Of a stretch of 42,834 nt of DNA, positions 1 through 42,834 are shown piece after piece; within the stretch, counting starts at the first letter, position 1, and every line of letters begins with the position of its first letter. The stretch lies in contig JACOZJ010000004.1 of the NCBI GenBank assembly GCA_016181405.1, positions 71,479 to 114,312 of the forward strand, written 5' to 3'. The position numbers and the translations under genes were made by a program. Origin of the DNA: Candidatus Wildermuthbacteria bacterium (GTDB lineage Bacteria > Patescibacteriota > Minisyncoccia > Minisyncoccales > UBA10102). The notes under the pieces were generated by a model. That model did not search any database. It was given only the letters and a program-made list of their open reading frames with translations, and was not told where the DNA came from.

Positions 1-1
1 G

Positions 2-1534
<1,533 letters not shown>

Positions 1535-1563
<29 letters not shown>

Positions 1564-3100
1564 AGTCCCGTCCATATTGGTATTTGATTTTGGCTCGCAA
1601 TATTCGCAGCTTATCGCACGACGCTTGAGAAACTTTGGCGTGCAAGCGCACCTTGTGCCTTACACCTATCCCTTAGCAAAGGTTGGCGAGGCAAAAGGGA
1701 TCATTCTTTCCGGCGGCCCCAATTCAGTATACGAAAAGGGCGCTGCAACCATGTCCAAAAAGATTCTCGAACTCGGCATACCCATTTTGGGCATCTGCTA
1801 CGGAATGCAACTACTAACGCATCTTGAAGGCGGTAAGGTACAACGATCTTCCAAAAAAGAATATGGCCCAGCCACTCTTCAGCTCACGGCGAAGAGCAAA
1901 CTTTTTCAAGGACTTCCTCTCTCTTTTTCCGTGTGGATGTCGCACGGAGATCAAGTAGCGCAACTGCCTAAAGGATTTGCACAGACGGCATCGAGCCCCA
2001 ACTCCCCAAACGCTGCCATTGAAGATACAAAGCGAAAACTCTATGGCATTCAGTTTCACCCGGAAGTGGAGCACACCCAACACGGAAAGGAAATCTTGCA
2101 AAATTTCGTATTCGGTATCTGCAAATGCGAGAAACGAAACGAAATTGACAACCTCATCGAGAAAAAAATAGAGGAGATCCGAACCATCGTGGGAAAAGAG
2201 CGCGTTATCTGCGCCACATCAGGAGGCGTTGATTCTTCGGTGGTTGCGGCTCTGGTCGCCAGAGCAATTGGTAATCAGCTCATCTGCATATTCGTAAATT
2301 CAGGCACACTAAGGAAAGGGGAAACGCACGAGGCGCGAAAACTTTTACAAGACACCTTGCGCCTCAAGGTAAAATATGTGAACGCGGAAGCCCAATTCCT
2401 GCGGGCCTTGAAAGGAGTGTCGTATGGAGAAACAAAAAGAAAAATCATTGGCAGGGAATTTATCCGCGTATTTGATAAATCGGCAAGGGGGATCAAACCT
2501 GCTCCCTCTTTTCTCGCGCAAGGCACCATTCATTCAGACGTGGTGGAATCTGCCAGAACAGACACAGGCAAAAAAACGCAAACTATAAAATCTCACCATA
2601 ACGTGGCGGGATTGCCCAAAAAACTTCGGCTTCGGCTTTTGGAGCCTTTGCGTGATTTGTTTAAAGACGAGGTTCGCCAGCTCGGCTTAGCCCTCGGCTT
2701 GCCAGAATACGCCGTGTGGCGCCAGCCGTTTCCCGGACCGGGCTTAGCCATACGCGTGGTGGGCGAGGTTACCAAACAAAAGCTCGATATTCTGCGCGAA
2801 GCAGATGCCATTGTGCGGGAGGAAATCGAAAACGCGGGGCTTAGCCGCGACTTTTATCAATACTTTGCCATTCTCTTGAATGATAAAACAGTAGGGGTAA
2901 GGGGAGACCAGCGCGCCTATGCCTATCCTGTCGTGGTAAAAGCAGTCGTAAGCTCAGATATTATGACATCTGACTGGGCGCGCCTACCCTATGACCTTTT
3001 GTCCCACCTCTCTTGGCGCATTACTTCGGAAGTGCCACAAATCACCCGCGTTTTGTACGACATCACACCAAAACCTCCCGGTACAACCGAGTGGGAATAG
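1535..3100 (+). CDS. guaA: GMP synthase (glutamine-hydrolysing)
   Basis: DFGSQY, GICYGMQ, QFHPEV, SGGVDS, IKSHHNV, PFPGPGL and C-terminal KPPGTTEWE; start moved to ATG 1535. Confidence 0.97.
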
Positions 3101-3130
3101 CATCTAAAATAAAAGGGCAAACCAAAATGG

Positions 3131-3517
3131 TTAGCCCTCTCCCGAATGGACTTGCTCATCACTCTTCTGCTTTGGGTGACGCTCAAGTACCACAGCGATT
3201 GCGTCTGGTGCAGAACGTATGAGAATACTGCTGCCCCCACTAGTGTCCCAAGCAGGGCAGCAGGTAATCCCGCGCAACTGCTCTATTACCTCTTGCGCGG
3301 GGATACCAGAACGAAGCGCAAGGGACGCGAGCCGGGCGATCGCCTCCAGCTGCGCAGAATCGCAGCCGCCCGCTTTGCCCTGCGCAGCAAAGATCTCAAA
3401 CGGCAGACCTTGCTCGTCGAAGTTGATAGTGATGTACATGTTCCCGTGCCCTGTGCGAATCCGTTCAGTCACCCCAGAAATTCTGTCTGGCCTTTCTCGC
3501 GGTGTCCGTGTATCCAT
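3131..3517 (-). CDS. Standalone TSCPD-domain protein (paralogue of the NrdJ C-terminal domain)
   Basis: PRERP..TGHGNMYITIN..PFEIF..GKAGG..EAIARLASLALRSG aligns by eye with the C-terminal domain of NrdJ in this window; start taken at ATG 3517. Confidence 0.85.
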   Translation of the reverse strand: MDTRTPRERPDRISGVTERIRTGHGNMYITINFDEQGLPFEIFAAQGKAGGCDSAQLEAIARLASLALRSGIPAQEVIEQLRGITCCPAWDTSGGSSILIRSAPDAIAVVLERHPKQKSDEQVHSGEG

Positions 3518-3610
3518 TCTCGTCTCCGAGCAACAGAATGAGCTTACCAAAAACTTACTACCCTTTATGTAGCATATACTCGTGCTCCTCGCAACGAAAA
3601 AAACTATGAA

Positions 3611-3904
3611 CTATGGTTGAGGATTGAAACCAAGAGGGGCTTCGGGAGCTTGTGCTTCCGCGACTCTGCCAAACTTACCTTCGTATTTTTCGATGTTATC
3701 CTGCAGAGCGCGGATCATGCGCTTTACGTGTCCAGGGTTCATAATCACGCGGGAAGTAAGCGTGCCTTGCGGCGGAATTACCAAAAAGAAATCGAGTACA
3801 AATTCTTCTTGCGTGTGCGTAATCTGCATTAAGTTGGAATACTTGCCCTTGAGCTCTTCGTCGGACGCCTTAATTTGAATTTGCTGTCGTTGTTGCTGGT
3901 CCAT
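3611..3904 (-). CDS. DUF3467 family protein
   Basis: G.YSNLMQITHTQEEFVLDF...SRVIMNPGHVKRMIRALQDNIEKYE matches my recollection of the DUF3467 pattern. Confidence 0.8.
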   Translation of the reverse strand: MDQQQRQQIQIKASDEELKGKYSNLMQITHTQEEFVLDFFLVIPPQGTLTSRVIMNPGHVKRMIRALQDNIEKYEGKFGRVAEAQAPEAPLGFNPQP

Positions 3905-4433
3905 AATTGTGTTTAGCTATTAAACTTGTAGCAAACTCATATATACCAAAGAATAGGGAAACGTAAAAGAGGTCGCCGAGAATAGTGAGCTTAAAGAAGG
4001 GGAGAGCCATGTAATAGGACAAGAGAAGGCCGTCCAATGTGGGAGCGTACATTCCAGAAAACGCCCATACAGCAAAGTTCGTAGTAAGGTAAAACAGAGT
4101 AGATCCGGCAAACGTTGCTAGCGCAATCGTAGCACTCCGCCAGCCGGCAGATTTGTATTTTCGTACCAGAAATCCCATGAACCCGATTGCAAAAAAGCTG
4201 GCATACACCACTGCCATTGTTCTTGGCTCGTAAAAGCCCACAAACAGGTCTGAAACCAGCATTGCTGCCACAGGGGTAAAGAGATACCACTTTGACGTTT
4301 TGGAGGCGTACACGCCCGCGAACAGCGCTAAACCCGCAATCGGTGCAAAGTTGGGGATATGAGGCAGCAACCGCGCCACAATACTAATCCCGACGAATAC
4401 CAGTAAAAACAGAGGGAAGTATTTTTTATTCAT
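3870..4433 (-). CDS. DUF6580-type multi-pass membrane protein, putative ECF S-component-like (cobalamin?) transporter
   Basis: RLLPHIPNFAPIAGLALFAG, SDLFVGFY, FYLTTNFAVW, Y.MALPFF; about 5-6 hydrophobic segments; ATG 4433 overlaps the pduO stop. Confidence 0.75.
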   Translation of the reverse strand: MNKKYFPLFLLVFVGISIVARLLPHIPNFAPIAGLALFAGVYASKTSKWYLFTPVAAMLVSDLFVGFYEPRTMAVVYASFFAIGFMGFLVRKYKSAGWRSATIALATFAGSTLFYLTTNFAVWAFSGMYAPTLDGLLLSYYMALPFFKLTILGDLFYVSLFFGIYEFATSLIAKHNYGPATTTANSN

Positions 4434-4968
4434 AACTCGGTTTTGATTCTTTAGTGTTCGTTTTGAATACCTCAAGCCTCGCTAACGCGTATAGATAACT
4501 GGAAAGGCGATTCATATAGGCGAGGATTTCTGGCGGAAGTTCGTGGAGTTTGCCTAAAGTATCGATTTTGCGCTCCACACGGCGCGCCACCGCCCGTACG
4601 TAATCCAGTCGCGCAGCCACTGGATGCTCGCCCGGCACAATAAATCCTCGTTCTGGCTGAATTTGCTTTTCAATAGCATCAATCTCTCGTTCTAGCTCTT
4701 CAATACGTTCTTTTGCAAGTTCCTTTGCTGAGTACTCAGGAAACATAATCCAGGCCACCCGTGCCTGGATAATAAATAAAGCTTCTTGAGCGTGTTTTAA
4801 CTTCCCTCGCAGTTCTTCGTTTTCCAAGCCGCTTCGCACAACCCCAATCAAACTATTTAATTCATCCAGATCTCCCAGAGTTATAACAATGGGTGAATCT
4901 TTTGGAACTGCTGTTTTTCCAACCTGCGAAGTTCCCGCGTCTCCTTTGCCCGTATAAAATAGACCCAT
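4426..4968 (-). CDS. pduO: PduO-type ATP:cob(I)alamin adenosyltransferase
   Basis: FYTGKGDAGTS, GDLDELNSLIG, RAVARRVER, YMNRLSSYLY. Confidence 0.93.
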   Translation of the reverse strand: MGLFYTGKGDAGTSQVGKTAVPKDSPIVITLGDLDELNSLIGVVRSGLENEELRGKLKHAQEALFIIQARVAWIMFPEYSAKELAKERIEELEREIDAIEKQIQPERGFIVPGEHPVAARLDYVRAVARRVERKIDTLGKLHELPPEILAYMNRLSSYLYALARLEVFKTNTKESKPSYE

Positions 4969-4976
4969 AAATTCTC

Positions 4977-5054
4977 GCTGGGAGAGTCACCTCCGCTTCG
5001 TCCGCCACCACGACCCACGGCCAGCCCGAACTTCGCTTCGGCGACTCTCCCAGC
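4977..5054. repeat. 78-bp REP/MITE-like element with 12-bp terminal inverted repeats
   Basis: GCTGGGAGAGTC (4977-4988) and GACTCTCCCAGC (5043-5054) enclose a GC-rich interior containing CTTCG motifs; fills the nrdJ-pduO gap. Confidence 0.7.
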
Positions 5055-7466
5055 TCACATACACCTACTAAATCCGCATCCCTTGCAGCTAATGCATCCT
5101 TCTGCCATTACAAGCTGGGCACCGCAATCCGGGCACCCCGGCATAAATCCAAAATCCGCCATGGAAGGGTCTCCCTCTTTGGCAAAAGCAAATACTTCTT
5201 GTTTCTCTGGCCGTTCTAAAATATCCTCTATCTGCCTTACTCCCGTAACATGCTCCTCGAGCACCCTGCCGATGGCGTCGGGGAGAGAAAGCACCGTGCC
5301 TTTTTCCGTAAATATCGGCATTGGCCCCCGAATTCCCTTGAGGTCGCTGATCACTTCCTCCACACGAATGCCAGCCCTCATGGCAAGAGAAGAAAGTCTG
5401 CAGATTGCCTCTGATTGTTCCTGGAAAAACCCTCCGCTCTTTCCAATAGTAGCGAAGATCTCAAATGGCTTGCCGGCTTCGTCGTCGTTTATCGTAATAT
5501 ACAAGTTGCCGTACCCTGTTTTCATTCGATAGGTCTTACCCACCATTACTTCTGGCCGTTTCCGGGGGACAACTCCTTCCGAGATCTGCCCTTCGCCTTG
5601 GGCCGGAACACCCGTTTCTACTTTTGTAGAAGGGGCAGTTCCGGGTTTCTCGGTAGTAGAAACAATATTATCGCCATTGCCCACATTTAAAATCTGGATG
5701 CTGCGGCTTCCGTCGCGGTATACTGTTGCCGACTTGCATCCCAATTTCCAGGCAGAAATAAAACTCTCGCCAACATCCTCTTTTGTCGCAGAATGGGGAA
5801 AGTTTATTGTTTTGGAAATTGAATTATCCACATGGCGCTGGAACGCGGCCTGCATTTCCATATGCGCCCTCCCTGAAATGTCCATTGCCACCACAAAAGT
5901 CTCGCGAAGCTCTTTGGGAAGCCACTCAATACTCTGAATGCTTCCTTCTGCCATAACCTTTTCCATAATCTCTTTCTGCTGGACCTCCGTGAACTCGATT
6001 CTATCCAATGCTTCCTGGAAGTATTTGTTGAAATAGCGATACTGTTGGCCATCCTTATCCTGTTTGACATAGGCTAAGGCAAAGTTCGGCTCCACGCCAG
6101 AAGAGCAATCAAACATCATAGAAATAGAACCGGTGGGAGCAACCGTCGTTAAAGCAGCGTTGCGGCGTTTAATGCCTTGGTCAGGAAAAATACTCTTGTC
6201 CGAATTGGGAAATTCACCCTTCTCCCGAGCAAGCTCTTCGGACATTTTATGCGCCTCTTCGTTGATAAATCCCATAACCTTTTCTGCCGTATGGATTCCC
6301 TCTGCAGAGTCGTACCTGATACCCAATTGATACAGCATATCTCCAAACCCCATAATTCCAAGGCCAATTCTGCGGTTTTTTTGCGCCAGCTCCGTAACTT
6401 GAGGCACTGGAAAATCGAATTTGTCTATTACATTATCCATGAGACGCGCCGCTGTCCTAGTGACAAAGCGAAGGCGTTCCCAGTCTATTTCCTTGTTTGC
6501 CACGAATTTGGCAAGGTTAATTGAACCTAAATTGCAGTTGTCATACGCATGCAAAAACTGCTCCCCGCATGGATTGGAAACAGCTATTGGCCCCAAGCCA
6601 GGCAAGGGATTGGTCCGGTTAATAGTATCAATAAAAGCAATGCCAGGTTCGCCATTCAGCCACGCGTGTTCCACTAGTAGATCAAACAGCTCCCTCACAG
6701 TCATATCAACTTCCGCGGCATCGTACACGGTGCCGTTCGGGTGCCGGAGAACCTTGTGGGGTTTCATTTTTCTCCCGTTGAATTGGCAATACCACTGCGT
6801 ATCCGGATTCTCCACAAGCTGACGCATAAACTCATCTGTCACGGTTACGGAAATGTTAAAATTGCGAATTTCGCCTTCAACGGTTTTACACTCGATGAAA
6901 TCGAGCACGTCAGGATGATCTACCCGTATCATTGCCATATTCGCCCCATGCCTGCCCTGCTGCTTAATAGTGCCGAAGGCAGTGTCGTACACCTTTAAAA
7001 AGGTTACGGGGCCAGAAGCCCTGCCCCGCGATTTTTTCGTAGGGGAGTTTGCGGGACGCATTTCCGACAAATCAAACCCAAGCCCGCACCCTGCCTGCTG
7101 GAGAAGCGCCGCCTCCTTGAGGGTTTGAAAAATGCTTTCCATAGAATCCTCAATGCGAAGTACAATGCAGTTTGCGATAAGCGGAGTTTCTCCCCCCGCA
7201 TTAGTAAGAGTGCGTCCGGCCGGAGTGTACTCTTTGGACGCCATTATGGCAAAGAATTCTTTTGCGACCTGCTCTGCAGCCTCCTCATCTTTTCCATAGC
7301 CCCTCTCCACATCAGCCAAGGCGTTTGCCACTCTCTCGAACATATCAGCTGGCGTTTCCTGGTTCCCTTCGTCGTCTACCATCAAATAGCGTTTCTGCAT
7401 CATTTTAAGCGCATTTTCTGAAAACGTCCCGTTCGCCTTATCTTTAACCTCTTGAGGTACTCGCAT
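5055..7466 (-). CDS. nrdJ: Adenosylcobalamin-dependent (class II) ribonucleotide reductase with fused TSCPD domain and Cys-rich tail
   Basis: TPAGRTL, NCIV, GGCG-like AGCGLG, NPCGEQ, CNLGSINL, APTGSIS, AFQRHVDNSISKTIN and C-terminal CPDCG..CISCKGCG; no ATP cone evident. Confidence 0.95.
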   Translation of the reverse strand: MRVPQEVKDKANGTFSENALKMMQKRYLMVDDEGNQETPADMFERVANALADVERGYGKDEEAAEQVAKEFFAIMASKEYTPAGRTLTNAGGETPLIANCIVLRIEDSMESIFQTLKEAALLQQAGCGLGFDLSEMRPANSPTKKSRGRASGPVTFLKVYDTAFGTIKQQGRHGANMAMIRVDHPDVLDFIECKTVEGEIRNFNISVTVTDEFMRQLVENPDTQWYCQFNGRKMKPHKVLRHPNGTVYDAAEVDMTVRELFDLLVEHAWLNGEPGIAFIDTINRTNPLPGLGPIAVSNPCGEQFLHAYDNCNLGSINLAKFVANKEIDWERLRFVTRTAARLMDNVIDKFDFPVPQVTELAQKNRRIGLGIMGFGDMLYQLGIRYDSAEGIHTAEKVMGFINEEAHKMSEELAREKGEFPNSDKSIFPDQGIKRRNAALTTVAPTGSISMMFDCSSGVEPNFALAYVKQDKDGQQYRYFNKYFQEALDRIEFTEVQQKEIMEKVMAEGSIQSIEWLPKELRETFVVAMDISGRAHMEMQAAFQRHVDNSISKTINFPHSATKEDVGESFISAWKLGCKSATVYRDGSRSIQILNVGNGDNIVSTTEKPGTAPSTKVETGVPAQGEGQISEGVVPRKRPEVMVGKTYRMKTGYGNLYITINDDEAGKPFEIFATIGKSGGFFQEQSEAICRLSSLAMRAGIRVEEVISDLKGIRGPMPIFTEKGTVLSLPDAIGRVLEEHVTGVRQIEDILERPEKQEVFAFAKEGDPSMADFGFMPGCPDCGAQLVMAEGCISCKGCGFSRCM

Positions 7467-7495
7467 AAAGTAGAGAGTGGTATAAATTATAGTGG

Positions 7496-7948
7496 TTATG
7501 ACGCCCTTTGAAGTTTTTGGATTTCTTTTTCGAATGCTTTTGGACTTCGGAAATTTCGATACACCGAAGCGAACCGTAAATACGCAACCTTATCGAATTG
7601 CTTCAAGTGAGCAAGTGCTTTCTGGCCGATATACGAGGATTCCACAATATCTTTATTGAGGTTAAAAATATCGTTTTCGATGCTCGAAACGAGTTTTTGA
7701 AGCTGTTCTTCTGTGCAGGGACGTTTCTCGAGCGCCTTTCTTATGCCGGATTCCAGTTTGTGCCGGGAAAAGGGCTCTTTCGAGCCGTTGCGCTTTACTA
7801 CCTCAATGCCGAGGAGCTCCAAACGCTCATAGGTAGTAAAACGACGCCCACAGGAGGTACACCACCGACGCCTCTTTATTGCCCGATCGTGGTCAGCATT
7901 TCTTGAGTTCGTTACCTTAGTATCCGCTTGGCAGACAGGACAGCGCAT
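7496..7948 (-). CDS. nrdR: Transcriptional repressor NrdR
   Basis: MRCPVC, RRRWCTSCGRRFTTYER zinc ribbon, ATP cone, DKVAYLRFASVY. Confidence 0.97.
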   Translation of the reverse strand: MRCPVCQADTKVTNSRNADHDRAIKRRRWCTSCGRRFTTYERLELLGIEVVKRNGSKEPFSRHKLESGIRKALEKRPCTEEQLQKLVSSIENDIFNLNKDIVESSYIGQKALAHLKQFDKVAYLRFASVYRNFRSPKAFEKEIQKLQRAS

Positions 7949-7958
7949 AACGTAAAAC

Positions 7959-7974
7959 CGTCAATATATAGTAT
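7959..7974. promoter_or_regulatory. NrdR box overlapping the nrdR-nrdJ promoter
   Basis: cgtCAATATATAGtat matches the core of the acaCwAtATaTwGtgt consensus; overlaps -10 TATACT (7970-7975, minus strand). Confidence 0.75.
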
Positions 7975-7997
7975 AGAAAATTAGGAATTTGGTACAA
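7970..7997 (-). promoter_or_regulatory. Sigma70-type promoter for nrdR-nrdJ
   Basis: TTGTAC-N16-TATACT on the minus strand. Confidence 0.55.
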
Positions 7998-8058
7998 AGT
8001 TCGGCTAGGGTGCACTACAGATTTTATCATTCCGACAAATGCTGTCAAACAACCTTTC

Positions 8059-8067
8059 TGTGGATAA
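8059..8067 (-). promoter_or_regulatory. DnaA box
   Basis: Perfect TTATCCACA on the minus strand, upstream of the nrd promoter. Confidence 0.55.
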
Positions 8068-8104
8068 GTTCAACTGTCCCATACCACTCCTTGACCTTCC
8101 CCTC

Positions 8105-8133
8105 TTGACTTTTCCCCCGCTTTGGTGTATACT
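8105..8133 (+). promoter_or_regulatory. Sigma70-type promoter of the 3D-domain gene
   Basis: TTGACT-N17-TATACT. Confidence 0.75.
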
Positions 8134-8174
8134 GTCATAATCCCTGAAGAGGGATTTTTTAATAGGGAAATCCT

Positions 8175-8651
8175 ATGAAACACATTCAAAACGCTGTGTT
8201 AGCTGCAGTTATGATCCCCATGTTGGGGGTAACACCGGCTCTTGATACTCCTACGCAAAAAGCTGACGAAGAGCCTTCAAGTATTGAGGAAGGGTTAGCC
8301 CTTACTCAAACCAACACTCTCCTTTCCATCAGTTCTCCATCGGGCCCGACGAAGATCGCCAAAACCATGCGTCTCTATATTACCGCATACTCTTCCACAC
8401 CCGAGCAGACAGATGATACTCCGTTTACTACGGCTTCCGGAAAGCAGGTACGTGACGGAATTGTAGCGGCGAATATGTTGCCCTTTGGAACTAGAATTAA
8501 AATCCCAGAACTCTTTGGAGAAAAAATCTTCGTAGTGGAAGATCGGATGCATCCTCGAAACTATGGAAAAGTGGACATCTGGTTTCCATCTCGTGAAGAA
8601 GCAAAGATGTTCGGAGTAAAACAAGTAAGTATCGTAGTGCTCGAAAGCTAA
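8175..8651 (+). CDS. Secreted 3D (Asp-Asp-Asp) domain protein, putative lytic transglycosylase-like
   Basis: N-terminal signal-like segment; ITAYSS..QTDDTPFTTASG, GIVAANMLPFGT, VEDRM, VDIWF. Confidence 0.85.
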   Translation: MKHIQNAVLAAVMIPMLGVTPALDTPTQKADEEPSSIEEGLALTQTNTLLSISSPSGPTKIAKTMRLYITAYSSTPEQTDDTPFTTASGKQVRDGIVAANMLPFGTRIKIPELFGEKIFVVEDRMHPRNYGKVDIWFPSREEAKMFGVKQVSIVVLES

Positions 8652-8657
8652 CACACA

Positions 8658-8695
8658 CAAAACAAAAACACACCAGCTGGCGTGTTTTTGTTTTG
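8658..8695. terminator. Bidirectional intrinsic terminator between the 3D gene and tRNA-Leu
   Basis: caaaacaaaaacac...gtgtttttgttttg inverted repeat between convergent units. Confidence 0.7.
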
Positions 8696-8778
8696 GTGCC
8701 GGGAGTGGGATTCGAACCCACACGTCCTTGCGGACAAGGATTTTAAGTCCCCTGCGTATACCGTTCCGCCATCCCGGC
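8694..8778 (-). tRNA. tRNA-Leu (TAA), CCA encoded
   Basis: Cloverleaf with long variable arm; anticodon loop CT-TAA-AA; GTTCGAATC T-loop. Confidence 0.95.
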
Positions 8779-8783
8779 GAGGG

Positions 8784-8855
8784 AGGCACGGGCGGGAATC
8801 GAACCCGCGCATAAGGGTTTTGCAGACCCTTGGCGTACCACTTGCCTACCGTGCC
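8784..8855 (-). tRNA. tRNA-Cys (GCA)
   Basis: Acceptor GGCACGG pairs with CCGTGCC; loop CT-GCA-AA; U discriminator; no encoded CCA. Confidence 0.95.
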
Positions 8856-8866
8856 ATATCTTTATT

Positions 8867-9208
8867 TTACCTCTCTTTTTTAATTTGATCTAACAGCTCT
8901 TCGATTTTTTGTGCTTCTGCGGTCGCCGTTTCCGATACCCACCGAATCCGAGGAACCGGCCGCATTTTAAGGCGGCTGTTGAGCATTTGCTGTATGCTGT
9001 AGATATTTTGCTGCAAGCTCTTCAATACGTCTGGAGCATTTTTATCTGGCACTACACTAATATAAACTTTGGCTTGTTGCAAGTTGCCCGAAGCCACCAC
9101 GCGGGTAAGCGTAACCACAACTCCTTCGGGCATATCAACCTCCCGCAGGATAATTTGCCCCAGTTCCTGCTTGATGAGCTTGTTTACTTGATCGATCCGG
9201 TTCTTCAC
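8867..9208 (-). CDS. rbfA: Ribosome-binding factor A
   Basis: RIDQVNKLIKQEL, VTLTRV..S.NLQQAKVYIS, L.MRPVPRIRW; GTG start overlaps the infB stop. Confidence 0.93.
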   Translation of the reverse strand: MKNRIDQVNKLIKQELGQIILREVDMPEGVVVTLTRVVASGNLQQAKVYISVVPDKNAPDVLKSLQQNIYSIQQMLNSRLKMRPVPRIRWVSETATAEAQKIEELLDQIKKER

Positions 9209-10722
9209 GCTTTTTTGAGAGAAGGTTCAGTGAAAAATTGAAGCTGATCTCCTACTTGAATTCTTTCTGTGAATTCTACAGAAAGCCCGCATTCTTGCCC
9301 CTTAGTTGCAATGGGAATGTCTTTCTTTTCGTGCTGGACATTGGTAATTTTCCCTTGGCCAACAATTTCTCCTCCTCGGACAATTTCGGCTCTCACTCCT
9401 TTTCGAACTTCACCTTCAAGCACTTTTCCGCCTACCACCTGCCTTTTTTTATCGGTAAGAAAGACTGCCAACACAAGCAATGCACCCAAATCCTTTCTCC
9501 CTTCCTCCTCCAAGGACGCTTTTTCCAGAAGTTCTCGCGCGGCTTGGATTAACTCATAAATAACACTGAACTGATGAATAGGGATGTTTTCTCTGTCTGC
9601 CAAATCTGCGGCAGCATTACTTATTTTTGTTCGAAAGCAAAAAATGTGAGCGTGTGAAGAACGTGCGAGCTTGACATCATTTTCAAGGACTTCGCCTACC
9701 CCAGGCTCAAGAAGCCGGAGCGCAACCTGCTTTCCCTCGGGAGACGGAAGGCTTCGTAACACGTCTTCGATTGCCTCAAGAGATCCTGCCGTATCTGCCT
9801 TAACAACAACATTCACTACCATTGTATCGGAATCGAGCACAACCATGTGTTCTTTCTCTTTTGGCTTTTCTTCTTGCACATAAGCCATAACTGACTCTTC
9901 ATCTTCAAAGATGCGAAACTGTTCGCCAACTCGCGGAGCCCGCAAAAAGCCAAGAACTATGGCAGGCATAGAAGGCAAAGCTTCTTGAATATGATTGCCG
10001 CGGAAATCCTCCAGAATACGAATTTTGCCGCCGGCAGTTTTCGTCCCTATAAAATCTCCCTCCCTCACGACTCCATTCTTTACTATTATAGTAGCGGTAG
10101 AGCCACGCCTCGCATCCATATACGATTCAATAATTATACCTTCGCCAGCTTGGGTTTTATCTGCCTTGAGATCTTCAATTTCCGCCACCAAAAGAATCAT
10201 CTCCAGAAGCTCCCGTATGCCTTGTTTTGTCGTTGCTGAAGTTTCTTGCGAAGGAACATTTCCTCCATATGTTTCCACAAGAACGCCGTGCTGAGCCAAC
10301 TCCTGTTTTACTCTCTCTGCATTCGCCTCTGGCTTGTCGATTTTGTGAATCGCAACCACCATAGGAATTCCAGCCTTCTTGATTTGCACGATTGCCTCTA
10401 CGGTTTGCGGCTTCACACCTTCGTCTGCGGCAACCACTAAAATGGCTATATCTGCCACCTTGGCTCCCCTGGAACGCATTTGAGCAAACAACTCATGGCC
10501 CGGCGTGTCGATAAACGTAATCTTTTCCCCCTGCAAGTCTGCCTGATAAGCGCCGATGCTCTGGGTAATGCCACCTGACTCTCTGGAAATAATACGAAAA
10601 TCCTCACGAATCGCCTCGAGGAGAGACGATTTCCCATGGTCAACATGCCCCAAAACCACCACGATAGGGGGGCGTGTAGCGACTTTGGTATTATCCAGTT
10701 GTACGGTGTTTGGCGTCGTCAT
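9205..10722 (-). CDS. infB: Translation initiation factor IF-2 (short form, no N-terminal extension)
   Basis: RPPIVVVLGHVDHGKSSLL, GGITQSIGAY, DTPGHE, KADTAGSLEAI, GQECG. Confidence 0.97.
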   Translation of the reverse strand: MTTPNTVQLDNTKVATRPPIVVVLGHVDHGKSSLLEAIREDFRIISRESGGITQSIGAYQADLQGEKITFIDTPGHELFAQMRSRGAKVADIAILVVAADEGVKPQTVEAIVQIKKAGIPMVVAIHKIDKPEANAERVKQELAQHGVLVETYGGNVPSQETSATTKQGIRELLEMILLVAEIEDLKADKTQAGEGIIIESYMDARRGSTATIIVKNGVVREGDFIGTKTAGGKIRILEDFRGNHIQEALPSMPAIVLGFLRAPRVGEQFRIFEDEESVMAYVQEEKPKEKEHMVVLDSDTMVVNVVVKADTAGSLEAIEDVLRSLPSPEGKQVALRLLEPGVGEVLENDVKLARSSHAHIFCFRTKISNAAADLADRENIPIHQFSVIYELIQAARELLEKASLEEEGRKDLGALLVLAVFLTDKKRQVVGGKVLEGEVRKGVRAEIVRGGEIVGQGKITNVQHEKKDIPIATKGQECGLSVEFTERIQVGDQLQFFTEPSLKKA

Positions 10723-10724
10723 TA

Positions 10725-11087
10725 TTATTTTGAGTTTTGGGATTTGGATTTTGGACTTTCCAGACTCATAGCCTGATTAATTGCTTCTTTCTCCTCTGCA
10801 GATAGTTCGTGCTCGGACACTCCGCCCTGTATAGGTTTGGCGTATATCCGATTTAATTCCCTGCCATAATAGCTCGTTATGAGCACTCCGTTGCGCTGCT
10901 CATCGAGCAACGCGATGGAAAAACTCTGATCACCCCCTATCTCTTTGAAAGGGTTAAACCGTACGATACCGATCTTAGTAATAGCGTGCTGCATAGTCTT
11001 AAATTTCTCTTCCAATGCCTGCACGCGCTCCGCGAGCCCTTCTACCGTAACTTCGGCTGGTATTTGCTTTTTTTTGAATATTTTCAT
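10725..11087 (-). CDS. DUF4446 family protein
   Basis: KIGIVRFNPFKEIGGDQSFSIALLD..RNGVLITS.YGR...IYAKPI; start at ATG 11087, since the longer ORF start lies inside tRNA-Ser. Confidence 0.85.
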   Translation of the reverse strand: MKIFKKKQIPAEVTVEGLAERVQALEEKFKTMQHAITKIGIVRFNPFKEIGGDQSFSIALLDEQRNGVLITSYYGRELNRIYAKPIQGGVSEHELSAEEKEAINQAMSLESPKSKSQNSK

Positions 11088-11090
11088 AAT

Positions 11091-11178
11091 TGGCGGAGAT
11101 GGGAGGATTCGAACCTCCGATACCTTGCGGTATAGCGGTTTTCGAGACCGCCCCGTTCGTCCGCTCCGGCACATCTCC
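11091..11178 (-). tRNA. tRNA-Ser (CGA), CCA encoded
   Basis: Long variable arm; loop CT-CGA-AA; ends GCCA. Confidence 0.95.
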
Positions 11179-11251
11179 CTTCGCTCACTTTATTCGCTCA
11201 GGGCAAGCCTTCTTCTGTGGCGTTTACACTGAGGAGCAAAGCGACGAAGTG
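11177..11251. repeat. REP-like element in the tRNA-Ala/tRNA-Ser spacer
   Basis: CCCTTCG...GCTCAGGGCAAGCCT (11177-11210) closely resembles 15433-15460. Confidence 0.55.
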
Positions 11252-11322
11252 TGGACCTACGGGGAATTGAACCCCGCCCTCCTCCATGCCATGGAGGCGT
11301 AATGCCGATTTACTATAGGCCC
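11252..11322 (-). tRNA. tRNA-Ala (GGC)
   Basis: G3:U70 acceptor wobble pair, loop AT-GGC-AT, A discriminator; no encoded CCA. Confidence 0.93.
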
Positions 11323-11333
11323 TCGGCTCCCTG

Positions 11334-11405
11334 TGCCCTCGGCAGGAATTGAACCTGCATCAGGAGCTTAGGAGTCTCCTGTTCTATCCGTTGAACTACG
11401 AGAGC
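11334..11405 (-). tRNA. tRNA-Arg (CCT)
   Basis: Cloverleaf; loop CT-CCT-AA; no encoded CCA. Confidence 0.93.
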
Positions 11406-11465
11406 TTTTCAAACAAATGCATTGATGATTATAACACAATATGTTAATAACTTCCAGAGAAGATA

Positions 11466-11493
11466 TTGACAAGGTTTCTTTGCCCTTTATAAT
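11466..11493 (+). promoter_or_regulatory. Consensus sigma70 promoter
   Basis: TTGACA-N16-TATAAT. Confidence 0.8.
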
Positions 11494-11550
11494 AAGTTTT
11501 GTACATAACATTAAAGGTCACTATATGATGAGTTTTCTTTTAAAAAATAA

Positions 11551-11733
11551 ATGACTCCTGACGAAATGTTTCCACGTATTCTTGCCGATGCCGACGACGA
11601 GATGACTATGGATGACGACTCAATGGACGGAGAGGAAGCGGACGATGAAGACGAAGACGAGGATGAAGATGAAAAAGACGATGATGACGAAGCCGCGACA
11701 GAGGACGATTTTGGGGCAGAGGAGGAAGAGTAG
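11551..11733 (+). CDS. Small hyper-acidic protein (60 aa)
   Basis: About 35 of 60 residues are D/E; has its own consensus promoter and a downstream terminator. Confidence 0.7.
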   Translation: MTPDEMFPRILADADDEMTMDDDSMDGEEADDEDEDEDEDEKDDDDEAATEDDFGAEEEE

Positions 11734-11780
11734 TTTTGTTTTGCCAAATCTTGCATAGCGAGATATTGCTTGCATTTTGA

Positions 11781-11813
11781 AACCAAAACCCCGCGGTGCG
11801 CGGGGTTTTGGTT
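11781..11813. terminator. Bidirectional terminator
   Basis: Perfect 15-bp stem aaccaaaaccccgcg/cgcggggttttggtt between convergent genes. Confidence 0.8.
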
Positions 11814-11841
11814 CAGCTCGTTTCCTTGCGAGGGATTGGAA

Positions 11842-13440
11842 TTATGCTGCTGGCGGTTGGTTGTCTCCTCGCTTTCGCATTGTTGCTCGGGCAGTTAAGG
11901 CAAAGAGAACAATGAGCGTCAAGGCCGCAAAGGCAATCCCTATCCATGGGAGCCACTTGTAGCGCTCGGTAAGTCTACTTTCTTCCATATCGCAAGCATC
12001 GCCGATGCCATCTGCGTCAACATCAGTCTGTCCCCTGTTGGGATCGCTTGGACAGTTGTCTTGACTGTTGATAATGCCATCTCTGTCGAAATCGTCGCAA
12101 GCGTCGCCCCTTCCATTGCTATTTACGTCGGCCTGATCTGTGTTGCTGGTCGCCACGCAATTATCAAGAATGTCCGGCACGCCATCTGCGTCGACATCCG
12201 CTTGTTTGTAATAAACATTCGTCTGTGAGGGAGGCGATGGCAAATTGAGCACACCCTGATTATCCGCCAGGTTGCCTGCTTCTCTCACAGCCGGTGACAC
12301 ATATCGATCTGGGTTAAAGTATATTTGATAGCTATGACCTGGTTGCGCAAGAAACCGCAACGCGTGCGAACTGGTTCTCGCAGCATTTTCTTGCGCAAGC
12401 TTGAGTTCAGATATGCGAAGAGGCTGGGCATAGGTGAGTGTGATTGTCCATCTCGCGGAGGTTGTTCTTGGGAAATGAACAGTCGTTTGCCTCATCGGCG
12501 TTTTTGCAAGCACAATGTCGTTTGCGCTATCTACTTGCGCCCGTATTTCAATCGATGTAGGCAAAGCAACGTGGCTGTCAAGCAAGAGGGTGAGCGAGGA
12601 AGACGTGATAGTCCTTGCGCTTGCCACAACAATTCGGACGCTCCCTTGTGTTTCTTCCGGCAGAGCAAAAGCAGTATACGTCTGCGCGTCGCGGTCGATC
12701 ATCCTTGCGGAGTCTATGGCAGATTGATTTGTGGCACTAATAGTTATAGGTAATTCATTTATTGATGTTTCTTGTTTGAAAAAAAGAGGCTGGAAACTAT
12801 CGGTAGCTTCGTCTAAAACCGCAAAACCGAAACGCTCCAATTCTTCATTTTCAAACGGCATTTCTACCACTGTTGGCACAATAATCGATACGGGCTGCAA
12901 TTCTTTCAGCTCCTGGTATGCGCTTATCGTTTCTTGTGAGATCGTAGACAAGGCATCTACACTGCTCGCGTATGCAAGTATGCCCCCTGCGCCAACGACA
13001 AGAAGCACTGACAATACTTTCTTCCCCCTGCCGACAAACGCGGTGGTTGTTAAGAGTATACCCACGAGGAAAAATGTTACAATGCGCCCGGCAAGCGCCA
13101 TGTCCCAGACATCAACGACAAGCAGGCGTACAACCACAAGCGTGAGCAAAACGGCGCCGTATATCCGCACGATCTTCTTCTCTTGCATTTTCCCGTAAAA
13201 GTAGGCGCCAAGCCCTATAATGGTGTACAAAACCAAAGAAATCATAGTGGCAATGTCATCGCTTAATGCTGTGGCGTGCAGAGAGAGCCACAAAAGAATA
13301 TGCAGATACACTGAACCTACGATAAGCAACCCAGCTGTGAAATGAGCTGATTCTTGTTCCGTCGCTTCGCGCTTTTGTTTTTGTATCCACAAGAAGAAAA
13401 GCCCCAATCCGGAAAAGAGTACTGCTAGTACGAGCAACAC
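11842..13440 (-). CDS. DUF2339 C-terminal membrane segment fused to an exported protein with thrombospondin type-3 repeats and a C-terminal TM anchor
   Basis: N-terminal TM helices (LFVVDVW-like LLVVDVWDM...GRIV.FFLVG); DVDADGVPDILDNC...DACD Ca-binding repeats at ~11990-12200; C-terminal WLPWIGIAF TM; the frame is open upstream to about 13510. Confidence 0.75.
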   Translation of the reverse strand: MLLVLAVLFSGLGLFFLWIQKQKREATEQESAHFTAGLLIVGSVYLHILLWLSLHATALSDDIATMISLVLYTIIGLGAYFYGKMQEKKIVRIYGAVLLTLVVVRLLVVDVWDMALAGRIVTFFLVGILLTTTAFVGRGKKVLSVLLVVGAGGILAYASSVDALSTISQETISAYQELKELQPVSIIVPTVVEMPFENEELERFGFAVLDEATDSFQPLFFKQETSINELPITISATNQSAIDSARMIDRDAQTYTAFALPEETQGSVRIVVASARTITSSSLTLLLDSHVALPTSIEIRAQVDSANDIVLAKTPMRQTTVHFPRTTSARWTITLTYAQPLRISELKLAQENAARTSSHALRFLAQPGHSYQIYFNPDRYVSPAVREAGNLADNQGVLNLPSPPSQTNVYYKQADVDADGVPDILDNCVATSNTDQADVNSNGRGDACDDFDRDGIINSQDNCPSDPNRGQTDVDADGIGDACDMEESRLTERYKWLPWIGIAFAALTLIVLFALTARATMRKRGDNQPPAA

Positions 13441-14572
13441 AAAGAAGTCTTGATTAAATACGCTGGTATTCCAGGCACGAGAAACTACACTTGCTACCGA
13501 ATGGCGTACGCAATAAGGGAGATTATCCCGCTTTCAACCGCGTAGGCGATCACGAGAGTTGCGCCTTGCAATTCTTGTGCGGTTGCGGCAGCAAGCATGG
13601 CAATGCTCACCCCCAAATATACATAAAAAGGCTCATATCGTTGAGTTAAGCGAAAAGCGAGAAATCCGCCGGAAGCGAACACCAAAATCCAGGCTATCAT
13701 GAGGATGCTTTTCCATTCTTCCGGTGCGGCCATCAGAATCCATACAAGAAGGAATAATCCAGTGCCACCTGCGGTTATAAGATCGGGAATAATTCTCTCT
13801 TTTGTCAGCTTTAAAATACCGAGTATGCTAGTCACGAAGAAAGCAGCAGTAAATGCGAAAACAAAAGCAAGAATTATTTCAACGCTCACCGATCTGCTTA
13901 TAAAAAGATGGGGTAGACTCCACAGGGCTATCATGACAAGGGCTGCTGCTCCAAGGATGCGCCAGCCGGTGATGGCAACCACCCATACCGTACCAACTGT
14001 TACAACAAGAAGATATGAGAATAAAGCGATAAAATTCGCATCCGAAGAACAAAAACAGCGCTCAAGAACATGATGCCGAGCGCTGTGAAGGGAGTGAAAA
14101 AGTCGTATAGTTCTCTTGCGGCGAATGTGGTAAGCAAAACGGTCGAAGACCCTAAAACGAGAAAGGTGCTCCCTTGATATACATACGTTTTGATCCGCCA
14201 CCATCCAAGAAGCAGAATAAGGACGCCCGCAAACATGCCAAGGGCGATACGCCCCGCTGGACCAATCCAGTTATTCACAAAGGCGTAAGTTGCAAGCCAT
14301 CCAAAACCAATGAGCAAAAGAACAGCACCAAGCTTTAACAGCCAATCTTCTTTTGCCCAAACAAGGAATTTGTCGAACGCCGAAGATCCTTCGGCTTGAG
14401 GGATGAGCGCTTGAGGTGATGTTTGAGGTTGAGGGATTTGAGAGATTTGTTGGGGTACTCCTTCTTCTCGCCACACTCCTTTTATTTCCATCAACTTTTC
14501 AATTCTACGAATGCGGCTATGAAACCAAAAGGCGACTACAGTAAGAATAAGAATCACAAGAAAAGATGACAT
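13441..14572 (-). pseudogene. DUF2339 family membrane protein split into three reading frames
   Basis: 14000-14572 carries W..KLG..LLLIGFGW..TYAF.NNWI.P.GR; hydrophobic coding continues in the -1 frame from ~14048 to 13494 and again in the -1 frame from ~13500. Confidence 0.7.
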
Positions 14573-14612
14573 TGATATATTATGGAACGTATTTCACTTC
14601 TTGTATACCTTA

Positions 14613-14621
14613 TTATCCACA
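14613..14621 (+). promoter_or_regulatory. DnaA box
   Basis: Perfect TTATCCACA just upstream of the DUF2339 promoter; a chance match cannot be excluded. Confidence 0.35.
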
Positions 14622-14627
14622 GCATAT

Positions 14628-14655
14628 ACCAAAAAACATCGGGATGGCGATTGTT
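14628..14655 (-). repeat. Repeat A copy 1 (degenerate terminator-like unit)
   Basis: ACCAAAAAAC...GATGGCGATTGT, similar to 15421-15483 and 16661-16698. Confidence 0.55.
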
Positions 14656-14662
14656 CGGTTCA

Positions 14663-14691
14663 ATGGGCGTTTATGGAACGGCATGAGAACC
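14663..14691 (-). repeat. Repeat B copy 1
   Basis: atggg-cgtttatggaacggcatgagaacc matches 16201-16230 at 25 of 30 aligned positions. Confidence 0.7.
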
Positions 14692-14695
14692 CTTC

Positions 14696-15409
14696 TCATC
14701 CAATAATCGTGTCGTTTTCCACATCACCCTCAATATGGATATAACTATCCTTTAGCATTTCACATTTGGTAATTTTCAGCGCCTTAATGTTCACCAAATC
14801 TGCTTCGCTATGGAGCGATTCGCCGTCAACCAAAGTTGAGGTATTTTTGCCCCCAACCAAACAGGGCGCGATAACGATGGAAATCCTGTCTATCAATTTA
14901 TTTCTTAAAAGAATTGAGTTGAGCGTTCCGCCTGTCTGGATGGTCATTCTTTCAATACCATATTCTTCTTTCAGCCGCCTGAAGACATCAGGAAAATCAA
15001 TTCTTCCTTCGCAGTAAAGAATTTCAATGTTATCGTATTGCTCTTTTACTGTAAACGCGGGATGATTTTTCTTATTCGTAACCAGGTAGAATATTTTGGA
15101 CCTCTTCGCAAAATATTCACACCCGTTTTTATTGAGGTAAGGTTTATCATCCACAACCACAAAGCTTACAGGAATTTTTTCTACATCCTCGAGGTTCTTT
15201 TCGTTAACACCCACCTTAGCCTGTACTCTTCCGCTATTAAAAGAAACTAAGTCAGTTTTCTCTTCGAGCTCATAATACTGCTTGAGGCCCTCTTTTATAC
15301 CCCTGATTCTTGAGAAATCTTTGTCCACGTCTAACGTGTCCACATCTCCCGTAGATATTTTGCCGTCGAGCGACTCGAGCAAGAAAAGCGTTGTGAGAGG
15401 TCGATTCAT
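14696..15409 (-). CDS. RibD C-terminal / dihydrofolate reductase-fold protein
   Basis: SLDGKIS, MTIQTGGTLNS.LL..KLIDRISIVIAPCLVGG. Confidence 0.85.
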   Translation of the reverse strand: MNRPLTTLFLLESLDGKISTGDVDTLDVDKDFSRIRGIKEGLKQYYELEEKTDLVSFNSGRVQAKVGVNEKNLEDVEKIPVSFVVVDDKPYLNKNGCEYFAKRSKIFYLVTNKKNHPAFTVKEQYDNIEILYCEGRIDFPDVFRRLKEEYGIERMTIQTGGTLNSILLRNKLIDRISIVIAPCLVGGKNTSTLVDGESLHSEADLVNIKALKITKCEMLKDSYIHIEGDVENDTIIG

Positions 15410-15420
15410 AATCTCACTTT

Positions 15421-15483
15421 ACCAAAAAACCGCCCTTCGACAAAGCTCAGGGGCAAGCCTGAATGGCGATTGTCTGGATACCC
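15421..15483 (-). repeat. Repeat A copy 2, interrupted by a REP-like insert
   Basis: ACCAAAAAACCGCCC [TTCGACAAAGCTCAGGGGCAAGCCT] GAATGGCGATTGTCTGGATACCC; the flanks match copy 3 at 14/15 and 21/23 positions. Confidence 0.8.
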
Positions 15484-15504
15484 CTAACCATACTTCGCTA
15501 GGAC

Positions 15505-15523
15505 CCTATGGGTCGCCTATGGG
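15505..15523 (-). repeat. Repeat B copy 2
   Basis: CCTATGGGTCGCCTATGGG is 18/19 identical to 16198-16216. Confidence 0.8.
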
Positions 15524-15525
15524 TT

Positions 15526-16089
15526 TTATGAGTTCTTTTGAATGTACCTCTCAACCTCCCGAGGGAGCAGGAGCCTACTTAATGTGGCGTATTTTTGCAT
15601 ACCAAGCGATGGCTTATGCGCGAATCCCACATATTCTAATTTCTTCTTCCTATACCGTAGATACTGTATAGCGGGGATAAGATCCGTATCAGAGCTCACA
15701 AGAATAGCTGTATCGTATTGGTCATCAACCGCCCCAATTACTAAGTCTATCGCTATTTTCACGTCAGTGCCCTTCTCTTTATATGTTCCACCCGTGGGCA
15801 TAATCCTTCCTCGTTTAATGACGAATCCGTCTTTTTGGAGAGTCGAGAAAAACTTCTGTTGCCCCCTGACAAGGCTTAAACTCTTTGTTGAGCCATCGGC
15901 ACTACTAAAAACTCCTGTGTAATAGCGCTTGGAAACACATATCCTCTCATCAACCAGCTCGCCGACAAAACCATTTAAATCAAACTTGGACCCTTTTGGA
16001 AAACCGATTTCTTTATCCTTAAGGTAATTGTAGAAGTTGCTCCCATCGATATATACCACTACTCGTTCCTTTTGCCGATTGCCTTCCAT
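15526..16089 (-). CDS. NYN (LabA/DUF88, PIN-like) domain nuclease
   Basis: VYIDGSNFY, KEKGTDVKIAIDL, AILVSSDTDLIPAI acidic catalytic motifs. Confidence 0.9.
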   Translation of the reverse strand: MEGNRQKERVVVYIDGSNFYNYLKDKEIGFPKGSKFDLNGFVGELVDERICVSKRYYTGVFSSADGSTKSLSLVRGQQKFFSTLQKDGFVIKRGRIMPTGGTYKEKGTDVKIAIDLVIGAVDDQYDTAILVSSDTDLIPAIQYLRYRKKKLEYVGFAHKPSLGMQKYATLSRLLLPREVERYIQKNS

Positions 16090-16096
16090 GGAAGAA

Positions 16097-16105
16097 ATTA
16101 TAGCA
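16097..16105 (-). promoter_or_regulatory. Extended -10 promoter, leaderless NYN mRNA
   Basis: TGCTATAAT ends 7 nt before the ATG. Confidence 0.65.
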
Positions 16106-16116
16106 AGTTGAGCAAC

Positions 16117-16156
16117 AAAAAACTACCCTTGCCGGAGCAGGGGTAGTGTTCATATT
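16117..16156 (-). ncRNA. Candidate ~40-nt small RNA or attenuator leader upstream of the NYN gene
   Basis: Promoter TTGACA-N17-TAGGAT (16163-16191), then hairpin ACTACCCCTG-CTCCGG-CAAGGGTAGT running into a U-tract. Confidence 0.45.
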
Positions 16157-16197
16157 ACCTTTATCCTATACCAAGGGATACGCCCTGTCAAGCCTAT

Positions 16198-16230
16198 CCT
16201 ATGGGTCGCTTATGGGACGGTATCAGAACC
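16198..16230 (-). repeat. Repeat B copy 3
   Basis: CCTATGGGTCGCTTATGGGACGGTATCAGAACC. Confidence 0.8.
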
Positions 16231-16250
16231 TGTTTTGCACAATAAATTAA

Positions 16251-16287
16251 AAAAGAACCCCTCCGCAACTTCTTAGGTGTGGAGGGT
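16251..16287 (-). terminator. Intrinsic terminator of the small Cys-rich ORF
   Basis: accctccaca...tgcggaggggt stem followed by TCTTTTTT on the minus strand. Confidence 0.6.
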
Positions 16288-16308
16288 GATGACGGGCATT
16301 ACGATTGA

Positions 16309-16557
16309 TTACTCCTTGTCTCGATTGCTCGTTTGAGAACACTGGCAGAAAACGCACCAATAGCATTTGCATCCCCTTGGATGTTGCCAATGCTCTTTTG
16401 TTGGAATCCCTGATTGAGCGGCCGCACCATCACATAACAGGCACACCCTCGCTTCTGCTACGCCAGAGTAGCAATCCGTACCCGAATACGTCCTTGATTC
16501 AAATGTGTGAGAATGAGAAGCCCAATCAAAAGCAAGCACGACGTATGTTCCACTCAT
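16309..16557 (-). CDS. Small Cys/His-rich protein (82 aa), putative metal-binding
   Basis: AGGAG 7 nt before the ATG; candidate promoter TTTACA-N17-TATAGG (16600-16628); downstream terminator; CxxC and H..CxCxxCxxCxC motifs. Confidence 0.55.
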   Translation of the reverse strand: MSGTYVVLAFDWASHSHTFESRTYSGTDCYSGVAEARVCLLCDGAAAQSGIPTKEHWQHPRGCKCYWCVFCQCSQTSNRDKE

Positions 16558-16660
16558 TACAGAGCTCCTTGCAATAAAATGGTACTAGGCTACTTCCACC
16601 CTATAGCATCACCCGGATGGGATGTAAAGTTTTGCGTAATGGTTCAGTACCTTTGCACCA

Positions 16661-16698
16661 ACCAAAAAATCGCCCGAATGGCGATTCTTTGGATACCC
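16661..16698 (-). terminator. Repeat A copy 3: terminator of the tRNA-Arg/His transcript
   Basis: AATCGCC-ATTCG-GGCGATT hairpin followed by TTTT on the minus strand. Confidence 0.75.
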
Positions 16699-16710
16699 AA
16701 TATTGTTGTT

Positions 16711-16732
16711 GTCCCTCGACTTCGTTCGGGAC
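16711..16732. repeat. Short REP-like palindrome
   Basis: GTCCC-TCGACTTCGTTC-GGGAC. Confidence 0.45.
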
Positions 16733-16759
16733 ACTCAATTTTGCAGGGCAAAATTAGTG

Positions 16760-16831
16760 GGTGGCTAAGCGGATTCGGACCGCCTCTAGGAGCTCCACAA
16801 ACTCCTGTGCTGCCATTACACCATAGCCACC
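16760..16831 (-). tRNA. tRNA-His (GTG)
   Basis: Encoded G-1 pairs with C73; loop TT-GTG-GA; atypical T-loop TCCGAAT. Confidence 0.9.
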
Positions 16832-16844
16832 ATGACACACGATG

Positions 16845-16916
16845 TGTCCCTAGGGGGAGTCGAACCTCCATCCCAGGCTTAGAAGGCCCGTGCTCTATCC
16901 ATTGAGCTATAGGGAC
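16845..16916 (-). tRNA. tRNA-Arg (TCT)
   Basis: Cloverleaf; loop CT-TCT-AA. Confidence 0.95.
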
Positions 16917-16956
16917 AATACGCCCATAGTATAGAGGAAAAAATGCCCTTAGTCAA

Positions 16957-17274
16957 TTACTCAACTTGCTGTGGCGGAACAAAAATGTTGCGCGACTGCA
17001 GAGTTCCCGCTTGGTTGAATTTTTGTTCTCGCTCTTGCCAAATCTGAATAATTTGCTGAAGCGCCTGTTCATCGAAACGGGTTTGCACAATTTCGTTTTG
17101 CGCTTCCGCGTTCTGAAGCAAAAACACATATTGATAAAAAACTGCCGCAGAAATAACCAGCGCAAAAAGCAGCAAAATCAAAAAACCGAAGAAAGGCTTT
17201 TCTCCCGCCCATCGCGGAATTTTGAGAAGGAAACGAACAACGTTATCTAATTGTGAGCTCTGGATTCTAATCAT
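16957..17274 (-). CDS. Single-TM protein downstream of pilO (positional PilP-like accessory)
   Basis: One TM (FFGFLILLLFALVISAAVFY) then a helical region ending RNIF; ATG 17274 overlaps the pilO stop. Confidence 0.6.
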   Translation of the reverse strand: MIRIQSSQLDNVVRFLLKIPRWAGEKPFFGFLILLLFALVISAAVFYQYVFLLQNAEAQNEIVQTRFDEQALQQIIQIWQEREQKFNQAGTLQSRNIFVPPQQVE

Positions 17275-17812
17275 TGGCAAATACCTTAATGGACATGGAG
17301 AACTCAATTTCTCCTTGATTCTGCTGGCCCGCAAAACTTTTTCTCTGCCCCATGGTAAGTGTTCCCACTTCCAGAAGGTAAGGAGCATTCTCGATTTTTT
17401 GCAGAAATGCCATGGTGTCGGGATACAATCCTCCCCCTGCCAAACGCACCTCAAATGAAGGCCAGCGATCTCCCTGGAGACGCTGAACAGGTCCCGGCGT
17501 TTTTTCTATCTGCAATCGGAAAGAAGCGGCCGCCTCGTCGAGAAAACGGAAAAACTCAATCGGTGTGGCACTATCCACAAAAAGATTTTTCATGCGCCCA
17601 AATTCACGAGCGTATGTGCTCGCAAGCCTCTCAAACTCGATCGAGCTCTCCTCATCTTCTCTTAACTGAATAAGCTCCCGTTTATATGCGAGCACTTCTT
17701 TGTGATCTCCCACCACTCCCTGGAATATGGGATAGACCACTACACCCAAAAACAGCGCGATAAAAGCACCGAAAATAGCGAGAGTAACGATAATTTTCTG
17801 CCCTGCTTTCAT
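17267..17812 (-). CDS. pilO: Type IV pilus alignment protein PilO
   Basis: N-terminal TM, coiled coil, GLYPDTMAFLQKIENAPYLLEV; follows pilN. Confidence 0.8.
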   Translation of the reverse strand: MKAGQKIIVTLAIFGAFIALFLGVVVYPIFQGVVGDHKEVLAYKRELIQLREDEESSIEFERLASTYAREFGRMKNLFVDSATPIEFFRFLDEAAASFRLQIEKTPGPVQRLQGDRWPSFEVRLAGGGLYPDTMAFLQKIENAPYLLEVGTLTMGQRKSFAGQQNQGEIEFSMSIKVFAND

Positions 17813-18360
17813 AACTCAAACTCAAAAGAAAAGTTAATATCGGCTGCTCGAATCCAGTTTGAAGGAGGAAAATAAAAATTCTTAAACAAGGTAATTTGCC
17901 CAAGGTTTGCCCGAAGGGCAAGCAAATCTTCCGTTTGAGGAGCAAATCCTGCCAAAGCTATCTTTGCTTTTGCGGGAGCCGGAGCTCCTTTGCCGCCTCG
18001 TTGGGAAACAGGAGTATAAGCGAAAGAGGTGAGGTATACATTCGATGGGAAGGCGGCGGAAATTCGTTCAATAACGTCAGAGAGCAAGACGCGATTCGCG
18101 TAAAAAGACGAGGCACCTGCAATATCTGAATTGAGCTCTCGCATACGTTCTAGGCGAAGCTCTCCTCCTTCTTCGCGCTGCGCCTCCACCAAAATCTGCT
18201 GCGCCTGAATTTCTCCCGATACATATACCCGAATGGACAAAAGAGCTAAAGACAAGCAAATAAGAAATACCACGAGCAGCAACCCCAAGATAAGCACAAG
18301 GCGGAATCGCTCTTCTCTTTGCAATTCTTCTTTATACTGGGGTGGCAAAAGATTAATCAT
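17809..18360 (-). CDS. pilN: Type IV pilus alignment protein PilN
   Basis: MINLLPP start motif, one TM, PSNVYLTSF, IALAGFA. Confidence 0.85.
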   Translation of the reverse strand: MINLLPPQYKEELQREERFRLVLILGLLLVVFLICLSLALLSIRVYVSGEIQAQQILVEAQREEGGELRLERMRELNSDIAGASSFYANRVLLSDVIERISAAFPSNVYLTSFAYTPVSQRGGKGAPAPAKAKIALAGFAPQTEDLLALRANLGQITLFKNFYFPPSNWIRAADINFSFEFEL

Positions 18361-19462
18361 AAAGTTTTTTGGTCTGCACCCCTCTGAGCGCAAGCCCGAG
18401 CGCAGTGCTCCAACTCAAGGATTCTGGGAACGAAAGCAGCGGCAACTCTTGCGTGCCTGGAGAAAGAATATTTACCCAGGGATTTCCTACCACTACCTCA
18501 ATTTTGAGCGTCCGCATTAAAAATTCGGGGAGTCCCTTCAGGTTCGCCCCTCCTCCACACAGCATAATTTTCTTAATATTTTTTTGGGGCTTTCCAAGAT
18601 GCTGATGAGGCACGTGGGTCTCATAATACTCCAAGTACTTGCTGATTTGCTCAATAAAATCGGCTGCTACGGGGGTTACTGCCTGAAACACTTCCTGCCC
18701 AAGCGCGTCTTCGGGCGTATACAAGCCATACTGACGCTTGAGCTCCTCTGCTTTTTCCTCGTCCACGTGAAGCGTTCGCGCGACTGCCTCGGTGAATTGC
18801 TTGGAACAAATGGAAAGGGATGTGGTAAACCGTATGCTATATCCAGAAAAGATACTCACCTTTGTGCGCGCCTGCCCAATATCGACGACTAGCATTGGTA
18901 TGGGCGTAACCCCTTTTTCGATTACCGTCCGCGTGAGCGCAATTGCATCGATTTCAAGCGCTAAAGGAATCAACCCTGCTCTCTTGAGCGCCGACACATA
19001 CGTATCGACGATCTCTCGCGGAAGCGAAGCAACAAGAACATCAAGATGATTAAGATGATTGTGTAAGGGAGGAATGACGGCAAAATCGAGATACACCGTA
19101 TCAATCGGGTAGGGAATATAGCTTTCCGCCTGAAAGCGTATAGCAGCCGCCAGTTCTTCTTTGTTCATGCGAGGGAGCTGAACTACCTGCACGAACGCTT
19201 TCTCTTCGGGGAGAGCCGCTACTACATAGCGGGTTCGAATGTTTTTGCCTTTTGCCTGCTTGAGCGTTTTTTGGATAGACGCGGCGAGCCTGTCTTCGTT
19301 TTTGATCTCACCGCCCTCGATAACCCCCTGATCGAGCTCACCTACTCCATAGGAAGCCAAACGAAAACCTCGCTGTTTTTTCTCGAGTTGAGCGACTTTG
19401 AGAGAAAGATCGGAAATGTCCAATCCGAATGCCTGCGGATGAAGCGTAAGAAATCCTAGCAT
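18353..19462 (-). CDS. pilM: Type IV pilus assembly protein PilM (actin-like)
   Basis: FGLDISDLSLKV, LVVDIGQART, MLCGGGANLKGL, GNPW, ALGLALRG. Confidence 0.93.
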   Translation of the reverse strand: MLGFLTLHPQAFGLDISDLSLKVAQLEKKQRGFRLASYGVGELDQGVIEGGEIKNEDRLAASIQKTLKQAKGKNIRTRYVVAALPEEKAFVQVVQLPRMNKEELAAAIRFQAESYIPYPIDTVYLDFAVIPPLHNHLNHLDVLVASLPREIVDTYVSALKRAGLIPLALEIDAIALTRTVIEKGVTPIPMLVVDIGQARTKVSIFSGYSIRFTTSLSICSKQFTEAVARTLHVDEEKAEELKRQYGLYTPEDALGQEVFQAVTPVAADFIEQISKYLEYYETHVPHQHLGKPQKNIKKIMLCGGGANLKGLPEFLMRTLKIEVVVGNPWVNILSPGTQELPLLSFPESLSWSTALGLALRGVQTKKLYD

Positions 19463-19480
19463 TGTTCGTATTATATCCCG

Positions 19481-20719
19481 TTACTCAATTTCTTTCCAAC
19501 TCGTTACCCTCCATCCACCCCCAGGACCATTCGTAAATATTGAACTCGCGAGGCCAATTTCGTATGTAACGACTGCATTGTTCTTCACCTCTAACCCATA
19601 CCCGACGATTTCTCTCATGGCAGCATTATTTTCAACTTGTACGAACCCATTCGAAGTGTACAAAATATCTACTTGCGCATTGTTCTTAATGATAAGCGCT
19701 GGGTCAAGAGAAGAATCTGAAAGATACATAAGGTAGCTCCCGGCTTGCCCAGAGCCAGATGAAATACTATTGTTTTCCAGCGTAATCCTTCCGTCAGCGA
19801 TAAGGGCTCCGCTTGTCGTGTCATATCCTAAGTCAAGACGTACTTGCGAATTACCCTTTACAATCACATCCCCAGTAACCCAAATCGTTCCTGTAATAAC
19901 CAACTGAGCATCGTTCTCAATAGTCATATTCCCTTCGATTTTCGCGGGTCCCAAAGAGTTCACTCCGCCCGAGCGCTGGTAATTCCCACTTATCACGGTG
20001 CCGGCGGTTGCTTCGTTTTTCCAGTCGACAATCGTGCTGGGAGAAATTGGAAGAGGAATTGGAGCTGGAGGAGGCTGATTAACAAAGGAAGTATAGCTAC
20101 AACCAGTTTCGCTCAAAGCGTAAAGAATCCCTATAATATCCGTATTGTTACACGTGTCGACATAGGCATCTCCTCCAATCTCTCCCTCAGAGAGCCTATT
20201 GCCGTTACCGGATATTTGAACAGTCCCCGTAATGAGGGCATTGTTTTCGAGCTCAAAGTCTCCATTAGAAAATACATTGCCAACTATCTGTGAGTTGTTT
20301 TCCATTTCAACCCCCAAATCTCCCACCTGAGCTCCATAAAAAAACCCGACCCCGGTCGAGGAAAGTTCATACACTATCTGCGTTGTCCGGGTGCGATCGA
20401 GAGCGTCACCCTCCACTGTAATCGTTCGCGCTCCGCCCGAGATCGGAGAAATCGTAATAGAAGCTATGGAGCTTGTCGCCGCAGTAATAGAATATGGGCT
20501 AGACCAGGCCATTCCGTTTTTCAAACGCAACAAAGCGTCTTCTACGCCAGATTCTGAAGTTGCGTAGGCCTGGGCAGACTGCACGGTATTTTGCATAATG
20601 CGCTGCTGGGTAAGCACACCAAACCCAATGCTTGTAATAATCCCCAGCATCAATATGAGTACTACAATCGTCAGATAGAGCCCTACGAATCCTCTTTCTC
20701 TGTGGAAATGATTACTCAT
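19481..20719 (-). CDS. PilX/GspK-like minor pilin with a large C-terminal beta-rich domain
   Basis: RERG|FVGLYL prepilin site lacking Glu5; QAYATSESGVEDALLRL; repetitive G-N/V-rich C-terminal region. Confidence 0.8.
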   Translation of the reverse strand: MSNHFHRERGFVGLYLTIVVLILMLGIITSIGFGVLTQQRIMQNTVQSAQAYATSESGVEDALLRLKNGMAWSSPYSITAATSSIASITISPISGGARTITVEGDALDRTRTTQIVYELSSTGVGFFYGAQVGDLGVEMENNSQIVGNVFSNGDFELENNALITGTVQISGNGNRLSEGEIGGDAYVDTCNNTDIIGILYALSETGCSYTSFVNQPPPAPIPLPISPSTIVDWKNEATAGTVISGNYQRSGGVNSLGPAKIEGNMTIENDAQLVITGTIWVTGDVIVKGNSQVRLDLGYDTTSGALIADGRITLENNSISSGSGQAGSYLMYLSDSSLDPALIIKNNAQVDILYTSNGFVQVENNAAMREIVGYGLEVKNNAVVTYEIGLASSIFTNGPGGGWRVTSWKEIE

Positions 20720-21218
20720 ATGATCGCAAGGAAGCAGTTGCCTGCACTGTTTGCGAGGCTTCTAAATATGAAGTCTCTACCGTAATATGCACCGATGCAG
20801 CCGACCCTGTCTGCACCTGCGTGAACTCAAGATTTTGAATCTGGATTTTCTCTGAAGTTAGGGCCTGCGGCGCCTGAAATTCGCGTTTGATGCACAGCCG
20901 CGTGCCGCAGAGGAAAAAATCAACATAGGTGGAAGTTTCTCCGGCGGGCACGTCCTTACGAGTTTCAATGGAAAGTTGCGCCCAAGGAGGACTGGGGGGA
21001 ATTGCATATTCAGAAGGCGTATACACACTTTGGGCCTCGCGAATTTCGTTTGTCATTAAGGCGAGCGCGTGCTCTACTCCAACCACAAGCTCGTTTTGCA
21101 CATGAACCTGACTGCTCGCGCGCACCACCCACACTAAAAGCGAGATAACCGTACCTGCCAGAAGCACAAGCGCAGCAAGGTAAATAATCATCTCCACCAT
21201 GGTAAATCCTTTCTTCAT
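20712..21218 (-). CDS. PilW/GspJ-like minor pilin
   Basis: MKKG|FTMVEMII class III signal; start at ATG 21218. Confidence 0.8.
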   Translation of the reverse strand: MKKGFTMVEMIIYLAALVLLAGTVISLLVWVVRASSQVHVQNELVVGVEHALALMTNEIREAQSVYTPSEYAIPPSPPWAQLSIETRKDVPAGETSTYVDFFLCGTRLCIKREFQAPQALTSEKIQIQNLEFTQVQTGSAASVHITVETSYLEASQTVQATASLRSYE

Positions 21219-21223
21219 ACCTA

Positions 21224-21727
21224 TTAGTTCCAATTGGTAAAGTAAGCTTCCAACTCGACCTGATGGTTCCTCCCCCGTTCCTCCCACGCAACCTGGACAA
21301 TAGCTTTTATCGTGTCTGGATCGAGGGTGCCGCTCGCAGAAATGTTGTCTGACCCGTCGCGATATACTTCTTCAAACACGATTTGCCTCGTGAATTCGCC
21401 GATTGTTTCTGGACCCGATGCAAGCGTCCACTCCGGCGGGCTCCCGAACTGCTCTGGATGGTAGAAATCTCCGAGAGTCAAAGCTCCCAAGCCCGTTGCC
21501 CAATCGGTGCCGTCCCGAACATTCCGTGCGATTTCCAAAGCTTCCTGCGCCAAAGCGGTAGCTTGACTTGTCTGTTGTACAACCTGCGATGTCGCCAGAA
21601 AGAAGGCCGCCAACCCAAGAATAGCAGCGAGCGACCCCATAATAATCCCAGAGGCGACAACAATCTCTACGAGCGACCCTCCTCTCTGGCTATATCCTTT
21701 TTTATTGAATAGTAGTCGTAGTAACAT
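21224..21727 (-). CDS. PilV/GspI-like minor pilin
   Basis: QRG|GSLVEIVV; ATALAQEALEIARNVR; VQVAWEE. Confidence 0.8.
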   Translation of the reverse strand: MLLRLLFNKKGYSQRGGSLVEIVVASGIIMGSLAAILGLAAFFLATSQVVQQTSQATALAQEALEIARNVRDGTDWATGLGALTLGDFYHPEQFGSPPEWTLASGPETIGEFTRQIVFEEVYRDGSDNISASGTLDPDTIKAIVQVAWEERGRNHQVELEAYFTNWN

Positions 21728-22622
21728 AGGCCGATGTGCCTTGGGTTACGTTTCCTGCGCCATCATATTGAATTAAGGTTCCGCTATCTGGATCCGCCAC
21801 GGTTCCCGGCACGGTAATGGTGAGCGGTTTTGTGTTAAATCTCCGGTCCCTATGAATGGAAAACTGGGTGACCCATCCTACGTCGTTAAGAACATGGGTA
21901 TGAATCTTGAGTTTTTGATCTTCTCCATCAACTGTTACGATACCTTCCCACACAATCTGGCCCCCACTTACATTGTCGTTTATTACAATTGTTTCCGTGG
22001 TAGCACCGAAATCCAATATAATTTCTTCGGACGCAGTATCAATCGCGCGGCCGACGTAATCAATGTGCACGTGCCGGGAATCGCAGACACGGTCGCCAGG
22101 GGGGACAGCAGAGTCACAATCGCCCCCGCTCAAAGGACCGCTACTGTCAATTGCGACGGCACCCGAACTTTCCACATATACAGTTCTGCTATTACTTGGA
22201 TCTGTCTTGGTTTGCAGAGTAACACTCCCCACATTGCTTGTGGTGCCCTGGATGCGATCAAACACCACTTCTTGCCCTCCAGCAAAAGAAACTGCCCCAA
22301 ACTCAACTGTGTCACGAAGCTGGAAGACTTCTTCGCTTACGCCCGACGCATAGTCATCTCCCTGAAAAAGCACGTACTGGCTCACGGCTGCATTTACATA
22401 AACACCATGCCTTGTGTCTCCTTCTGAAGCTATGGTTTTGTTTCTCGCAAGCTCGAGCACGCGCTGAAAACCTCGCGCCTCTGCCTGCAAATCAGTATCA
22501 CCCCGCAAGACGCTAAGTGCAACCACTGAAGAACCTAAAAGAAAGGCAAAAATTGCCAGCACCACCAAAATCTCCACAAGAGTAAATCCCCCTGTAGCAT
22601 TAAAGCGCTGAAAGCATGCCAT
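21702..22622 (-). CDS. FimT/GspH-like minor pilin with an extended C-terminal domain
   Basis: GG|FTLVEILVVL; LELARNKTIA; VVFDRIQG. Confidence 0.8.
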   Translation of the reverse strand: MACFQRFNATGGFTLVEILVVLAIFAFLLGSSVVALSVLRGDTDLQAEARGFQRVLELARNKTIASEGDTRHGVYVNAAVSQYVLFQGDDYASGVSEEVFQLRDTVEFGAVSFAGGQEVVFDRIQGTTSNVGSVTLQTKTDPSNSRTVYVESSGAVAIDSSGPLSGGDCDSAVPPGDRVCDSRHVHIDYVGRAIDTASEEIILDFGATTETIVINDNVSGGQIVWEGIVTVDGEDQKLKIHTHVLNDVGWVTQFSIHRDRRFNTKPLTITVPGTVADPDSGTLIQYDGAGNVTQGTSAYVTTTTIQ

Positions 22623-23820
22623 ATATTGGCTGAATCATTGAAATCGCGAAAAATCCAACCGTAGCTCCTATGATAAGCATTAAAATGGGTTCGATAATCG
22701 ACGTTAAATTCTTGGTAACCTGTGTTACTCCTTCTTCATAAAACTCGGCGAGTTTTGCTAAGATATTGCCCGTTTCTCCCGTTTCTTCTCCTACCTCCAC
22801 CATCTGAACAACCACGACGGGGTACAAACGTCCGTACGACTTCAGCGCCGCGGAAAGCTTCTCTCCTTTCCCCACTCTTTGGGCACAAACTCCCAAAGAA
22901 TCTTGAAAATACACATTCCCCAACACCTTTGAAGTAATCTCCAAAGCACGCACAATTGGCACGCCCGCAGCAATCAAGGAACTCAAGGTTCTTGTCATAA
23001 GAGCTGCATTCAGCTTTTGAGTAATGCCGCCAAAGAGCGGAGCTTTCAGGATGAAAGCGTCAAATGCCCGCTTGCCCTGCCTTGTCTTCGTGAGCTGAAA
23101 CGCAAGCACTAAGGATCCAAAAAACGCAGGAAACGCGATATACCAAAACTTGGATAGAAATGTCCCAAAAGCAATCACTACTCTTGTCGTCAAGGGAAGA
23201 GGAACGTTGAGGTCTGCGAATGTTGCGGCGAGCTGGGGAATCACCACTATAAGCATGAGCGTTCCCACGCCAAGCATTGCCGCTATAACCACCGAAGGAT
23301 ACAGCAAAGCGCCCAAAATCTTTGAACGCAACTCGTGGGAGCGTTCAAGCTGAAGCGTAAGCTGCTGCAATACCTGCTCTAATGTTCCCGACCCCTCTCC
23401 CACCTTGATCATATTAGTGAACAACTCGGAAAAAATCGCGGGATAATTCCCCATGGATTCTGAAAGATTTTTTCCCTCCACCACCTCTTTTTTTATTTCC
23501 AAAAGGACCTTCCGAAAACTTTTACTTTCCGTCTGGACAGAGAGGATATCGAGTGCCCTGGGAAGAGGAACGCCAGCGGCAACCATAACCTGAAGGTTTC
23601 TCGTGAACAGCAATTTATCCGCAAGCGAAACTGAATGAAGCCTGTTCAAAAAAGGGCCAAAAGAAAGAATCTTCTTTTTTGCGTGTTCTGTTGTCGCAGC
23701 CGTCAGTAAATATCCTTTCTCGCGAAGGATATTTGCCAATGTGCGTTCGTCCTGCGCGGCCTCGGATCCCGAAACTTTCTCGCCGGTCGCCGTAATCGCT
23801 GTATAAAAGTAGGTTGGCAT
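22600..23820 (-). CDS. pilC: Type IV pilus platform protein PilC (GspF family)
   Basis: FTRNLQVMVAAGVP, GEGSGTLE, ALLYPSVV, VGEETG, IIEPILM. Confidence 0.95.
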   Translation of the reverse strand: MPTYFYTAITATGEKVSGSEAAQDERTLANILREKGYLLTAATTEHAKKKILSFGPFLNRLHSVSLADKLLFTRNLQVMVAAGVPLPRALDILSVQTESKSFRKVLLEIKKEVVEGKNLSESMGNYPAIFSELFTNMIKVGEGSGTLEQVLQQLTLQLERSHELRSKILGALLYPSVVIAAMLGVGTLMLIVVIPQLAATFADLNVPLPLTTRVVIAFGTFLSKFWYIAFPAFFGSLVLAFQLTKTRQGKRAFDAFILKAPLFGGITQKLNAALMTRTLSSLIAAGVPIVRALEITSKVLGNVYFQDSLGVCAQRVGKGEKLSAALKSYGRLYPVVVVQMVEVGEETGETGNILAKLAEFYEEGVTQVTKNLTSIIEPILMLIIGATVGFFAISMIQPIYGMLSAL

Positions 23821-23825
23821 ATACC

Positions 23826-25580
23826 TTATTCTGTGATCACCCGTAGTACCTCCTCAATGGTAGTAAGCCCTTGCGCTGCCTTCACGATCCCATCTTCCAC
23901 CATCGTTACCATTCCCTCCGACTCTGCCTGAGCTTGAATTCTATCTGAAGTGACGCGCTGCACGATAAGCTCTTTGATACTTTCTGTTACGGGCAGCACT
24001 TCGTAGATGCCTAACCGCCCCTTGTATCCATCGGAGGCTTCGGCGCTGGGTTTGGGCTTCCAAAAGGGAACATCCTGGAGAGTTTCTTTCGCCTTGATAA
24101 TTTTTCCCTGCCGCAGGATGCCGAGGATCTTTTCCACATTGCAATACGCAGACAAATCCTGTACGTCTTTGGCAGACAATTTATATTCTATTTTTTCTTC
24201 GTAAAGCCGACGCACCAAACGCTGCGCAACCACCACATTCAGGGTAGAGGAAATCAAAAAGGGTTCAGCCCCCATGTCGAGCAGCCGCGGAAGACTTCCT
24301 GCGGCGTTGGTCGTATGAAGTGTGGAAAGCACTAAATGGCCAGTCAGAGCTGCGTTAATAGCAAGATTTGCGGTTTCCTGATCCCGTATCTCTCCTACCA
24401 TTAAGATGTCGGGGTCTTGGCGAAGGAGAGAGCGTAAGCCGGAAGCGAAGGTCAAGCCCACTTTCGGATTAATCTGCGTTTGGTTCACCCGAGGGATTCG
24501 ATACTCAATAGGGTCTTCCACCGTAGAAATATTCACTTCGGGCGTATTGAGTAAATCCATCATAGTGTACAGCGTAGTCGTCTTACCCGATCCCGTAGGC
24601 CCAGTTACCAAAATCATGCCTACAGGTTTTTTTAGATTTTGCTGGAGATGTTCTAATGCTTCTCCTCGTACTCCAAGTTCTTCCAGCGTAAACGCCTGAG
24701 ATCCTTCCGCCAGCAAACGCATCACAACCTTTTCCCCGTCGAACACTGGAAGGACAGAAACACGTGCGGAGTATTTATATTCATCGGTTTCAATTTTGAA
24801 CCTGCCGTCCTGCGGCAAACGGTGCTCGTCGAGCCTAAGGTTTGAAAGAACCTTGATGCGCGCCACAATCCCATCCGCGGCCTGTTTAGGCAACACCATG
24901 GCGTCACGCAGGACGCCATCAATCCGATAACGCACGATTACTTCTTTTTCTGTTGGTTCAATATGAATATCAGAAGCACGCTGCAAGATAGCGTGCTTAA
25001 GAAGCGTATCGACGATGCGGATAACAGGAAGTTCCTGGGCAACCTTCTGCAATTCTTCTGACGCCGAAGTCTCCTGCCCTATTTTTTCAGAAAAGGCTTT
25101 AATGCCAGTTACCTCTTTCTGGATAATATCCCCGAACTCTGCCTGGAGCGTTTTGGAGTACTGCTGCAGAACATATTTGATACTCTCTGGAGTCGTAAGC
25201 CGAGGAAGAATCTTGAGGTTCGCCTTTTTCTTAATAAAATCGATGGTCGCAAGATCATCGGTGTCAAGCATCGCAACTTCGAGGTCTGCCCCCTTTTTCC
25301 GAAAAGCAACAATATTATGCGTTCTGGCAACGGGCTCTGGAATTATCTTTAGCACCTCAGGGTCAATTTTCTCCTTCGCAAGATTTACAAATGGAATCCC
25401 CAAAATATACCCCTCTAGTTTCATCAACTCGTCTTCCGGGATTAGCCCATCGGCAAGTAGCACCTCTCTCACCCTTTTGCCGATTTTCTTTGCCTTGCTT
25501 GCCGCCTCCCTAAAATCCTTTTCCTGCACCAAACCCGCATCCAAAAGAAACGTTTTAAGTTGTGCCTCATCAACACGCAT
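23826..25580 (-). CDS. pilB: Type IV pilus extension ATPase PilB (GspE family)
   Basis: ASDIHIEP, RLPQDGRF, GPTGSGKTTT, LRQDPDILMVGEIRD, ALTGHLVLSTLHT; ATG 25580 preferred over TTG 25586. Confidence 0.95.
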   Translation of the reverse strand: MRVDEAQLKTFLLDAGLVQEKDFREAASKAKKIGKRVREVLLADGLIPEDELMKLEGYILGIPFVNLAKEKIDPEVLKIIPEPVARTHNIVAFRKKGADLEVAMLDTDDLATIDFIKKKANLKILPRLTTPESIKYVLQQYSKTLQAEFGDIIQKEVTGIKAFSEKIGQETSASEELQKVAQELPVIRIVDTLLKHAILQRASDIHIEPTEKEVIVRYRIDGVLRDAMVLPKQAADGIVARIKVLSNLRLDEHRLPQDGRFKIETDEYKYSARVSVLPVFDGEKVVMRLLAEGSQAFTLEELGVRGEALEHLQQNLKKPVGMILVTGPTGSGKTTTLYTMMDLLNTPEVNISTVEDPIEYRIPRVNQTQINPKVGLTFASGLRSLLRQDPDILMVGEIRDQETANLAINAALTGHLVLSTLHTTNAAGSLPRLLDMGAEPFLISSTLNVVVAQRLVRRLYEEKIEYKLSAKDVQDLSAYCNVEKILGILRQGKIIKAKETLQDVPFWKPKPSAEASDGYKGRLGIYEVLPVTESIKELIVQRVTSDRIQAQAESEGMVTMVEDGIVKAAQGLTTIEEVLRVITE

Positions 25581-25594
25581 ATACAATAATCGTG

Positions 25595-25966
25595 CTACGC
25601 TTCTTCTGTTGCCTTCTTAATCTTATCCACAACCTCCTTTAGGTCGTAGTTCGATTTTACGAGATACGTCCTTGCCCCCAGATCTATAGCCTTCTGGATA
25701 TCTTCCATCTGCTCAAGGTTTGTGAGTACAATAACAGGAATCCTTTCGGTCTCCGTGTTCGCCTTGAGGGATTTGAGCACTTCAAACCCGTCTATTTTAG
25801 GAAGCACCAAGTCAAGCAGTATAAGATCGGGGGTTTTTTCTTTGGCAAGCCGCAATCCTATCTCTCCATCCAACGCAGAAATAATTTCGTATTCTTCTTT
25901 CTCCAGCGCGTCGGAAAGAGTTTTGTGAATCGCGGGCTCATCTTCGATAAATAAAATCTTTTTCAT
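25595..25966 (-). CDS. Single-domain response regulator (REC only)
   Basis: ILFIEDE, DLILLDLVLP, PVIVLTN, YLVK. Confidence 0.93.
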   Translation of the reverse strand: MKKILFIEDEPAIHKTLSDALEKEEYEIISALDGEIGLRLAKEKTPDLILLDLVLPKIDGFEVLKSLKANTETERIPVIVLTNLEQMEDIQKAIDLGARTYLVKSNYDLKEVVDKIKKATEEA

Positions 25967-25976
25967 AGCATGGTTC

Positions 25977-27020
25977 TTACGCTCTTTCTTGTTCTGCTTT
26001 TGCCCTACTCATTTCCTGCCTCGCCTTGGAAGTGAAATGAGTCTTTGACGATACGGGCAATGTAAACCAAAACGTCGACCCTTTGTTTTCTGTAGAATGG
26101 AATCCAATTGCCCCTCCCGTTTTTTCGAGCAGCGACTTCACGATGAAAAGGCCGAGCCCCGATCCTTCTGTTTGGCGCCGCACTGCATTGGATGAACGGA
26201 AAAATTTCTGGAATATGTACTTTTGGTCATATGCGGGAATGCCTACCCCATTATCCTCCACCTCCACACGCACATTTTGCCCTTCTGTGAAATACCGGAT
26301 AATAATACGGTTCTCTCTTCTATTCTCTCTGGGCACTGCCTCGCCGTCTTTCCAGGCATATCTGATGGCGTTGTCGAGCAGATTTCCCAACACATGGCGC
26401 ACCAACGAAGGATCGTTGTACAGCTTGGGAATACGTTTCCCCTCCACCCTTATCTCGACATTCGACGCATGCGAAGCCGATTGGAATTCCACCAACACCT
26501 GTTTAATAACCTCCTCGAGCTCAAATTCTTTTTCCTGGAAAGGAAACGTACCCTGTTCCACTCGAGAAACCGTAAGCAAATCGTTCACGAGTTCGTGCAT
26601 CCTGCCAATGTTTTCCTTCAAGATATGGAAATAGCTTATTTCCTGCTGATTCCTGGCAGCGCCCTCACCCATTAAATAGTCCAACCCCCACTTGAGATTG
26701 GTAAGAGGAGAACGAAGCTGATGGGAAACAATGCTGATAAACTCGGTTTTCAAGCGATTTGCTTCTGCCAGTTGCTCAAAGCTCCGAGTAATGATAAACG
26801 CGATAGAAAGCAACACTCCTGAAAGCGCCAAAATTAACAGCAAAGTAATTTGGGGGTCGGCAATATATCGTCTTCCTATGGCAAACGACGCAACCACCGA
26901 AACAATAATAAGCCAACCCATCATCAAAAACAGAAATTGCGGACATTGCCACAGAGGGGTACTATACTTTTTGCACTCTTCAGCCACATTCAATCTCAAA
27001 AAAAAGTCGCGGAGCGTCAT
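25977..27020 (-). CDS. Membrane sensor histidine kinase (2 TM, HisKA, HATPase)
   Basis: VSHQLRSPLT H-box, NLLDNAIRY, DNGVGIP, FQKFFR, GSGLGLFIVK, GSTFWF. Confidence 0.93.
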   Translation of the reverse strand: MTLRDFFLRLNVAEECKKYSTPLWQCPQFLFLMMGWLIIVSVVASFAIGRRYIADPQITLLLILALSGVLLSIAFIITRSFEQLAEANRLKTEFISIVSHQLRSPLTNLKWGLDYLMGEGAARNQQEISYFHILKENIGRMHELVNDLLTVSRVEQGTFPFQEKEFELEEVIKQVLVEFQSASHASNVEIRVEGKRIPKLYNDPSLVRHVLGNLLDNAIRYAWKDGEAVPRENRRENRIIIRYFTEGQNVRVEVEDNGVGIPAYDQKYIFQKFFRSSNAVRRQTEGSGLGLFIVKSLLEKTGGAIGFHSTENKGSTFWFTLPVSSKTHFTSKARQEMSRAKAEQERA

Positions 27021-27080
27021 TGAAGAATTATATCATATATTGAAAAGAGTGCACAAAAATGGTATAGGTAAACTCACGAT

Positions 27081-27151
27081 CGGAGCGGAGTATGGCGGTA
27101 GTACGCCTGCTTTGGGAGCAGGTAGACCGGGTTCGACTCCCGGCGCTCCGA
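27081..27151 (+). tRNA. tRNA-Pro (TGG), non-canonical G8/G14
   Basis: CGGAGCG/CGCTCCG acceptor stem; loop TT-TGG-GA; GTTCGACTC T-loop. Confidence 0.85.
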
Positions 27152-27186
27152 CACAAAAGAATCCCTCCCGCCTCCGCGGGTTTCTT

Positions 27187-27258
27187 GCGGGCGTCGTATA
27201 ACGGCTATTATGTCACCCTTCCAAGGTGAAGATGTGGGTTCGACTCCCATCGCCCGCT
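27187..27258 (+). tRNA. tRNA-Gly (TCC)
   Basis: GCGGGCG/CGCCCGC acceptor; loop CT-TCC-AA; U discriminator. Confidence 0.95.
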
Positions 27259-27287
27259 CCGCTACACTTTCCTCCTTTTCAAGGAGA

Positions 27288-28631
27288 TTATGCGTGCGCA
27301 AGCGCAGCAATAGAAGATGGAGTAGAGATTTCTCCACCGCCTTTGCGTTTGAGGAGAAAAGCGAGAATAGGCGGCGTGAGCAATGTGGTAAGAATTACCA
27401 TAATCACAATAATCGAAAACACATCAGGAGGAACCACGCCCAACGAAGCTCCCATAGTAGCAAAAATTAACCCGACTTCTCCCCTTGGTATCATGCCGAG
27501 GCCTACGAGCAAACGGTCTCCCTTTCCCGCCGCAATTCCGGCAGCAATTTTTCCCACAACGGCTACTCCTGTGATAGCAAGGGCAACGAGAAGAACCTGG
27601 GGGTTAAACAACGTCGTCAACTGTACCGACATGCCTGTCATTACAAAGAAAATAGGTACAAAAAAGTGGGCAAGCGGATCAGTCAAATCTTCTACGTGTC
27701 GGTGCGAATGGTGATCAATTACATTCTTAATGCGCTTGCGCAATTCTCCGTTCGCATCTTTTGTGGCTTCGCGGAAATCTTCAAGCACCTTGGGTTCGCG
27801 GAAAAAACGGAAGTGCACCGGATCAAGCACGAGGCCCGCAGCAAATGCCCCCACAATAGGAGCCAGACCAAATTGTGCTTTTGCAAGGTATGCAAACACC
27901 AGCCCAAAGCTTATCGCCAAAGCGAATTTCATCCCTACGCCCGTGTTAATTTTGGAGAGAACTTTCCCTAAAAAGGGTGCAGCAAAATGCCCAATCACGA
28001 TCGCGCCAACCAAGAATAAAATTGCTTCTGCCACGATAGTGCTAATAACCCCGAGACTTACGGCACCCACCGTCACCAAAGCAGAAACTACGGCGAGAAT
28101 AATAAGCCCCATAACGTCGTCTATCACCGCAGCTCCCAGCACAATTTGTGCAGACGGGATATGAAGTTTGCCCAAATCTTGGAATACGCGTGCTGTGATG
28201 CCAACCGAAGTCGCAGTTAATGCGGCCCCTAGAAACAGATAGGTATTCTGGCTCAATCCGGGCAAAAGCCAAGGGCCAACTATATATGTCCCCAAAACGA
28301 AAGGCACGATAACGCCAATAGTTGCAACTAAAAATGCGCGGATTCCAACCTTGCGCATTTTTGCAATATTCGACTCCAAGCCAATTTGAAACAGCAAAAT
28401 TACGACTCCAAGTTCCGCGAGGAAAGCAATAATAGAGTCGTGTTTCATAGGCTCAAATAGATGAATCCCCAGCAACGTAAGGTTCCCAAGGAACACTCCC
28501 ATAACAAGCTCTCCTAGCACCGAAGGCTGCCCGATTTTCTCTACCAAGCTTGCTATTTTCGCCGCAAGCAAGATTACCGCAATCCAGAGGAATGTTATAA
28601 CGGTTTCTCCGTGAGATGCTGCTTCTTCCAT
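27288..28631 (-). CDS. Cation:proton antiporter (CPA2/NapA-like)
   Basis: GQPSVLGEL, LLFQIGLES, TATSVGITARV, AAVIDDVMG, PRGEVGLIF; about 12 TMs. Confidence 0.92.
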   Translation of the reverse strand: MEEAASHGETVITFLWIAVILLAAKIASLVEKIGQPSVLGELVMGVFLGNLTLLGIHLFEPMKHDSIIAFLAELGVVILLFQIGLESNIAKMRKVGIRAFLVATIGVIVPFVLGTYIVGPWLLPGLSQNTYLFLGAALTATSVGITARVFQDLGKLHIPSAQIVLGAAVIDDVMGLIILAVVSALVTVGAVSLGVISTIVAEAILFLVGAIVIGHFAAPFLGKVLSKINTGVGMKFALAISFGLVFAYLAKAQFGLAPIVGAFAAGLVLDPVHFRFFREPKVLEDFREATKDANGELRKRIKNVIDHHSHRHVEDLTDPLAHFFVPIFFVMTGMSVQLTTLFNPQVLLVALAITGVAVVGKIAAGIAAGKGDRLLVGLGMIPRGEVGLIFATMGASLGVVPPDVFSIIVIMVILTTLLTPPILAFLLKRKGGGEISTPSSIAALAHA

Positions 28632-28654
28632 ATCGTAAAGAACAATAGCATACC

Positions 28655-28682
28655 AAAAACCGCTCTACAAGGAGCGGTTTTT
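28655..28682. terminator. Intrinsic terminator after rny
   Basis: aaaaaccgctc-tacaag-gagcggttttt. Confidence 0.8.
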
Positions 28683-28690
28683 CCACAGAA

Positions 28691-30223
28691 TTAGCGGGCG
28701 TATTCTACAAAGCGGTTTTCGCGCACGAGAGTTACCTTAATTTCGCCTGGGTAGTGGAGCTCCCCTTCAATTCTCCGCGCAATGTCTCGCGCAAGCTTTT
28801 GAGCTGTGACATCATCAATTTTTTCGGGCTGTACGAATACCCGAATTTCCCTTCCTGCCTGAATAGCATATGCTTTTTCAACACCTTCAAAAGTGGTAGC
28901 GAGCGATTCCAGCTCTCCAATTCGCTTTAAGTAGTTTTCGAGCGTATCTTTTCTTGCGCCAGGGCGGGAAGCCGAAATCGCGTCTGCCGTCTGCACCAAT
29001 ACCGCTTCAATCGACTCATAAGGATAATCTTCGTGGTGCGACTTCATTGCGGTAATTACCTCTTTCTCCACTCCGAACTTCTCCAAAATGCGCATGCCAA
29101 TTTCCACGTGCGAACCCTCCACCTGATGGTCGAGCGCCTTGCCTATGTCATGGAACAATCCTGCTTTCTTTGCCACATTCACATCAGCTCCGATCTCCGC
29201 GGCGAGCGCGGAAGCCAAATACGCTACCTCTACAGAATGCAGAAGCACGTTCTGGCCATAGCTCGTGCGGAACTTCACTCTTCCCAAAAGCTGAACAAGT
29301 TTGGGATCCAGCCCGACAATGCCCAAATCGAAACTGGCAGCTTCGCCGGCTTCCCTCATCTGATCTTCGACTTCCGCCTGCACTTTCGCCACCTCTTCTT
29401 CCACCCTCGCCGGGTGAATTCTTCCGTCTTTAATGAGTCGCTCGAGCGCAACTTTCGCGATATGGCGGCGCAGGGGATCGAATCCAGAAATTATTACGGT
29501 TTCGGGCGTTTCGTCCACCACGATTTCCACGCCGGCCAACCGCTCTAGAGAGCGAATGTTTCTTCCTTCTTTCCCGATGATTTTTCCCTTGAGATCTTCT
29601 GAAGGCAGAACCACAGTAGTCGTGGTAATCTCCTGCGTCTGGGAAACCGCAGTTTTTTGAATGGCATATGCCACAATTTCCTTTGCCCTTCGGTCAAACC
29701 GATCCCGCCCTTCTGCCTCGAGTTTTCGCACACGCCCCACCAAATCTTGTTCGCATTCCTTCTCTACGCGGTTGAACAACTCTTTCTTTGCCTCTTCGCG
29801 GGACAGTTGCGCCGCTTCCTCCAGTTTTTTGGATACCTCTTCTTTCGCCTGCTCCAGATTTTTTTCAATCGCCTGCAGTTTTTCTACCTTAGTCCTGAAT
29901 TCCTCTTCTTTTGCATCAAAGCCAGCAATTCTCTTGGTGAGAGTCTCTTCGCGCTGTAAAAGCACTTGTTCAGTTTTAAGAAACGCTTGTCTTCGGCGCT
30001 CTTCTTCTGACTTTGCAGTTGAGGTAACCTCTTTCGCCTGCGTTTTGGCTTCGGAGATAATTTTTTCGCTCTCCTCTCCCGCCTCCTTAATTTTCTGTTG
30101 AACTTTCTGCTCTAAAGTGCCTATCTGCCTTCTGGCTATGGACTGTCGAGCTAAGTACCCAAGAAAAGAACCTACTGCAAGCGAAAATACGCCTGCTACG
30201 AGCAAGGTTAATTGTTCGGTCAT
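28691..30223 (-). CDS. rny: Ribonuclease Y
   Basis: N-terminal TM, coiled coil, KH domain (KGKIIGKEGRNIR), HD domain (LFHDIGK), RTSYGQN, GREIRV. Confidence 0.97.
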   Translation of the reverse strand: MTEQLTLLVAGVFSLAVGSFLGYLARQSIARRQIGTLEQKVQQKIKEAGEESEKIISEAKTQAKEVTSTAKSEEERRRQAFLKTEQVLLQREETLTKRIAGFDAKEEEFRTKVEKLQAIEKNLEQAKEEVSKKLEEAAQLSREEAKKELFNRVEKECEQDLVGRVRKLEAEGRDRFDRRAKEIVAYAIQKTAVSQTQEITTTTVVLPSEDLKGKIIGKEGRNIRSLERLAGVEIVVDETPETVIISGFDPLRRHIAKVALERLIKDGRIHPARVEEEVAKVQAEVEDQMREAGEAASFDLGIVGLDPKLVQLLGRVKFRTSYGQNVLLHSVEVAYLASALAAEIGADVNVAKKAGLFHDIGKALDHQVEGSHVEIGMRILEKFGVEKEVITAMKSHHEDYPYESIEAVLVQTADAISASRPGARKDTLENYLKRIGELESLATTFEGVEKAYAIQAGREIRVFVQPEKIDDVTAQKLARDIARRIEGELHYPGEIKVTLVRENRFVEYAR

Positions 30224-30297
30224 ATATTCGGTTGAGCGATTGGATTTTCATAAAGTCCACAAATAAACCCAAAAGTCAAAATAAATTCTCTGCGTGG

Positions 30298-30326
30298 AGT
30301 ATACCAAACTTCTCTCAGCTTGTCAA
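30298..30326 (-). promoter_or_regulatory. rny promoter
   Basis: TTGACA-N17-TATACT. Confidence 0.8.
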
Positions 30327-30351
30327 AAATAAGGCCTATCGCTGCTTTTTG

Positions 30352-30942
30352 CTATTTCTGTTCCTTTTCCTCGATGACTTTGTCGATTAAGCCGTAATCT
30401 CTGGCTTCCTCTGCGGAAAGATAAAAGTCCCGATCCGTGTCTTTCTCCACTTTGCTAAACGGTTGGCCCGTGTGCTTCGCAAGAATCTGATTAAGCCTTT
30501 CTTTGATCTTCACGATCTGTTTGGCCGTAATTTCAATCTCAACGGCCTGACCAGTAGCACCCCCAATGGGTTGATGAAGCATAATCTGGGAGTTAGGAAG
30601 AGCGAAGCGCTTTCCCTTCTGTCCGGCTGCCAAAAGCACCGCGCCCATGGAAGCTGCCATGCCCACGCAAACTGTAGAGATAGGACATTTCACGTATTGC
30701 ATCGTATCGTAAATGGCAAGCCCGCCCGTAACCACGCCGCCGGGCGTATTGATGTACAGCTGTATGTCTTTTTTGGGATCCTTAGACTCCAAGAACAGCA
30801 TCTGGGCAATTACCGAGTTTGCCACAATGTCGTTGATGGGCGCGCCTAAAAAAATAATGCGTTCCTTGAGCAATCTCGAATAGATATCATACGCCCGCTC
30901 TCCGTATTGCGATTTTTCGATAACAGTTGGAATAAGATTCAT
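30352..30942 (-). CDS. clpP: ATP-dependent Clp protease proteolytic subunit
   Basis: [43 protein letters not shown]. Confidence 0.98.
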
Positions 30943-32018
30943 GGTTTTACAAATTGTTCTAAAAATTGCAGTGTCTTTTCATGCCGCAACACGCCTTCAG
31001 TATACTCTCTGAGCCGGTCAGGATCAAGTGCTTGCTTTGCCTTTTGGAGGCTGGTGTAATGTTTCAAAATAGCTTGTGCTTCCTGCGTAACCTCTTCTGG
31101 CGTTGGGGTAATGTTTTCTCTCTTAGCAACCTCGCGCAGCACCAAAAATCGTTTTACTCTTTGTTCTGCTTCTTGCCCGAACGATTCGAATAACTCCTGT
31201 TCGGTTTTGCCGGCTTTTTGCGCGTATTCTGCAAATGGCATCTGTGCCATTTGCTCTACTCCTCGTTTAACCTCTGAAAGCAATACCTGCTTCTCCCGTT
31301 CAACAAGCACATCTGGAATTTCGAGCTTCGAGCGGGCGGCTATCTTTTCTATAATTTCCTGCCTGAGTCGATCCCTTTCCTGCATCTCCTTCTCATGCTG
31401 CAAACCCTCCTGAATGCTTGCGCGCAAGCTTGCTAAATCTGCAAAATTTCCTACTGACTTTGCGAAATTATCGTCCAGAGGAACTTCACCCTTGTCTTTC
31501 CCGCCCAAACCTTCGGATTGCGGCGGGTCCGCCTCAATGCCCTCTGGGCTTTGGGCGGGTACTTTTCTGCTTTCCCTAAGCCATTGCAGAGTTTCGTCCA
31601 CGTTTTTCTCCTCCACCCGAACCTCCTTCCGTGCCACGGTTTCAGCAATTTTTTTATAGTCAGGCAACTCAATGTCAGGCAACACTGCCACCTGCACGCG
31701 AAACTCCAGTGGGTTTCCTGGGGCCAATTTCAATACCCGCACTTCAGGTTCTCCGATCACATCCAAACATTCTTGTTCCACGATATTGTGATAGACCTCC
31801 GCGATGGCAAACCTTGCGGCTTCGCTAAGGATTGCCACTTCTCCTACATGTTTCTCGGCAACCTGCGCGGGAACATGGCCGGGCCGAAATCCTTCGAGGC
31901 GCAAATCTTTTGCGAGAGTCATTACGGCCTCCTCTCTGTGATTACCGAGTTCTTCTGGGGTCAGTTGCACCTCAAGGGCAATCTGAGACTTGGGCAATTT
32001 CTTCTTTGAAAATTTCAT
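30939..32018 (-). CDS. tig: Trigger factor lacking the FKBP domain
   Basis: EGFRPGHVP ribosome-binding motif, N-domain then C-domain ([10 protein letters not shown]...IPDVLVERE); tig-clpP synteny. Confidence 0.9.
31500..31559. repeat. 60-bp palindromic element in frame within tig
   Basis: Terminal IR CCCGCCCAAA/TTTGGGCGGG; shares a 23-bp exact block with the copy in nusA. Confidence 0.85.
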
Positions 32019-33217
32019 GCTTCTGGCGTTTCTGTCTCAGGTTCTCCCGTTTCTACATCTTTCCCTTCGGGAGTGCGCACATCAATCTTCCAACCCGTAA
32101 GCTTTGCCGCCAACCTCACGTTTTGCCCGTCTCTTCCAATCGCGAGAGAAAGCTGGTCTTCTGCCACAATAGCTACTGCCTTGTTTTTCCCTTCTACTTC
32201 TACCTGAAGCACCTTTGCGGGTGAAAGTGCATTAGCAATATATGCTTCCGGATCTTCTGCCCACTCTACAATATCGATTTTTTCCCCTCCCAACTCGTTA
32301 ATCACTGCAGAAACTCTCGTACCCCGCTGGCCCACCATGGAACCTACGGGATCCACTCCATCTGCATTCGATGCCACTGCTACTTTTGTGCGGGAACCGG
32401 CTTCCCGCGTGATTCCTTTTATCTCAACGCTCCCAGATCCGATTTCCGGAACTTCGAGCTCAAAAAGCTTTGATATAAATTTCGGGTATGCTCTCGAAAG
32501 AAAAATCAAAGGTCCTCTCGGAGAGTCTTCCACGCGCATAAGATAAAACTTCAGGCGCTGGCCAACCCTATAAAACTCGCCGGGAACCTGTTCTTCTGCG
32601 GGGAGCACGCCTAAGGTTTTACCCAAATCCACAAATACCATTCTTCCTTCCACGCGCTGCACCAAACCCGAAACCAACTCTCCTTCTTTGGACTGAAATT
32701 CATCAAGCACAGAAGCCCGCTCTGCCTCCCTGATTTTCTGCAGAATAACCTGCTTTGCGGTTTGCGCCGCTATCCTGCCATAGTCGGTCTTGGACTCCAG
32801 CTTGAGCTCAACTTCGTCTCCTGGCCTTGCTTCTTTTTTTATCTTTTGCGCTTCCTCGAGCATAATGTGCCGCTCGGGGTTGAATCGCACTTTCTTCTCA
32901 CCTTCAGACGTCTCTCCACCCAAACCTTCGGATTGCGGCGGACTCGCCTCAATATCAGCCTCGGGCTGATTTTGGGCGAGCAACTCCTCTTCTGAATAAA
33001 TCATGCTGTCATCCACCGCGAGCTTCACCTGCCAAAACTCAACTTTCCCTGTTTTGATATCGAGGGATGCTTTGATATTCTGCCCGCGTTTTCCGAACTC
33101 TTTTTTGTAGGCCGCGGCAAGCGCCTGTTCCACAGTTTCCAACACCCTTTCTCGAGACAGGCCTTTTTCTTCCGCGATGCTGTCAAGCAGCAATCCAAAA
33201 TTTTTAAAATCGATCAT
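32015..33217 (-). CDS. nusA: Transcription termination/antitermination factor NusA
   Basis: GRIAAQTAKQV, S1 domain, REAGSRTKVAV, GQRGTRV, EKIDIV, SLAIGRDGQNVRLA. Confidence 0.98.
   Translation of the reverse strand: MIDFKNFGLLLDSIAEEKGLSRERVLETVEQALAAAYKKEFGKRGQNIKASLDIKTGKVEFWQVKLAVDDSMIYSEEELLAQNQPEADIEASPPQSEGLGGETSEGEKKVRFNPERHIMLEEAQKIKKEARPGDEVELKLESKTDYGRIAAQTAKQVILQKIREAERASVLDEFQSKEGELVSGLVQRVEGRMVFVDLGKTLGVLPAEEQVPGEFYRVGQRLKFYLMRVEDSPRGPLIFLSRAYPKFISKLFELEVPEIGSGSVEIKGITREAGSRTKVAVASNADGVDPVGSMVGQRGTRVSAVINELGGEKIDIVEWAEDPEAYIANALSPAKVLQVEVEGKNKAVAIVAEDQLSLAIGRDGQNVRLAAKLTGWKIDVRTPEGKDVETGEPETETPEA
32915..32980. repeat. 66-bp palindromic element in frame within nusA
   Basis: Imperfect terminal IR TCCACCCAAA/TTTGGGCGAG; CCCAAACCTTCGGATTGCGGCGG is identical to the tig copy. 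Confidence 0.85.
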
Positions 33218-33223
33218 ATTTAC

Positions 33224-33254
33224 AAAAGAATGCCCGCTTCGCGGACACTTCTTT
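33224..33254 (-). terminator. Terminator-like hairpin in the nusA 5' leader (candidate attenuator)
   Basis: TGTCCGC-GAA-GCGGGCA followed by TTCTTTT, 6 nt before the ATG. Confidence 0.55.
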
Positions 33255-33263
33255 CATAGAGTA

Positions 33264-33292
33264 AGGTTATCATAACTCTTTTCGAATGTCAA
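33264..33292 (-). promoter_or_regulatory. nusA promoter
   Basis: TTGACA-N17-TAACCT. Confidence 0.65.
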
Positions 33293-33295
33293 CTT

Positions 33296-35071
33296 CTAGG
33301 GACAGCTCCCTATAGTACACATCTTCATTTTATCAAACCAGCGCTGCGCATCTCCGCTATCAACTGATTCTCCTTCCCACTGAAGGGTAGCTCCTTGAAT
33401 CCCATTGTTGATTGCATATCTTGCACAAGGGTTATAACTAAAATCCCACGGTGTAGCGTTTCGTTGGTCGCCCCCATTAACAGCACCAGAACCACACCCG
33501 CTTTTACCGCATATAAGGTCGCCGTCTACAACCTTAGCGTCACCCGCAAAGATTGTGGCAACTTGAGGATACAAGGGAGTGCTTAAACCATCATCCCGAA
33601 CCGTCTGAACAACTAGGTCTACTGCTTGCTGTATCGTTCGGGGGTCATCTCCAGTCCAGGAATTCTCGCAATAACTCTGTAATTGAATAACCAGCCCGTC
33701 CAAGTACTGTGCCATTTTCCCATAATCCCACGTTATTCTGGATCCGCACCGGTTAGCGTAAAAGAGAGCGCCTCCTGTTGGCATTCCATACAAACGGAAG
33801 CTTGTGCCATGCGCTCCATTTGCATCATCTACAATTTTCCGGGCAATTCTAAAATTCTCGTATGTTGTACCAGGGTCCCATCGAAACTCCTGTATACCTG
33901 GACCGTCAAAACCACAACCCACAGGGCCGTCCGGACCCTCCTCATAATTCTCATACCCATATAAAAGCGCATCAAAACAAGCATTATCCAATGGCGGAGA
34001 AGCCGTGTTTAAAGCAAACTTTAGAGACTCATGGCCATCTGATCTTGCAACCATGAAAAGAGAACGCCCAGAGAATCTATTCCTGAAATCCCGGCAACGC
34101 CTATTGAGATAGTCAACGTCTGCCTGACTGCTGATTTGCGAATTGCTTTCACCTGCTACGCTTCTTTCCCTCCGCAGCAACATGATATCCCCAGTTTGCA
34201 CATAATTATAAAACTGGTTCAGCACGTGGTTTTCTACGCTAGGAAATATAAAAAATCCAATGGGGGGTCGGCTACCGGGAACTGGAGTGGGCCCCGGCGT
34301 TGGCGTAGCACCTGAAGTAGGTGTTGGCGTAGCACCAGGGGTCGGCGTAGCTCCAGCAGAGGGGGCAGGTGGCAACGGAGACGTTGCCACCTCCGTAGCG
34401 ACGTTAACAATAGCGGTAGAGCTTGCGGTTCCCGTACTACCCGTGCAGTCTATCTGGAAGGTATGTGTACCCACAGAAAGTCCTGAAATAGTTTGTTCTC
34501 CACCTCCAGCGGCGGGCGAGCCGCTCCAATCCCCAGAAGCAGTGCAGCTTGTTGTGTCAAACGTACTCCAGCTAAGGACCACGGGCTGCCCAACCTTGAT
34601 GCTCAAGGGAATAGCAGAAAGTCTCACTGATGTGGGGATTTTGCAGTCGATTTGCCACCATGTGCCAGTGCCGCCAAAGGAAGCAGATCCCAAAGAGGTA
34701 AGAAGAAGATTAATGAACAGCCAAGCGCCATACACAATGAGCACGCCTATAACTATGGCAAGAAAGATCTGTTGCCCTTGCTTAACGCGCGCGGGGTTTC
34801 CCATGGAAGAAAGCCAGATAAAACCTCCCCAGGCGAGCAGAAGAGAAGCAACGATGGGGACAACGGCAAAGCCGCCGTTGAACACGGAGGGGACAAGGAG
34901 AAAGGTGATGATGTTGTTGAGAAGTGAAAAGCCGTGGCAAAGAGTACAGGGAGACTCGCTCGCTCCTCCGCAGGGCACAAGGCCTGCGGCAGAGGTGGGG
35001 GCGGGGGCAAGAGCAAAGAGAACACCGCCTGCGAACAAAAGAAAGAGAAGAAAAACAAAAACTTTTTTCAT
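33296..35071 (-). CDS. TrbC/VirB2-like (CPR-type) pilin fused to an Ig-like module, a Pro/Thr linker and a ~320-aa C-terminal domain
   Basis: Signal peptide; GLVPCGG..PCTLCH..L.NNII.FL; GGF.WL.S.GNP..V.QG...F...VIG..IVYGAWLFIN.L; LSWST..TTSCTASGDW..; GATPTP repeats. Confidence 0.8.
   Translation of the reverse strand: MKKVFVFLLFLLFAGGVLFALAPAPTSAAGLVPCGGASESPCTLCHGFSLLNNIITFLLVPSVFNGGFAVVPIVASLLLAWGGFIWLSSMGNPARVKQGQQIFLAIVIGVLIVYGAWLFINLLLTSLGSASFGGTGTWWQIDCKIPTSVRLSAIPLSIKVGQPVVLSWSTFDTTSCTASGDWSGSPAAGGGEQTISGLSVGTHTFQIDCTGSTGTASSTAIVNVATEVATSPLPPAPSAGATPTPGATPTPTSGATPTPGPTPVPGSRPPIGFFIFPSVENHVLNQFYNYVQTGDIMLLRRERSVAGESNSQISSQADVDYLNRRCRDFRNRFSGRSLFMVARSDGHESLKFALNTASPPLDNACFDALLYGYENYEEGPDGPVGCGFDGPGIQEFRWDPGTTYENFRIARKIVDDANGAHGTSFRLYGMPTGGALFYANRCGSRITWDYGKMAQYLDGLVIQLQSYCENSWTGDDPRTIQQAVDLVVQTVRDDGLSTPLYPQVATIFAGDAKVVDGDLICGKSGCGSGAVNGGDQRNATPWDFSYNPCARYAINNGIQGATLQWEGESVDSGDAQRWFDKMKMCTIGSCP
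34278..34357 (-). repeat. Tandem coding repeats (GATPTP) forming a linker
   Basis: GT(T/C)GGCGTAGC(A/T)CC recurs three times on the plus strand (34299, 34323, 34341). Confidence 0.7.
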
Positions 35072-35080
35072 CTTCTTTCT

Positions 35081-35109
35081 ATTATACCGTGCGGAAAAAA
35101 AGTGTGCAA
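35081..35109 (-). promoter_or_regulatory. Promoter of the pilin-fusion gene
   Basis: TTGCAC-N17-TATAAT, ending 9 nt before the ATG. Confidence 0.65.
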
Positions 35110-35249
35110 GAAAAACTATCCTTTTGCCTGGTCTTTACTCGTGAAAAACACAGGAATAATTTTTATATCTTATGGTGGGATATTCTAAGGTACCGCTCTC
35201 TGTGGAAAACATCCTTTCCGTATGCACACTCTTGAGGTATGAATAAATA

Positions 35250-36074
35250 ATGCGCAAAAGCAAAGAAAAGAAAAAGCGGATTGTGCTGGTTGAAGATGAA
35301 CCAACGCTGGCAAATCTTATCGAGGCGGGATTACAAGAACAGGGCTATGAAGTGCGATCGGCAAGAGACGGCAAAAAGGGGCTACAGCTTATCCGGGACG
35401 TAAAGCCTGATCTGGTACTGCTCGATATTATGCTCCCCGGACTTAAGGGCTTTGATATTTTAGAAAAGCTCTCGAAAGAAGACCATGCGCTTCCTGCTTT
35501 GCCTGTAATTATAATTTCAAATTCCGGGGATTCTATTGAAATTGAGCGGGCTCTCCGCATGGGAGTGAAAGATTATTTGGTGAAAGTAAACTTCAACCCA
35601 AACGAAGTCATAGCGAAAGTGAACAACACGCTTCAAGCCCACGTCGAGGAGCGGAAGAAAAAGTCAAAACTACCAAAGACCGTGAAGGGAAAACGGGTTC
35701 TCCTCGTAGAAGACGATACCCTTCTTTCCGACATGCTGGAGAAGGAATTTGTCGCAAAACACTACGAGGTGCACAAGGCGTGGAATGCGGAAAAGGCAAG
35801 AAGCATTTTGGCGGAGCACGAAGTCAACGTTATTGTGCTGGACCTCGTTCTCCCGGACGAGCATGGTTTAAGTTTTTTGAAGGAGCTGCAAAAGAACGAC
35901 AGCACCAAGAGCATACCAGTGATCATTGCTTCAAATCTAGGGCAACAGGAAGAGATTGACCAAGGATTACGGGCCGGCGCAGTAGATTACATCGTGAAAA
36001 CCAATACGGTTCCAAGAGAAATTGTGGAAAAAATCGAAAAGCTACTCCAAAAAGGTCAAAGGGATTACAAATAA
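35250..36074 (+). CDS. Tandem receiver-domain protein (REC-REC, no output domain)
   Basis: VLVEDE..LLDIMLP..YLVK and LLVEDD..VLDLVLP..YIVK; both phospho-acceptor Asp residues are retained. Confidence 0.92.
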   Translation: MRKSKEKKKRIVLVEDEPTLANLIEAGLQEQGYEVRSARDGKKGLQLIRDVKPDLVLLDIMLPGLKGFDILEKLSKEDHALPALPVIIISNSGDSIEIERALRMGVKDYLVKVNFNPNEVIAKVNNTLQAHVEERKKKSKLPKTVKGKRVLLVEDDTLLSDMLEKEFVAKHYEVHKAWNAEKARSILAEHEVNVIVLDLVLPDEHGLSFLKELQKNDSTKSIPVIIASNLGQQEEIDQGLRAGAVDYIVKTNTVPREIVEKIEKLLQKGQRDYK

Positions 36075-36110
36075 TATAGCAGCCAGCAGGAAGCTGGCAT
36101 GATTCTTTGT

Positions 36111-37310
36111 ATGGCAATTTGTGCAGGAGTCGGCCAAAGCAGGGAAAAGGATGCCGCCCAGGCGGGGTATGCAGCATGTAAAATCGCGCTGGAAAATTGC
36201 GGCAAGAAGCCGGATTTAACGATTGTCTTTTCTTCGGTAAGTTTTGATCAACAAGAGATGCTTAAGGGAGTTCGAGAAGCAAGTAATGGGGCCCCTCTTG
36301 TGGGCTGTACCGACGCGGGGGAGGTTACCAATGAAGGCCCAAGTCAACATTCCGTGGCGGTAATGGCGATATCTTCAGACCAAATCACGTTCCATACTGG
36401 TTTGGGGGAAAACGTCAAAGAAGGGGCAAGGGAAGCAGGGCGAGCGGTTGCTGAAGAAGTAAAGAAAAAAGCTGGGGTGGAGCCGCTCAAAGCATTCATC
36501 ATGTTTCCGGACGTACTCACTGGAAACGGGGCAGATATCGTGCGTGGGGTGCTCGACATAATGGGAGAACACTTCCCGGTGGTAGGAGGAGCCGCAGGGG
36601 ACGATTTTCTTTTTGAAAAAACGTATGAGTACCTGAACGATGAAGCAGTTTCGGGAGCAGTAGGAGGAGTGGGCCTTACGGGGAGATTTTCCATGGGATC
36701 CGGGGTGCGCCACGGGTGGATGCCTATTGGCGTACCCATGAAAGTAACGAAGTCGGAGGGTTCGGTATTGCATGAACTCGATGGCAAACCCGCCATCGCC
36801 ATTTATGAGAATTACTTTGGGGAAAAGACGGAAGAATTGCGTAAGGAGCCTTTGGCGCGAATGGCCATTACGTATCCTTTGGGAATTAAACTTCCGGGCA
36901 TGGATGAGTATCTTATCAGGGACCCCATTACTGTGGATGAGAAAGGCGCCATTACGTGCGCCGCTGAAGTCCCAGAGGGTTCGGAAGTCCGTTTGATGAT
37001 TGGAAGTACGGAAAAAGCGGTGGAAGCAGCCCAAGACGCCGCCCGAAAGCTAATGAAAGACTTTGAGAAGGCAGGGACAAAGCCGAAGTTCGCGTTGATG
37101 TTCAACTGCATCGCGAGAGAAAAACTTTTCGGTGCTCGAGCCAAAGAAGAGATAGATGCCGTTCTGAAAATTATAGGGGAAGACGTCCCGCTTTTGGGCT
37201 TTTACACATATGGAGAGCAGGCACCCATTGGCGGAGAGCTTCACGATACAGAAAAAATCAGTTCACGCTTTTACAACGAGACCGTCGTGATGTTTGCTGT
37301 TGGCGAGTGA
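36111..37310 (+). CDS. FIST N + FIST C domain sensor protein (NosP-like)
   Basis: PLVGCTDAGE, FPVVGGAAGD, HGWMPIG, VLHELDGKPA, FNCIAR, LGFYTYGE; start 36111 or 36099. Confidence 0.92.
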   Translation: MAICAGVGQSREKDAAQAGYAACKIALENCGKKPDLTIVFSSVSFDQQEMLKGVREASNGAPLVGCTDAGEVTNEGPSQHSVAVMAISSDQITFHTGLGENVKEGAREAGRAVAEEVKKKAGVEPLKAFIMFPDVLTGNGADIVRGVLDIMGEHFPVVGGAAGDDFLFEKTYEYLNDEAVSGAVGGVGLTGRFSMGSGVRHGWMPIGVPMKVTKSEGSVLHELDGKPAIAIYENYFGEKTEELRKEPLARMAITYPLGIKLPGMDEYLIRDPITVDEKGAITCAAEVPEGSEVRLMIGSTEKAVEAAQDAARKLMKDFEKAGTKPKFALMFNCIAREKLFGARAKEEIDAVLKIIGEDVPLLGFYTYGEQAPIGGELHDTEKISSRFYNETVVMFAVGE

Positions 37311-37325
37311 CGGCTTAAAGAATCC

Positions 37326-38345
37326 ATGGATATTTTTGGCGCACAGGTCCTTGTACTTGGATGGCTGCTTTTGATTGGCGGCGGCGTTCTGTTAGTTGTT
37401 TCCGCAACCTTGGTTTATCGACGTTCAAAACAAATCGCAGAACAGACCAAGAGAATAAATGCCCGTCTTCAGGAGCTTTTACGGGAAAGCCATGAAAGCG
37501 GGAAAATACTTGTGCGGAAAGATCGGGAATTAACTCTTGCGAACCAGACATTAGTCGAACGCACACACGATCTTGAAGAAGCGGGGAAACTGCTGGTACG
37601 GCGTGATCTGGAACTTACCCAAAGCAACGAACGGCTACGCGATTTGGACGCCATCAAATCGCAGTTTGTGTCGGTTGCGGCTCATCAACTGCGCACCCCG
37701 CTCGCCGGGATTAAGTGGACGCTCTACGCGCTTTTGGAAGAGCGTACGGGGAAGTTGAACGCAGAGCAAAAAACATTCGCCGGAGACGCGTATAAGGCAA
37801 CACTCCGCTTAATTGAACTGGTGAACGACCTGTTGGACGCTTCCCGTTTGGAAGAGGGAAGATTTGGATTCAAAACGCAAAAGCAGGATTTTCTGCCCGT
37901 GGTGCAAAGCACATATGAGAAGTTTGAGAAATCTGCCAAAGAGAAAGGAGTAACGTTTTCGTTTGTAGCGCCAAAAGAACCTCTGCCCACCCTTACGATT
38001 GATAAAGAGAAAATAACTATTGCGCTGGAAAATATGGTTGACAACGCGTTAAAATACACTCCTCCCGGCGGGCGGGTGACAATCAGGCTCTTCAAGGAGA
38101 AAAACCAAGTAATCTGTGACGTGGCAGATACCGGAATCGGAATGCCCAAAGATCAAACGTCCAAAATCTTCACGAAATTTTTCCGGGCGGAGAACGCCCA
38201 GCTTTCCCAAACAAGCGGTACGGGCCTCGGCCTATACCTGGCCAAAAATATTATTGAACATCACGGGGGCGCGATCTTCTTCACAACAAAAGAAAATCAA
38301 GGAAGCACGTTTACGTTCACGCTTCCTATCCCAGTTAAAACATGA
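37326..38345 (+). CDS. Histidine kinase (1 TM, coiled coil, HisKA, HATPase; no sensor domain)
   Basis: AAHQLRTPL H-box, NMVDNALKYT, DTGIGMP, FTKFFRA, GTGLGLYL, GSTF. Confidence 0.93.
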   Translation: MDIFGAQVLVLGWLLLIGGGVLLVVSATLVYRRSKQIAEQTKRINARLQELLRESHESGKILVRKDRELTLANQTLVERTHDLEEAGKLLVRRDLELTQSNERLRDLDAIKSQFVSVAAHQLRTPLAGIKWTLYALLEERTGKLNAEQKTFAGDAYKATLRLIELVNDLLDASRLEEGRFGFKTQKQDFLPVVQSTYEKFEKSAKEKGVTFSFVAPKEPLPTLTIDKEKITIALENMVDNALKYTPPGGRVTIRLFKEKNQVICDVADTGIGMPKDQTSKIFTKFFRAENAQLSQTSGTGLGLYLAKNIIEHHGGAIFFTTKENQGSTFTFTLPIPVKT

Positions 38346-38611
38346 AAAAAACTGTAACATTGCATCCATCAAGAATCGGCTGCCCCTCCATACCGGGGAC
38401 CATGAAAGGAATTGTTATGTCGGTTCCAGGCGTTGAGGACGTTAAGGTGAGGTACGAAGAACGTTCGCTCGATATAACGTTTGACGAAGCAAAAACTTCA
38501 GAAACCGAGATTATCAAGAAAATCGGGCAGGAAATGGGTTTGGCAATGGAAGTAGCCGAAACGCATGGGGCAAAGAAAGAAGGAAACGTGTCTGAAACCT
38601 GCCCAATGTAA
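38342..38611 (+). CDS. HMA (CopZ-like) ferredoxin-fold protein with a degenerate CxxC
   Basis: IGCPSI...VPGVEDVKVRYEERSLDITFD...IIKKIG; ATGA overlap with the kinase stop. Confidence 0.7.
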   Translation: MKKTVTLHPSRIGCPSIPGTMKGIVMSVPGVEDVKVRYEERSLDITFDEAKTSETEIIKKIGQEMGLAMEVAETHGAKKEGNVSETCPM

Positions 38612-38696
38612 TAAAATACGGTGGTCATTATACCAAAAAGTTCGGACTCATTTCCAGCAGAATCCCAAATGATGTGCCACGCGCGGAGCGCGTGGT

Positions 38697-38824
38697 GGCT
38701 CTGAACAAAATCGTACGCTGCGGACTCGGTCAGTATGGCGGAGCGAAATACGGATTCGCGGGCAAAAATTTCCTCCCCTTGAACCCCTCCATTTTTGCCC
38801 GCTCGAAATTGCAGCAATCAGAAA
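38697..38824. repeat. Left site X-core-Y (attL-like)
   Basis: Arms X (38697-38757) and Y (38803-38824) are exact reverse complements of the right-site arms; the 45-bp core 38758-38802 is an exact direct repeat of 41141-41185. Confidence 0.92.
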
Positions 38825-38829
38825 CTAAA

Positions 38830-41097
38830 TCAGAAACTAAAATTAATGTCCAAATATTTTGGAACTTTAATTTCTTTAGTCTGTGTATTAACGGATCCGT
38901 AGGGTAGATATATCAATAAATTTGGACAATATTGTTTTGTTCCAAAATTAAAACAGTAATTTCCTGTGTACTTGTAAGTAGCGTCTGGAGTTAAGTTTAA
39001 ATCAGTCTTTGTTGTGATGCTTTTAACCGGATTTTCTGTAAAAAATCTTAATTGGGTTCTACCGTAAAATGAATTACTAGTCTCAAATGCTAAATCTGCT
39101 GAATACACATAATTGTCGAGCAAGATAGGAAAATTAAATTCAGTTGCATTTTTAGAATGATCTTTAAGTAAATCACTACATTCTTTTTCATCAAACGAAC
39201 AAAGTACATACCCACCACCCTTTACCGCTACAAATCTTTCCAACTTTGATTTAGATTCAAAATCCATTCGAATATGATTATCTGTGATAATATTCGGAGT
39301 AAAATTTGAAGTTACTTTGAGTTTTAATTTAGGATCGCCCAACAAGTAGTTATAACTTTTATAATAGAAATTATCACCTTCAGGATTTTGCTTGCCAGTA
39401 GTATATAGGTTGTAAGCGTCCTCTATCCTTGAATTTAGAAACTGACCCTGTCCTACAGGCATAGTGAGTGTATTTTGAACTAACATTCTTTGTTCGCTAC
39501 CAAAGTATAATTCACTTGCCACAAAAGATATTTCTGCGCTACCCAAGAAACCAACGGCACCATTTTTAATTGCCTCGTAGCCAACAATTGGATTGCCGCG
39601 AGTGGCTTCCGGCGTGCCTGGGTTCCACGGCTCTAGAGCAGCACATCCAAAGGCAAAAATAAAAGTAGGATTATTAAACACGGGCATTTCGGCAACACCT
39701 ATATTCCCCAAAATATTTCTCCATGAGTGTCCACTATAAACGAATACAGAGGAGTCTTTTACATCGGTAATAACCGCAGTTTTATCAGTGAGGGAATTAT
39801 AATCTTTGAGATTTGGCAAATATTTTTTGGTAAAATCATTATTGAGAACTGGATCAATTTTAGCTGCGTTTTGTCGCAATACGGGATCACCACTGCTGTA
39901 CGGCGACCAAGTTACTACCTTATCTGATTTCGCAATTTTTTCATAAAAGAGAGAGCGAGCGATCAATGAGGAGGCGTCGCTTACTGAATAGCCAGTTATT
40001 GCGCCAACAGAAGCATCTGGTACATACTCATTAGAATTGTTGTAGTCAGCCCAATAGTACAAATTAACAAAGTATTGATGGTCATCATCCTGATTATAAA
40101 GAGTTCCTTGCGGGACTATATTGAACTGTAAAAATGGTAAATTGTTTTCGTTGCCAACAGAAACTAAATAGGCGGGGTGAAATCCGTTTTGGGTTGCTTG
40201 ACTGACAGATTGTTTGACAGATTCACGAGTCGGATTTTTAACATTCAAAATTACACCGTCTCTTCCTCCAGCAAGAATTGGAGCGACGAGAGAAAATCTT
40301 GGATTAGATGTTTTTGTAAGATCATCGCTTGTAGTCAAGATAAGATAGTCGGAATCTTTTTTGAGTAAATCATTCGCTTCATTTACCGTTAATGCGTGAT
40401 CAACATTTTCAGCAACTTCTATACCTATGCTTTTTGCACTCCAACTTTTTATTAAATTTCTTTCTTCGTTTTTTAACGGAGTGAAGAAAATTGGTATATT
40501 AAATCTAGCCGCGAATGATGTCGCGACAATACTAGAGGCATAATCTTCTCCATTAGAAATTACTACGAAATTTGAGGAGCTATATAGTTTAGCGTTAATA
40601 TTATCCGCTTGGAGTTTTTCACTTTTCTGATCGACGTATTGATAATTGTAGGTGTAAATTTTTTTAGGAGAATATTGCTGTATAAAAAGTTTTGGAGAAA
40701 AATCATCGAGCTTACCTTTGTTTTCCACAACTAATATCGGTGCTATTTTGGAAATGGAGCTCACCTTAAAAATTGTTTTCCAATCTACCTCGCTATTTTC
40801 AGAAGCAACACCGAGCATAAAGACAGAACCTGTATCAATGGCGGGCTTCGATTTTACCTCTTGGTTAAAAAGCGTTTTTGATCCGAAGCCCTGATTATGA
40901 TTATCCGAAGTGCTAGAAATAATGTTCTGATCAGTTTTTGTATCGTCGGTTCTAGTAAAATACAAATAAGCGTACCCGCTCCCGCCTAAAATCAAACAAA
41001 AGAACAATATCAAAACGATAAGTTTTTTGTGAGATGACCGTGGCGGTTGGGAAACAGAATACGTACTTTGTGGATTGTTTAATTCTTCTGGGATCAT
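38830..41097 (-). CDS. Membrane-anchored peptidase C25 (gingipain-like) with cell-wall-binding-2-like repeats
   Basis: N-terminal TM; VVISNGEDYASSIVATSFAARFNIPIFFT (CWB2-like); YLVSVGNENNLPF, VPDASVG, FVYSGHS (His), FAFGC (Cys), NGAVGFLG, YNYLLGDP; visibly AT-richer than its flanks. Confidence 0.75.
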   Translation of the reverse strand: MIPEELNNPQSTYSVSQPPRSSHKKLIVLILFFCLILGGSGYAYLYFTRTDDTKTDQNIISSTSDNHNQGFGSKTLFNQEVKSKPAIDTGSVFMLGVASENSEVDWKTIFKVSSISKIAPILVVENKGKLDDFSPKLFIQQYSPKKIYTYNYQYVDQKSEKLQADNINAKLYSSSNFVVISNGEDYASSIVATSFAARFNIPIFFTPLKNEERNLIKSWSAKSIGIEVAENVDHALTVNEANDLLKKDSDYLILTTSDDLTKTSNPRFSLVAPILAGGRDGVILNVKNPTRESVKQSVSQATQNGFHPAYLVSVGNENNLPFLQFNIVPQGTLYNQDDDHQYFVNLYYWADYNNSNEYVPDASVGAITGYSVSDASSLIARSLFYEKIAKSDKVVTWSPYSSGDPVLRQNAAKIDPVLNNDFTKKYLPNLKDYNSLTDKTAVITDVKDSSVFVYSGHSWRNILGNIGVAEMPVFNNPTFIFAFGCAALEPWNPGTPEATRGNPIVGYEAIKNGAVGFLGSAEISFVASELYFGSEQRMLVQNTLTMPVGQGQFLNSRIEDAYNLYTTGKQNPEGDNFYYKSYNYLLGDPKLKLKVTSNFTPNIITDNHIRMDFESKSKLERFVAVKGGGYVLCSFDEKECSDLLKDHSKNATEFNFPILLDNYVYSADLAFETSNSFYGRTQLRFFTENPVKSITTKTDLNLTPDATYKYTGNYCFNFGTKQYCPNLLIYLPYGSVNTQTKEIKVPKYLDINFSF

Positions 41098-41103
41098 ATT
41101 TGT

Positions 41104-41112
41104 ATTATAGCA
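41104..41112 (-). promoter_or_regulatory. Extended -10 promoter of the protease gene (leaderless)
   Basis: TGCTATAAT ends 6 nt before the ATG. Confidence 0.65.
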
Positions 41113-41118
41113 TTAAAT

Positions 41119-41272
41119 TTTCTGATTGCTGCAATTTCGAGCGGGCAAAAATTTCCTCCCCTTGAACCCCTCCATTTTTGCCCGCGAATCCGTATTTCGC
41201 TCCGCCATACTGACCGAGTCCGCGAGGCGGTGGGGCGGGGCGTTCGTCGAGCGTACGATTTTGTTCAGAGCC
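41119..41272. repeat. Right site rc(Y)-core-rc(X) (attR-like), with a 27-bp insert in X
   Basis: Exact blocks of 22, 45, 38 and 22 bp shared with the left site. Confidence 0.92.
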
Positions 41273-41380
41273 CCGCCAAAAGCATTCCCGCCGCTACGCG
41301 GCGGTTCGAGCCGATGTATAATGAGATTACAAATTGTCGGTGTAATGCAAAAACCCTTTATCAATTTAATCCCCGAAGCT

Positions 41381-42834
41381 ATGATCAAATATTTTATATA
41401 TTGCAGAAAATCGAGCGAGAATGAGGAACGCCAAGTTTTGAGCATTGAAGCGCAACTGACGGAGCTTCGGGAATTCGCCAAGCAACAAAATCTGTTTGTG
41501 GTAAAAGAGTTTTATGAAAGTAAAACAGCGAAAGAGCCTGGTCGCGAAGTATTTAACGAAATGCTTGGCGAAATTGAAAAAGGTTCTGCCTCGGGAATCT
41601 TAGCGTGGAATCCAGACCGTTTAGCGAGAAACTCGATTGACGGTGGCAAGGTCATATATTTTGTGGATACGCTAAAAATTGTTGCGCTAAAATTCCCGAC
41701 ATTTTGGTTTGAAGCGACACCCCAAGGAAAATTTATGTTAAGTGTCGCTTTCGGACAAGCAAAATATTACACCGACAATTTAAGAGAAAACATTTTGCGC
41801 GGTATTCGACAAAAAATACGCCGTGGTGAATTATCGGCAAAAGCCCCTCTCGGATATTTCAACGAGCCGAGATTGCGAACGATTGAGCCAGATAAAAAGA
41901 CCTTTGACAAAGTAAAAGAAGCGTTAGGGGCTTTTGCTACGGGGCAATACACGCTCACGGCAATTCAGCGCAAAATGTTTTCTCTTGGCTTGGTTGGCGC
42001 ACGGAGCGGTAAACCCCTTGTCCTCGCCTCGGTAGAGCATATTTTGAAAAATCCTTTTTATTATGGACATTTTCAGTACCGAGGCAAGGTGCATCAGGGT
42101 TCGCATAAGCCAATGATTTCAAAGAAACTTTTTGACAAAATACAGGAAGCACTTGTTGCCAATGGAAAGCCCCGCAAAAAGCGAGGAGAGAAAGGTTTGC
42201 TATACAAAGGATTCGCTGTATGCGGTGAGTGCGGCTATGCGATAACTGCTGAACGGAAGATAAAGAAAAGTGGATTGGTGTATCACTACTATCACTGCAC
42301 TTTCAAAAGCCGCACTCAAAAATGTTCACAAACTCGCTTTTTGCGGGAAGAAGAATTGTCGCGACAAGTGCAAGACATGGTTCAAAAAGTTTCTTTGCCT
42401 GATGAGTGGCGAAAAACTTGAAACTGAAAACGCCGATGTCCACCACTCATCAAACCTTTTCGTTCAAAATCTCAAAAACGATATTTCCGCCGTTTCAGCG
42501 CCTATCTCTCGCCTCACAGACGCTTACCTAAACGAAGCGCTGGAACTTGGCGAGTACTTGGAGCGCAAGAACGTGCTGACGGCGGAAAAACGGACGCTGG
42601 AAGAAAAATTGAGCGATTTTGAACGCAAAGGTAATCATTGGCTCGAACTCATGCGAAACTGGATTATTGAAGCCAACCAAGCTGGAAATCTCATTAAACA
42701 AGAAAATCTTTCGGGGATGAAAGATTTTCTTGCAGACATCGGCTCGAACCGCCGCGTAGCGGCGGGAATGCTTTTGGCGGAATTCAAAATGCCTTGGCGG
42801 GACTTGGCGAAAATACCAGTCCGAACCCGCGCCT
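41381..42834 (+). pseudogene. Large serine recombinase (resolvase + recombinase + Zn-ribbon + coiled coil) with a +1 frameshift at ~42416; runs off the window end
   Basis: YCRKSSE..RQVLSIEAQ, DRLARN, LKNPFYYG, CGECG..YYHC; TGA at 42419; coding (LETENAD..LTDAYL..GNHWLE..IGSNR) continues from 42417 to the window end. Start 41381 or 41345. Confidence 0.9.

Follow-up and report, generated by a model that had tools for sequence, protein, structure and literature searches.

The systems closest to the locus described here are the composite islands of staphylococci, tRNA- and tmRNA-anchored islands, serine-integrase attachment sites and integrons. The SCC/SCCmec islands are targeted to rlmH (orfX) by the Ccr large serine recombinases (LSRs); they have one fixed entry site, at which tandem units lie between direct repeats of the integration-site sequence, and many of the units, known as pseudo-SCC, have no recombinase of their own and presumably move in trans. 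The ssrA islands of Dehalococcoides arise by serial integration with serine recombinases. In the tycheposons of Prochlorococcus, 910 of 937 elements carry tyrosine recombinases and the scars are partial tRNA copies (bioRxiv 10.1101/2020.12.28.424599), and in published serine-integrase sites the motif of the zinc-ribbon domain is shifted by 5 bp between the attP and attB half-sites (PMC3783163). Here, we compare with these systems a stack of small integrated modules downstream of tRNA-His in the genome of an ultra-small bacterium of the CPR/Patescibacteria (Candidatus Wildermuthbacteria); full-text literature searches, some of them on CPR/Patescibacteria and none naming tRNA-His, returned no prior description of the locus. 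The stack was probably built by serial LSR integration at tRNA-His, with the box that ends each module (B) serving as the element-side (P) half-site and the sites now partly decayed. What we contribute is a comparison of four junction types, a +5 spacing and the continuity of B with a recombinase reading frame.

The window (the whole stretch of DNA analysed, 42,834 nt) holds the tRNA-proximal part of the stack at 14.6-16.8 kb, about 19 kb from an origin-like switch in GC skew and gene orientation. Its features are as follows.

11333 to 11813, minus strand: conserved distal anchor, made of a terminator, an acidic-protein gene and tRNA-Arg(cct)
11842 to 14572, minus strand: distal block, a DUF2339 membrane-protein gene split into three ORFs
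14622 to 14655, minus strand: A3, degenerate A unit (AACAATCGCCATCCCGATGTTTTTTGGTA), orthologous to an A unit in the close relative L069
14659 to 14691, minus strand: B3, decayed B (GGTTCTCATGCCGTTCCATAAACG-CCCATTGAA, 1-nt deletion), with an orthologue in L069
14696 to 15409, minus strand: module 3 cargo, RibD_C / DHFR-fold reductase-like protein (PF01872, E = 2e-18)
15421 to 15483, minus strand: A2, predicted A-type terminator split by a ~23-nt insert (about 15430-15456)
15505 to 15537, minus strand: B2, full-length but diverged B, with its 3' 19 nt intact and its 5' part overlapping the NYN stop codon
15526 to 16089, minus strand: module 2 cargo, NYN-domain (PIN-like) nuclease (PF01936, E = 6e-20)
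16097 to 16191, minus strand: NYN module leader, with a putative promoter TTGACA-17-TAGGAT (16163-16191), a GC hairpin and T-run (16117-16147) and then a second -10 box
16198 to 16235, minus strand: B1, full P-type box aaACAGGTTCTGATACCGTCCCATAAGCGACCCATAGG
16309 to 16557, minus strand: module 1 cargo, 82-aa Cys-rich protein without a Pfam match
16661 to 16699, minus strand: A1, predicted intrinsic terminator AATCGCC-ATTC-GGGCGATT plus T-run, proximal end of module 1
16700 to 16758, minus strand: putative P' arm remnant with hairpin hp1 (GTGTCCCGAACGAAGTCGAGGGACA, 16710-16734)
16759 to 16830, minus strand: tRNA-His(gtg), 3' end ..GGTCCGAATCCGCTTAGCCACCCA (ARAGORN and Rfam)
16844 to 16916, minus strand: tRNA-Arg(tct), conserved upstream anchor (ARAGORN and Rfam, 66.5 bits)

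The pair tRNA-Arg(tct)-tRNA-His is syntenic among relatives, which keep the frame from this pair to the acidic-protein gene and tRNA-Arg(cct). Homology of 92% with L069 stops 13 nt beyond the 3' end of tRNA-His; the flanks of the two loci are 92% identical, and the only modules in common are RibD_C with B3 and A3, and hp1 with A1. The distal block, whose last ORF bears thrombospondin type 3 repeats, is absent from L069 at the same locus and may represent one more module, lacking a terminal B.

Box B (aACAGGTTCTnATnnCnTCCCATAGGCGACCC) terminates each module. The original prediction had claimed that three minus-strand genes (Cys-rich, NYN and RibD_C) are each followed by B, and that the terminator unit A of tRNA-His recurs after the NYN gene, with an insert, and in degenerate form after the RibD_C gene; every one of these copies was located, with B3 and A3 backed by their L069 orthologues. 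The repeats are far above chance, the 19-mer CCTATGGGTCGCYTATGGG of B giving two matches (15505-15523 and 16198-16216) against 0.01 expected and the 23-mer core of A two (15461-15483 and 16676-16698) against 0.00 expected. Both are confined to the locus, as a genome-wide scan found no copy of B or A elsewhere in the 729-kb genome. Hairpin hp1 is also single-copy, and B occurs in 5 of the 36 genomes of the family, in those only in the homologous segment, which does not fit genome-wide REP/MITE repeats. Two details of the prediction had to be given up: the insert in A2, labelled a REP, has just one further copy in the genome (C2:569), though relatives carry copies, and the tandem CCCATAGG-CGA-CCCATAGG motif (11-bp period), read as typical of protein-binding sites, is a local peculiarity, the second CCCATAGG being missing in other genomes, where the conserved box reads aACAGGTTCTnATnnCnTCC..TAG.CGACCC.

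At the other end of the modules, unit A is predicted to be a terminator whose T-run can pass into an extended -10 box; it begins modules and also follows tRNA-His, because tRNA-His occupies the place of B there. The sequence at 16700-16758 follows B at L069 junctions (93% and 83% identity) and lacks the stretch AAGAACGAAGTGATTGGC present in relatives. A plus hp1 is probably the proximal module end, combining P' arm, terminator and promoter. In the NYN and MazEF modules, ATAAGTAGGC-TTGACA replaces hp1-A, with a promoter-like TTGACA-17-TAnnnT; no symmetric outer motif was evident in these modules, and the P' arms are heterogeneous. The idea that each gene has its own promoter held for NYN, whose leader is conserved together with the gene in G024, L067 and G012, and probably for the Cys-rich ORF, which has a candidate promoter (TTTACA-17-TATAGG), an RBS (AAGGAG) and its own terminator (~16251-16288). 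This ORF is not in L069; 16 representative homologues, with E-values as low as 6e-20, show it to be a real gene. For RibD_C, a gene of low GC (0.37-0.41 against 0.47 for the genome) whose protein scores under the cut-off of TIGR00227, the sole promoter candidate is the extended -10 box TGGTAAAGT, formed where the A2 tail (TTTTTTGGTAAAGT) ends 6 nt before the ATG. The gene is 92% orthologous to the distal module of L069, in which a 339-aa gene precedes RibD_C, and a deletion removed that gene between A2 and RibD_C, fusing the A2 tail to the latter.

When the locus was compared across relatives, the gap from tRNA-His to tRNA-Arg(cct) ranged from empty (0.3-0.5 kb; 488 bp in G021 and 291 bp in G007) to about 10 kb, with one module each in G009, G012 and G003 and three or more in G024, G185, L069 and the source genome. 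The cargo varies by genome (NYN, MazEF, HicAB-like, Fic, NUDIX, GNAT, HD, NADAR and RibD_C), and each gene ends in B. Different genera and families within the order share the conserved box, which almost always lies in the segment from tRNA-His to tRNA-Arg(cct), in 1-6 copies that are all in direct orientation; single boxes away from tRNA-His were found in G076 and G068. Gain, loss and reordering of cassettes, which the original prediction had proposed to look for, map precisely to the tRNA-His end and to B. All four junction types were found, with the breakpoint in ..ACCC(C)A. tRNA-His is joined to a B' arm in G024, and B to the same B' arm in G009 and G012; tRNA-His is joined to a P' arm in G009, and B to the same P' arm in L069 and L062. 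One right arm is therefore found on either a chromosomal or an element left arm, as in an array of LSR attachment sites, in which the 3' end of tRNA-His (..GGTCCGAATCCGCTTAGCCACCCA) would be the chromosomal (B-type) half.

An LSR at the target site itself was present in G042, of the same family, and not in the source genome. In G042, a ~9-kb island starts with a 517-aa LSR (PF00239, PF07508 and PF13408) whose gene, on the strand opposite to tRNA-His, overlaps the tRNA gene, and the far end of this island bears a B-like arm, GGTTATAATAAGCTGTGGAGTGGGACCCCA|, that completes the LSR reading frame. The antisense of this arm encodes LNWGPTPQLIITLEDWKYMSIMREKLLEIKA, a match to the extended C-termini of LSR homologues. 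B-like boxes also end the LSR genes of P0018, of a second LSR on L090, of P0113 and of P0037 (for example aaaACAGGCTCTAATATTGTCCAGTCCCCAGAGCAAGTCACTTCT), with no tRNA nearby. No LSR whose tail equals the exact type-I box (..GRLWDGIRTCF) was found; type I is linked to LSRs because it is homologous to the type II boxes and to the G042 arm. Continued over the core, the LSR reading frame enters B in the phase for which the copies of B have the highest ratio of synonymous to non-synonymous changes; the 3-base periodicity of B variation, taken alone, was not significant (permutation p = 0.23). Relative to the tRNA 3' end, the GGTTnnAAT box is set back from the shared core by a further 5 nt in both B types (I and II) and in the P arm of G042: the distance from the start of GGTTCTAAT to GCGACCCA in B is 21 nt, as against 16 nt from the start of GGTCCGAAT to GCCACCCA in tRNA-His. 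The same +5 shift was seen in the type II boxes relative to tRNA-Asn, so that the distal motif is displaced as between known attP and attB sites, and the spaced motif may be the actual site of protein contact. Together, the junctions, the G042 LSR, the B-like LSR ends and the 5-bp spacing argue that B is a P half-site. The choice that had been offered between serial integration and a non-integron cassette array with B as its site resolves into a merger of the two; the accompanying idea that B was duplicated from the chromosome does not survive, B being more probably the element-side P arm.

Overall, these results fit a mechanism in which the 3' end of tRNA-His would serve LSRs as the attB-type half and be recombined with the attP of small circular elements, the excised attP consisting of B box (P arm), core (..ACCCA) and P' arm. 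After integration, the P' end would adjoin tRNA-His and the B box would close the distal end of the element, so that every module ends in B, and new arrivals would push older modules toward tRNA-Arg(cct). Each module would start with a P' remnant, in many cases with an A unit whose terminator may insulate the module and whose T-run may merge into an extended -10 box driving a leaderless or near-leaderless gene. In LSR-bearing elements, the LSR reading frame would run across attP, and thus B would supply the last 10-12 codons of the LSR ORF (antisense ..GRLWDGIRTCF*). The Cys-rich, NYN and RibD_C modules, without a recombinase, would have been moved in trans or left after loss of the LSR gene. 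Since canonical serine integrases recombine attP with attB only, repeated integration beside an attL-type tRNA-His would need relaxed specificity, as in Ccr, or another route. No cognate LSR was found in the source genome, whose only serine recombinase is frameshifted, located elsewhere and 28% identical to the tRNA-His LSR; with a truncated P' and diverged B2 and B3, the stack is probably static today.

The recombinases belong to the same family as those of the serine-integrase attP/attB systems (Listeria A118/LI integrase, Bxb1 and phiC31; Rutherford et al. 2013, PMC3783163), the G042 and P0001 proteins being Resolvase + Recombinase + Zn_ribbon_recom. The sites are likewise short and asymmetric, with the outer 9-bp motif 5 bp farther out in the element arm (B), and attL-, attR-, attB- and attP-like junctions are all seen. 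Unlike those systems, the target here is a tRNA 3' end, the recombinase ORF runs across attP and the modules are mostly recombinase-less single genes in series, a stacking not expected under strict attP x attB directionality; no recombination directionality factor was identified. SCC islands share the fixed chromosomal entry site, the tandem stacking between direct repeats of the site and the recombinase-less units, but they are multi-kb islands, whereas the units here are single genes of 0.6-1.7 kb, each with a predicted terminator and promoter of its own. An SCC-type composite island was rejected because the target is tRNA-His and not rlmH and because the tRNA-His LSR (P0001) scored only 122 bits on its best NCBIfam match, CcrB (cut-off 900), and is therefore not a Ccr orthologue. 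As in the tycheposons and the Dehalococcoides ssrA islands, entry is at the 3' end, older elements are pushed inward, att scars or remnants are scattered and integrase-bearing elements are rare beside long-lived cargo. In contrast to tycheposons, the scar is an element-side arm that mimics the tRNA end with a +5 spacing, and the modules are single genes in a genome of ~0.7 Mb.

The modules might instead be pure fossils, the stumps of once-complete multi-kb LSR elements at tRNA-His, with no autonomous or trans-mobilised single-gene cassettes. The complete 9-kb island at the same site in G042, where a second decayed P arm lies beside attR, would agree with this, as would the deletion of the 339-aa gene and the decayed sites in the source genome. 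However, the same compact NYN and MazEF modules, with unchanged boundaries, turn up at different positions of the arrays in different genera, at an identity far above that of the backbone (NYN module DNA, 88% to G024 with flanks at 72%, and 91-94% to L067/L066 with flanks at 77%); in G009, the only module measures 1.65 kb, lies between clean attL and attR and leaves no space for an LSR; and B boxes are near-invariant across genomes while their flanks are unalignable. We consider a purely fossil origin improbable.

The locus is not an integron. It resembles integrons, including sedentary chromosomal integrons and CALINs, in its ordered one-orientation arrays of small, mostly single-gene cassettes with a conserved terminal recombination site, and in its cargo of toxin-antitoxin pairs, GNAT and NUDIX. 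As the original prediction had anticipated, no integron integrase was found: IntI is absent, and the sole tyrosine recombinase, on another contig (C6:176248), is XerD/XerC/XerA-like and scores 104.6 bits on TIGR02249 against a cut-off of 265. There is no attI, and B, a 28-38-nt asymmetric box without an inverted-repeat partner or attC-like imperfect palindrome, does not have the form of attC (57-141-nt imperfect inverted repeats R''-L''...L'-R', single-strand hairpins). Integron cassettes are mostly promoterless under a common Pc, whereas the modules here carry promoter-like sequences and predicted terminators, and the likely enzyme is a serine and not a tyrosine recombinase. A true integron analogue, in which an attC-like B is recognised by a non-LSR enzyme (the single Xer-type tyrosine recombinase or another protein) and the resemblance to LSR ends is secondary, would account for the integron-cassette-like size and content of the modules, for the Xer-like recombinase in every genome and for B arrays with no LSR in or beside them (G000, G024, G003, G009, G012, G185, G175, G269 and L069). 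Yet genomes that lack B have that recombinase too, LSR ORFs literally finish in B-like boxes at their 3' ends, and the G042 island is bounded by tRNA-His and an arm that completes an LSR; we regard such an analogue as quite improbable. Elements that exploit dif/Xer (IMEX, pdif modules), whose 28-bp sites have inverted arms of the XerC/XerD type and lie at the terminus or in inverted pairs around modules, were rejected as well, since the copies of B are all direct, their dyad symmetry is weak (6/11 positions, counted by eye) and the ~19 kb to the origin-like switch means that B is not dif. It is also quite improbable that B acts in RNA or transcription (as a 3'-UTR, processing or protein-binding box) while gene differences come from homologous recombination and deletion anchored on tRNA genes and B. 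The box does always lie between gene end and terminator or promoter in sense orientation, directly upstream of the -35 box in the NYN and MazEF promoters, and is well conserved even in recombinase-free arrays, but it has no stable hairpin, no covariation evident by eye in the aligned copies and no Rfam match, its neighbour varies (promoter, terminator or nothing), and homologous exchange does not account for a shared ..ACCCA breakpoint in all four junction types, for a +5 spacing compared with the tRNA, or for the way in which LSR tails run on into the box as coding sequence.

Little has been described of the way in which CPR/Patescibacteria, with their tiny genomes, gain accessory genes. Here, the interval from tRNA-His to tRNA-Arg(cct) is a defined hot spot in which compact single-gene modules are exchanged across genera, and the module ends can be read as putative serine-recombinase half-sites. 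The shared end repeat matches one half-site at which an LSR would dock, so that the locus would gather genes in an integron-like way through an unrelated enzyme. More tentatively, and with less than even confidence, we suggest that Parcubacteria/Patescibacteria may have a working capture platform parallel to the integron, in which LSRs at tRNA 3' ends, with reading frames that span attP, capture, excise and reorder recombinase-less single-gene cassettes in trans and tRNA-His is a phylum-wide dock. A cassette would then combine B as its P-type half-site with a P' arm, a terminator that insulates it and a promoter of its own, often a leaderless one, and accessory and defence genes would have a fixed dock at tRNA-His in genomes otherwise regarded as poor in mobile elements. 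Should the modules indeed move in trans, cassette systems of the integron kind would have been invented a second time and independently, and compact serine integrases with predictable, tRNA-directed att sites could be drawn from such loci.

The cassette locus lies entirely on the minus strand, and its features are given here in the order of transcription, with tRNA-Arg(tct) first and tRNA-Arg(cct) last.

Features of the cassette locus
16916-16844, minus strand, tRNA-Arg(tct)
16830-16759, minus strand, tRNA-His (called by ARAGORN)
16734-16710, minus strand, hairpin hp1
16699-16661, minus strand, A1, first copy of the terminator unit A
16557-16309, minus strand, 82-aa Cys-rich ORF with its own terminator
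16235-16198, minus strand, B1, first copy of box B
16097-16191, minus strand, NYN leader, with promoter TTGACA-17-TAGGAT and a short hairpin-terminator
16089-15526, minus strand, NYN-domain gene
15537-15505, minus strand, B2, second copy of box B
15483-15421, minus strand, A2, terminator with an insert of ~23 nt
15409-14696, minus strand, RibD_C-fold gene
14691-14659, minus strand, B3, third copy of box B
14655-14622, minus strand, A3, degenerate A unit
11842-14572, minus strand, DUF2339 gene in three pieces (overlapping ORFs of 190, 236 and 532 aa)
Between the DUF2339 block and tRNA-Arg(cct), minus strand, acidic-protein gene
11405-11333, minus strand, tRNA-Arg(cct)

The core of B is present in two exact or near-exact copies, compared with 0.01 expected by chance, and that of A likewise in two, compared with 0.00; the third copy of each has diverged, and in both cases the close relative L069 carries an orthologue. 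A genome-wide scan found no sequence similar to A, B or hp1 elsewhere in the 729-kb genome. Together these results confirm that both repeats, as the original prediction had proposed, are real, and that B is not scattered through the genome; such scatter would have spoken against the prediction. The tandem motif that the prediction had stressed within B (CCCATAGG) turned out to be specific to this genome, with its second half outside the conserved box, and in relatives of the family each module ends with the same aACAGGTTCTnATnnCnTCCCATAGGCGACCC. A pseudo-tRNA or tRNA 3' fragment was rejected as the nature of B, as its T-loop-like GGTTCTAAT has no complementary T-stem alongside; ARAGORN called no tRNA at any B. 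Nor is B a free-standing mini-ORF on either strand, given nearby stops on both sides and many copies without a start codon, or a known RNA family, since Rfam matches were tRNAs only, even at E up to 10; the one hairpin that B forms is weak, lies on the antisense strand and is limited to this genome. A genome-wide REP or MITE repeat is dismissed by the uniqueness of B, A and hp1 to the locus.

Unit A is an intrinsic terminator, and it stands directly after tRNA-His as A1 because the tRNA takes the place of B at the first junction. In several arrays (those of the relatives G185 and L069, and A2 here) its T-run passes into TGGTAGGAT, TGGTAGAAT or TGGTAAAGT, 6-8 nt upstream of an ATG, a sequence arrangement which points to an insulating terminator joined with an extended -10 promoter, from which the mRNA would be leaderless or nearly so. 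The A2 insert recurs only once in the same genome, at positions 564-590 of contig C2, and a paralogue (~45 nt) of the stretch from A1 to the Cys-rich ORF (GGTTCAATACCTTTGCAGCACCC..AAAAAATCGCCAT) lies at the start of C2 (100-150). In the NYN leader, the strong promoter-like sequence is followed ~40 nt downstream by a GC hairpin with a T-run, just before the NYN gene, and then by a second -10 box. The entire leader is kept together with NYN in the relatives G024 and L067, and in a diverged form in G012; possible identities are an attenuator and a small antitoxin-like RNA. The split DUF2339 membrane-protein gene is probably a frameshifted one. Of the 659 positions of its Pfam model, just those at the two termini are matched, and thrombospondin type 3 repeats are an addition in the last ORF; the block is missing at the same locus of L069.

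Across the family, the frame formed by tRNA-Arg(tct)-tRNA-His on one side and the acidic-protein gene-tRNA-Arg(cct)-Ala-Ser on the other is kept, and the segment after tRNA-His is variable. In G021 (488 bp) and G007 (291 bp) there is no module; a single one occupies the segment in G012 (NYN), G003 (a MazEF-like pair) and G009 (a 418-aa protein), several do so in G024, the metagenomic relatives L067 and L069 and the genome studied here, and G042 has a ~9-kb island there. Genomes of the family that carry B have it at this locus alone. More diverged boxes are found in other families of the order, their arrays numbering at least six boxes in G185 and five in G175, with genes for HAD, NUDIX, GNAT, HD, NADAR, SRPBCC, DEAD-box helicase and Fic proteins between the boxes; in G076 and G068 single B boxes are distant from tRNA-His. 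Within the G185 array, ARAGORN called an unusual tRNA-like gene (L030, 3043-3115), its anticodon having four bases (ggtt), immediately after a 75-aa ORF. A MAG bearing the label Candidatus Scalinduaceae also has a contig with a B box (L061, JBHHYH010000040.1); mis-binning of a Patescibacteria contig, or else a transfer, is the probable cause. In G012 (L013, 6277-6786) and L066/L067 (169-aa ORF), a small Cys-rich HNH-like endonuclease gene, missing from the genome studied here, lies between tRNA-Arg(tct) and tRNA-His, its 3' end overlapping the 5' end of tRNA-His.

The modules differ from their surroundings. The NYN module is 88% identical to that of G024 and 91-94% identical to those of L067/L066, compared with 72% and 77%, respectively, for the flanks, and the RibD_C module has a low GC content (0.37-0.41, compared with 0.47 for the genome). 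Their order differs as well: counted from tRNA-His, NYN has rank 1 in G012, 2 in this genome and G024 and 3 in L067, and MazEF has rank 1 in G003 and L067 and 3 in G024. L069, with flanks 92% identical to those of this genome, has only hp1+A1 and RibD_C+B3+A3 in common with it, all other modules differing, and its hp1+A1 follows B boxes, not tRNA-His. A 339-aa gene upstream of RibD_C in L069 and L067 has been lost from this genome by a deletion joining the A2 tail to the final bases before the RibD_C start codon.

The junctions themselves show that B and the tRNA-His 3' end are interchangeable, since each of two right-hand sequences, AGCTTAGCTTGGGGCAAGGTGCGCTTAGCGCACC and CGCATTTTTCCCAAGAACGAAGTGATTGG, was seen behind both left partners. 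AGCTTAGCTTGGGGCAAGGTGCGCTTAGCGCACC follows tRNA-His in G024 (attB-like, with an unoccupied look) and the last B in G009 and G012 (attR-like), and CGCATTTTTCCCAAGAACGAAGTGATTGG follows tRNA-His in G009 (attL-like) and B in L069 and L062 (attP-like), with all breakpoints falling within ..ACCC(C)A. Judged by sequence, these are the four junction types expected of site-specific recombination between the tRNA-His end and a site composed of B and an element-side right arm (P'). In G009 one insert of ~1.65 kb, too small to hold a recombinase, lies cleanly between the two hybrid junctions.

The geometry of the two half-sites can be compared with that of large serine recombinases (LSRs). The arm of B in this genome (type I) is GGTTCTAATACCGTCCCATAGGCGACCCA (29 nt), and that of the tRNA-His 3' end is GGTCCGAATCCGCTTAGCCACCCA (24 nt); with the shared core as the point of alignment, every P-type arm has its outer motif 5 nt more distal than the tRNA does, and the identical shift separates the diverged type II boxes from tRNA-Asn and the G042 arm from its own tRNA-His. 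For serine integrases, Rutherford et al. (PMC3783163) reported that positions 16-24 of attP half-sites hold the 9-bp zinc-ribbon-domain motif, which in attB is displaced 5 bp towards the centre. Placing the motif accordingly would make the centre an AC dinucleotide shared by B and tRNA-His, which fits the breakpoints. By inspection, the L069 and L062 junctions have an inverted GTTCT in P' at a nearly symmetric distance. The 5-nt shift changes the codon phase by two, so that the LSR frame reads B as ..GRLWDGIRTCF*. Among 22 B copies, this frame had the best synonymous to non-synonymous ratio of the antisense frames (306:402, compared with 129:617 and 28:645), about equal to that of the sense frame with the same third-codon positions (324:422), the statistic being without power to separate the strands. 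The 3-base periodicity of B variation alone is suggestive only (permutation p = 0.23, not significant).

A Resolvase-domain scan of the family found one LSR adjoining tRNA-His, in G042: a 517-aa protein with Resolvase, Recombinase and Zn_ribbon_recom domains, encoded on the strand opposite tRNA-His, the final ~65 nt of its gene being the antisense of the tRNA (tail ..NLNWGGRGDSNPRSS..). The distal end of the G042 island reads GGTTATAATAAGCTGTGGAGTGGGACCCCA|GTTCAAAC, and the antisense of this arm extends the LSR frame as LNWGPTPQLIITLEDWKYMSIMREKLLEIKA, a match to the extended C-termini of many homologues, P0063 (..SNWLPTPTGIITILEDFEYMASLKEQLRLIKQF) and P0034 among them. This continuity indicates that the LSR ORF spans attP and that the element-side arm is left at the distal end. 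Beside this arm G042 has a second P arm (L085, oriented ~12800-12960), the inner of the two being decayed (antisense ..LPSPKLIILLEDTEYMAGLKQNL), which suggests that this tRNA-His was entered twice in succession. The homologues P0018, P0113 and P0037 and a second LSR on the P0018 contig end in B-like boxes, none of them close to a tRNA; one such box, aaaACAGGCTCTAATATTGTCCAGTCCCCAGAGCAAGTCACTTCT, encoding ..SDLLWGLDNIRACFIA*, is the type II box of the G185 and G175 arrays. At tRNA-Asn(gtt) there are close homologues of the tRNA-His LSR, with 57-63% identity (L093/L094, the P0029 and P0107 contigs, and L092, with P0040), one of which, in a complete Nealsonbacteria genome, ends against a tRNA 3' fragment without its 5' half. 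The family is thus not restricted to a single tRNA target. Genome and metagenome scans for B found arrays with no LSR inside them, and for an LSR with the exact type I tail, a search with a chimeric query returned only its own template and a viral-contig scan gave no match. The LSRs of other B-bearing genomes lie at tRNA-Ile, -Pro, -Ser, -Leu, -Gln and -Arg, and none at tRNA-His.

Integron and dif/Xer-exploiting readings of B were rejected because the sole tyrosine recombinase of the genome, an Xer-like enzyme on another contig, also occurs in genomes without B, and because the locus is ~19 kb from what looks like the replication origin, a switch at ~33300-35250 of the window from minus-strand genes with negative GC skew to plus-strand genes with positive skew. 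The array resembles integrons in function only, departing from them in IntI, attC and promoterless cassettes, and it shows all the features of an LSR att-site array that are testable in sequence. Among known systems, serine-integrase att systems, SCC composite islands and tRNA/tmRNA-anchored islands from serial integration, such as tycheposons, come nearest to it; full-text literature searches (partly on CPR/Patescibacteria, none naming tRNA-His) turned up no account of arrays of this kind. Stacking at an occupied tRNA-His is not accounted for by the strict attP x attB rule of classical serine integrases, and the P' arms are heterogeneous. Ccr-type promiscuity is a precedent for relaxed specificity. 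The modules that lack a recombinase may have been moved in trans, or may be stumps left by deletion.

The genome studied here has no cognate LSR. Its only serine recombinase (window 41126-42834, plus strand) belongs to another clade and appears frameshifted, one ORF ending at 42421 and another frame being open from 42270 to the contig end; at 28% identity to the tRNA-His LSR, and frameshifted, it (41126-42421) was rejected as the enzyme. The P' beside tRNA-His is without the AAGAACGAAGTGATTGGC stretch, the outer motif of B2 is diverged, B3 carries a deletion and the stem of A3 is lost. Overall, the stack in this genome is probably a record of past captures rather than an active system.

Follow-up and report, generated by a model that had tools for sequence, protein, structure and literature searches.

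A probable mobile double-hairpin element of CPR bacteria, found in frame in the trigger factor and NusA genes of a Candidatus Wildermuthbacteria genome

The tig and nusA genes of a Candidatus Wildermuthbacteria bacterium (GCA_016181405.1) each contain a short in-frame stretch which is, in our judgement, very probably a copy of a mobile double-hairpin element of CPR bacteria; we infer that a larger unit, composed of hairpins and a GIY-YIG gene, has such solo hairpin pairs as its miniature form. The window analysed is a stretch of 42,834 nucleotides of contig JACOZJ010000004.1, and the features concerned are the following, with positions counted in the window:

30939..32018, minus strand: tig host gene (trigger factor), 359 aa
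32015..33217, minus strand: nusA host gene, 400 aa
31500..31559, minus strand: tig element copy, 60-nt core, sense sequence CCCGCCCAAAGCCCAGAGGGCATTGAGGCGGACCCGCCGCAATCCGAAGGTTTGGGCGGG, encoding 20 aa
31528..31559, minus strand: tig hairpin 1, with basal stem CCGCC/GGCGG, middle stem CAA/TTG and apical stem-loop GCCC-AGA-GGGC, from fold and covariation
31500..31527, minus strand: tig hairpin 2, CCCGCC-G-CAAT-CCGAAGG-TTTG-GGCGGG, from fold and covariation
32915..32980, minus strand: nusA element copy, 66-nt core, sense sequence CTCGCCCAAAATCAGCCCGAGGCTGATATTGAGGCGAGTCCGCCGCAATCCGAAGGTTTGGGTGGA, encoding 22 aa
32943..32980, minus strand: nusA hairpin 1, whose apical stem is longer (7 bp), ATCAGCC-CGA-GGCTGAT
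32915..32942, minus strand: nusA hairpin 2, containing the 23-mer common to the tig copy

An initial annotation of this DNA had described elements of 60 bp in tig and 66 bp in nusA, read in the same frame and sharing an exact block of 23 bp, and we recovered both of them with the peptides that it quoted. The two copies are GC-rich, the minus strand being the coding strand, and the common 23-mer, CCCAAACCTTCGGATTGCGGCGG, is found at 31504-31526 (tig) and 32919-32941 (nusA), with 0 matches expected according to 100 shuffles. Scored with covariance model R1, the tig copy reaches 85.6 bits and the nusA copy, in which mismatches in both basal stems mark a slight decay, 71.9 bits. The trigger factor possesses the Trigger_N and Trigger_C domains only; the PPIase domain is absent and the insert lies in a linker, at the place of this domain in other lineages. 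NusA has a variable acidic linker bounded by 'MIYSEEEL' and 'KKVRFNPERH', and it is there that the insert is located. An assembly chimera, which had been raised as a possible objection, is unlikely since an identical Tig gene, including the insert, is present in the independent Logan assembly of run SRR12113430.

Both elements had been described as palindromes with terminal inverted repeats (TIR). The sequence of the tig copy does contain these repeats, but they could not be upheld as a structure. Indeed, end-to-end pairing is no better than in shuffles (83.3% paired versus a shuffled mean of 84.2%) and its covariation is under the shuffled mean, which rules out a long palindrome; a four-way junction fold was rejected likewise because its pairing is identical to that of the TIR model. 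Covariation supports instead two hairpins in tandem, each closed by a CCCGCC/GGCGGG stem: over 52 copies the pairing of this structure amounts to 94.9% and both partners have changed in 12 pairs, a result matched by 0 of 500 shuffles. The terminal inverted repeats of the tig copy are thus a by-product of two hairpins that share one stem type. Compensating changes distinguish the apical stem of nusA hairpin 1 from that of tig, and the predicted RNA fold entered with hairpin 1 is of -36.2 kcal/mol (z -5.0) for the tig copy and of -37.3 kcal/mol (z -5.7) for the nusA copy. The core measures 60-72 nt in the Wildermuthbacteria genome and 57-108 nt across the family. Part of hairpin 2 was fixed in the pattern used to detect the metagenome copies, and the invariance of this hairpin is therefore partly by construction. 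In one subfamily, the frame shifts in the middle of the element while both hairpins are kept; together with a covariation greater than in all 500 shuffles, this indicates that the hairpin structure is selected and that the peptide is not.

The 729-kb genome contains five intact copies, in tig, nusA, the 3' end of nusB, rplW and a gene for a DUF5671 membrane protein, and a sixth, decayed copy in rplV, so the eventuality that only the two starting copies exist did not hold. In total, 66 distinct copies were collected, all from CPR/Patescibacteria, and the proposal that a selfish family, similar to the palindromic elements of Rickettsia (RPE), is colonising housekeeping proteins is supported. Its distribution among relatives is patchy, with 1 to about 15 copies in each of 9 genomes out of 41; beyond those relatives, true copies were detected in 6 genome records (including those of the relatives G008 and G025) and in 46 metagenome contigs, all of CPR origin. 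The 19-mer scan of genome contigs had given 83 matches, mostly due to chance in high-GC phyla, of which the 6 CPR records were genuine; about 74 chance matches in other phyla were examined and none was the element. A phage vector was also considered and discarded: among IMG/VR viral contigs we observed 0 matches to the element pattern and no relatives of the element or of the CPR nuclease clade described below, a GIY-YIG profile gave partial generic matches only, and the covariance model found nothing at those loci. In the Wildermuthbacteria genome, a weak covariance-model match at C2:15687-15759 is not a copy and apparently lies within another structured RNA.

A search for a GIY-YIG gene, suggested by the initial annotation, proved fruitful. 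In 9 of the 9 independent contexts examined, non-coding copies stand just upstream of a gene for a single-domain GIY-YIG protein (84-89 aa), within a tRNA gene, and the layout is always the same: 5' part of the tRNA (1..X), hairpin block, next 4-6 nt of the tRNA, 10-60 nt, GIY-YIG ORF, complete tRNA. The hairpins precede the GIY-YIG start codon by 10-65 nt in all nine; they are present on this side only, the downstream side being occupied by the tRNA gene with no hairpin copy there. In addition, at least 12 of 20 longer ORFs of GIY-YIG homologues read through an element-derived peptide. These proteins are covered by PF01541 only, the related model T5orf172 overlapping in one of them; an NCBIfam search gave no match above the cut-off, and a sequence search of the PDB returned only UPF0213 proteins, weakly (E about 0.03). 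The hairpin subtype of the cassette of one relative, G009 (CAAT...TTTGGGCGGG), is the same as that of the solo copies of the Wildermuthbacteria genome. The latter has its own small GIY-YIG genes (C4:2682-2927 and C1:69901-70098) and a pseudogene (C6:240915-241106), none of them flanked by this hairpin type; consequently, no resident mobiliser was identified for the insertions younger than the split from G001, a genome of the same genus, and its five copies are orphans, the genome being devoid of a cassette with hairpins of this type. Based on adjacency, the GIY-YIG nuclease is a candidate for the mobilisation of the hairpins.

The search for a RAYT gene, suggested as well, led to a single RAYT-like gene with no link to the element. 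That the repeats are REP/REPIN-like and moved by this RAYT-type (IS200-like Y1) transposase of the genome (C6:248534-249274, PF01797, E 5.5e-7) seems improbable to us. REP/RAYT systems associate hairpins, single-strand action and an absence of target duplication, with which the gains at tig and nusB agree, and in G009 and G025 a copy of the element lies within 1.2-1.6 kb of a Y1 gene. However, no CCCGCC/GGCGGG motif is present within 1 kb of the RAYT gene of the Wildermuthbacteria genome, and Y1 genes, found in 27 of the 41 relatives (RAYT clades pooled) versus 9 of 41 for the element, show no clear correspondence with it. Moreover, G016, a genome only 74% complete, contains copies but no Y1 match, and in G009 the gene that abuts the element is that of the GIY-YIG protein and not a RAYT gene. 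With no element at the RAYT gene and no clear phyletic link, RAYT was judged unlikely as the mobiliser.

Entry of the element into its host genes was recent and clean, and no target site was duplicated. When tig is compared with the empty site of G001, in which AGAAAAGTA is directly followed by AAAGAC, a clean gain of 60 nt is observed between identical flanks; nusB has likewise gained exactly 60 nt, its two flanks being identical as well, and orthologue alignment revealed no duplicated bases at these two filled and empty sites. For rplW, the 5' junction is exact. The tig insert is lacking in all of the 16 other Tig orthologues compared and, more generally, the inserts of tig, rplW and nusB are without counterpart in the same-genus genome and in the orthologues of 15-30 other relatives; the objection that orthologues might carry the same peptide was therefore not borne out. 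A copy, once inserted, is not maintained but decays where it stands, as illustrated by rplV: G008 has the copy intact, in G001 it is eroding, and almost nothing is left of it in the Wildermuthbacteria genome studied.

The nusA site is different, since the element stands there in place of about 72 nt of the native acidic linker of G001 (84 versus 72 nt for the linker). We observed the same nusA allele in four NusA proteins that are 94-95% identical and in one that is 82% identical, but not in one that is 92% identical, and in a strain whose nusA is 98.6-99.6% identical, another intact copy, of 66 nt, is found 12 nt further on in the linker. This site resembles an allele replacement and not a simple insertion, which suggests that homologous recombination between strains contributes to the spread. 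That the element spreads mainly in this manner, by homologous recombination or gene conversion of linker alleles, true insertions being rare and old, would account for the swap of linkers of similar length and for the scattered alleles of nusA; we nevertheless consider it improbable, because tig and nusB have gained exactly 60 nt between unchanged flanks, copies are spread over dozens of unrelated genes, and copies identical at 58 of 60 nt occupy different genes in genera whose NusA proteins are only 82% identical.

A single frame (PAxS..GPPQS..LGG) is used in 46 of the 57 copies overlapped by an ORF of 120 aa or more, and the core length is a multiple of 3 in 59 cases out of 65; five of the six other cores are without a long ORF. 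Stops alone do not explain the frame bias, as each of four other frames is likewise free of them in 51-54 of 66 copies. The insertion sites are A-rich and of the form (A/T)A|RA, with A at position -1 in 78% and at -2 in 70%, G at +1 in 69% and A at +2 in 86%. Genic copies, which almost without exception contain no stop, occupy variable linkers or tails of the host proteins, and the peptide, rich in Pro, Gly, Ser, Gln and Glu, is probably floppy. Target choice, selection or the two together could account for the bias of frame and orientation. A replication-strand test of orientation was uninformative: five of the six host genes are on the leading strand and nusB is located where the skew is near zero, so that the directions of replication and transcription are confounded. 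It is very improbable that the element is kept because it benefits the host, whether by giving the protein a useful flexible module or by providing the mRNA of operons such as nusA-tig-clpP with a structure or a processing signal; the latter role, suggested initially, found no support. The strong single-frame bias, the benign Pro/Gly-rich peptide and the stable predicted RNA folds (-31 to -40 kcal/mol) would be in line with such a benefit, but copies decay in place as in rplV, are absent from close orthologues, occupy non-homologous ORF positions and are sometimes antisense, in another frame or intergenic, a subfamily has changed its peptide while keeping the hairpins, no T-run is present at the copies, and an Rfam covariance-model search with both elements gave no match at the gathering threshold nor at E up to 5.

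In the literature searched, the family is apparently undescribed for CPR bacteria. It behaves like the RPEs without being a member of them, from which it is set apart by size, host and architecture. Like an RPE, the CPR element is a short hairpin repeat of a reduced genome, most copies of which lie in frame in unrelated housekeeping genes as a tolerated peptide, with no linked transposase evident; unlike an RPE, it is found in Patescibacteria instead of Alphaproteobacteria (Rickettsiales), it measures 60-72 nt, it consists of two tandem hairpins, and its non-coding copies abut a GIY-YIG gene in tRNA genes. The RPE families (RPE-1 to RPE-10) have sizes of about 100-150 bp; as summarised in PMC10969869, RPEs measure about 150 nt, and nearly half of those of R. 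conorii are in frame inside unrelated housekeeping genes (Ogata et al. 2000). Ssn enzymes cut single-stranded DNA beside their own hairpin, as shown in Neisseria (Chenal et al. 2025, PMC11893778), and they have an IS-like gene layout and are enriched in symbionts such as Rickettsia (PMC11893778). In common with the CPR cassette, they are single-domain GIY-YIG proteins, of about 85-95 aa, whose gene adjoins a hairpin repeat of dispersed occurrence, but the NTS/SRM repeats of Ssn are on both sides of the gene, whereas the CPR hairpins are on one side with a tRNA gene on the other, and the CPR repeats are mostly inside genes. None of the 66 copies matches the SRM motif (HGTCWY N0-2 YYVSBRH N0-5 WNVSBRG N0-2 RNCYNB), which is thus ruled out as the identity of our hairpins; the whole Wildermuthbacteria genome contains 4 matches to this motif versus 0-5 in shuffles.

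The segB gene of phage T4, a free-standing GIY-YIG homing endonuclease gene in a tRNA gene cluster, is comparable to the CPR cassette as a small GIY-YIG gene among or within tRNA genes that spreads as selfish DNA. Seg proteins have a DNA-binding domain and cut double-stranded DNA, and we know of no hairpin repeat family attached to Seg genes. REPs are, according to the works cited in PMC11893778 (PMC2817692; Ton-Hoang et al. 2012), extragenic and bracket their RAYT gene. They share with the CPR element hairpin repeats that are often paired, the absence of target duplication and a presumed single-strand mechanism; the CPR copies, however, are mostly intragenic, and the RAYT gene of the Wildermuthbacteria genome is not flanked by them. 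MITEs (Correia/NEMIS, ERIC, Nezha) have terminal inverted repeats and target-site duplications (PMC10969869). They are small, non-coding and dispersed like the CPR element and occasionally in frame in genes, but neither TIR pairing nor target-site duplication is supported for the latter.

We propose that the solo hairpin pairs could be a miniature, non-autonomous form of the larger unit, hairpin block plus GIY-YIG gene, found in tRNA genes. By analogy with Ssn, the folded hairpins in single-stranded DNA would be the target recognised by the GIY-YIG nuclease, which would cut at a distance of a few bases, and the hairpins could then be copied to new sites; the five copies of the Wildermuthbacteria genome would have moved in trans, or by means of a nuclease since lost. 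A more ambitious reading, which we hold to be possible though less likely than not, is that of an undescribed CPR mobile unit composed of a hairpin block and the gene of an ssDNA nuclease of the GIY-YIG type (~85 aa); the double hairpin would be its working end and the nuclease, guided by the hairpins, would serve as the engine instead of a transposase. Such a unit would integrate at a D-loop or anticodon-loop position of tRNA genes, bringing a replacement 5' part of the tRNA, while gene-less pairs of 60-72 nt would be moved in trans via single-stranded DNA to (A/T)A|RA without target duplication; built as stop-free multiples of 3, these pairs would settle in linkers of essential proteins.

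The selfish hairpins found in frame in Rickettsia have been a curiosity for 25 years, with no mobiliser known to us. The CPR element provides a second RPE-like case, in an unrelated lineage with reduced genomes, and with unusually clean evidence, namely sites whose filled and empty states correspond exactly, turnover among strains about 99% identical and an old copy that is decaying. The small GIY-YIG nuclease is a concrete candidate enzyme. For the annotation of CPR genomes our results call for caution, as 'motifs' shared by unrelated proteins and odd N-terminal extensions of GIY-YIG proteins can be element-derived. In these ultra-small bacteria, NusA, NusB, trigger factor, L22 and L23, all of them core proteins, gain and lose sequence in their linkers and tails and, if an engine made of a hairpin-guided GIY-YIG nuclease is true, it might explain the RPEs themselves.

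The initial annotation had described two related elements read in the same phase in tig and nusA, and this was borne out: the two copies have in common an exact 23-mer, which no shuffle of the window reproduced, and they are translated in the same phase. An identical tig insert is present in an independent Logan assembly. The genome is a 729-kb assembly of 10 contigs (47% G+C, estimated completeness 99.6%), in which the window corresponds to C1:71479-114312, and close NusA relatives (92% identity) carry the name Candidatus Wildermuthbacteria. Downstream of tig and nusA lie clpP and, further along, RNase Y. When the whole genome was searched with blastn and nhmmer, we found five intact copies, this pair included, and a sixth almost erased (C1, C6 and C8 are contigs of this genome):

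Window 30939-32018, minus strand: tig (trigger factor, 359 aa; Trigger_N and Trigger_C, no PPIase domain)
Window 31559 down to 31500, minus strand: tig copy, coding strand CCCGCCCAAAGCCCAGAGGGCATTGAGGCGGACCCGCCGCAATCCGAAGGTTTGGGCGGG
Window 32015-33217, minus strand: nusA (NusA, 400 aa)
Window 32980 down to 32915, minus strand: nusA copy, 66 nt, coding strand CTCGCCCAAAATCAGCCCGAGGCTGATATTGAGGCGAGTCCGCCGCAATCCGAAGGTTTGGGTGGA
C6:94218-94277: copy at the nusB 3' end; the internal TGA of the element now terminates the protein (...ELEATQSTESPRGIQADPPQS, then stop)
C6:25236-25307: copy in the N-terminal extension of rplW (ribosomal protein L23)
C8:21921-21986: copy in a loop of a DUF5671 membrane protein
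C6:27135-27180: sixth copy, almost erased, in the C-terminal extension of rplV (L22)

All six are sense to the host gene and in one common phase; the intact cores (tig, nusA, nusB, rplW, DUF5671) measure 60, 66, 60, 72 and 66 nt. A weak match to R1, the covariance model of the element (E 0.006), at C2:15640-15780 is GC-rich, with many short stems and no convincing ORF, and is probably another structured RNA rather than a copy of the element.

The two-domain trigger factor is common to this family (orthologues L007-L036), and in one genome from another family of the same order a long insert is still present at the PPIase position. The tig element sits exactly at the Trigger_N/Trigger_C junction where the PPIase is missing. 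Elsewhere in the window, three tandem 24-nt (or 18-nt) repeats, GGCGTTGGCGTAGCACCTGAAGTA, lie at 34296-34361 within a 591-aa ORF (33296-35071, minus strand) with no Pfam match, and nested perfect inverted repeats surround two genes at 38697-42780, apparently an invertible or excisable segment under recombinase control:

Arms 38697-38824 and 41119-41272: bracket a 755-aa Peptidase_C25-like gene (38830-41097, minus strand)
Arms 41273-41317 and 42736-42780: bracket a 431-aa large serine recombinase (41126-42421, plus strand)

Insertion into essential genes has been recent, clean and free of duplication. A relative of the same genus, G001 (NusA 93% identical), has an empty tig site, ...AGAAAAGTA followed directly by AAAGAC..., and the present genome has exactly the 60-nt core between the same flanks. 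Its nusB site is likewise empty (...ACGCAA followed by CAACAA...), with exactly 60 nt between them here, and at neither site did we detect a target duplication. Of the two rplW junctions, the 5' one is exact; on the 3' side the flank has diverged. The insert is absent from all other aligned orthologues at the tig, rplW and nusB sites (16 Tig, 29 L23 and 29 NusB).

In nusA, the native acidic linker is replaced by an element-bearing one. The slightly decayed allele of this genome is common to four NusA proteins 94-95% identical and to one only 82% identical, and the 92%-identical NusA is without it. In a strain whose nusA shows 98.6-99.6% nucleotide identity outside the linker, the copy is a different one, intact and 66 nt long, and its insertion point lies 12 nt further along, after ...GCGATGAAA. 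G008, another relative, has an intact rplV copy, whereas the one in G001 is eroding and the one here nearly gone; this decay in place indicates that the host does not maintain inserted copies. R1 matches were found in 9 of 41 related genomes, with 1 to about 15 copies each at differing loci, and copies of different genera are up to 58/60 nt identical, though NusA is only 82% identical.

Every copy folds into two neighbouring hairpins (-31 to -40 kcal/mol; z-scores -2.7 to -5.7). R1 was built and 52 copies of many sources were aligned to it. In this alignment, which is fitted to the model and whose metagenome copies were retrieved via a pattern fixing part of hairpin 2, pairing in the two-hairpin structure reaches 94.9%, both partners have changed in 12 of 22 pairs (85 cells), and the covariation score of 0.238, against a shuffled mean of 0.075, was reached by none of 500 shuffles. 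The signal collapses when pairing partners are slid by 1-3 columns. Hairpin 1 is unconstrained by the retrieval pattern, yet covaries clearly, for example at one pair with GC:28, CG:9 and AU:7. The terminal inverted repeats first proposed, with the left end pairing the right end, did not hold: such pairing reaches 83.3% against 84.2% in shuffles, and since it does not exceed them, the apparent repeats are a by-product of two hairpins using the same CCCGCC/GGCGGG stem. No Rfam family matches the element.

A second palindrome family, TCCGCCAGCTGGCGGA (16-18 nt), whose CCGCC/GGCGG arms are the same as the hairpin stems, has at least 7 copies in this genome, listed at C1:59622, C1:69288, C2:39440, C2:99021, C6:74615, C6:93728, C6:115487 and C6:217443; one precedes the nusB start by 60 nt.

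The reading frame was tallied over 66 distinct copies.

Reading class of the 66 copies, set by the longest ORF over the copy (cut-off at least 120 aa)
tig/nusA frame (core start at codon position 1), ORF of at least 120 aa: 46
Second sense frame: 5
Third sense frame: 1
Antisense: 5
No long ORF: 9

In the tig/nusA frame, CCC GCC ... GGC GGG gives PAxS..GPPQS..LGG. The second sense frame covers real genes (class II ribonucleotide reductase, YbeY) and the antisense class includes the lgt 3' tail. The sole third-frame case is the nusB copy, where the long frame is upstream read-through of rnc; NusB proper reads the element in the tig/nusA frame up to the internal stop. Core length is a multiple of 3 in 59 of 65 copies, and five of the six exceptions are copies without a long ORF. 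Because four other frames also lack stops in most copies (51-54 of 66), the bias must have more behind it than stop codons; only in the favoured frame does the peptide contain no Arg, Trp, Cys or hydrophobic runs. In the G025 subfamily, from another relative, the frame shifts within hairpin 1 and back within hairpin 2, which alters the mid-peptide and keeps both hairpins, so that the conserved object is the nucleic-acid structure, not the peptide.

The flanks are rich in A, which occupies -1 in 78%, -2 in 70% and +2 in 86% of copies, with G at +1 in 69%. Since empty sites already hold these bases, they reflect target choice, (A/T)A before and RA after the insertion point, and such sites are common at Lys/Glu codon boundaries in charged linkers. 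The frame bias probably owes something both to target phase and to peptide tolerance; replication and gene direction are confounded.

The double-hairpin repeat family is CPR-wide. Scanning one genome per species with a 19-mer yielded 83 matches, roughly the chance expectation, and the covariance model confirmed the full element in only 6 of them, all CPR (Paceibacterota, Spechtbacteria, Berkelbacteria, a record labelled Saccharibacteria, Patescibacteria group bacterium). A stricter pattern retrieved 46 metagenome contigs from groundwater and sediments, and no match in IMG/VR.

The initial annotation had raised a cognate RAYT or GIY-YIG gene, and it was the latter that we observed beside the hairpins. 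Checking for adjacent transposases, we found the single copy of G009, a relative, 13 nt upstream of an 84-aa ORF with GIY-YIG motifs; in G016 a 49%-identical homologue is likewise preceded by a copy, at a distance of 34 nt. Both proteins are single GIY-YIG domains, one matching PF01541 alone and the other showing in addition an overlapping match to T5orf172 (PF10544), a model of a related nuclease domain. A protein search gave 584 homologues, the source-named ones being CPR (Wildermuth-, Nealson-, Staskawicz-, Gottesmanbacteria) except one labelled only 'bacterium'; of 20 whose annotated ORFs are over-long, at least 12 extend through peptide derived from the element (e.g. ..AGPP.. or ..LGGE..).

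Non-coding copies constantly adjoin a small GIY-YIG gene inside tRNA genes. Together with seven more independent contexts (homologues down to 48% identity), the same layout was seen in 9 of 9: tRNA 5' part, hairpin block, the tRNA's next 4-6 nt, 10-60 nt, GIY-YIG ORF, complete tRNA gene (Ala, Gly, Val, Ile, Ile, His, Arg, Gly, Gly). The 5' part ends at position 7, 13, 20, 20, 22, 34, 34 or 34 (D-loop or anticodon loop) and is degenerate in one context; the block holds one to three hairpins (37-93 nt). Insertion in the tRNA fragment is as clean as in tig and nusB.

Several arrangements at these loci are recorded here. In G009, C5:191433-194500 (L043) packs into 3 kb two tRNA genes, a RAYT-like gene and two different small GIY-YIG genes, the second of which is preceded by a different hairpin of its own; this RAYT-like gene is present twice, identical, 4.6 kb apart. 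In L265, downstream of the cassette, two identical extra double hairpins (2473-2540 and 2585-2652) lie 112 nt apart between tRNA-Ile and tRNA-Phe, so elements can pile up in tRNA clusters. L259 and L261, with the same GIY-YIG protein from different samples, differ by 41 nt at the cassette left end: one lacks the tRNA 5' remnant together with the left half of hairpin 1.

The present genome has its own GIY-YIG loci:

C4:2682-2927: intact small gene whose product shares 43% identity with the G009 protein; a different inverted repeat flanks it on both sides
C1:69901-70098: intact small gene between tRNA-Phe and tRNA-Gly, 1.4 kb upstream of the window
C6:240915-241106: pseudogene adjoining tRNA genes

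None of the three, nor the genome's single RAYT-like gene, has the element hairpin type, so the five copies are orphans. The C4 gene (84 aa, 3.2-kb contig) lies between an apparent Fic/DOC-type gene and a type I methylase gene; its inverted repeat, CACCCCGTTAGATA / TATCTAACGGGGT(A) (C4:2655-2945), suggests another hairpin/IR type paired with another GIY-YIG subfamily.

Rickettsia palindromic elements (PMC10969869) are the closest known system in behaviour, and to this extent the RPE-like reading of the initial annotation stands; the element is not a member, differing in size, host and architecture. Ssn enzymes consist of a single GIY-YIG domain and cleave single-stranded DNA next to a hairpin repeat of their own, their genes neighbouring the repeats (PMC11893778). 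The hairpin-adjacent single-domain gene resembles theirs in layout, but the hairpins lie on one side of the gene only and the SRM motif of that paper is matched by 0 of 66 copies, so the element is not an SRM repeat. A MITE is rejected for want of TIR and TSD, and a REP/RAYT system by the RAYT-like gene without element hairpins. In the literature that we searched, no such elements are described for CPR.

The family displays strain-level turnover, decay in place, structural covariation and a strong filter on frame and length, and is very likely a selfish mobile element. As to how it moves, the tRNA-gene layouts hint, tentatively, that the GIY-YIG nuclease might recognise the hairpins in single-stranded DNA and mobilise them; solo copies, such as those in tig and nusA, would be a miniature form of the hairpin-GIY-YIG cassette.

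Follow-up and report, generated by a model that had tools for sequence, protein, structure and literature searches.

A segment of DNA that has been duplicated in inverted orientation should be inverted throughout. The locus described here departs from this rule: in the window, a stretch of 42,834 nt from the genome of an ultra-small groundwater bacterium, two copies of one site bracket a protease-like gene beside a gene for a large serine recombinase (LSR), and the arms of the two sites are inverted copies while the core between the arms is repeated directly. The initial annotation interpreted the pair as attL and attR sites produced by integration of a circle at the core, and named as an alternative an inverted-repeat cassette with a later micro-inversion of the hairpin loop. 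The question is how such an arrangement arose. The direct cores are best explained by an ordinary local event, the flipping of a hairpin loop.

Two copies of a hairpin site

A repeat search of the window found a perfect 45-nt core in the same direction at 38758–38802 and 41141–41185 (D1, 100%, direct), and inverted matches I1 (50 nt), I3 (34 nt), and I5 (23 nt), each at 100%. The core consists of a 12-bp stem, a 21-nt loop, and a 12-bp stem. The left site (38697–38824) reads X, stem a, loop, stem a', Y, and the right site (41119–41272) reads rc(Y), a-loop-a' in unchanged orientation, and then rc(X), where rc stands for the reverse complement. The parts are as follows.

38697–38757, plus strand: X arm of the main copy, without the 26-nt segment that the spare copy shares with the common community form
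38758–38802, plus strand: hairpin core of the main copy, with 12-bp stem, 21-nt C-rich loop, and 12-bp stem
38758–38769: stem a of the left site, GCGGGCAAAAAT
38770–38790: loop of the left site, TTCCTCCCCTTGAACCCCTCC
38791–38802: stem a' of the left site
38803–38824, plus strand: Y arm, in which the inverted repeat reaches 22 nt into the cargo side (I3)
41119–41140, plus strand: rc(Y) arm of the spare copy (I3)
41141–41185, plus strand: hairpin core of the spare copy, its loop in the direction of the main copy's and flipped relative to the arms (D1)
41186–41272, plus strand: rc(X) arm of the spare copy, which contains the 26-nt segment

Arm X had been described as an exact inverted repeat of ~60 bp. 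It is perfect over 38 + 23 nt, and is split by the 26-nt segment (41224–41249) that interrupts rc(X) and is absent from the left copy, where it would fall between 38719 and 38720; a homologous arm in a related locus (L140) likewise has this segment. Between the spare and main copies identity spans both 12-bp stems, and the sole reverse-complemented part is the 21-nt loop, the limits of the inverted segment being exactly the perfect 12-bp inverted stems. As single-stranded DNA the hairpin folds at -12 kcal/mol (z = -5.5). The stem 12-mer occurs four times in the window vs. 0.62 expected, and chance cannot produce repeats this long. A dispersed genomic repeat, which the initial annotation had also considered, is ruled out, since the X-core-Y unit is found at this locus only in the 729-kb genome.

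Two independent runs contain all four arm/loop junction classes as exact k=31 unitigs, each near the host depth (about 1x), with values of 17.7/19.4/16.9/14.6 in run X2 (host 16.7–19.3) and 6.9/6.4/8.0/8.0 in run X4 (host 7.4–7.9). The unusual junction k-mers are therefore real, and together with the repeat search they confirm the direct core and inverted arms first noticed in the sequence. In run X1 the depths are unequal (57/16/36/49) and some heterogeneity exists. Contigs at k=31 tie no loop state to either copy, as linking needs at least 36 nt, so a population of mixed loop states, through which the assembly took one path, could underlie the direct arrangement. Both copies might then occur in both states by frequent or programmed flip-flop, the assembler having chosen the same state twice and the direct form perhaps not being dominant. 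Reasoning from the coordinates, a 50:50 mix of two fully inverted states would at k=55 have the same k-mers as the assembled form; the unequal depths in X1 also fit, as does the position of the locus at an assembly-graph junction, the window ending where contig C1 ends and overlaps contig C2 by 55 nt. Such flip-flop is nevertheless unlikely: the junction classes of X2 and X4, all near 1x, are the simple expectation for the assembled form, and a concerted 50:50 mix in two separate samples is less parsimonious.

The element and its boundaries

The two sites belong to a larger unit. The block 38625–42874 is one 4.25-kb integrative element encoding an LSR, which has inserted it at the very 3' end of the tRNA-Ala(cgc) gene, crossing over in GTGG. 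Its main features are listed below, with a slash marking the crossover point here and in the text.

38621–38624, no strand: attL crossover GTGG, its partner GTGG lying just outside the window (42875–42878), where tRNA-Ala(cgc) has its 3' end
38625–38672, plus strand: P' arm of attP, encoding the LSR tail SLYQKVRTHFQQNPK and a stop codon
38830–41097, minus strand: cargo gene for a 755-aa Peptidase_C25-like protein with an N-terminal membrane anchor
41273–41317, plus strand: Z, inverted spare fragment of the LSR 3' end, the minus strand of which reads DIGSNRRVAAGMLLA (I2)
41381–42834, plus strand: large serine recombinase gene, continuing past the window end
42736–42780, plus strand: rc(Z), from which the 45-nt stretch was copied, within the LSR C-terminal coding sequence (I2)
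Predicted whole-element attP junction: ..GAATTGTGG/TCATTATACC..
Predicted attB junction: ..ATACGGTGG/ACCTAGG..

The GTGG is identical at both element ends; four nucleotides alone are weak, and support comes from homologous relatives, whose integrated and spare copies have the ..TGG/ junction in common. Community contigs part from the window at or before 38620–38625. In a same-genus genome (G001) the native sequence ...TTTGGTGG/ACCTAGG is found beside tRNA-Ala, as GGTGG/ACC with the LSR absent nearby, but the neighbouring gene is different from that of the window, and the match falls short of the exact empty site. The left boundary of the window encodes ELW/SLYQKVRTHFQQNPK and a stop, a tail that would join the LSR ORF in the excised circle only. 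Spare copies of relatives encode ...W/S(I or L)xxKVRTHFxQNP and a stop across the crossover, and the tails in those of L122, L061, L138, L051, L089, L043, L064, and L081 (..W/SILEKVRTHFEQNPD, stop, and similar) are homologous. When C1 and C2 are joined, the LSR ends in ...SNSELWT and a stop inside the tRNA-Ala 3' end, read antisense. A boundary at the 7-nt direct repeat AAAATAC (38613–38619 and 42810–42816) was rejected because the LSR tail of relatives is element-encoded to ..ELW, with the crossover at GTGG.

Reversed, 41113–41470 matches the LSR 3' end followed by X-core-Y, the differences being a crossover segment that is lacking, the 26-nt indel, and the flipped loop; the ~166 nt expected after Z (crossover and tail) are absent from the spare copy. 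Z and rc(Z) were also considered as terminal inverted repeats of an LSR-only, IS-like element, and this was discarded as rc(Z) codes for part of the LSR and Z belongs to the inverted spare copy. The model of a main and a spare copy likewise supersedes a reading in which X-core was no more than a 3' trailer or 5' leader.

The LSR has the Resolvase (PF00239, 1.5e-19), Recombinase (PF07508, 1.8e-9), and Zn_ribbon_recom (PF13408, 1.8e-9) domains, all above cut-offs. Its ORF is not intact, having a frame break at ~42405–42425 with a net 14-nt deficit vs. L138, and no indel variant of this break was present in community contigs. The element is decaying, with its LSR frameshifted, the spare attP and tail deleted, and 26 nt deleted from the main copy. 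The cargo protein matches PF01364 (E = 9.6e-9, 35.4 bits vs. a cut-off of 23). Its gene has a G+C content of 0.30–0.43, the flanks having ~0.47, and forms one private 2354-nt unitig (38795–41148) in four runs; no homologue of the cargo was found in any related locus.

A family of islands in CPR/Patescibacteria

The same hairpin core and layout occur in over 120 contigs from CPR/Patescibacteria, with varied cargo. The initial annotation had linked the sites functionally to the adjacent LSR, and this link is upheld in ~21 other loci, where the same hairpin lies 180–610 nt from LSR genes. Paired copies bracket the cargo, which is found in both orientations relative to the LSR. A scan of the metagenome with the exact core gave matches, and one with the X-arm and stem pattern gave none. 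The LSR-island family is very widespread and apparently undescribed, a description of it not having been found in the searched literature.

High nucleotide conservation across many organisms could also mark a conserved chromosomal non-coding RNA gene that the element has targeted and duplicated; GC hairpins nearby, their loops of UUCG or GNRA-like type, and the tRNAs often found alongside are in keeping with such a gene. The stems, however, are invariant and not covarying, the conserved flanking motif is LSR tail coding sequence, and the hairpin copies accompany LSR genes and cargo at 0–3 per genome, moving with them. The hairpins lie near tRNAs because the integration site is there. No relevant Rfam covariance-model match to a known structured RNA was obtained at E <= 1. 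For the loops, the off-centre axis made an end-anchored mirror-symmetry score uninformative, and block-length parsing gave weak covariation. An RNA gene is thus largely refuted, and hardly credible as the origin of the site.

Loop orientation and the site of integration

Loops are inverted together with their arms in 21 of the 21 other paired loci (19 pairs, L145, and G058:C29), and direct cores at cassette ends were seen in none of them. The identical 45-nt core occurs in two states, P (..cggctc/core+/tcgcc..) in L138, L145, L142, L143, and L146, and Q (..ggcga/core+/gagccg..) in L139/L141 and L140/L144, where the slashes separate core and arms. Both states sit on homologous arms, including solitary cargo-free copies, and L135 is a flipped copy within the main subfamily. 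If the tail-coding sequence is used to orient the arm, the loop reads (+) in L122, L061, L051, and L089, and (-) in L138, L043, and L064. Which of the two copies in the window is the odd one depends on the reference: it is the LSR-side copy by L138/L145, which have the closest LSR and the identical core, and the left copy by L061/L122.

These data bear directly on the attL/attR interpretation, in which a protease circle carrying rc(Y)-core-Y would have integrated within the asymmetric loop into an X-core-rc(X) site, leaving the cassette excisable. The topology of the window fits this exactly, and the very diverse cargo between repeats that stop sharply 22–31 nt inside the cargo side is also in its favor. 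No joint of a circle or an empty site was detected in the contigs, which is weak evidence, as all k-mers of both forms are already in the window. The cargo-less form with palindromic arms that it predicted does exist in the family, adjoining an LSR (L018/L148; L117 is similar). In L018 the two arms are unlike each other in the middle, and the locus is therefore no fresh excision product. Direct loops are what integration at the core would yield in every case, yet every other pair is inverted and solitary cargo-free copies show both loop states; moreover, the loop has no dyad symmetry of the LSR half-site kind, and the crossover of the LSR itself is elsewhere, in the GTGG by the tRNA ~135 nt away from the hairpin core. 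A true attL/attR pair at the core is accordingly very improbable, and the occurrence of both loop states on homologous arms favors the alternative of the initial annotation, the inverted-repeat cassette with a later micro-inversion.

If the recombinase acts at the core, flips might be other than neutral accidents. The hairpin could be a polarity-setting recombination or synapsis site, and the window an intermediate, armed for excision, of an integron-like, serine-recombinase-driven platform for cargo swapping in CPR bacteria. Inverted loops would then permit cargo inversion only, and a loop flip would create direct repeats between which the cargo could be excised; cargo-less loci with palindromic arms, such as L018, would be what remains. 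The chances of such a platform are rated as slim.

Proposed origin of the direct cores

The element carries internal inverted main and spare copies, and the most probable account of the direct cores is a 21-nt loop flipped in one copy of a decaying element. In this family attP lies within the 3' end of the LSR ORF, and an inverted spare of the block formed by LSR 3' end, attP, arm, and conserved hairpin is kept a short way upstream of the recombinase gene. Together with the main copy, which lies behind attL, this spare makes up a long inverted repeat around the cargo, here the C25-like peptidase. The arms are inverted because the duplication was inverted, and the 45-nt core seems direct because the loop between the perfect 12-bp stems was inverted in one copy. 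By analogy with known micro-inversions, the flip may have been a local, hairpin-mediated event, through strand switching or recombination between stem arms, and gene conversion between the copies would have yet to homogenise the flipped loop. Template-switch events happen at quasipalindromes in bacteria. The flipped loop is also an indirect hint that the hairpin is formed in vivo.

Comparison with known systems

Large serine recombinases are used by integrative elements and prophages such as phiC31, Bxb1, A118, TP901-1, and SPbeta (SprA), and by SCCmec (CcrAB). The present element resembles them in having an LSR with Resolvase, Recombinase, and Zn-ribbon domains at one element end, a specific short crossover, and an attP beside or overlapping the integrase gene. 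It differs from them in that the 3' end of the LSR ORF contains attP, so that integration replaces a conserved 15-aa tail by tRNA-antisense codons; in its target, a tRNA 3' end of the sort that tyrosine integrases usually choose; and in its internal inverted spare of LSR end and attP and its highly conserved hairpin with a C-rich loop. To our knowledge, no characterised LSR element combines an in-ORF attP, a tRNA target, an inverted spare, and a conserved hairpin, and none was found in the searched literature. Three features are unusual: an attachment site inside the 3' end of the recombinase gene, by which integration alters the protein tail; an inverted spare attachment site kept by the element; and a hairpin conserved beyond the recombinase itself. 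Serine integrases are important tools of genome engineering, and an enzyme change built into integration would be of interest in practice, as would directional control that needs no separate factor.

Integron attC sites and cassettes are similar in that diverse, promoter-poor cargo is bounded by conserved hairpin sites beside a recombinase gene. Here, however, the recombinase is of the serine type whereas IntI is a tyrosine recombinase, the flanking sites are inverted whereas those of integrons are direct, the stem is perfect whereas extrahelical bases define attC, and there is a single cargo module vs. an array.

Terminal hairpins of poxviruses and parvoviruses exist in flip and flop forms (PMC8956199) and share with the present sites the two forms that are mutual inverted complements; these are replication-made ends of linear genomes, unlike the sites in the window, which are internal and chromosomal, without signs of linear ends. 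The closest parallel to the proposed flip is in plastid genomes, where hairpin-loop micro-inversions ("flip-flop" between short perfect inverted repeats) are well documented (PMC6824564, PMC12928735). As in the plastid cases, a perfect inverted repeat, here of 12 bp, marks the exact limits of the inverted segment, and both states recur independently on homologous flanks; unlike those cases, the hairpin here belongs to a mobile element as one of its conserved functional parts, and its flip gives two inverted copies a shared direct 45-bp repeat.

The Two Sites and the Adjacent Recombinase Gene

The gene of a C25-like peptidase (the cargo) lies between two sites and is followed by the gene of a large serine recombinase (LSR), in an element of ~4.25 kb (~38625-42874). 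Each site has a 45-nt core with arms X and Y (rc, reverse complement):

38697-38757, left site, X arm
38758-38802, left site, core: stem GCGGGCAAAAAT, 21-nt loop TTCCTCCCCTTGAACCCCTCC and complementary stem
38803-38824, left site, Y arm
38830-41097, minus strand, cargo gene: 755-aa membrane-anchored Peptidase_C25-like protein, low G+C
41119-41140, right site, rc(Y) arm
41141-41185, right site, core, in the same orientation as the left core
41186-41272, right site, rc(X) arm
41273-41317 and 42736-42780, Z, second perfect inverted repeat, beginning directly at the end of rc(X)
41381 (start), LSR ORF with Resolvase, Recombinase and Zn_ribbon_recom domains

The layout X-core-Y and rc(Y)-core-rc(X) with a directly repeated core, as described in the initial annotation, agrees exactly with these coordinates. 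The arms are inverted as it stated, but they are not exact copies, since rc(X) includes a 26-nt segment (41224-41249) that X lacks. A dispersed repeat, which had also been considered, was not found: the X-core-Y unit occurs only at its own locus in the 729-kb, 10-contig genome.

The window ends with contig C1. At this point, a k=55 junction of the assembly graph, the final 55 nt overlap, in reverse complement, with one end of contig C2. Exact 55-mers are common to the ends of C1 and C2, the starts of C2 and C6, and the ends of C6 and C8; thus the breaks in the assembly fall at graph junctions. At the C1 end (42780-42834), C2 adjoins across the LSR 3' end; in the joined sequence the LSR terminates with ...SNSELWT* in tRNA-Ala(cgc), a minus-strand gene whose 3' end it overlaps, and tRNA-Pro comes next. 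The LSR gene has a frameshift at ~42405-42425, where the DEWREKFLARLENEDKETRHSS stretch is net 14 nt shorter than in the closest intact homologue (locus L138); community contigs have no indel variant in this region.

Element Boundaries and attP

Boundaries were mapped on Logan contigs (k=31) of four groundwater sequencing runs (X1-X4), in which a single unitig ending at 38648 covers the host flank and a private one of 2354 nt (38795-41148) covers the cassette. Summed depth is 10-30x higher, with many variants, at 38620-38715, at 38764-38805 and in the LSR gene, so these stretches are common to many other community members. The host-flank unitig has no branch at the element boundary, so the four runs gave no sign of an unoccupied tRNA site. 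Cassette depth (window 38000-41150) is about half that of the host flank in X1 (31.6 vs. 55.9) and X3 (36.3 vs. 76.7) and equal to it in X2 and X4; the half depth could reflect strain variants with other cargo, or coverage bias at low G+C.

L061 and L122 are close relatives, whose LSR is 81-82% identical and also runs into an antisense tRNA (..RNRLMW/T.., slash at the junction). Upstream of their LSR, in reverse, the coding sequence of the LSR end does not stop at the junction but extends into a conserved tail, ..RNRLMW/SILEKVRTHFEQNPD*, a pattern also found in L138, L051, L089, L043, L064, and L081. Joined to the LSR end, the left boundary of the window, ACGGTGG/TCATTATACCAAAAAGTTCGGACTCATTT.., codes for ELW/SLYQKVRTHFQQNPK*. 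These two features place the crossover at GTGG (38621-38624 and 42875-42878); an AAAATAC repeat was dropped as the boundary. The attP thus sits within the LSR 3' end, and integration swaps out a conserved 15-aa tail: the excised form is predicted to end ..ELW-SLYQKVRTHFQQNPK* (window 38625-38672), whereas the integrated form has its ..ELWT* end in antisense tRNA-Ala (C1/C2 join, 42834-42880). As a motif, the tail (K/E)(V/I)RT(H/F)Fx(Q/E)N(P/S) is kept across LSRs of just 35-50% identity. The same-genus genome G001 has a native ..TTTGGTGG/ACCTAGG.. beside tRNA-Ala, with no LSR there, and this site, despite a differing neighbouring gene, appears to agree with the reconstructed attB.

Main Copy and Spare Copy

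When the right site is reversed and aligned with the LSR 3' end, the junction and X-core-Y, the first 45 nt are identical (Z), followed by a missing segment, 23 identical nt, the 26-nt indel, 50 identical nt, the loop in reverse complement, and 34 identical nt. The missing segment (~166 nt under the GTGG boundary) holds the crossover and the tail. By this alignment, the left site is the main copy, i.e., the sequence following attP in the circular form, and the right site is an inverted spare copy, with the cargo on one side and the LSR promoter on the other. The spare copy of the window lacks attP and tail; those of L122, L061, and L138 retain both.

The Element Family

The core, GCGGGCAAAAA-(17-29 nt, C/T-rich)-TTTTTGCCCGC, is found in at least 120 contigs, most of which, among the matches listed, are from many lineages of Patescibacteria, and it is often at contig ends. 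Relatives have 0-3 copies per genome. Among the matches listed, ~21 loci have an LSR homologue (35-84% identity) at a distance of 180-610 nt from the core, and paired copies are 1.4-7.1 kb apart with varied cargo between them: C5-methyltransferase/restriction-type, ATPase/helicase-like and tRNA-synthetase-like proteins, and many secreted or membrane proteins. The C25 peptidase is absent from every other locus examined among these matches. A search of relatives for the core with other cargo or with none, proposed earlier, gave both, the latter being L018/L148 (host gene, one arm, single core, inverted arm, then LSR).

Relative to the LSR, the cargo module can face either way (L051 and L089 vs. 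L130, by distal hairpins and gene direction). Two distinct distal hairpins, of the gcatttcgcaaagcgaaatac and gccagtttcactggc types, mark the cargo, and L130 is opposite to L051 and L089, which suggests that cargo inverts between the repeats. In L095 (4826-6454), residues 78 and 79 of the LSR homologue are separated by ~1.4 kb, where the recombinase gene may have taken up an insertion. L117 (~7337-7450) has a core, ~30 nt further ..ATATGGTGG/, and then a tRNA; it looks like a remnant whose LSR gene was lost between hairpin and attR.

Some cores (L020, L024, L027, L031, L033, L045, L056, and L084-L086) are in MAGs labelled as Bdellovibrionales, Gammaproteobacteria, Bacillota, WOR-3, Thermodesulfobacteriota, Atribacterota, Omnitrophota, or archaea, by binning contamination or wider host range. 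L027, L048, L085, and L105 were rejected as chance stem matches, their loops being unrelated.

Loop Orientation and the Origin of the Direct Cores

The initial annotation favored integration of a circle at the core, generating attL and attR there. This model predicts direct loops in every pair and is contradicted by the family: loops are inverted along with the arms in 19 of 19 genome-scan pairs among the matches listed, and in L145 and G058:C29, the window being the only direct-loop pair among these matches; the crossover of the element is placed at GTGG instead.

Ten metagenome contigs contain a core identical to the 45 nt of the window, in one of two states. State P, ..cggctc/core(+)/tcgcc.., is found in L138, both L145 copies, L142, L143, and L146, and state Q, ..ggcga/core(+)/gagccg.., which differs from the reverse complement of P, in L139/L141 and L140/L144, solitary remnants without LSR. 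P and Q arms are homologous on both sides, and the L140 arm matches X of the window, with the 26-nt segment included. With both loop states on homologous arms, micro-inversion of the hairpin loop, the second option of the initial annotation, is rated highest, and the direct cores are probably the product of local loop inversion in one copy. The hairpin is stable (-12 kcal/mol) and its 12-bp stems are perfect; the 21-nt loop between them would have been inverted by strand switching in replication or by recombination between the stem arms. Recombination between the two copies, whether at X arms, Y arms, or stems, was rejected, as the orientation of the two loops to each other would stay unchanged.

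In the main subfamily, among the matches listed, 65 copies are canonical, L135 is the one flipped copy, and another two have palindromic arms. Relative to the arm, with tail-coding sequence as its anchor, L122, L061, L051, and L089 have a (+) loop and L138, L043, and L064 a (-) loop; because this orientation differs among loci, flips have been fixed several times. Agreement within pairs presumably arises via gene conversion. Comparison with L138 and L145 would point to the LSR-side copy as the flipped one in the window, comparison with L061 and L122 to the left copy.

All four arm/loop junction classes are present as exact-match unitigs, at ~1x host depth in X2 and X4 and at unequal depths in X1. 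The unusual k-mers are thus real, and they fit the assembled form, though k=31 contigs leave the loop state unlinked to either copy. Circle or empty-site molecules are invisible to such contigs because all their k-mers occur in the window.

The hairpin stems are invariant, without covariation, and the hairpin has no Rfam match. Loops of L017-L146 and the window (38770-38790) have mirror-like blocks, CC-TT-C5-6, centre, C5-TT-CC, with A5/T5 flanks; covariation of block lengths is weak (rho ~0.4, p 0.02-0.04, sequences not independent). Mirror-like polypyrimidine sequences are of the kind able to form H-DNA or triplex.

Comparison with Known Systems

No description of this element family was found in the literature searched. 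Flips of hairpin loops are themselves already a known phenomenon, and the probable loop flip is an ordinary event in an unusual, apparently undescribed kind of element. The element works like serine-integrase islands, and its own features in comparison with them are an attP inside the ORF and a tRNA target, and further an inverted spare attP and a conserved hairpin.
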